A stretch of DNA of 64,000 bases, taken from Leucoraja ocellata. Taxonomy: Eukaryota. Below, piece after piece: positions 1 through 64,000 of this stretch. Under the pieces are notes generated by a model. It was given only the letters and a program-made list of their open reading frames with translations. It made no database searches and was not told the origin of the DNA. Position 1 is the stretch's first letter, and every line of letters begins with the position of its first letter. A program made the translations under genes and the position numbers. Where the stretch lies: contig JAWMAR010000054.1 in NCBI GenBank assembly GCA_036785375.1, forward strand, positions 6,696,001 through 6,760,000, given 5' to 3'.

Positions 1-644
1 AACCTCGCCCCTGCTCGCGGTCCCAACGCCGGACTGATCTTAATCGTCTGCTCCTGATCCCGTTTCCACTGTGTGTGTGTGTGTGTGTCCCGGTTGATCC
101 CAAATCCTCCCTGCTGATCCCAACCCCCCTTCCCTGCTGCAAACACCGGGGCAGATCTCGACCTCCTTGCCCAGTCCAGCCCAGCCCAGCTGATCCCGGT
201 CCCTCCCTCCTTCCCTGTTTCCCCGGCTGCTCCCGTCCCGATCCCTCGGCTCCGCTCCCAGTGCCAGAAAATCCTATCGCTTTCTCCTTCAGACTCGGTC
301 TCTTTCTCTCTCTCTCTCTCTGTGTGCTCGCTGGAGCCTAATTGGAGGCAGTCCCACCCCGGGCAGAGAGTTCCGCCCCTGCCCCTGTAGGGAGGGAGGT
401 GGGTGGGTGCAGCGGCTGCCTGTTGGCGGTTCCTCGCCTCCTGCCGGCGGCGGCTCGCGCTCGCTCTCGATCCTTCTCTCCGTCTCTCGCCCGCTCGCTC
501 CCACCCATGCGCGTGCGCGTGCGCGTCGGCTCGGGGTCGGCCGTTACTCCCCGAGGCTGCGCGAGCTCGAGCTCGTGCTCCCCCCGCCCAACCGTAACCA
601 ACCGCCCCTCGCTCCGTCCACCACACCCACCCACCCGACCCCCT

Positions 645-660
645 CTCTGGGACTTGTAGT
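645..660 (-). promoter_or_regulatory. ZNF143 (SBS/GFY-Staf) motif, leftward
   Basis: Reverse complement reads ACTACAAGTCCCAGAG, matching ACTACAnnTCCCAG. Confidence 0.7.
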
Positions 661-714
661 ATATTGACCCCCGCGCAGGCACCCCACTGAAGCGCAATGA
701 GCCAGTCCGACAGG

Positions 715-739
715 ACTACAATCCCCAGGATGCACCGCG
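715..739 (+). promoter_or_regulatory. ZNF143/THAP11 (GFY-Staf) motif, rightward
   Basis: ACTACAATCCCCAGGATGCACCGCG, a near-consensus ACTACAATTCCCAGAATGC motif. Confidence 0.8.
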
Positions 740-953
740 CGGCACATGCGCAGATTTCGCCCTTGCAGCGAGACATTCTTTTCGGGAGGTGGTAAGGAAA
801 CTAGTTGATTGGACATGGAGTTAATGAAGGCTGTCGTGCTTGGAGATGCGCGTCCCATGAACCACGACTCAGTATTATTTGTGTTTGAAATTCACAGTTC
901 AATATCTGTTCAATATCTGTTCTGCAGAGTTTTGGTGGCCACAATGCAGGAAG

Positions 954-1411
954 GAAACAGAAACTAGGTGCAGGAGGAGGACATTCGGCCCTTCGAGCCT
1001 GCACCATTCGCCATTCAATATGATCATGGCTGATCATCCAACTCAGTATCCCATCCCTGCCTTCTCTCCATACCCCCTGATCCCTTTAGACACAAAGGGC
1101 CACATCTAACTCCCTCTTAAATATAGCCAATGAACTGGCCTCAACTACCTTCTGTGGCAGAGAATTCCACAGATTCACCACTCTCTGTGTGAAAAATGTT
1201 TTTCTCATCTCGGTCCTAAAAGATTTCCCCCTTATCCTTAAACTGTGACCCCTTGTTCTGGACTTCCCCAACATCGGGAACAATCTTCCTGCATCTAGCC
1301 TGTCCAACCCCTTAAGAATTTTGTAAGTTTCTATAAGATCCCCCCTTAATCTTCTAAATTCTAGCGAGTACAAACCGAGTCTATCCAGTCTTTCTTCATA
1401 TGAAAGTCCTG
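954..1411 (-). mobile_element. HER1-like CR1 LINE 3' fragment
   Basis: Encodes CR1 ORF2 C-terminus [27 protein letters not shown]...FFTQRVVNLWNSLP plus 3' UTR; near-identical to copies at 10.5 and 55.1 kb. Confidence 0.9.
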
Positions 1412-2136
1412 AGGTGGTGTTACTATAGAGAGGTGTTACTATAGAGAGGGTGCAACAGAGGACCTCCTGGTTTAGAGGGCTGAGGTTACAAGGAGAGACT
1501 GGATAGCGTGGGGTTCTTTCCCACTGAAGATTGGGATTCATACAATTCTGTGGGGGCATATGTAGGATAAATTAATTATTCTTCCCAGAACAGAGGAGTC
1601 TAGAACTAGAGAGCACAAATTACAAGGTGAGGATAAATTTGAAAGGGGATCTGAAAGGAGCAACTTTTTACACACAAGATCTGGTGAACATTTGGAATAT
1701 GCTGCCAGAGGAGGCAGTAGAGGCAGATACAATTAAATATTTTTAAAAGGCATTTGGGGAAGTATTTGGATAGGAAAGAAAAAGAGGGACACTGGACTAA
1801 CATGGGAAAGTGGGATTACTGTAGATAGATAGGTTACTGTAGATTTGCATTCATGATGTGAGACTTAAGAGCAATTTCTATGTTGAACATTATGCAATTC
1901 TATGAATACAATTACAGTTGTGACTCAATAAATTGAAATATAAAGTTTCCAGTTTTGATAAGGTCAAGAATGAGGGGCCAAAGATGCAGTATTCAGAACT
2001 GTAGAACAGTTGTGGCACAGAAATAATGCATTCTTTCACGTGCATCCATCCTGTCCATAAGAGTAAAACCAACAAGCTCCATTCTCGTGTTCAAGTTTTG
2101 GGAAACGACGGGCAGGGTGTGAGGTTATTTTAGGAG

Positions 2137-2421
2137 TTTAAGGAGTAAGCCATTTAAAACAGAGACGAGGAAACACTTTTTCTCACAGAGAGTGGTGAGT
2201 CTGTGGAATTCTCTGCCTCAGAGGGCGGTGGAGGCAGGTTCTCCGGATGCTTTCAAGAGAGAGCTAGATAGGGCTCTTAATAATAATGGAGTCAGGGTAT
2301 ATGGGGAGAAGGCATGAGCGGGGAACTGATTGTGGATGATCAGCCATGATCACATTGAATGGCGGTGCTGGCTCGAAGGACCAAATGGCCTGCTCCTGCA
2401 CCTATTGTCTATTGTCTATTG
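2137..2421 (+). mobile_element. HER1-like CR1 3' fragment (CTATTGT-tailed subfamily)
   Basis: CR1 3' UTR ending GCTCCTGCACCTATTGTCTATTGTCTATTG; same family as 21880-22225 and 62278-62777. Confidence 0.85.
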
Positions 2422-3092
2422 TTAATGCTCCAGAAAGATTTGAGTCATGTTCAGATCTCAATTATGTTTGAGGAAGGAATGAAGTATGTGCTGCAGAGGA
2501 ACTTTGCCAGTGATTTTTTTGGCAGGAACCTCTACCTCCAGTCATCATTCAGCTTCATTAATGTTAAGTATGCAGAATAACTTTGAACAGCCAGTGAGTT
2601 TCACACAATTAGGATAAATTAAATAAAGTTTGGCAAATAGAAACCACCTCAATTTAAGTTTGAGCAGATATGTAATATGATTTTAGGAACAACAACTGGA
2701 ATTATATGGTATGTTTAATAAATGAAAATGTGATCAGATTCTTCACAGCAGCATTATAACCTGCAGATTAGTCAGTTAAAAAAGAGAAAGGGGGTTACCA
2801 ACACCTGCAAAAGAGAGAAAAGATTATGATTAAATAGTGGAGAGGAAGACGGGTTATGCAATAAGTCCATGGTTTTTAAAGATTAGGGTTTTTAAAGACT
2901 AGATGTGCGTCAATGGACTTCAATGATAAGACAAAGGAAGCTGACAATGTACAGCCTGTTGGAGAAGAGTAGTTTTCAGAAGGGGAGTTGGCTGATGAAA
3001 TTAAAGATTAAGAGGTATATGACTGAAAATCGGACCTATGATTGGAAGCCAAAATAGGTGTGAGTGATGGTAAATGAAGGTGCAAGATCCAG

Positions 3093-3525
3093 TTCCTCTT
3101 CTTTCGTGTCCTTGTGCTATATAGTGGCTCGCCACTGCTGTACACATCTTTGCGCTATTGGAGTATTAAGTGAAAGGTCTGCAGTGGTACATGGATTATC
3201 CAGCAATGGGCATTGCAGTACGTGTTGCATTGTCTGGGTCTGTGTGCCACAGTCACAGGTTGTTGTACCCTCCATGTAGCCCCATTTGTGCATTGTCACC
3301 CATGACCGCCCGATCCCGGTTCGCAGTCGGTTGAGACGTCTCCAGCCGGTGTTCATCAGCACCTGGTGGTAAGCGCTGGTGTGTGCCCATCTTGGTGGAA
3401 ATAGGGACAGTGGCTAGTCTGTTCTTCCACATCTGGAGGCAAGCTTCAGTCGGTGTTGTTTCCAATGGGATGACGCTGGTTAGGAGGCCCTTACAGGATT
3501 TTAACTGCCTAGGAGGGGGCACAAT
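3093..3525 (-). mobile_element. Vingi/Ingi-like LINE 3' fragment
   Basis: WRRLNRLRTGIGRS...CDCGTQTQTMQHVLQCP C-terminal CCHC knuckle, stop, then GGACACGAAAGAAGAGGAA tail. Confidence 0.7.
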
Positions 3526-3917
3526 CAGTGCAGCATCCAATTTGAAGTTTCCATGTTTCTTGTGATCTTATGAGCAATGAAATGTATTAAATAATGTTCT
3601 CATTCAGTCTACAATATTTATATATCAGCATATCTGTTTTACAGGGTTGTTGCTGGTGGCTTAATTTGCATTTGGGGAGAAAAAAAATCAAAAACAACCA
3701 GTACATTACAGTGCAGTATGGAACACCACAAACGTCCTTTTTTAAGTATTTGGTGGATATTAATTATTTATATGAATTTATTTTGTTATTAGTTATTGTA
3801 TATTTATTTGTGTGTTATTGCATTAATGGATCTGAAAAGCTGTAGCAAGTAAAAATATAATTGTTATGTTGCCAATACATATAATAATATAACTATTATA
3901 ATAAGGCCTGGCATCAT

Positions 3918-4048
3918 TCTGAAGAAGGGTCTCAACCTGAAACGTCACCCATTCCTTCTCTCCCGTGATGCTGCCTGTACCACTGGGTTACTCCAGCATC
4001 TTGTGTTTACCTTCGATTTAAACCATCATCTGCAGTTCTTTCCTACAC
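3918..4048 (+). repeat. Penelope-derived short terminal fragment with hammerhead-core-like motif
   Basis: CTGAAGAAGGGTCTCAACCTGAAACGTC...CATCTGCAGTTCTTTCCTACAC; matches the termini of the GIY-YIG elements at 38.2 and 58 kb. Confidence 0.7.
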
Positions 4049-5419
4049 ATATAATAATTAAACACTTTTGACTCTCTTGACCATGATTAAACAACAGCGT
4101 ATTTCTATACATGGCCCATGTGTAAGGTAAAACCTAATATGAATGACATCACCAAAATAAAACAATATAATACGCTCCCTTAATGTAGGAGATGCCACAA
4201 AACAATAGATGAGATAAAAGAATTGAGATGCCCTGCAGAGGGTATGGAAAACAGGAAAAAAAGTATAAGCAAGTAGTGACTACAAAGCTTAAGGTTTAAA
4301 AGCCTGGAGGTTGGTGTAGGGAAACGCCAGCCAAGTAGCTTACCACAGACTGCCAGGGCAGAGATCATGGCCAAGCGAGCATGATGCAATTCAAGTGTAT
4401 CCAGCAGATGGGGTGTGTCAATGAAATAATGCTATGTGAAGAGTATTAGCTGACATGTATGTGGACAGCAAAGGAAAGCACGTGTCACTGAAGCCTCATT
4501 ATACAAAACTATTTATTTTCAGTTTTCAGAATTCTTCACGTTAATAATGATTATAACAATGGTAGCTACAATAGATGAGCGTTATGCGCTGTGAAAGCCC
4601 GTTGTGCTCTTATTGTTTCCAGCCCCACTGGCATATGATTTTGATTTTCATTCTGATTCTTATCCAACTTGTGTTTGATTGCCAACAATATTTAAGAAGT
4701 CTGAGTAGGCAATGCTTTGAGATCACATTGCTTTTGACAGTGAAATACTTTATCCTTGCATCGCAGAAGGGAGGTGTTATTGGAATACTTTAGATGGTTT
4801 GACAATGGGGGAAGTGATTATGCCAAAACAGCATTTAAAAATATTTTCACACTTTGGACAACCACTATAAAATGATTTTTTTTTCTTACAATAGTAGATA
4901 AGGTTTGGAAATGGGCTTCTGGGAAAAAAATGTAAGTTTTGCTTTTGAATTATAAATTTGTATATGTATCTACCAATGAAGGAATGCAATCTCATTTAAA
5001 TATTAAGTGTATTATAGAGATCAACATGTATAAAAGCCCAAAACATAAAATCTGTCATGAGTTCTGGAAGTCACGGTCACTGGCCAGAAATTAAGATATC
5101 AAACAGTGGACATTAGCATAAAACTATCTAGTACTTGAAAGATGCAATAACTATTACTTCTTGTGTCGTGATGTTCAATAATTAATTAGAATTGTATAAA
5201 TTAGATAAGCTTTTCGGCTCTTAGAATTACCATCACACATTATACGAACAGACTAAAAATGGAAATGTATTATGGATGAGTTAATTCAGATTGCCAGTTT
5301 CATATAAAAATCATCCAAACCCAGTTATCTTATTCAGTGATGCAAATGTTCATGTATTTATGAAGAATAAAGTAGTAGAAAAAGGTTCAATTTCCATTAC
5401 AAATGAAAAGAAATGACCT

Positions 5420-5552
5420 TCTTGCATATGGTGTGCACAGCCTAAAGTTGTAGGACAACTTGTTCTAATTGATCTTATTTAATTGTGCACGCCAGGTTGA
5501 TTGCATTCCTTGAAACAGGGAGGACTACGTGAAGGTTGCAATCTCCCACCCC
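5420..5552 (-). mobile_element. Short non-autonomous retroelement with 5' HDV-like ribozyme fold (copy 1)
   Basis: Perfect 14-bp TSD AAAAGAAATGACCT (5406-5419, 5553-5566); homologous to 36747-36888; 3' end ...ATGCAAGA. Confidence 0.8.
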
Positions 5553-6464
5553 AAAAGAAATGACCTGAACAACTATTACTTAGTATTTACGTTAAGGAAA
5601 AGTGCTGTAGAGTTGCCGAAATATTCACATCTTTCTCCATCACAGTTCTAAATGGCTAAATCAGTGTCCTTTAACTACCTATTCTTTTTGGCATCTACCT
5701 TGTCCATTCTCTCTCTCGGAATCTTAAATATTTCAATTAGATAATTTCTTCAAAGTTCTAGCTTGAGCAAGCCAATCCTCATTTCCCATTCCTCGCTGTC
5801 CATTCCAGGATTCAATCTAGTGAATCAACGCTGCAATGCTTCCAGGATGAGCATGTTTTTTATTTTGAAAATGTATTGACATGAATTGTTAATAAAATTA
5901 TGCAAAGCATATATAGGGTAGACAGTCGGTATCTTTTTCCCAGGATCAAAAAATCAAATATTAGAGGGCACAGCTTTATGGTGGGAGGGGCAGAATTTAA
6001 AAGATGTGTGGGGCACATTTTTTTAAACAGGTAGTGGGTGCCTGGAATATGCTGCTGGGGTGGCGATTGAAGCAGATATGTTAATGGTATTTAAAAGAGT
6101 TTTGGATAGGTATAAGGATTATGCACGGAATGGATGTGGGTTATGTGCCAGCAGGTAAATAATGGTCTTGACATCATGTTCAGCACAGACATTGTCAGCG
6201 GAATGGCCTGTTCTTGTTTTGTACTGTTTTATGCTAAGTATATGTCCACGCACCCTATATTTTGAACATTTTCAGCAGTTTCTTAACTTCAAATGTCCAT
6301 TGCTTCCTAAACCTTGTAAAGAGTGCAAATACACCATTTCCCTTCCTAATTGCATGCTGTGTCTGCAAGTTAAATTTCTGCACTCCACGAACTAGCTTAG
6401 TCAGGTCCCACTACATCAATGTTTAATAGTATGTCACAATTTAAACATGTCATAAATTAAGCAC

Positions 6465-6660
6465 GTGGACTCCATTCAGTTCATTCCAGGCACAGGCTAC
6501 TCCACCGTGGAAAGCATCTACACAAGGCACTGTCTCAAAAAGGTAGTGTCTTTCACCATGGATCCCCATCATCTGGACGATGCCTTCTTACTGCTCCCAT
6601 CGGGCCGGAGGTACAGAAGCCCGAAGTTACACAAAACCAGGTTCAGGAACAGCCACTTAC
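6465..6660 (+). mobile_element. Degraded Rex1/Babar-like LINE 3' fragment
   Basis: IYTRHCLKKVVSFTMDPHH...LLPSGRRYRS...TRFRNSH, similar to the element at 58.8-60.3 kb. Confidence 0.65.
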
Positions 6661-6662
6661 CT

Positions 6663-6840
6663 CAGGGCTGCCAACTCTCATGCTTTGAGCGTGAGAATCA
6701 CGCCCTCAAGCAAACTCTCACGCTGATCAGAAATTTCTCACGCTCTGTGGTGAGAAATTCTGTGATCAACGAAAATTTCAAAATTCGAATAAACTGCATG
6801 GTCCGCGGGTGTTGGAGAGCCGGGGCCGAGGGTGTCCCAA
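6663..6840. mobile_element. Left end of a hAT-like non-autonomous DNA transposon (truncated)
   Basis: Begins CAGGGCTGCCAAC with subterminal CTCACGC/GCGTGAG repeats; no partner TIR found. Confidence 0.5.
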
Positions 6841-6946
6841 ATTTTGCTTCAGTTAATGTCATTAGATGAAATAGGCAAGGAAACCTCCAACCATGGATAA
6901 TACCTCCTCACCTACTGAATTAGTATTCTTCCAAGACAAACACCTA

Positions 6947-8510
6947 TTTTTTTTTAAAATTTCAAAATAAACTATTCAATTAATAAATATATACAATACA
7001 GGAACAGTGCAAAAAAAACCATCTGACATTCTCGGAGGCTACATATACATTTAATACTGTTTATACAAATTTATCATCCACACTTACCACTCATGTGGCC
7101 CACTGGTGTGGAATCCCTTCCCTTATTTCTGAGGGGGGGTCTCCACCACACCCTGACCCCCCCGCATGTCCAGCAGCGGAAGGACCTTAGACTGTGGTCC
7201 TCCCCCACAGAGCCTTGGCGTTGGCTGCACCAATCTTCATTGTGTCCCTCAGCAAGCTGCAGCGGGCCAGTCGGCAACATTACTGGAAGGACATATCGCT
7301 CCGCTGGGAGGATGACAAAGTTCGGGCAGACCAAAGGGCGTCTTTCACTGAGTTGATGACCTTCCACCAGCACTCAAAGTCAGTCTCTGAATGTGTCCCT
7401 GGGTACAGTTCGTAAATCACAGAGTCCTCTGTGACAGAGCTGTTCGGAATAAATCGTGACAGGAACCCTTGCAAACCTCTCCAGACTCGCTTTGCAAGTC
7501 CACACTCTGCAAAGAGGTGGGCAACCTTCTCCTCAGCAGCCCTCCCGAGGGCAACGTGTGCTGGTAGTGAGGTTCTGACGGTGCAGGAAGGATCTGCCAG
7601 GGCTTGGTGCTTGTTGGTGAGTTCTGGCGATGAGGCATTTCACCAGAAAAGCTAGGCAGTCTGCTCTGGGAACCGTGCCACAGGATCCATGGAGTCATTT
7701 CTCTGCAGTGCATGCAGGAATTACATGCTGACCACTGCCGGATGGACTTGTGGTCAAAGGCGTTGGTCCAGAAGAACTTCTCCACGTGTGACAGATGGGG
7801 CGGCAATGTCCAGCTGACTAGCACATTTCATGACATCTTGTCGGGCCCATCCTTTGCAACAACGGGGACAGGTAGAACCTCAGCAGGTAGTGCCACTTGG
7901 TGCCCACGGCTCTACGCTCCGCCTGATGCAGCCACACACAAAGGTGGCCATCAGGGTGAGGGCCAGGTTGGACACGCTTTTACCCCCCTTGTCTGCCGAC
8001 TTGTGCATTGTGGCCCATCGCACCCGGTCCATCCTCGACCCCCATATGAACTGGAAGACGGCCTGGGTGATCCCTGTGGTGTAGGAGGGAGGGTCAGGCC
8101 ACACTTGCGCCAAGTACAGCAGCCCCGAGTGTATCTCACACCTGATGACCACATTTGTTCCCGATATAGAGAGGGAGCGCTGCTTTCACAGCTCCAGTTT
8201 CTTCCCCACCATGCCTATTCGCTCCAGTCAATTGTCACACACCTCCGCCCCCCCCCCCCCCCCCTTCCCCCAAACCAGATCCCAGCACCTTCAAGAAGTC
8301 AGGCTCAATGGTAAAGGGAACGGAGATTGGTCAGGCCTGTTGTCAAAGAGCATGGCCTTGCTTTTCCAGCAGTTCACCATGGCTCCCGTGGCCGACTCAA
8401 ACTGGTCGCAGATGCTGATCAATCTGCAGACTGACCCTGGATCTGAGCAGAAGACGGCGACATCGTCCATGTACAGGGAGATTTTGACCTGAGTGCCCCC
8501 ACTACCTGGT
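6947..8510 (-). mobile_element. Tx1/L1-clade LINE, 5'-truncated and frameshifted
   Basis: RT motif QVKISLYMDDVAVF, VFQFIWGSRMDRVR...KGGKSV; poly(A) tail seen as the T-run at ~6947-6956. Confidence 0.8.
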
Positions 8511-8559
8511 TGCAAGAATTGTGCAGAGACTTCAAGAATCATAGGAATGGATGATCGGA

Positions 8560-8715
8560 GCCAACCATGTCATCTATGGGTGCCCACTCTACCACCCACC
8601 AAATGGTGCTCAGGGCCTGGCAGACATTGACGCAGAGACAACCTGGATGCTCAACACCCGGCTTGAGATCTAACTATTCCTTTGGTTTATGTTTCATCCG
8701 CAAGAAGAAGAAGAA
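8560..8715 (+). mobile_element. Vingi/Ingi-like LINE 3' end
   Basis: Reads ANHVIYGCPLYHPPNGAQGLADIDAETTWMLNTRLEI*, then a (GAA)n tail; 10-bp TSD GATGATCGGA (8550-8559, 8716-8725). Confidence 0.75.
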
Positions 8716-8759
8716 GATGATCGGATGTACTAGGGCAATCTGCTCCTTCTTCCTACTCT

Positions 8760-9770
8760 GCATTTCAGTAAGATTGTGGCTAATCTTTTACTTCTGTACT
8801 ACTAATCCCATAATTCCCTGAATGTCAAAGTATTTCATCTTGAACTTCCATAACTCTTGAGTAGAAAACTTTAAACATTTGCTAGATGGCTAACACATTA
8901 ATTTCAAACAAGATTGCTAGATGGCCAACACATTATTTTCAAGCAAGATACCCTTGTCAAGCCCTGAATTTTATACTTAAAGTGAAATTACCTCCCATTC
9001 TGTAAAACTCAAGAGAATTTCCCCAGTTTGTTTTATCTGTTCTCATTGGATCACGGGTGCCATCACTGGAATTAATCTGGTGAACCTTTGCTACACTCTC
9101 TCAATTGCAAGCATATTGTTTCTTAGCTTGGGAGATTGTACTGGCTAAGAATATTTTAGATGTAGTCTAATTGGATTAAGACCTGTATTCTTGCATTCAA
9201 ATCCTCTCACAGTGAAAGCCAACATACTGCTTGCCATCCAAATGAGCACTGTCAGTGATTCATGCAAATCGCTCAGAATACAAACACATTTTAATCTTTA
9301 GCCATTAAAAAAAACATTTTTTTGAACCAAAACTAATGACCTCACAATTTTTCATGTTATATACTATCTGCCATGCTTTTGCCCATTAATTTAACCTGCG
9401 TTAATTGCCAATGAGGTTTCCTGCATCCTCCTCACCAGCTACATATCGATCTACTCTTGCATCATCAGCAAACATGAATATATATTTGCACCCTTCATCC
9501 AAACTGTCAATGTAGATAGTGAACATTTTGGTACACAATCCCCAACCCAGCATCCCACTAGTTACAAATTAATTATTTTGATTTTTTCTTTTTAAATTAA
9601 TCCACAATCCATGCAGTATATTCCTAATACATTGTGCTTTGATTCTGATTAATAATCTCCTTTGGCATCTTACAGAAGACCTCAAACTGCAGACACCTTA
9701 CACCCAATGGTTTGCCCCCATCTTCTGGTTACAAACTTAAAATATCCAACAAATGTGTAAACTGCCATTG
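8760..9770 (-). mobile_element. Old, heavily degraded CR1 LINE
   Basis: Residual CR1 RT phrases on + strand (AATCTGGTGAACCTT, CATCATCAGCAAAC, CCACTAGTTAC). Confidence 0.6.
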
Positions 9771-10518
9771 TTTGTTTACTCTCATATCTTTAAATGTAGT
9801 TTTTAATTTATCCAGAGCTGACGGACATCACATGACTTTACTGTCCTTTGCTTCACTGTTATTCAAGATATTAGTTTCAGTTTGAACTAAATAATCGTGA
9901 AAGTAATATAACACTATCATTATTATCCTTGCCCCTCAGCTACCACATCATCAATTAACCTTTTCTCATTGCACAGTAGATGTAAAATAGCCTGTTCCCT
10001 CAGTTCCTCAACATGCTGATCTAGAAAACATTTTCTTATATCCTCCACACTATAATTTATAATTTCGTTTTGAGAGGGAGAGAGAGATAGAGAGACATAT
10101 GCTTAGTTACACAAGGGACCAAACCAGTCAAGTCACAAAGCATATGACTTGCAGATTGGGCCTGTGGGTGGTGGTGTGAGAATCAACAAGAGACTAATTT
10201 TATCATAGATGAATCTGTTTATATCACAATTGCTAAAAGTGGCTGCCACACAGTTTTTTTTTGCAAGGGCTAAATTGTTTCTTCACATAGAGAGACTCTG
10301 TTGTGTTTAACGGTACTACCATTGTGTTAAATGAGATATATTCAGAATAGACCCAGCAAGTCAAATTTCAAATCTCTGTGTTCAAATTTAAGTTGATGTG
10401 TAACAATTAATATTTGCGTCATACAAGTGCCAGAGAGTGTTATTCTATACATTATAATCGTCATCCAGGGGAACACAATTGACCAAATACTAATTTGCAC
10501 CTATGATATAGGTTACAT

Positions 10519-11158
10519 TAGAAACATAGAAACATAGAAAATAGGTGCAGGAGTAGGCCGTTTGGCCCTTCGAGCCTGCACCACCATTCAATATGATCAT
10601 GGCTGATCATCCAACTCAGTATCCTGTTCCTGCCTTCTCTCCATACCCCCTGATCCCATTAGCCACAAGGGCCACATCTAACTCCCTCTTAAATATAGCC
10701 AATGAACTGGCCTCAACCACCCTCTGTGGCAGAGAATTCCAGAGATTCACCACTCGCTGTGTGAAAAAGGTTTTCCTCACCTCGGTCCTAAAAGATTTCC
10801 CCCTTATCCTTAAACTGTGACCCCTTGTTCTGGACTTCCCCAACATCAGGAACAATCATCCTGCTTCAAGCCTGTCCAACCCCTTAAGAATTTTGTACGT
10901 TTCTATAAGATCCCCCCTCAATCTTCTAAATTCTAGCGAGTACAAACCGAGTCTATCCAGTCTATCTTCATATGAAAGTCCTGACATCCCAGGAATCAGT
11001 CTGGTGAACCTTCTCTGTACTCCCTCTATGGCAAGAATGTCTTTCCTCAGATTAGGAGACCAAAACTGTACGCAATACTCCAGGTGTGGTCTCACTAAGA
11101 CCCTGTACAACTGCAGTAGAACCTCCCTGCTCCTATACTCAAATCCTTTTGCTATGAA
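10519..11158 (-). mobile_element. HER1-like CR1 LINE 3' portion
   Basis: [19 protein letters not shown]...RGDLIETYK; tail visible as (AGAAACAT)n on + strand. Confidence 0.9.
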
Positions 11159-11586
11159 ACTCAAATCCTTTCGCTATGAAACTCACTAGATTACTAGAAA
11201 CTCACTAGATTACTAGAAGGACAGGTCTGATGTTTCATAGTTTGTAAATATATTTCATCACAGTCATTATGGGAAAAATGCCTACACACGATAGCTTCCT
11301 GCAGATATATTCACTTTTAAGAATGGTGATTAGTGTCTGTAATCTTGGACTCTGGCAGATCACAATATAGTGTTCCCACCTCTAGCTCGCTCTCTAGCTC
11401 CAGTGATGACCACGGACAGCTACAGCATAGTGCAAAAGAGTAACTTTAATAAACAGTTACAGTAAAAGACTTGTGTGTGCAGTAAGTCATTTTACATGGT
11501 GTCACAGCGGTAGACCTGCGTCTCCTGTTTATCGGTTTTTATTTTATTATTTCTTTCTCCTAGTCCTTCCCTCCGTTCGTTTTATC

Positions 11587-14500
11587 ATGTCCCACTCCTG
11601 TCGTCGACCAGACACGTTGGTGTTCAACACAGACATTGTCCATCGCTGGACCGTGTTCCAGCGCGATTTCGAACACTACATTGCCATTGCCCATCCTGAT
11701 GCCACTCCTGCTGTACAGGCTCACCTATTGCTCAACCTCGCGGGACCTGCAGCTATGGATCAGTATGCATCGTTCCATTTCGCCGCCGGAGAGGACCGCA
11801 ACGACCCGGTATGTCTCCTCGCTAAGTTCGCTGCTCTCTGTGATATACCCACCAACAACATCATCGAACGCTTCAAATTCTTCCAGAGGCAGCAGCTGCC
11901 AGGCGAGCCTGTCGGCACTTATATTGCCGCCTTGCATCACCTGGCTCAGCGCTGCCGCCTTGACACAATCACCCCTGACGAATTAATTAGGGACGTCCTG
12001 GTTAATGGTCTCCGAAACGATAGACTGCGTGAGCAGCTCTTAGTGAAACCCGATCTGACACTGCGGGATGCTATGTATGCTGCACGCATGTCCGAAGCCG
12101 TTGGTTCCGTGTCCAGACAGGCTCCCCAGGACATTAACTTCACCGGTCAAGCCGGTCGCCTGACTACACGACGAAACCCCGCGGCTCTCCCCATAAAGGT
12201 CGCCACCTCAACTGTCCCGCGACGCTGCCCCAACTGTTATTTTACAGCACATCCCTCAAACGTTTGCCCCACACAGGTTAAGACCTGTCTTTCCTGTGGC
12301 AAACTCGGCCACTTTTCTGCCGCCTGCCGTTCCCGTGGGAAGCCAGTCCCTGCTCCGAGAAGGAGTCTAAACAACCTCGCCGATCTAAACAACCTTGCAC
12401 TCCCTGATAGCGCTCTGCTTCCTCAGTACGAGCTGGAGGAGCTCCCAGACTCTGATGCACTCCCCCCACAGGAAGATCCAACTATTTTTTCACTCTTGGG
12501 TGCACCTGCTCTGATTACGGATCCCTCTGTGCATGTTACTGTGAACGGCCATTCCTTTTCAGCCAAGGTCGATACTGGCGCTTTCGCCAATGTTATGTCA
12601 ATAAGCCTTTTCAAACAGATCAGATCTGGTGAGAAAGTTCTTCCTGGCGACACCTGCCTCCATGCCTACGGGGGGGGCGTCCTGGTTCCCGTGGGAAAGG
12701 CAACTCTTATCTGCACAGTTCTAGAGACCTCTCGGCCCCTCACTTTCCACCTTCTGGACTCTGACAACGTCACCCTGCTGGGCGCCCGTGCGTGTCAGGA
12801 CTTGGGGCTAGTCTCATTCCACCACAGCATTCACCTGGTGCAGGCCCCCATGGACCCACTGACCGAGTACCCCGACCGCTTTGATGACGTTCTGGGCAAA
12901 CTACCCTGCGACTACAAGATTGTTGTCGACCCCAGCGTCGACCCGGTGATTCGGCCGGCACACCGCGTCTCCTTTGCCATGAAGGGCCGCGTGGAGTCTA
13001 CTCTGCGCGATATGGTGACCATGGGCATCCTCAAGGAGGTGAGCGCTCCCACCAGGTGGGTCTCCACCATGGTCGTCGCAGCCAAGAAGGACAAAAGCGA
13101 AATCCGGATCTGCATCAACCCCAAGGACCTCAACCTTGCCATCAAGCGCCCCCACTACCCCATGCGGACGGTAGAGGACGTTGCTGCACAGGTCGGCCCT
13201 GCAACCGTCTTTTCAGTCCTAGATGCCAAGAGCTCCTTCTGGCAGATCCCTCTGGACGAACGCTCCTCATTCCTCACTACTTTCAGCACTCCCTTCGGCC
13301 GGTTCCGTTTCCTCCGCATGCCGTTTGGGATCAACTCTGCCAGCGAGGTTTTCCAGCGCACCATGGAGCAGCTGTTTGCCGGCTTACCGTGCGCCATCAT
13401 CGTGGATGACATTCTGGTGTACGGGAGGGACGTTGCTGAGCACGACCTGAACCTCCGCAAAGTCCTGGACAGGGCGCGGGTGATAAACCTCAAGCTTAAC
13501 CCGAAGAAATGTCGATTCCGGGTCCCAGAAGTCACTTACGTTGGCCATGTCTTCACGGCAGGGGGTCTCAAGCCCGACCCCCAGAAAACGTCAGCGGTCA
13601 CAGATATGTCCGCTCCTACCGACGTCCCTGGCCTGCAGCGCTTCCTGGGCATGGTCAATTACCTGGGTAAGTTTATACCCGACCTCAGTGAACTGAGTGC
13701 CCCCCTGCGGGAACTAATCAAAATGGACTCTGCGTGGGTCTGGCTCCCGCACCATCAGTCGGCTTTCATGACTCTGAAGTCGAAGCTTGCCGCTACCCCG
13801 ACTTTGAAATTTTTCGACCTGCACCGACCCATTATCCTCACTTGCGATGCCTCCAAGTTTGGTCTCGGTGCCGCTTGTCTGCAGCTCTACGACGGCCTTC
13901 AGCTGCCCGTCTCCTACGCTTCTCGCACCATGACCCCTGCCGAGCAGCGCTACGCCCAGATCGAAAAAGAACTGCTTGCCGTGGTCTTCGCTTGCTCCAA
14001 GTTTAAAGACTACATCCTCGGCAACTCTTTCACCATCGAGACTGACCACCAGCCGTTGGTGACAATCCTGAATAAACCTATCCATGTTGCTTCTTCCCGG
14101 TTGCAGCGCATGATGCTGCAGCTCCAGCGTTTCACGTTCCAGATCGTCTACCGTAAGGGCAAAGACATGTTTGTAGCTGACACCCTTTCTCGTGCTCCGC
14201 TGCCTTCCATTGTCCGCCACCCGTACGAATCCTCCGACCTTCTGGTACTAAACGTCAACATTGTTCCTTCACAGCAGATGCAGTCCCTGGTGCAACACAC
14301 TGCTGATGATTCTGCCCTGCAACAACTTGCGGACGTTATCCGCCGTGGTTGGCCTGACCGTCGCTCCGAACTGCCTGCTGGCGCTGCACCTTATTTCCTC
14401 GTTCGCGATGAACTGGTGCTTCACGCCGGCGTGGTGGTAAAGGGTCACAAAGTCGTGGTGCCTGCCGCACTGCGGGATCATTACTTCCAGGCTGCTCACA

Positions 14501-15810
14501 GCGGCCACCCTGGGGTGGAAGCTACTCTATCCCATGCCCAGAGCCAATTCTACTGGCCAGGTATGGCTCAGGACATCCGTGACAGGGTCTCCGCCTGCGC
14601 TGCCTGCAACACCCTGCACCCCCATCAGCAGCGCCAGCCTCTCCTACAGCCGCCGGCTCCAGAGCTCCCATGGATGGCCGTTGCCACCGACCTCTTTGAG
14701 TGGCGCGGAAAGCACTTCCTGGTCCTGGTGGACTCCTATTCCAGCTGGTTCGAGGTCGACCAGCTGTCCTCCATCACCTCTGCCGCTGTCATCGGGAAGC
14801 TTCGCCGCCACTTCTCCACCTTCGGCTCCCCGGTGACCCACCAGTCCGACAACGGCAGCCAATTCTCCAGCGACGAGCTCAAAACCTTTGCTGCCCGTTG
14901 GAACTTTCACCACATTACCAGCAGCCCCGAGTATCCTCAGAGCAACGGACTTGCTGAGCGGGCCGTACGTAGCGCCAAGGAGCTGCTGGAACACTGCCGC
15001 CTGTTCCGTGCTGATTTCCACCTTGCCCTGCTTAACCTCCGCAACATTTCCCGCGACCCCGCACTCGGTTCCCCTGCGCAGCGCCTTATGTCACGCACCA
15101 CCAGACCTCCCCTGCCGGTCTCCCAGCAGTCCCTTAAGCCCTCAGTACAAAATCCTGCCACTGTCACTGAGCGCATTGTCAAAAAACAGGTGACCCAGAA
15201 GCGCTCCTTCGACAAATCCGCCCGGCTACTTCCACGTCTGCTCCCGGGGCAGGTTGTCCGAATGCAGTCCCCCACTGGCCACTACCGCCTGGCCGTCGTA
15301 GTCGGCGACGCCGGTTCTCCGCGCTCCTACTTCGTCGACTACGAGGGGGCTATCTACCGTCGCTCCCGCCAGCACCTGCTCCTTGTGAATGAGCCCGCTC
15401 TGCCTCCCGCGGATCCTTCTCACCCCCCCATTTCTTCCCGACCTCCCGTTGCCCCTCACGCCCCGACAACACCTCACAACTGTCCGCCCGTTCCCCTGCC
15501 TCGCCTGTCAAGCCGACATCGCCCGCAAAACCCACCTCGCCTGCCAAGCCTCTTTCTCCGCCCACAGCCCCGCGTTCTCCTCCGCCCGCCTCTCCTGCCC
15601 ATCCCCCGGCTGCTGTCCCTTCTGTTCCCGACGATGAGGAGGAGGGCGGTTTACGCACTCGCTCTGGCCGGCTGGTCAGGCCGCCTGTCCGCTACGGGGA
15701 GCTCGCATAGTGTTGTACTGTTGCCGGTGCGGTTGGTGTTCGTAGCGTATGAGCCGTGGTCACTCTGTATAGTACCTGCCATGCTTTTGTTTCTAAGAGG
15801 AAGGATGTAG
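11587..15810 (+). CDS. Gag-Pol polyprotein (gag, zinc knuckles, protease, RT, RNase H, integrase)
   Basis: Stop-free ORF of ~1400 aa from ATG 11587. CLSCGKLGHFSAAC knuckle, protease VDTGA, RT IIVDDILV, RNase H DASKFGLG/TDHQPL, integrase HHCC plus DDE (VDSYS, SDNG, ERAV). The natural C-terminus appears frameshifted near 15475. Confidence 0.93.
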   Translation: MSHSCRRPDTLVFNTDIVHRWTVFQRDFEHYIAIAHPDATPAVQAHLLLNLAGPAAMDQYASFHFAAGEDRNDPVCLLAKFAALCDIPTNNIIERFKFFQRQQLPGEPVGTYIAALHHLAQRCRLDTITPDELIRDVLVNGLRNDRLREQLLVKPDLTLRDAMYAARMSEAVGSVSRQAPQDINFTGQAGRLTTRRNPAALPIKVATSTVPRRCPNCYFTAHPSNVCPTQVKTCLSCGKLGHFSAACRSRGKPVPAPRRSLNNLADLNNLALPDSALLPQYELEELPDSDALPPQEDPTIFSLLGAPALITDPSVHVTVNGHSFSAKVDTGAFANVMSISLFKQIRSGEKVLPGDTCLHAYGGGVLVPVGKATLICTVLETSRPLTFHLLDSDNVTLLGARACQDLGLVSFHHSIHLVQAPMDPLTEYPDRFDDVLGKLPCDYKIVVDPSVDPVIRPAHRVSFAMKGRVESTLRDMVTMGILKEVSAPTRWVSTMVVAAKKDKSEIRICINPKDLNLAIKRPHYPMRTVEDVAAQVGPATVFSVLDAKSSFWQIPLDERSSFLTTFSTPFGRFRFLRMPFGINSASEVFQRTMEQLFAGLPCAIIVDDILVYGRDVAEHDLNLRKVLDRARVINLKLNPKKCRFRVPEVTYVGHVFTAGGLKPDPQKTSAVTDMSAPTDVPGLQRFLGMVNYLGKFIPDLSELSAPLRELIKMDSAWVWLPHHQSAFMTLKSKLAATPTLKFFDLHRPIILTCDASKFGLGAACLQLYDGLQLPVSYASRTMTPAEQRYAQIEKELLAVVFACSKFKDYILGNSFTIETDHQPLVTILNKPIHVASSRLQRMMLQLQRFTFQIVYRKGKDMFVADTLSRAPLPSIVRHPYESSDLLVLNVNIVPSQQMQSLVQHTADDSALQQLADVIRRGWPDRRSELPAGAAPYFLVRDELVLHAGVVVKGHKVVVPAALRDHYFQAAHSGHPGVEATLSHAQSQFYWPGMAQDIRDRVSACAACNTLHPHQQRQPLLQPPAPELPWMAVATDLFEWRGKHFLVLVDSYSSWFEVDQLSSITSAAVIGKLRRHFSTFGSPVTHQSDNGSQFSSDELKTFAARWNFHHITSSPEYPQSNGLAERAVRSAKELLEHCRLFRADFHLALLNLRNISRDPALGSPAQRLMSRTTRPPLPVSQQSLKPSVQNPATVTERIVKKQVTQKRSFDKSARLLPRLLPGQVVRMQSPTGHYRLAVVVGDAGSPRSYFVDYEGAIYRRSRQHLLLVNEPALPPADPSHPPISSRPPVAPHAPTTPHNCPPVPLPRLSSRHRPQNPPRLPSLFLRPQPRVLLRPPLLPIPRLLSLLFPTMRRRAVYALALAGWSGRLSATGSSHSVVLLPVRLVFVAYEPWSLCIVPAMLLFLRGRM

Positions 15811-16012
15811 ATCAGTGCATGTTCCTTTAACCATAGTGACCTCCCGTATTACTAACCACTCCCCATTGTCTCCAGTATAATTGTAGTGTCCCCACCTCTA
15901 GCTCGCTCTCTAGCTCCAGTGATGACCACGGACAGCTACAGCATAGTGCAAAAGAGTAACTTTAATAAACAGTTACAGTAAAAGACTTGTGTGTGCAGTA
16001 AGTCATTTTACA
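15806..16012 (+). repeat. 3' LTR (207 bp)
   Basis: 15884-16012 matches 11368-11496 with one mismatch by eye; TATAA-like box ~15876 and AATAAA ~15964. Confidence 0.93.
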
Positions 16013-19000
16013 GTTTGGTTCCCACTTAAAAATTCAGTGCAGTGATTGCAAATTGAGCAATGGCAGCTCTTCAACAATGGGAGCTAGTCAGAGATGTCCT
16101 TTTTTGTCCAACATTCAACATCATGTAGGAGATTCAAATGTTTCAAAGGTATTTTATTGTCACGTGTACCAATTAAGGTACAGTGATATGCGAATTACCA
16201 TACAGCCATACGAAAAAACAATTGAATCCATAGGGGTGAAATTATATCCACAGGAGGTAGAGTTATTACCAGTCTTGGAATTGGTGAAAGCATTTAGCTG
16301 ATGGATGAGGAGGAACAATAATTGTAACAGGACTAGAAAAAGAGCTGGCACTTATAGGATGAAAAATAATTTTGAACCAAACAGCATTTTAATTAACAAC
16401 TTTCAATTCAATAATGTTAATTATCAATGAACAGCATGAATTTGAAAAAGCCAAGCATGTTTAAATACCAAGATTTCAACTTCACCTCCAAGAAGACATC
16501 AGCTGTTGTAGTAGACTATGGTTAGCAATGGGAACTGCAGAATGATTAACAGTATTTTTGCATGCAGTAGCTAAATCCATGAGGTACACATTCCACATAT
16601 AACTGAAATGTGGACTTCAAGCCAGAAAAAATGTTTGGCAAGCATAAGATCCTGAGGATTTTGTATCTAGAAATCAAACAAATACAAAGAAAAAAATATT
16701 TTATACCAATAAACAAAAGAAAACCAGCATGTTATGGGTGGCACGAACTTCTCAAAATGAATGTTTAATAGTTCAGTAAAAAGGGGAAAAAGAGAAGAAA
16801 TTAAAGGTGTGGTTAGAAAATATCAAGCGATGGATTAACATCATAATATATCCAAGCAACAGCTGTACTTCAGAAGTCAAAGACAACATTTGTTGATATT
16901 TATTACCTACAGAAACAATGGAGAGTTTTCCCAGTTAATGAACCAGGCAAAGAATCCATAGCAGCAATAGTCACTCACCTCCTCTTTCCATATCTTTCTG
17001 CCATGTGCACAATTCAAGTCAGGAGTATGATGAGATATTGAATGAGAGCAATACCCAGGCTTGGCTAATAACATTGCCCAAATGATGCCTGGAGATGGAC
17101 AAAAAATGTTGGTTATAATAACAATACATTTAGGACAAAGCAACCAGTCTGATTAACTCCTCATTGACTGCAATAAATATGCACCAACTCTGCAGTATGC
17201 ATCAACTACAAAATACACTGCAGCAACTCGTCAAGATATTTTCTTTTGCAGCATCTCCTTCTTTATGATCTGTACAATCTGGAAATACAAGGGTAGTGGG
17301 CTCATGAACATAACATCACCTGTAAATCCCCTTCCAAGTTCACACCATTTTAAGTCCAAAATATATTACATTCCTTCTTGGTCGCAGGTGGAAATCCTGA
17401 AGCAACCAGTGAAAGCCATCAGTTGGTCCAGAAGGTGCACAATCTTGCCTTCTCTAAGACAAAAACGATAAGCACCAAATACTGGGTTTGTTCCCATCTA
17501 TGTGGTTTTAATAATAATGACAAGTAGGCTGAGCAGCCAATATGATTCTCACAGACAGCCAAATGGGAAGTAAAGGTTGCTGAGATATTATTGCACAGTT
17601 CTACCATGGAAAAAAATTACGGTACCTAAAGAAACTTTGTTACAAAATATATGATGGGATTTGTTTCTGAAGTAATGTGAAGCAACTCTTTAGGTAAAAG
17701 TAAATTAATGATAATGTGTTTATAAAGCGTGTTCATATTTCATTTAAGTTTTGTGTGCTGTTTTAAGTACTTTGGTCAATGAGTTTTTATTCACGATAAA
17801 TTGTATCTGTATTTAAAAAATGCTAACCAGAATATTGTAAGTTTTGAATGTTGTGATATAACAATAAAATACAATTTCTAATCAAAACAGTCAGAAGAAC
17901 ATTCCACAGTTGTTATTTCTGGATCAGACACCATCATATATAGCAAATGGCAATTCAAAGAGAAATAAATAGATTTGGGTTTGACTGCCATATCACTTTG
18001 AGCACTCCGAATTAAATTGATGCCAACAAATCATCTCAACTGGATGACAGGGATTTTTACAAAACAAAGCTGAAAGGCCTCAACTTTAGTTGTGTTGGCA
18101 AAAATTGGCTGAAATATAAAGATGATAACTCTGAGCAAATTGTTACTAAGATGTTTCAGCAGTAGTGAGAACAATTTGTACAGTAAGTGACAATATGCTG
18201 AAATTCAATCGGGCTGTAAAAGCTCAAGGTAGAAACATTACTCTTGGTTCAGATGTAATAAAAGTTGCCCGGTGTCTTGTGGTTGACATCATGATGCTAA
18301 CAACTAGAAATCGTTTAATTACCAAGCTCTTAGACTCTTAGGATATTGTTGTTTTTCAAGATTTTAAAATTTAAGAATTTACACATTTTTGATGGGTTGT
18401 TTTTCAGAACAAGTAGAGAGATATTAAAAAAGGAATTTGTCTTAGGCATGAAGATTATAATTATATCATCGAATTTATGGATAGGATAACCTTTTTATCT
18501 GTAAATATTCATTCCGTACTGATAACCTGTTATATTAACCTTCAAAGCAGACCAATAATGCTTTTTTGTAAACACTTCTTTGAAGTTTTCATTATTGTGT
18601 TCATAACTACAAAGAATCTGGTTTGTAAGTATATCAAGAAGATTTGATAAGATCATTTCAATTTCTGGGCACATCCATCGGTCCAGTTTTGAAGAAAAAA
18701 GTACATAGATGAAATGATAGTATTGGCATTAGTAACAGTCGAGGTTGATCTGTGTTGTGCTTATTACTGCTGTGGTAACCCAGAGCTTTTAAAACAGCTG
18801 AAGATCAGATAGATCTAAATTCAGTCGGATTGGAATCTATTCTGAGGTTTTTTTTTTAACATCTATATACAACATAGGACAGGTGTCAGACAGCAATCTG
18901 ATACAGTACAACAACCTTCTGCTTCAGAAACATGCAGCTTTATAAACAGTCTGCAGGATCAGATTTAGTTAGGTACATGAATTTATTTATGGGTTGGTTA

Positions 19001-20109
19001 CTGTGAGGTCCAGTGTCATAAATTTAGATTCTCTGGGGCTATCAAAATGTCTCTATCACCAGTGGAAAAAACATTAAAAAAAAACAAATATAGCTATTCC
19101 GTTGGTGTAGTCTATAACTTTTTTCAAGCAAGACTAATGAATTATTAAGACTAGGAAAATCTCAACGTTACTGAGCTATGAAAATTGTGGTCTCTAATGT
19201 TTGGATGCTGTGAGTTGCTGATTTAGATTGAAATGTATCTGTGTGCATGAGTGTATTTTAGCAAGTCACACATCAATGGTGTCATTGTAAAGAAAGCAGC
19301 ATGTGCTCTACTTAGGCACCTTGTGAGTATTCACAACAGAAATCTTGCTATCAACAGTCTTGCAAAATTAGATCTCAACACTTGAATATGGTGTGTTTTC
19401 AAGTTGCACAGAAGACACAATGGTAGGAAGCACTCTACTCCATTCTAAATTTAAAAACAATTATATTTTGACTAGTGTGATGATATTTAGGAATGTGTTC
19501 TGGTCTCCAGACTTCGGCCAAACTCTATTTTCAGACAAGAAGGCCTTAGTGGCTATACCCATTAGTACTATATATAAATGGGGAATATAAGGGACACCAC
19601 GTAGAATTGGGCAACCTGTCAGAAGAGTAGAGGGGAAAATTGGGCCTTTTAAAGGACCAGTTTAATACATGCATCACAGTAAAGACAATGCTTGAGGAAA
19701 CTTAAATTTCTTTTGTAAGAACTGCCACACATAAAGGCACACATAAGGACAAGGGCAAGGCTGGTACACTTATTCCCTTATTCTCAATAGACCTATGCAT
19801 CATGAGCTGTCTGAAGCAATTCATCTGGGATCTCCAGATAAAACTGAAGATGGCTGCAACTGAACCATGTACACCAACACTGAAAGCCTACTTACCTTGC
19901 CTGCCATCGTGAGAATGCACAATTCTCACAGTCCAAATTTCTATTTCACTCGGCTAGTTGCCAGACAATTTTTACCACATGCTCCTCTGAACCAGATTTC
20001 AAGCACCTTCAGGTCAAAGAGTCGTACTTGCCCATGCTGACCAACGACACTAGTCCCACTTGTCCACATTTCCCCCTTGTCCATTTATACTTTTCCTAGC
20101 CATACATCC

Positions 20110-20278
20110 AGACTTGATGGTAAAGGGAACGGAAGATCATTCAGGCCAGTTGCTAATCTACATGGTCTGCAAGGCCTCAAACTGGTCACAGATGCTGATG
20201 AATCTCGAAACTGACCATAGGTCCTGGTAGAAGATGGTGAAGCGAGACCTTGATTTGAGTATCCCCACTGTCTGGCAT
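20110..20278 (-). mobile_element. Old Tx1-like remnant, continuing at ~24290-24500 and split by a CR1 insertion
   Basis: Similar to 8305-8500; the distal part encodes LVSLDKEKAFDIISH (RT motif). Confidence 0.55.
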
Positions 20279-21879
20279 CATCATAGAGTTATAGAGTGAT
20301 ACAGTGTGGAAACACGCCCAACTCGCCCACACCAGCCAACAATGTCCCAGCTACATTAGTCCCACGCCTGCTCTAGGTCCATATCCCTCCAAACCTTGTC
20401 CTATCCATGTACCTGTCTAACTGTTTCCTAAACGATGGGATAGCCCCAGCCTCAACTACCTCCTCTGGCAGCTTTTGTGTGAAAAGGTTACCCTTCAGAT
20501 TTCTATTAAATCTTTTCCACGTCACCTTGAACCTATGTCCTCTGTTCCTCGATTCCCCTACTCCGGGCAAAAGTCTCTACCCGATCTATTCCTCTCATGG
20601 TTTTGTATACCTCTATAAGATATTCCCTCATCCTCCTGCTCTCCATGAAATAGAGACCCAACCTAATCAACCTCTCCCTATAGCTCACACCCTCTATTCC
20701 TGGCAACATCCTCGTAAATCTTTTCTCCCTTTCAAGCTTGACAATATCTTTCCTATAACATGGTGCCCAGAACTGAACACAATATTATAAATGCAGTCTC
20801 ACCAACATCTTATACAACTGCAACATGACCTCCCAACTTCTATACTCAATACTCTGACTGATGAAGGCCAAAGTACCAAAAGCCTTTTTGTCCACCTTAT
20901 GTACCTGCGACTCGACCTTCAGGGAAACGTGTACCTGTACTCCTAGATCCCTCTGCTCTACAACACTTCCCAGAGGCCTACCATTTACTGTGTGGGTCCT
21001 GCCCTTGTTCGACGTCCCAAAATGCAGCACCTCACACTTAGCTGCATTAAATTCCATCAACCATTTCTCCGCCCATCTGGCCAATCGATCCAGATCCTGC
21101 AGCAATCGTTCACGACTATATTCACTATCTGCAAAACCACTAACTTTTATATCATCAGTAAACTTGCTAATCTAGCCCTATATGATCTCACCCAAATCAT
21201 TGATGTAAATGACAAACAGTAACGGACCCAGCACCAAACCCTGAGGCACACCACTAGTCACGGGCCTCCAGTCTGAGAAGCAACCTTCCACTATTACCCT
21301 CTGCTTCCTTCCATGGAGCCAATTTGCTATCCATTCAGCTATCACTCCTTGGATCCCATGCGATATATCCTTCCAGAGCAGACTTTCATGCAGAACCTTG
21401 TCAAACACCTTACTGAAGTCAATGTACACAATATCTACAGCTCTGCCCTCATCAACCTTTTTGGACACGTCTTCAAAAAAATCAATCAGATTTGTGAAGC
21501 ACGACCTCCCACGTACAAAACCATGCTGACTGTCCCTAATTAGCCCTTGCCCATCCAAATGCCTGTCTATCCCATCCCTCAGAATATTCTCCAGTAACTT
21601 ACCAACGACAGATATTAAGCTCACCGGCCTATAGTTCCCAGCATTTTCCCTGCTGCCCTTCTTGAAAAGAGGTACAACATTTGCCACCCTCCAGTCTTCC
21701 GGCAACTCTCCTGTATTTGAGGACGACTCGTAAATTTCAACCAGGGCTCCCGCAATTTCTTCTCTAGTTTCCCACAATGTCCTTGGAAATATCAGATCAG
21801 GCCCTGGAGATTTGCCTACCTTCAAACACGACAGCACCTTCAGTACTTTTTCGACAATATCCCTGACCTCTTTCAAGAC

Positions 21880-22225
21880 ACAATAGACAATCGGTGCAGG
21901 AGTAGGCCATTCGGCCCTTCGAGCCAGCACCACCATTCAATGTGATCATGGCTGATCCCTAAACAGTACCCCGTTCTTGCCTTCTCCCCCATATCCCCTG
22001 ACTCCGTTATCTTTAAGAGCCCGATCTAGCTCTCTCTTGAAAGTATCCAGAGACCCGGCCTCCACCTCTGCCCTCTGAGGCAGAGAATTCCACAGACTCA
22101 CAACTCTCTGTGTGAAGAAGTGTCTCCTGATCTCCGTTCTAAATGGCTTACCCCTTATTCTTAAACTGTGGCCCCTGGTTCTGGACTCCCCCAACATCGG
22201 GAACATGTTTCCTGCCTCTAGCGTG
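21880..22225 (-). mobile_element. HER1-like 3' fragment nested in the CR1
   Basis: TRGHSLRIRGKPFRTEIRRHFFTQRVV plus 3' UTR interrupting the host RT region. Confidence 0.85.
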
Positions 22226-22841
22226 CCCACTCTAACGGGGATGTAAACATCCTGAGCTTTCTTCAATATACTTTTAAAAACATCCCACTTGGCCGATTCC
22301 TTTCCCTGCTAATAACCTGCTTCAGTCAACTTGAGCGAGACCTTCTCTCATACTCTCAAAGTTGGCCTTATCCTAGTTGAGCATTTTAACACATGAACCC
22401 TCTCCATCCCAATCCATAACTATCTTAAACCTAATCGAACTGTGGTCACTGGTCCCAAAAGGCTCCTCCACACACACACTTCATTAACTTGCCCATCCCA
22501 ATTTCCCAACACTAGATCCAGAGTTGCCCTCTCGCGTGTGTGGGTCTCCACATACTGCTTAAGAAAACTCTCCTGAACACTTTTGAGGAATTGCACCTCA
22601 TCTAAACTCTTCACGGTATGATTTTCCCAGTCTATATTGGGAAAGTTAAATTCCCCTACTGCAACAACCTTATTTGCCCTGCAGCTGTCTGCAATCTCCC
22701 GACACATTTATTCTTCTAATTCCCGTTGACTATTCAGGGGTCTGTTGTACACCCCCAACAAGGTGATCATCCCTTTCTTGTTCCTCACTTCCACCCATAT
22801 AGCTTCACTAGATGAACTACCCGTAATGTCACCTCTGAACA

Positions 22842-23693
22842 AGATACAAGATACAAGATACAAGATACATTTAATTGTCATTTGGACCCCTTGAGGTCCA
22901 AACGAAATGCCGTTTCTGCAGCCATACATTACAAACAAATAGACCCAAGACACAACATAATTAACATAAACATCCATCACATTGCTGTGATGGAAGGCCA
23001 AATAAACTTATCTCTCCACTGCACTCTTTCCCCCCCCCCCCCCCCCCATGTCAGAGTCAAAGTCAAAGCCCCCGGCTGGCGATGGCGATTGTCCCGCGGC
23101 CATTAAAGCCACGCCGGGTGGTGCGAGGTTGCACACCGGGTCTTGATGTTAGAGCCCCCGGCGTGCGCTCGCAGAGTCCCGCGGCCATTCCAAGCCACGC
23201 GGGGCAGTGATGTAGGCCCCGCTCCAGGAGCTCTTCAACCCCGCAACTCGGGCGGGGGAAGTCGCCGTTGCGAGAGCCCTGAAAAGCGGTCTCCCTCCAG
23301 GGACCCGCGGGCTCCCGGTGCCGCCGTCCACAGACCTGCCGTTGAAGCCTCCGACTCTCCGGTCGGGCCGCAGCAGCAGCAGCAGCAGCAGCGCTCCTCC
23401 ACTGCTCCACCCGCTCCGGACTCGGCCAGCTCCGCGACGGTGAGGTGAGTCGTCGGCACCAGAGTCCCCGGTCTCTTCCTGTTGGAGGCCGCTCCTCGTT
23501 GCAGCCCCAACGATAACGTAGACCCGACGAGAAAAGGTCGGGTCTCCCGTGCAGGGAGAGATTTAAAAAGTTTCGCCCCTCCCACCCCCCCACACACACA
23601 CCCCAACAAAAAATAACAAAAACTACATAAAAACATAGACAAAAAATAATAAAACGCGGACAGACTGCAGAGGCCGCTGCTGACGAGAGTCGC
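22842..23693 (-). mobile_element. GC-rich SINE-like non-autonomous retroelement with (TGTATCT)n tail
   Basis: Imperfect 10-bp TSD CCTCTGAACA/CCACTGAACA; ends ATGACAATTAAATGTATCTTGTATCTTG like Rex/L2-type tails; interrupts the CR1 endonuclease region. Confidence 0.75.
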
Positions 23694-25356
23694 CCACTGA
23701 ACACAGACGTGACATCCTCCTGAACCAACAATGCAACCCCCCTCCCCTCCTCTTTTTCCCTCATCCCTGTCTTTCCTGAAGCTCTTGTATTGAGCTGCCA
23801 GTCCTGCCCCTCACATAACCAGGTTTCAGTCATGGCTACAACATCCCAGTCGCTCATACCTACCCATGCCCTAAGCTCATCTAACTTACCCGTCAAGCCC
23901 CTTGCATTAAAATACGTGCAGATTAAACCAACCTTCCTTCCTTCCTCACTTTCTGCCTTTCACCTGCCTATTCTGTCCACTAACCTTTCCATACTACCAC
24001 CCTCCATACCAACTTCTAGCCTCTCACTTGTTTCTGAGCTGCACGAGATCCCACCCCACTGCCAATCTACTTCCTCTTATAAACGTCTTACAAATGGACT
24101 CAGCAAAAAGTCCCGTACAATGCAGAAGCAAGGCAGAGGGGAGTGGATAACTTTCCATGACAAGATTTGACAGAGAAGCTTTCTATTTCCAACCTACCAA
24201 TTGGGATTGTACTACCGAAGCCTGTGTATAGCAGTTGTATCCAATCACTGATTATTTGCCAAAGCCAATTTTGGAGAGCATATCCGTTATTTATGCATGT
24301 GATATTATGTCAAATGCCTTCTCCTTGTCCAAGCTGACCAGGCACCTGTCTACACCCATTGTCCTGCAGGTAGGTGAAAGCATGTTCGAGCAGCACAAGT
24401 CTGCCAGAGATTTTCCAGTTGGGTAAAGGTTTGATCTGGGTGAATAACCTGTCCCAGAACAATTGATGATGACCCTGGATAGGATCCTGTAAACCACATA
24501 CAACAGTGATTTAGGTTGTCAATTTCTGATGTCCTCCCTCTCCTCCTTTTGATTGTAGTTGAGGGTGATAATGCCCTCGTGGATCTTGACTGGTTAGACA
24601 CAGAATATTATATACCTGTATTTCCAGTGGGTCTGGGTCCATTCAGTCCCACAGAGTCAAGTGCAACTCCCTCAGTAAGCCATGAGAATTGCCTGCTTCC
24701 TGTGCTATTAACTATATGCACATCCTATTGAGGGTATGACATAAGAATTATTTAATTATAATACAATTACAAGGCTTTACCTTTCTGAATGTGCAGCTGG
24801 CCTGATATGCAGGATCCTAATCTATTCTGTGGGTGGCATACTTTGCATTTAGCCCGTGGTGTGATTCATCTTTGAGTCACTAGAATGGAACACAATTTGT
24901 TATCAGGAGAAGAAGAGCAAAAGATTCTGACTCTTTCGCACTCAATTTCACTCGGAAATCTATGAGAAAAGTAGAACATGCCTTCAGCAAAAGGCATGCT
25001 GCTGCCTGAAATGTAATCAGACAAAATATCAGTCTTCTCCAGGAATGCATTTTCACCTGTTGGTGTCTTGCAATACACCACAGAGGGTGGTTGCAGGCAA
25101 TGGAAACAGTGTTATTTCTGGTTAGCTTGAACTACTGCTAGACATTCATGAACTTGGGCTCTGTGGTTATGTGCTTGGCTTAGCAAAATAAATCATTGTA
25201 ATCATAACACAAAATGAAGTTCTGGCAGGCATCTGATTGAATTTGATTCACTTGGAATTTGCAATCCCCTCTCTCTCTATAAGGAATTAATTGACATCAG
25301 TTTGTGATCATGAGCCAGGCATGTGGGAAGCAGATCTAAAGGGAAAATCTGTTATT

Positions 25357-26312
25357 AGAGTCAGAGAGTCATAGAGACATATAACGTGGAAACAGGTTCT
25401 TTGGCCCAACTTGCATATCCCAGCTACGCTCGTCCCAGCTGCCTGCCTTTGACCCATATCCCTCCAAACCTGTTCTATTCATGAACCTGTCTAACTGTTT
25501 CTTAAATGTTGCGATAGTCCCTGCCTCAACTACCTCCTCTGGCAGCTTGTTCCATACACTCACCACACTTTGTGTGAAAAAGTTCTCACTCAGAATCCGA
25601 TTAAATCTTTTCCCCTTTACCTAAACCATTGTTCTCTGGTCCTCGATTCCCCTACTCTAGGCAAGAGACTCTGTGCATCTACCTGATCTATTTTCCTCAT
25701 GATTTTATACACCTCTATAAGATCACCCCTCATCCTCCTGCATTCTAAGGAATAGAGTACCAAGACAGCTCAACTTCTCCCTGTAGCTCAGACCCTCGAG
25801 TCCTGCCAATATCTTTGTAAATCTCTGTCTGCAATACCACCCATTTTTGTATCATCTGCAAACTTGCTAATCTTGTCATGCATATTCATATCCAAATCAT
25901 TGATATATATGACAAACAGTAATGGGCCCAGCACCAAATCCTGAGGCACACCACTAGCCACAGGCCTCCAGTTCGAGAAGAAACCTTCCACCATCACCCT
26001 CTGCTTTCTTCCATGAAGCCAATTTTCTATCCATTCACCCATCTCTCTTTGGATCCCATGCAATCTAACCTTCCAGAGCAGCTTACCATGTGGAACCTTG
26101 TCGAATGGTTTGCTGGTCCATATATACATCTACAGCTCTGCCCTCATCAACGTTTTATGATCACATCTTCAAAAAACTCAATCAGATTCGTAAGACATGA
26201 CCTCTCACTTACAAAACCATGCTGACTATCCCAAATCAGCATTTGTCCATCCAAATGTATGTATATTCTATCCCTCAGAATGCTCTCCAGTAACTACCCA
26301 AGTACAGATGTT
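25357..26312 (-). mobile_element. CR1 LINE 3' portion with internal deletion
   Basis: FDKVPHGKLL...[13 protein letters not shown]...KFADDTK, then WNKLPEEVVEAGT and 3' tail. Confidence 0.85.
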
Positions 26313-26536
26313 ATTGTCGATAAAAATGGGTGATCAATAAATTGGTTAGAAATAATATCAATTTCTAATGAATAGTAGTCAAAGCATCACTCAGTCAAAA
26401 TTCCACCTATTGAATGAATAAAGATCATTGTCAGTGGTTCAATTCAGCTATTTCTCAATTATGTCTCAATGTTTTACATTTTGAATCTAATACTGAAATA
26501 CTGTTTGTGAAAACACAATTTTAAAATTTTAATATA

Positions 26537-26816
26537 GGGCAGCACAATGGCACAGCAGTAGAGCTGCTGCCTCACATCACCAGAGACATGGGTTCGATCT
26601 TGATTATGGATGCTGTCTGTACATTCACCCTGTGCCAATTGTTTTTTTTCTAGGTGCTCCGGATTTCTCCCACATTCCAAAGACATGCAGGTTTGTGGGT
26701 TAATTGCCTTCTGTAAATTGTCCCTAGTGTGTAGGATAGAACTAGTGTATGGCTGATCACAGGTCGACGTGGACTCAGTGGGACGAAGGGCTTGTTTCCA
26801 CGCTGTATCTCTAAAC
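26537..26816 (+). mobile_element. HE1-like tRNA-derived SINE
   Basis: A-box TGGCACAGCAG, B-box GGTTCGATC, core GGTGCTCCGGATTTCTCCCACATTCCAAAGAC, CR1-derived tail; (CTAAA)n continues after 27280. Confidence 0.8.
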
Positions 26817-27279
26817 CAGTGGTTCCCAACGTGGGGCGTACGTGGGGCACAGGGGGGCAATTTGATTTTTAAGGGGGGCAATTGAGCGCGACTGAGGAGG
26901 TCTGGGTCCAAATTTTTGATTTTGATTTTTTTGGATTTTCCATCAGGTGTAGTTTATGTTTCAGATCTTTATATGTAGTTTATGTTTCAGATGTTATTTT
27001 GAGTAAATGATTTTTTTGGGGTAAAAAAGGTCTTTATTGTGTAGTTATTACATAATCACCGCGCCATCGCTCTTCATGCACGTCGCACGAAGCACGCGAG
27101 GTCATGGGAGAACCTTATTTATTGAATTGGATTTAGAAATGCGATTCAAAGAGCTTTAGCTAAGTTACCCTTATAATATCTATTTCCTCCGTTTTCTCTC
27201 AAGGGAAAGCAAGGGGGGGGCATCAGGATTTTAAAGGTGATTAGGTGGGGCATGGCCAAAAAAAGGTTGGGAACCACTG
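26817..27279. mobile_element. hAT (Charlie-like) MITE
   Basis: Perfect 14-bp TIR CAGTGGTTCCCAAC/GTTGGGAACCACTG; 8-bp TSD CTCTAAAC (26809-26816, 27280-27287). Confidence 0.92.
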
Positions 27280-28019
27280 CTCTAAACTAAACTAAATCTC
27301 ACAGTTCTGTAATGATATGCAGATTAACTTTAATACATTTATACACGAAGAAATACAAAATCATAAAGACTGAATTGAAATTATTTGTGTAGGTGAACCA
27401 AGCTGCTCAATCCAGCACTGCTTCATATTGCTGCTTTCAGCTGTTTTCATGCAAAGAAGCTTTTTGATGTAACTATGATTGGCAAATGCACTTCTGAGAT
27501 TAGTCAGGCTTTTCCTCCAAAATGAAATGAACAACCACCTCAAAAACAAATTGATTTACTGTTCTCCCCAAGTAATTAGTGCTCTATTCTTATAAGAATA
27601 TAAATGAGCTATTATTTTCTGATGTTGTCAAATCATCCATATCAAAACGATTCCATGAATAATAATGTGTATAAGCACAAAGCAGTAAAAGAAAATATTA
27701 GCTCATTAAACCTATCCAAAAGAGATTCCCGTTGCTTAAATCTCTTATTTTTTAATGTATTTATTGTACTTCTGCAACTATTTCTACTATTATAGCTTTT
27801 AATTTATATTAAAATATAAACAGAAAATGTAATAAGACTCAAAATCTATTCGCCAAATTAGCTTAAATGAGCTTTTGGCAATATTCTCTGCATGATATTT
27901 AGTTAAGTCTGCGTATTAGCCAAATGTGGCTGTAAATTGCTATACATGACAACAATACTGTTCCCAGAGATTAGGCTTAATTATGTAATTCCATGCCAAT
28001 CAAACTTCATGACCATATT

Positions 28020-28482
28020 GGCATTAAACAACAATCTTTCTCTCAATGTCAGCAAGATCGAGGAGCTAATTATTGACTTTTGAAGGGAAAAAAACAACAA
28101 CCTGTCTTAGTCAATGGGTTTTATAGCGGAGAGAGTCAATAACTTCAAGTACCTAGGTGTGCATATTTCTGGGCCTAGCACATTGATGCAATCATAAAGA
28201 AAGCCCCTCAATACCTTTACTTCCCTAGAAAATTGGAGAGATTTGATATGTCGACGAATACTCTCTTGAATTTCTACAGGTGTACACAAGACAGCATATT
28301 GACTGGTTGTATCTCAGCCTTGTTTGGCAACTCGAATGCCCAAGAGTGAAGGAGATTATTAAAAGTAGTGGTCACTGCCCGGTCCATCATGTGTACTGAC
28401 TTCTCCATCACCAAAGGGTTCAAAAGGAGGTGCTGTTTCAAAAATGCAGCCAGCATCATCAAAGACCCATACCACCCTGGCA
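28020..28482 (+). mobile_element. Degraded Rex1/Babar-like LINE fragment (tail resumes ~33834-33870)
   Basis: FKYLGVHIS and AASIIKDPYHPG motifs; tail remnant CATATGACAATTA...TCTTGAC after the Gypsy LTR. Confidence 0.65.
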
Positions 28483-29926
28483 TAACCCCAATGTCCTGCT
28501 ACGTAAATTCCACAAACTGTGCGACCTACCCTCTAACCGTATCTTGGAAAGAGCCAAGTTCTTCACGCGACAACTGCTTCCTGATGAACCTGTTGAACGA
28601 TTTATTTCTGATTTAAAATACATGGCTCAGCGATGTCGCTTCGGGGCAATGTCCAATGAGTTAATACGGGACAAACTTGTCAGTTGCATGTCTGACCAAA
28701 AGCTCAAGATGGAACCACTACGTAATGTTGATCTGACTCTTGAACAAGCAGTGCATGCCTGCCGCATGTCTGAAATTGTGGCCCCACTGAGCGACCAGTT
28801 TGACACTCAGAAAAAGAGTATAAACCTGACAGGCTTTATTAAACGAGCCACACCGACAGCCACCAGAAGATTTGTGAATGAACCGCCACGAAAGGCTAAT
28901 CGAGGATTTATGAATGAACTGCCGGAAAGGTGTCCAAACTGTAACTACTTCCACAACAAGGGACGGCTATTCTGTCCAGCGAACGGTAAGCCATGCAACT
29001 ATTGCAAGAAGATGAACCATTTCGCCGTTTGCTGCAGGTCCCGTGGGAGTAGCAATTCTAGCTCGGCTTCTAATCTGTACCTGTTGCAACAAGACCAAAC
29101 ATTTTCAGACTCTCAGGACCAGCCCGAATCTGCCCACGAGGATGATCCAATTAGCTCATATGAAGAGTCCACTGTTCATACCCTCCTCCACACAGCTGGT
29201 AAGCTCTTGGATCCCTCTGTGTCTATGCTAATTAATAACAAGCCTGTGCAGGCCCAATTGGATACCGGGGCGCGCGTGAATGTAATGTCCCTGAATGTTT
29301 CCAACAAGATAAGAAATAATGAGACCTTGATGAGAGGCGGCTCTGCCTTGCATGCCTATGGGGGGGAGGTTTTCATCCACTTGGAAAAACTAGCTTCAAA
29401 TGTGTATTGGAAAATACAGCTAAGAATCTGACTTTCTACGTCCTAAAATCAAACTCTGTGACTACTGGGCATCCATGCATGCCAGGACCTTGGGTTAGTC
29501 TCTTTCGACCGCTCCGTTCACAAGTTACTTACATCTGATGATGCAACTCGAAACTACCCTGATCTGTTCGATGACAAGCTGGGCAAGCTGCCTGTGACTT
29601 ATAAAATTGCTGTTGACCCCACTGTTGACCCAGTTGTCCATGCCCCCCACCGCGTGCCACATGCCATGCGTGACAGAATCCAGACTGAACTTAAAAACAC
29701 GGTGTCCATGGGTGTACTCGTGGAAATCAGTGACCCTACAGACCAGGTCTCCACCAAAGACAAAGACGAGCTCCAAGTGTGCATTAATCCAAGAGACTTA
29801 AACACTGCAATCAAGTGCCTACATTATCCGATGAGACCTGTTGAAGACGTCTTGGCCCAAATTGGTCGCGCAACAGTGTTCGCCGTACTAGATGCAAAAA
29901 GCTAGTTCTGGCAGATAACTCTAGAT

Positions 29927-30122
29927 CAGATCCCCAAAGGAGAAATGGCAAATTTCAGGGGGGCACAGAAAAAAATTGGGATTTAGGGGGCCACATGTTC
30001 AATGAAGGGGGCCACTTTTTTTCAGCTAATAATGTCAGGGAGGGCCACAGAAAAATTCTGTCCTGGGCCTAGCACATTGATGCCCAAGGAGGCCATGAGC
30101 TAAAAAAGGTTGGGAACCACTG
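29927..30122. mobile_element. hAT (Charlie-like) MITE inserted in the Gypsy RT
   Basis: Ends GGTTGGGAACCACTG; degenerate 8-bp TSD CTCTAGAT/CTCTGGTT; RT frame resumes afterwards. Confidence 0.75.
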
Positions 30123-32657
30123 CTCTGGTTGACGGGTCCTCGAACCTCACTACGTTTGCCACGCCATATAGCGGTTTCAAATTTCTCAGAATGCCATTTG
30201 GCATCAATTCGGCTAGCGAAGTCCTTCAGAGAACCATGGAACAGCTGTTGACTGGCTTCCCATGTGCCATCATTGTAGATGATATCCTGGTGTATGGTAA
30301 AGACATAGCGGAGCACAACCACAATCTCAAGTAGATTCTGGACAGGGTACGCGCGATTAACCTAAAGTTCAACCCCAAGAAATGCAAGTTCCGCGTTGCA
30401 GAGGTCACCTATGTCGGACACGTATTCACTCGCAATGGTTTGAAGCCAGACACGAAGAAAACTGCAGCCATCCACGAAATGCCTGCCCCTGTCGATGTGC
30501 TCAGCCTACAACGATTTCTGGGTATGGTGAACTATCTGGGAAAGTTCATACCCAATCTCAGTGAACTCAGTTCACCACTGAGACAGCTCACCCGCAAGGA
30601 CACTGAATGGACCAGGTACCAGCAACACCAACAGGTATTTGACTTTTTAAAACTACAGCTGGCCAGCGCTCCTACCTTGACATACTTCGACCTGAAGCGA
30701 CCTGTCAAAATAACCTGGGATGCCTCGCAATACGGATTGGGCACAGCCTGCCTTCAAACATCTGCCAACGGCACTGTACTACCTGTATCATATGCCTCTC
30801 GCACCATGACAGACACCAAACAGCGCTAGGCCCAAATCGAGAAGGAGCTGCTAGCTGAGGTCTTTGCTTGCTCCAAATTTAAAGATTTCATCTTTGGGAA
30901 CACTTTCACAGTTGAAACTGACCATCAACCACTTGTAACCATCCTGAACAAACCTATCCATGCAGCACCTGCACGTCTGCAGCGCATGATGATGCAGCTC
31001 CAGCGATTCGACTTCAGAATTGTTTACAAATAAGGGAAGGATATGTTCGTTGCTGACACTCTCTCTCGTGTGCCATGTGCTTCCAGTGAACGACATCCCT
31101 TATGAATGTGATGAGCTTACTGTTCTAAATGTCCACTTTGTTCCCACGGAACGCCTGCGTCACCTGGCTGAACACACAGCCGCTGACGGGACTCTACAGC
31201 TGCTCTGGTCTATTATCAAAAGAGGCTGGCCAGAAAACAGTCCAGCACACGCTTGGAGGCACAGCCGTTCTTCCTAGTCCGTGATGAGTTGGTAATACAA
31301 GACAGTGTCATTGTTAAGGGTCACAAAATCGTGATCCCATCATCCTTACAAGACGAATACTATAAAAAGTTACACAACGGCCACCCAGGCACCGAGGCCA
31401 CGCTGGCTCATGCACAGAGCATGTTCTACTGACCTGGGATGTCCAAGTACATACGGGACAGAACAGCATCCTGCCCCATCTGCAACAGTTTGCCACCACC
31501 AACAGAAACAGCCTCTGCTACAACAACCCCCACCAGCACTGCCTTGGACATCTCTGGCAGCGGACATTTTCGAATGGCACGGTAAACACTACCTAGTCCT
31601 AGTCGACTCCTACTCCAACTGGTTCGAACTCGACTGACTGCCCACCATCACATCCAACATGCTTATACAAAAACTTCAAAGACACTTTTCTGTATTTGGC
31701 GCACCAGTTCGGCTGCAAACTGACAACGGAAGACAATTCACCAGCCAAGCATTCAAACACTTTGCCAGACGATGGAACTTTCACCATGTTACAAGCAGCC
31801 CTGAATACCCCCAATCCAACGGGCTCGCTGAACAAGCCGTCAGGAACACAGAACAACTGATGGAACGCTCCCACATTGCCAAGTCTGATGTCTACCTCGA
31901 CCTTTTGAATCTCAGAAACATCTCCAGGGACGGGGTCCTGGGTTCACCTGCTCAACGCCGGATGTCTCTGACAACACGACCTCCAATACCAGTTGCCCAG
32001 CGAAAGCTGAAGCCACAGGTAATTAATCCAGCTGCGGCCCAGAAGCGCATTCAGGAGAAACACAACATCTAGAAGGGCTCCTATGACAAGTCCAGCAAAC
32101 CACTGAAGCCGCTATTGCAGGGTCAAGTGGTCCATATGCAGACTAATGTGGGACATACCCGACTGGGTTTCGTTATCGGCCCGTCTAAGGAACCCCGATC
32201 CTACCTTATCAACGCCGATAGTGTTTTGTACAGACATAGGCGTCAGCATCTGCTGCTTGTGAACGAATCCATATGCTCCACCTCTACCTTTTAAGCCCCC
32301 TGCTGCTCCTGTTCCCATTCCCAGAGTGCACTCTCCACCTCGGTTGGCTACCCCCTCTAACCACGTTAACATTCCCACATGCTCACCCCGCCAGTCACCT
32401 CAACTGTCGCCAACGGCATCGTCCTTCTCTGTCCTCCTCCCCCACTAACATTGCTCGTGCGGAGGGAGAGGGGTTCGTCCGTACGTGTTCGGGTCGAATT
32501 AGTCGACCTCCTGATAGATACGGTGAATAAGTTTAATTACGTGTGTTTAACATTCACCGTTTAAATTTACCTAACAACCTTTTCTTTTTACGGGGAAGGA
32601 TGTAGATTGGTTATTGCGTGTGAACCAAGGTGTAGCATCACTAACTCCACCTTACTG

Positions 32658-33698
32658 TAGGTATGTTGCAAAGCCTACCTGAAGTGTCGCTGAAAATCTG
32701 TCCCAGCCCGTGTGCGCGATTTTGGCGCCGTTTAGAGGGGGGCGGGTTTAAAACACAATTTTTCACTAGGCTGTTCAAATTGAGGATGTTCAGCCTAGTT
32801 AATTATTAACGGAAAATCGCTGGAAGATTCTGTCGCATTAGCTATTTTTAGTTTTAAAGGCTTTATATAATTGTTATAGTAGGTTAAAAATTAACCTCTA
32901 AACCCCCGACCACCGGCAACCGGCAGGGTCTCATACAGCAGACAACAGAAGGTAGGCTGTTTATTTTTACATTAAAAAGGGCTTCTTAAGATCCCTTTAT
33001 ACAAAGTTTAATGTTGCGAGTAGCTCATTTTGGGCCCATTATATCCCGCAGTATTTTTCTGGGCAGTTGAGGGTACAAATCTAGTGCAATGTGAATGTTC
33101 TAAACCAGTGCGTTCACAGGAACCCACTAGAAAGCTGATTTAAATTGACTTTAATTTACAGCAATTGAACACTAAATTCCTTCCATTTGGCCTATAAATT
33201 AATGTAAATGAGATTTAAAAATCATGTTTTATTGTGAATTATTTGTGAATATTATTTAGACACTTAGGCTATTTAAAAATGTTAATCATTTATTAAGAAA
33301 TAGATAGATGTTTAGATCTCGTAATTGAAGTTTGAAATTAACTCCAATTGGGTAACTAACTAATTATATGCTTTAATTTCAGGTCATCCAAGTAAGATTG
33401 ATTTATATTTGTTTCAGAATGCTTCAATCTATGACAACTGAAAATTTCATTCAGTTCTCTTAATTTTTAAGAAAGTTATGGGCTTTTGACTGTCCACGAT
33501 CACAGCTTTTTTTTTTGTCCATAGAAAATCAATAGGGAACAAGGTGCTAATTTCCGAGTATGAAAATGGCCATAACTTTTTAAATACTTGAGATATGAAA
33601 GTAAATTAGGTGTCAAATTAAACTTATTTTTATGCTTTATCTGATGGGATAAATTGCAGACTTGATTTTGAAAATCTCAAAATTTTGTAACATTGCTA
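32658..33698. mobile_element. ~1-kb non-autonomous TIR element inserted in the Gypsy LTR
   Basis: Imperfect TIR TAGGTATGTTGCAAA vs reverse complement TAGCAATGTTACAAA; flanking direct repeat CTTACTG (32651-32657, 33699-33705). Confidence 0.75.
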
Positions 33699-35184
33699 CT
33701 TACTGTACGCTTTATATTAACACCCATTTCCTACATTAAGTAGTCATGTTAACGGTAGTGATAAACTCACAACCTACTGTACTATATATTATGATTAAAG
33801 GAGATTAAACTTTAAACTGCTAAGTCATTTACAGCACATATGACAATTAGATGCACTTGTCTTGACTAATGATTGAGATTGAATTGAAGTACATCATTTA
33901 TATAGAATATCTTTCACTTCATTTTCTGGCAAAAACACAGTAGTTGTAGTTTATTTCATGTTCACCCTCTTGGTGTCTTTAAATAGACAGTCTTTCAGCA
34001 AATTAACTGTTTGCCATGCATTTGTCTATTTGCTAATGGTTTAGCTGCCCTGCCTCAAGGTCATTTGCTGACAGTTTTGCCAATAGAGAACAAAATAACC
34101 CCAAAAAATCAGGCGGCAATTGTGGAGAGAGAAATATAATGAATACTTCAAATCAGTGACTCTTCATAAGAAATAGAAAAGTTAACTTCTGAAATTGAGC
34201 TTCAGCCTCTTATTAGGAGCGTGGAACGTTTATGGCAGCAAAAAAAGATGGAAGAACAACTAAAGGAAGAATGCAAGAACGTTACTACGGCTAGGGGAAA
34301 ATGGCAGCAACATGGCCAAAAACTACGAAGAGAAATAAAACTCAGTGGCAAATTAATTAAAAATTATCTATTTTTTATTCCATAATCTTTTTAATCTTGT
34401 CCTCAACTCCACTTATCCCATGACAGCTGTGAAGGACAATTGGCTTTTTCATGAGATGCATATGAATGCTGTAGTGCAAACTATTACATTCTCTATGCCT
34501 GAGTATCTTCAAAGCCAACTGGGGGAAATTCAGTCTAATTAGGGTTGGACTCATAGAGCCCCCAAAATTGATAAATTGCCAACCAAAAATAAACAAGCTG
34601 ATTTATGAGTTAATGGTAATTTAGAGTTCTCTACTTGTGTTCCACTTGCAGATTTTTGAAAATTGACATTGTAATAATTTAGTGATGATAATAATATTAT
34701 TTGTGATCATTTTTTGTGCTTCTTTTGCAAAATGTGGGTGTCATTGACAATGTAGGCGTTCAATAGCTCTCTGTGGTTTGACTCTAAATTACCTAAGCCA
34801 CTCTAGAGCCCTGCTGAGAGTTGTCTGCATTTGTGTGGATTGGAATATTACATAGCGTACATATGTTAAGACATCCTTCCATAAAATATGATGTTGAAAA
34901 GATTTGATTTTAAATGTGTGTTATAGGCACTCTATCCAATGGCAGCTTTTTTTAAATTTTCTTGTCTGACTTTGAATATTCAATGGTTAATTCTTCATTC
35001 ATTCAATTCAATTCAATTGTAATTGTCATTGTCAGTGTACAGTACAGAGACAACGAAATGCATTCTTAAAATCATGCGACATAGAAGGCTCAATTTGCTA
35101 CATTATATCATGTTTTGAAAAATGCTCTCAAGTTGTTGTCATTTTGACAATTAACTCCACTAAATTACATATTTAGTTCAGGGA

Positions 35185-35520
35185 GAGATTAGAGATACAG
35201 CATGGAAACAGGCCCTTCAGATAGTCCATGCCAACATTCACACTAATTCTACATTATCCCACTTTCCCATCTGCTGTCTACATGCTTGGGGCAATTTACA
35301 GAGGACAATTAACATACAAACCCGTACATATCTTTGGGATGTGGTAGGAAAACCAGAGCACCCAGAGGAAACCCATGCAGTTATTAAGAGAAAGTGCAAA
35401 CTCCACACAGACAGCACCTGAGGTCAGCATCGAATGTGGGTCTCTACTCCTGTGAGGTGGGTGACTCTATCCATCAGCTGTGGAACTGTGTCACCCAGCT
35501 AAGTCACTGTGCCACCCTAA
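35185..35520 (-). mobile_element. HE1-like SINE, diverged
   Basis: Reverse-orientation homolog of 26537-26816 (GAGATACAGCATGGAAACAGGCCCTTC...CTCCACACAGACAGCAC). Confidence 0.7.
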
Positions 35521-36746
35521 TAGGCTTTCATTGCCTTTTGAATTTTCTTTTGGAATCAGATTCCAGGCCACTGAAAAAATGTGCTTGAGAGCATAACTTC
35601 TCTAATGTCCATATCCTTCCTGATGGATTCAACAATTGGCTAGATACTCCACAAAGGTAGTCGAGAGGAAAGAGGGCAGCAGTGCCTGCCTGTTGATTTG
35701 GTCAGGAAACATTCCCTTTCTCATCTATTCATTTGGACTGACTGCTTATATCCATGCCAATTATTGATTTGATCCTCAAAACTTTATTTTTCATTTTATA
35801 CATGTGTGGTAATCTGTCAATGCCTTATCCTGGTCTATGCTGATTAAGCTAATGCCCATAACCCTTGCAATGCAAGTAGGCAATCATAGACCAATGCGTC
35901 AGAGATTTTCGTACTGGGGACAGTGCAAGCCTAAAGTGGGTGAATCAACCTCAGAATGGATTTGTCTTCATTGGCGATGCCCCTGAACAGAATGCATGGG
36001 AAGGAACTGCAGTTGCTGGTTTGAACCCAGGAAGGGTCTGAGGAAGGGCATCGGTCTGAAACATCACCTATTCCTTTTTTCCAGAGATGCTGTCTGACCA
36101 GCTGAGTTACTCCAGTTTTTTGTATCTATCTTTGCCCTGAACAGAATCTTGTATAGTGAGATGGGATGCATATTTGTTATCTGTACCATGTCCTCCCTCT
36201 GCACTACTTGTAGATGAGATTAATAATAGCCTTATGCATGGATTCCATCCTGCTACTAGTGATGTACATTTCCAACATGACTGGTCCAGTCAATCAGAAC
36301 CAATGAAAGCACATTCTGCAAGCCATCAATTCTAGGAGTTTTATTCATCTCAAAGGAATGGATAGACCTAGTCAACTCATCTAGACTAAATGAGTGGTCT
36401 AGAATCTCCCTCTTGTTCTCATCTAAACCCTTTGATAACCTCTCATCTAAACGTTGATATGGTGCTGGCCTTCATATCAGAGAAGCTGACAGAGGGATTT
36501 GCAGATTCTTCATATATCTGGCTGCAGGGAAGTTATTGGGCCATCTACTTTGCTAAATCTGTTGCTACAAAGCACATGCAATGAATCTTTTAGAAGAAGG
36601 AGCTTGAGCATGTCTCATCTGGTGCCCAGGGGAAAAATATGGATCAGAACAAGATCTTGCAATCTCAGAATCTCTTGGTTGCCCCCCCCCCCCCACCCCT
36701 GCAGCACTTAGCTCTATCTAACTTTATCCTGCTGTTCCTCAGTGCC

Positions 36747-36888
36747 TTCTTCTTCTTCTTGCTTATGGCGTGCACAACCTAAAGTTGTAGGACAACTTGT
36801 TCTACTTGATCTTACTTGACTGTGCACGCCGGGTTGGTTGCATTCCTCGAAACAGAGAGGACCACGTGAAGGTTGCAATCTTCCATCC
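36747..36888 (-). mobile_element. Short non-autonomous retroelement with 5' HDV-like ribozyme fold (copy 2)
   Basis: TSD GTTCCTCAGTGCC/GTTCTTCAGTGCC (12/13); (GAA)n tail; homologous to 5420-5552. Confidence 0.8.
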
Positions 36889-62777: not shown

Positions 62778-63736
62778 AAAGCTACATGGGAGGTACAGAT
62801 TCGGCCACAGGTGGGGCAAGAGCTCGGGTAGGTTTGGGAAGTGATGTGCTCCTTTCACTGTAAATACTGGACTGCAACATGTTGTCACCATGGCAACTTA
62901 AGCTTCGAATACAACACAGGAGCAAGCCTTTTGGCCCACCACGTCCCTACCGACCATGATGCCAATCTAACTAGTCCCATCGACGTACATGGCCTCTATA
63001 CCTCTATACACTGCCTATTTGATATGTATTTGCACTGGAAACTGACTTAAAATAAGACTCTGAACACACCAGCAATTAACATGCTTTTTGTATTGTAATC
63101 GCCATCTTGAGTCTCTCTGCGCATGCGTACAATTGCACAAGACATTCCAATATGCTAATCATATTCTCATACACAACACTATTCATGGGTCTTTCCAAAT
63201 GTCTCTTAAATGTAGCTATCTAATCTTCTTCCACCATATCCCCAGGCAACATATCCAGGCACCCATCTGCCTGTGTAAAAAAAATACTTGCCTTTGCATA
63301 TCTCCTTTAAACTGCACCTCTCACCTTCTACTAAAGGCCTCTAGTATTTGTTACATTTTCTCCCGAGGGACAAGGCTGTGACTCTCTGCACTATTCACTT
63401 CTCTCATCATTTTATATAGATCTATCAGGTTGCCCCTCAGCCTCCGAATATCCAGCAAAAACATCCTAATTTGACAATGGAATATCAAATGTGCTTCATT
63501 GGTGTGAGTGGCCATGGACTGAATCATAGAACACAAAACATTGTAGCACAGCAACAGGCTCATTAACCCTCGACATCTGTGCTGAGTTAAACGTCTGCCA
63601 GCACTGTGCAATATCCCGTCTGCCAGCACCTGGTCAATATCCCTCCATCCCCTGCTTGTTCAAGTGCCCAACTCAATGAATGGGTGGGGATGTTTTACTT
63701 TCTCAAGGAAACTTTGAGAACACAGTTGTTTCTTTT

Positions 63737-64000
63737 GTCAAGTCAAGTCAAGTCAAGTCAAGTTTATTTGTCACATACACATACGAGATGTGCAGTGAAA
63801 TGAAAGTGGCAATGCTCGCGGACTTTTGTGCAAAAGACAAACAACAAAACAACCAAACAAATTATAAACACAATCATAACACACATATTCTTTTACATAA
63901 TAAATAGTGGAAGGAAAAACGTTCTGTAGAGTTAGTCCCTGGTGAGATAGGCGTTTACAGTCCGAATTGCCTCTGGGAAGAAACTCCTTCTCAACCTCTC
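63737..64000 (-). mobile_element. Rex1/Babar-like LINE 3' end, running off the window
   Basis: ERLRRSFFPEAIRTVN on the minus strand; tail seen as (TCAAG)n. Confidence 0.7.

Follow-up and report, generated by a model that had tools for sequence, protein, structure and literature searches.

A 133-nt element of a skate genome carries both ends of a Vingi-like LINE and a minimal HDV-like head

The short element described here unites the two ends of one LINE, occurs in thousands of copies bordered by target-site duplications, keeps a covarying HDV-like fold at its 5' end and is present in RNA with 5' ends at its first nucleotide, G1. It is very probably an internally deleted derivative of a Vingi-like LINE, with a head that likely cuts the RNA out of read-through transcripts at G1. 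A sequence-only reading had proposed a promoter-less mini-retroelement released by a ribozyme and mobilised by a Vingi/Ingi-type LINE. The proposed kind of element gained support from a LINE with both ends, from the catalytic C44 of the family majority and from starts flush with G1; lack of a promoter and self-cleavage are the parts that we infer.

The insertion, its family and the fold

The window is the whole stretch of DNA that was analysed, 64,000 nt of a Leucoraja ocellata assembly (contig JAWMAR010000054.1, positions 6,696,001 to 6,760,000). Coordinates below are those of the window.

5420..5552, minus strand: whole element, 133 nt, a decayed copy with 8 differences from the family majority
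5553..5566, minus strand: 5' target-site duplication, 14 bp, flush with G1
5406..5419, minus strand: 3' target-site duplication, 14 bp, identical to the 5' one
5499..5552, minus strand: HDV-like head, 54 nt, with P1, P2, P3 and P1.1
Helices of the head, element positions: P1 1-7/30-36, P2 10-16/48-54, P3 17-19/27-29
Loops and joining segments of the head, element positions: J1/2 8-9, L3 20-26, P1.1 C22-G37, J4/2 44-47
Head of the 5420..5552 element, element positions 37-43: just 7 nt in place of J1/4 and P4
5509..5509, minus strand: catalytic position 44, G in this copy, C in the family
5454..5475, minus strand: A-rich junction, element positions 78-99
36757..36889, minus strand: another member of the family, more strongly decayed, G at position 44, bordered by a 12-bp duplication that has one mismatch

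The ribozyme-like parse of the minus strand from 5552 to 5499 proved correct letter for letter. As had been read from the sequence, P1 opens with G1.U36 and contains one mismatch (U5/U32), P2 is perfect (7 of 7 pairs), P3 has a mismatch (C19/A27), P4 is nearly absent, with 7 nt only where it would stand with J1/4, and G1 lies exactly at the edge of a perfect 14-bp duplication. The claim that a tRNA head is missing held as well, since ARAGORN reported no tRNA at any of 4 loci. Position 44, the catalytic one, is G, as stated, and further defects are A27 (window 5526) and T32 (window 5521). Having neither the catalytic C nor an intact P3, this copy is predicted to be inactive; in folding without pseudoknots it was no better than its shuffles (z -0.85). 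In its sequence context G44 had 21 exact matches genome-wide, and 54 of 56 copies with T32 keep C44, the two exceptions being the window copy and its near-identical twin L002. Since G44 is rare and T32 copies mostly carry C44, the window copy decayed after insertion. A dead G44/T32 subfamily was considered and rejected on these counts: no catalytically dead subfamily spread, and the window copy is an ordinary dead insertion. Both window copies have C44G and G32T, two rare changes, in common despite an identity of 89 %, by local gene conversion or by chance.

In the 3.44-Gb assembly a 21-base word from the head occurred exactly 5,446 times and one from the 3' end 5,860 times; the reversed controls gave 0 each, thus the family is not a product of chance. 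On contig 1, 59 head-word and 64 tail-word matches with an overlap of 18 correspond to ~210 copies, and extrapolation from this overlap gives ~19,000 copies in the assembly, haplotype duplicates included; the haploid number is maybe nearer half, because many loci come in near-identical pairs. Word-selected copies diverge on average by 6.4 % from the family majority. Among 80 full-length independent copies a duplication was found in 68 and was flush with G1 in 55. Its length is mostly 11-12 bp and the tail is a GAA simple repeat, so that the family bears the marks of retrotransposition, a variable duplication and a simple-repeat tail. When loci were selected only by the 3' word, 20 of 22 independent ones started at G1 and the other two were truncated; 39 of 48 further loci, selected for lacking the exact head word, reached the first six positions. 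The 5' ends are therefore flush and not ragged, in agreement with the sequence-only reading. Foreign sequence before position 64 was rejected as a feature of the family: among 188 pattern matches, the 100 listed were indel variants, truncations and interrupted copies. No candidate came out of a DNA search with the last 79 nt at the 3' end. The base preceding G1 was T in 59 and G in just 5 of 84 independent full-length copies, which may reflect an endonuclease preference or a ribozyme requirement.

The family majority restores what the window copy has lost. C44 opens J4/2, P3 is intact, G1.U36, U20 and G25 are present, C22-G37 forms P1.1, and only 7 nt separate P1 from C44; whether the consensus has the catalytic C had been one of the proposed checks. 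Among 35 independent word-selected heads, C44 was kept in 29, G1 and U36 in 33 each and G25 in 31, and all 18 pairs together with C44 were intact in 19. C44T and G45A are about equally common in genomic copies (6/35 and 7/35). The expectation of covarying helices was borne out in part, across eight element families of this genome and not within the focal family. Within the latter no two-sided pair changes were seen, the family being too young. Across the eight families, compared by one author-chosen copy each, all from this genome, all 88 cells of P1, P3 and P1.1 are paired, and 8 of 11 pairs have changed on both sides; none of 500 shuffles was as good, and slid controls paired in 42-56 %. For P2 the paired cells number 54 of 56, and each of its 7 pairs has changed on both sides, a result favoured by the location of its 3' strand by best pairing. 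These families thus have in common the nested double pseudoknot with covariation; the nested fold and the catalytic features are among those listed for CPEB3 and HDV in PMC4836649. A strict HDV-like descriptor, the test proposed beforehand, gave more than 120 matches on intact family copies (fetched loci, duplicates included) and 0 matches in 100 dinucleotide shuffles of the window; the real window also gave 0, because both of its copies are mutated. The CPEB3 and HDV ribozyme models in Rfam (threshold of RF00622, 35 bits) matched neither the window copy nor the intact copies L025 and L160.

Origin from a Vingi-like LINE

The LINE that had been asked for, of autonomous type and with both ends of the element, was found at locus L514. 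Element positions 3-77 and 95-133 stand there at opposite ends of a 2.77-kb insertion, which has its own duplication and contains endonuclease and reverse transcriptase remnants between the two matching ends. Both ends thus match one autonomous-type LINE. The parent LINE is ~3 kb long and encodes an endonuclease/reverse transcriptase; its first ~77 and last 34-39 nt make up the element. The corresponding parts of the window copy, with the arms of a stem discussed below, are:

5476..5552, minus strand: stretch in common with the parent 5' end, element positions 1-77 (L514; 57/70 identical, between two decayed copies)
5420..5453, minus strand: stretch in common with the parent 3' end, element positions 100-133 (33/34 identical to L528)
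5484..5494, minus strand: predicted 5' arm of an end-pairing stem, positions 59-69, from the parent 5' UTR
5429..5439, minus strand: predicted 3' arm of the same stem, positions 114-124, from the parent 3' UTR, with one pair broken in this copy

Positions 100-133 comprise the last codons, the stop, the 3' UTR and the start of the GAA tail of the parent. In the A-rich junction positions 95-99 match some parent copies, and the remainder is without a parent match. Among 65 independent loci picked by the 3' word, two had the end of the reading frame before position 100. The parent 3' region, with 939 first-look candidates, continues upstream into the reverse transcriptase. All parent copies seen are broken. 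Their heads are P4-less too, with CUAA as J4/2 as in one subfamily of the short element. The element had earlier been described as a mini-retroelement; more exactly, it is the internal-deletion product of its LINE and not an independent SINE. At three further loci (L177, L178 and L476) this parent has lost its interior independently and with different junctions, leaving ~135 and 400 nt, hence the miniature has more than one origin.

The Vingi-type 3' ends of the window (8559-8715 and ~60780-60857), to which the tail of the element had been likened, belong to a sister family, A, and not to the parent. LINE families A, B, C and D were all rejected as parents, for their 3' UTRs are common with the element only over the last dozen bases. 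They start with an HDV-like head as well, with a longer P4 region, so that HDV-like 5' heads occur in five Vingi-like LINE families of this genome. The endonuclease and reverse transcriptase matches of L514 are below the Pfam cut-offs and are clear in sister families B and D, with both of which the parent is colinear; no RNase H match was obtained in the C-terminal parts of B and D. A compact single ORF with an APE endonuclease and a reverse transcriptase and no RNase H has been described for the Vingi clade (review PMC13708176). By this layout the parent is called Vingi-like.

In the 3' domain of the element, which stands out against letter shuffles (z -4.4), a stem is predicted whose arms are nearly 3 kb apart in the parent LINE. 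In six families the 45 nt behind the ribozyme were compared with the 45 nt before the tail, windows chosen after inspection, and the cognate assignment of 5' to 3' ends was the best of 720 permutations. For single families the pairing was modest, 3-49 of 300 shuffles being as good (49 for the parent), and one non-cognate pair of ends scored nearly as high as the best cognate pair. A pairing of LINE 5' and 3' UTRs in the focal and sister families is therefore suggestive.

A cycle that would combine these properties begins with a host promoter that transcribes through a copy of the element. The head would fold and cleave just 5' of G1, and the stem of ~10 pairs would tie the 3' UTR to the stretch that follows the ribozyme and hold both ends for the LINE protein. 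Starting from the GAA tail, the parental endonuclease/reverse transcriptase could then write a copy of the RNA into a new site, and insertion by this protein would leave duplications of 11-12 bp flush with G1. Cleavage and the role of the stem are the presumed steps here, as is the mobilisation in trans by the parent protein, which we infer because the ends are common to element and LINE.

RNA 5' ends and competing explanations

Raw reads were taken from four RNA runs of 2026 (X21-X24) of two studies, 1-5 % of each run; the source organism may not be Leucoraja ocellata, and the reads are mostly 90-95 % alike. They were mapped to the intact copy L057, with G1 at 1501. Many sense reads join the element at G1 to an adapter that we take to be the template-switch oligonucleotide. 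In X21 the sense depth joined to the adapter was ~1,213 at 1487-1495 versus 1,828 just inside G1, in X22 901 versus 1,632, and for antisense reads of these two single-cell runs 0 versus ~500. The bulk runs had the same junction, with 261 and 291 loose ends at 1500 and an adapter visible as a mixed consensus (agreement 0.62 and 0.69). Adapter reads start at only 16-20 places, and their depth does not count distinct molecules or loci. Libraries of the 3'-tag type retain the adapter only on short cDNAs, thus the shares among adapter reads are not the shares in the cell. Read-through from mixed flanks was also common (614-965 reads at 1501). Behind the tail, runs of A were present in 297-429 reads, where tailing and oligo-dT priming look alike; the single copy checked contained no AAUAAA.

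The main rival to self-cleavage accepts the same bipartite origin and regards G1 as the transcription start of an internal Pol II promoter like Pr77 of L1Tc, with the fold as a relic or a second function. We consider it improbable as a full replacement, and a promoter may coexist with self-cleavage. Template switching marks every 5' end, capped or cut alike, so that these reads fit a start as well as a cut; a single stretch of 77 nt serves trypanosomes both as a promoter and as a ribozyme (PMC4035085), and the 5' part in common with our parent LINE is likewise ~77 nt long. The sequence variants in the reads argue against it. C44T was found in 52 of 2089 sense reads of X21 (2.5 %) versus 39 of 517 antisense reads (7.5 %), and in X22 in 3.6 % versus 5.5 %; if all adapter reads keep C44, 2.5 % and 2.4 % are expected. 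In contrast, G45A of the same CpG was not depleted (336/2089 sense versus 53/514 antisense in X21; 16 % versus 10 % in both runs). Changes that break pairs were depleted more than changes in loops: the median ratio of sense to antisense was 0.41 for fourteen damaging and 0.95 for sixteen tolerated changes (p = 0.011), with the classes set after the table had been seen and reads that are not independent. Four rows run contrary, the damaging G49A (2.5) and G32C (1.3) and the tolerated G32A (0.42) and C33T (0.34). The sister-family heads, which change letters and keep pairs, speak for selection on the RNA structure and likewise against a mere promoter. Taken together, the sense-only junctions at G1 and the depletion of fold-breaking changes appear to favour self-cleavage over a promoter start.

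That the adapter junctions are a library artefact, with a true bipartite origin and a fold that may be inactive today, is very unlikely. The element begins with four G, runs of G are a known trigger of strand invasion, and the adapter reads start at few places. However, seven G stand at the junction, three of them preceding the four of the element, and no depth is lost at 1498-1504, whereas invasion would overlap both runs; the junction is thus consistent with a genuine end at G1 (± 1). It recurs in two studies and two types of library, and an artefact leaves the depletion of C44T unexplained. Least probable is that the element is a SINE transcribed by Pol III from G1, with A and B boxes that have degenerated. 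Four consecutive T are absent, and position 5 has an A-box-like stretch (6 of 9 letters). Against this reading, no tRNA or tRNA-like head is present, the top B-box match lies in the A-rich junction with the candidate at ~38-46 outside the top three, sense reads show no depletion of C41T or G42A (0.89 and 0.97), and a LINE has this head as its 5' end.

Known elements and ribozymes

The preferred reading, an internally deleted LINE with a self-cleaving head, places the element in a known design: R2 SIDEs and NARTc/RIME are built in this way, and the element is a bipartite non-autonomous LINE as defined in PMC5786205. It differs from the known systems in size, copy number, the P4-less head and the Vingi-like parent. 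Like the R2 SIDEs of Drosophila (Eickbush and Eickbush 2012, PMC3414825), the element combines a 5' HDV-like ribozyme fold and its parent's 3' end with a middle without parent match, has precise 5' junctions and would, as we suppose for the 133-nt element, rely on the parent protein. R2Dwi_SIDE has 529 bp, is confined to rDNA, is represented by ~70 trace reads and carries a full P1-P4 ribozyme with demonstrated cleavage, whereas our element has 133 bp, is dispersed in ~10^4 copies and is P4-less with predicted cleavage. NARTc/L1Tc, RIME/ingi and the SIDERs (PMC4035085) are similar in being short partners of Ingi-clade LINEs with a common head of ~77 nt, an HDV-like ribozyme that cuts at +1, as our head likely does at G1; they differ by their protist hosts, a P4 helix and a demonstrated promoter, in contrast to the vertebrate host and the GAA tail seen here. 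Bipartite non-autonomous LINEs that retain only the 5' and 3' ends of a LINE, as the element does, include derivatives of Vingi-1_EE, and Vingi is one of four clades that make them (Kojima 2018, PMC5786205). The clades named there with a 5' ribozyme are R1, R2, R4, RTE and Ingi as well as LOA, without Vingi, while the present genome has five Vingi-like families with such heads. A literature search, mostly of openly available articles, returned no HDV-like ribozyme on a Vingi-like retrotransposon or on one of skates or cartilaginous fishes; Repbase or Dfam may catalogue the family.

Among ribozymes, the minimal HDV-like (theta) ribozymes (PMC10879173) also have no P4 domain and the catalytic C first in J4/2. 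That study placed nearly 99 % of its minimal matches in phages, often near tRNA genes, in contrast to the animal LINE and its miniature here. If the head is active, a P4-less HDV-like ribozyme, to date reported nearly exclusively from phages, would exist at thousands of intact sites of one vertebrate genome, and host transcripts could be cut wherever an intron or UTR contains a copy in sense orientation. With the mammalian CPEB3 ribozyme (RF00622; PMC4836649) the head has G1.U36, U20, G25 and a single-pair P1.1 in common, as well as the same L3 and the same numbering up to position 37. Unlike the latter, the focal family is P4-less, has other letters in P1, P2 and P3 and does not match RF00622.

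LINE family D (L227-L229, L231 and L232; e.g., G000:C40:7970533-7973660) is 3.13 kb long with ~96 % pairwise identity, and its head passes RF00622: 56 of 59 scored candidates genome-wide reached at least the cut-off of 35, the best with 64.7 bits. It is a candidate lead on the origin of the CPEB3 ribozyme, and the sister families would then be a possible source. PMC8233481 contains no passage on an origin or on retrotransposons or transposition.

Kojima (2018) leaves open why two-ended miniatures come from some LINE clades only; a stem between the ends would be an explanation, and it also matters for gene-writing templates based on Vingi with both UTRs (PMC13708176). A search of mostly open literature gave no long-range pairing of the UTRs of a non-LTR retrotransposon together with a ribozyme. 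It is an attractive but doubtful idea that 133 bases come close to the smallest complete template for retrotransposition, with a P4-less ribozyme of 54 nt, active in animal cells and clasped to the 3' UTR by an end stem general to Vingi-like LINE RNAs, and that the same clade was the source of the CPEB3 ribozyme.

Several further observations were made beside the family itself. Twelve distinct insertions of the parent LINE (L440/L451, L441, L459/L474, L464, L470, L479, L485/L490, L488/L494, L492/L500, L505, L517 and L518) have an inverted 5' segment, which in seven of the twelve ends at positions 72-110, in the A-rich stretch that follows the stem arm; this would be compatible with twin priming at a time when the 5' head lies close to the 3' end. 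A second short family of ~170 nt (L105:2939-3002, minus strand; L244 and L245) has a different P4-less HDV-like head, a duplication and a GAA tail, and L105 scores 36.0 bits on RF00622. An element of ~210 nt at L202 and L207 (from 1512, plus strand) consists of an HDV-like head and the start of a reading frame, with a GAA tail and a duplication. At L054:1724-1791 (plus strand) a CPEB3-like head of 35.7 bits starts ~37 nt into a direct repeat of 20 bp and lacks a GAA tail. The window also contains an open frame of 1,459 codons (11431-15810, plus strand) with a broken relative at ~28400-32072 (plus strand), both presumably, by their motifs, of a Gypsy-like LTR retroelement. Broken reading frames at 56115-56920 (minus strand) resemble, in our judgement, a ZFP36-type gene with tandem CCCH zinc fingers.
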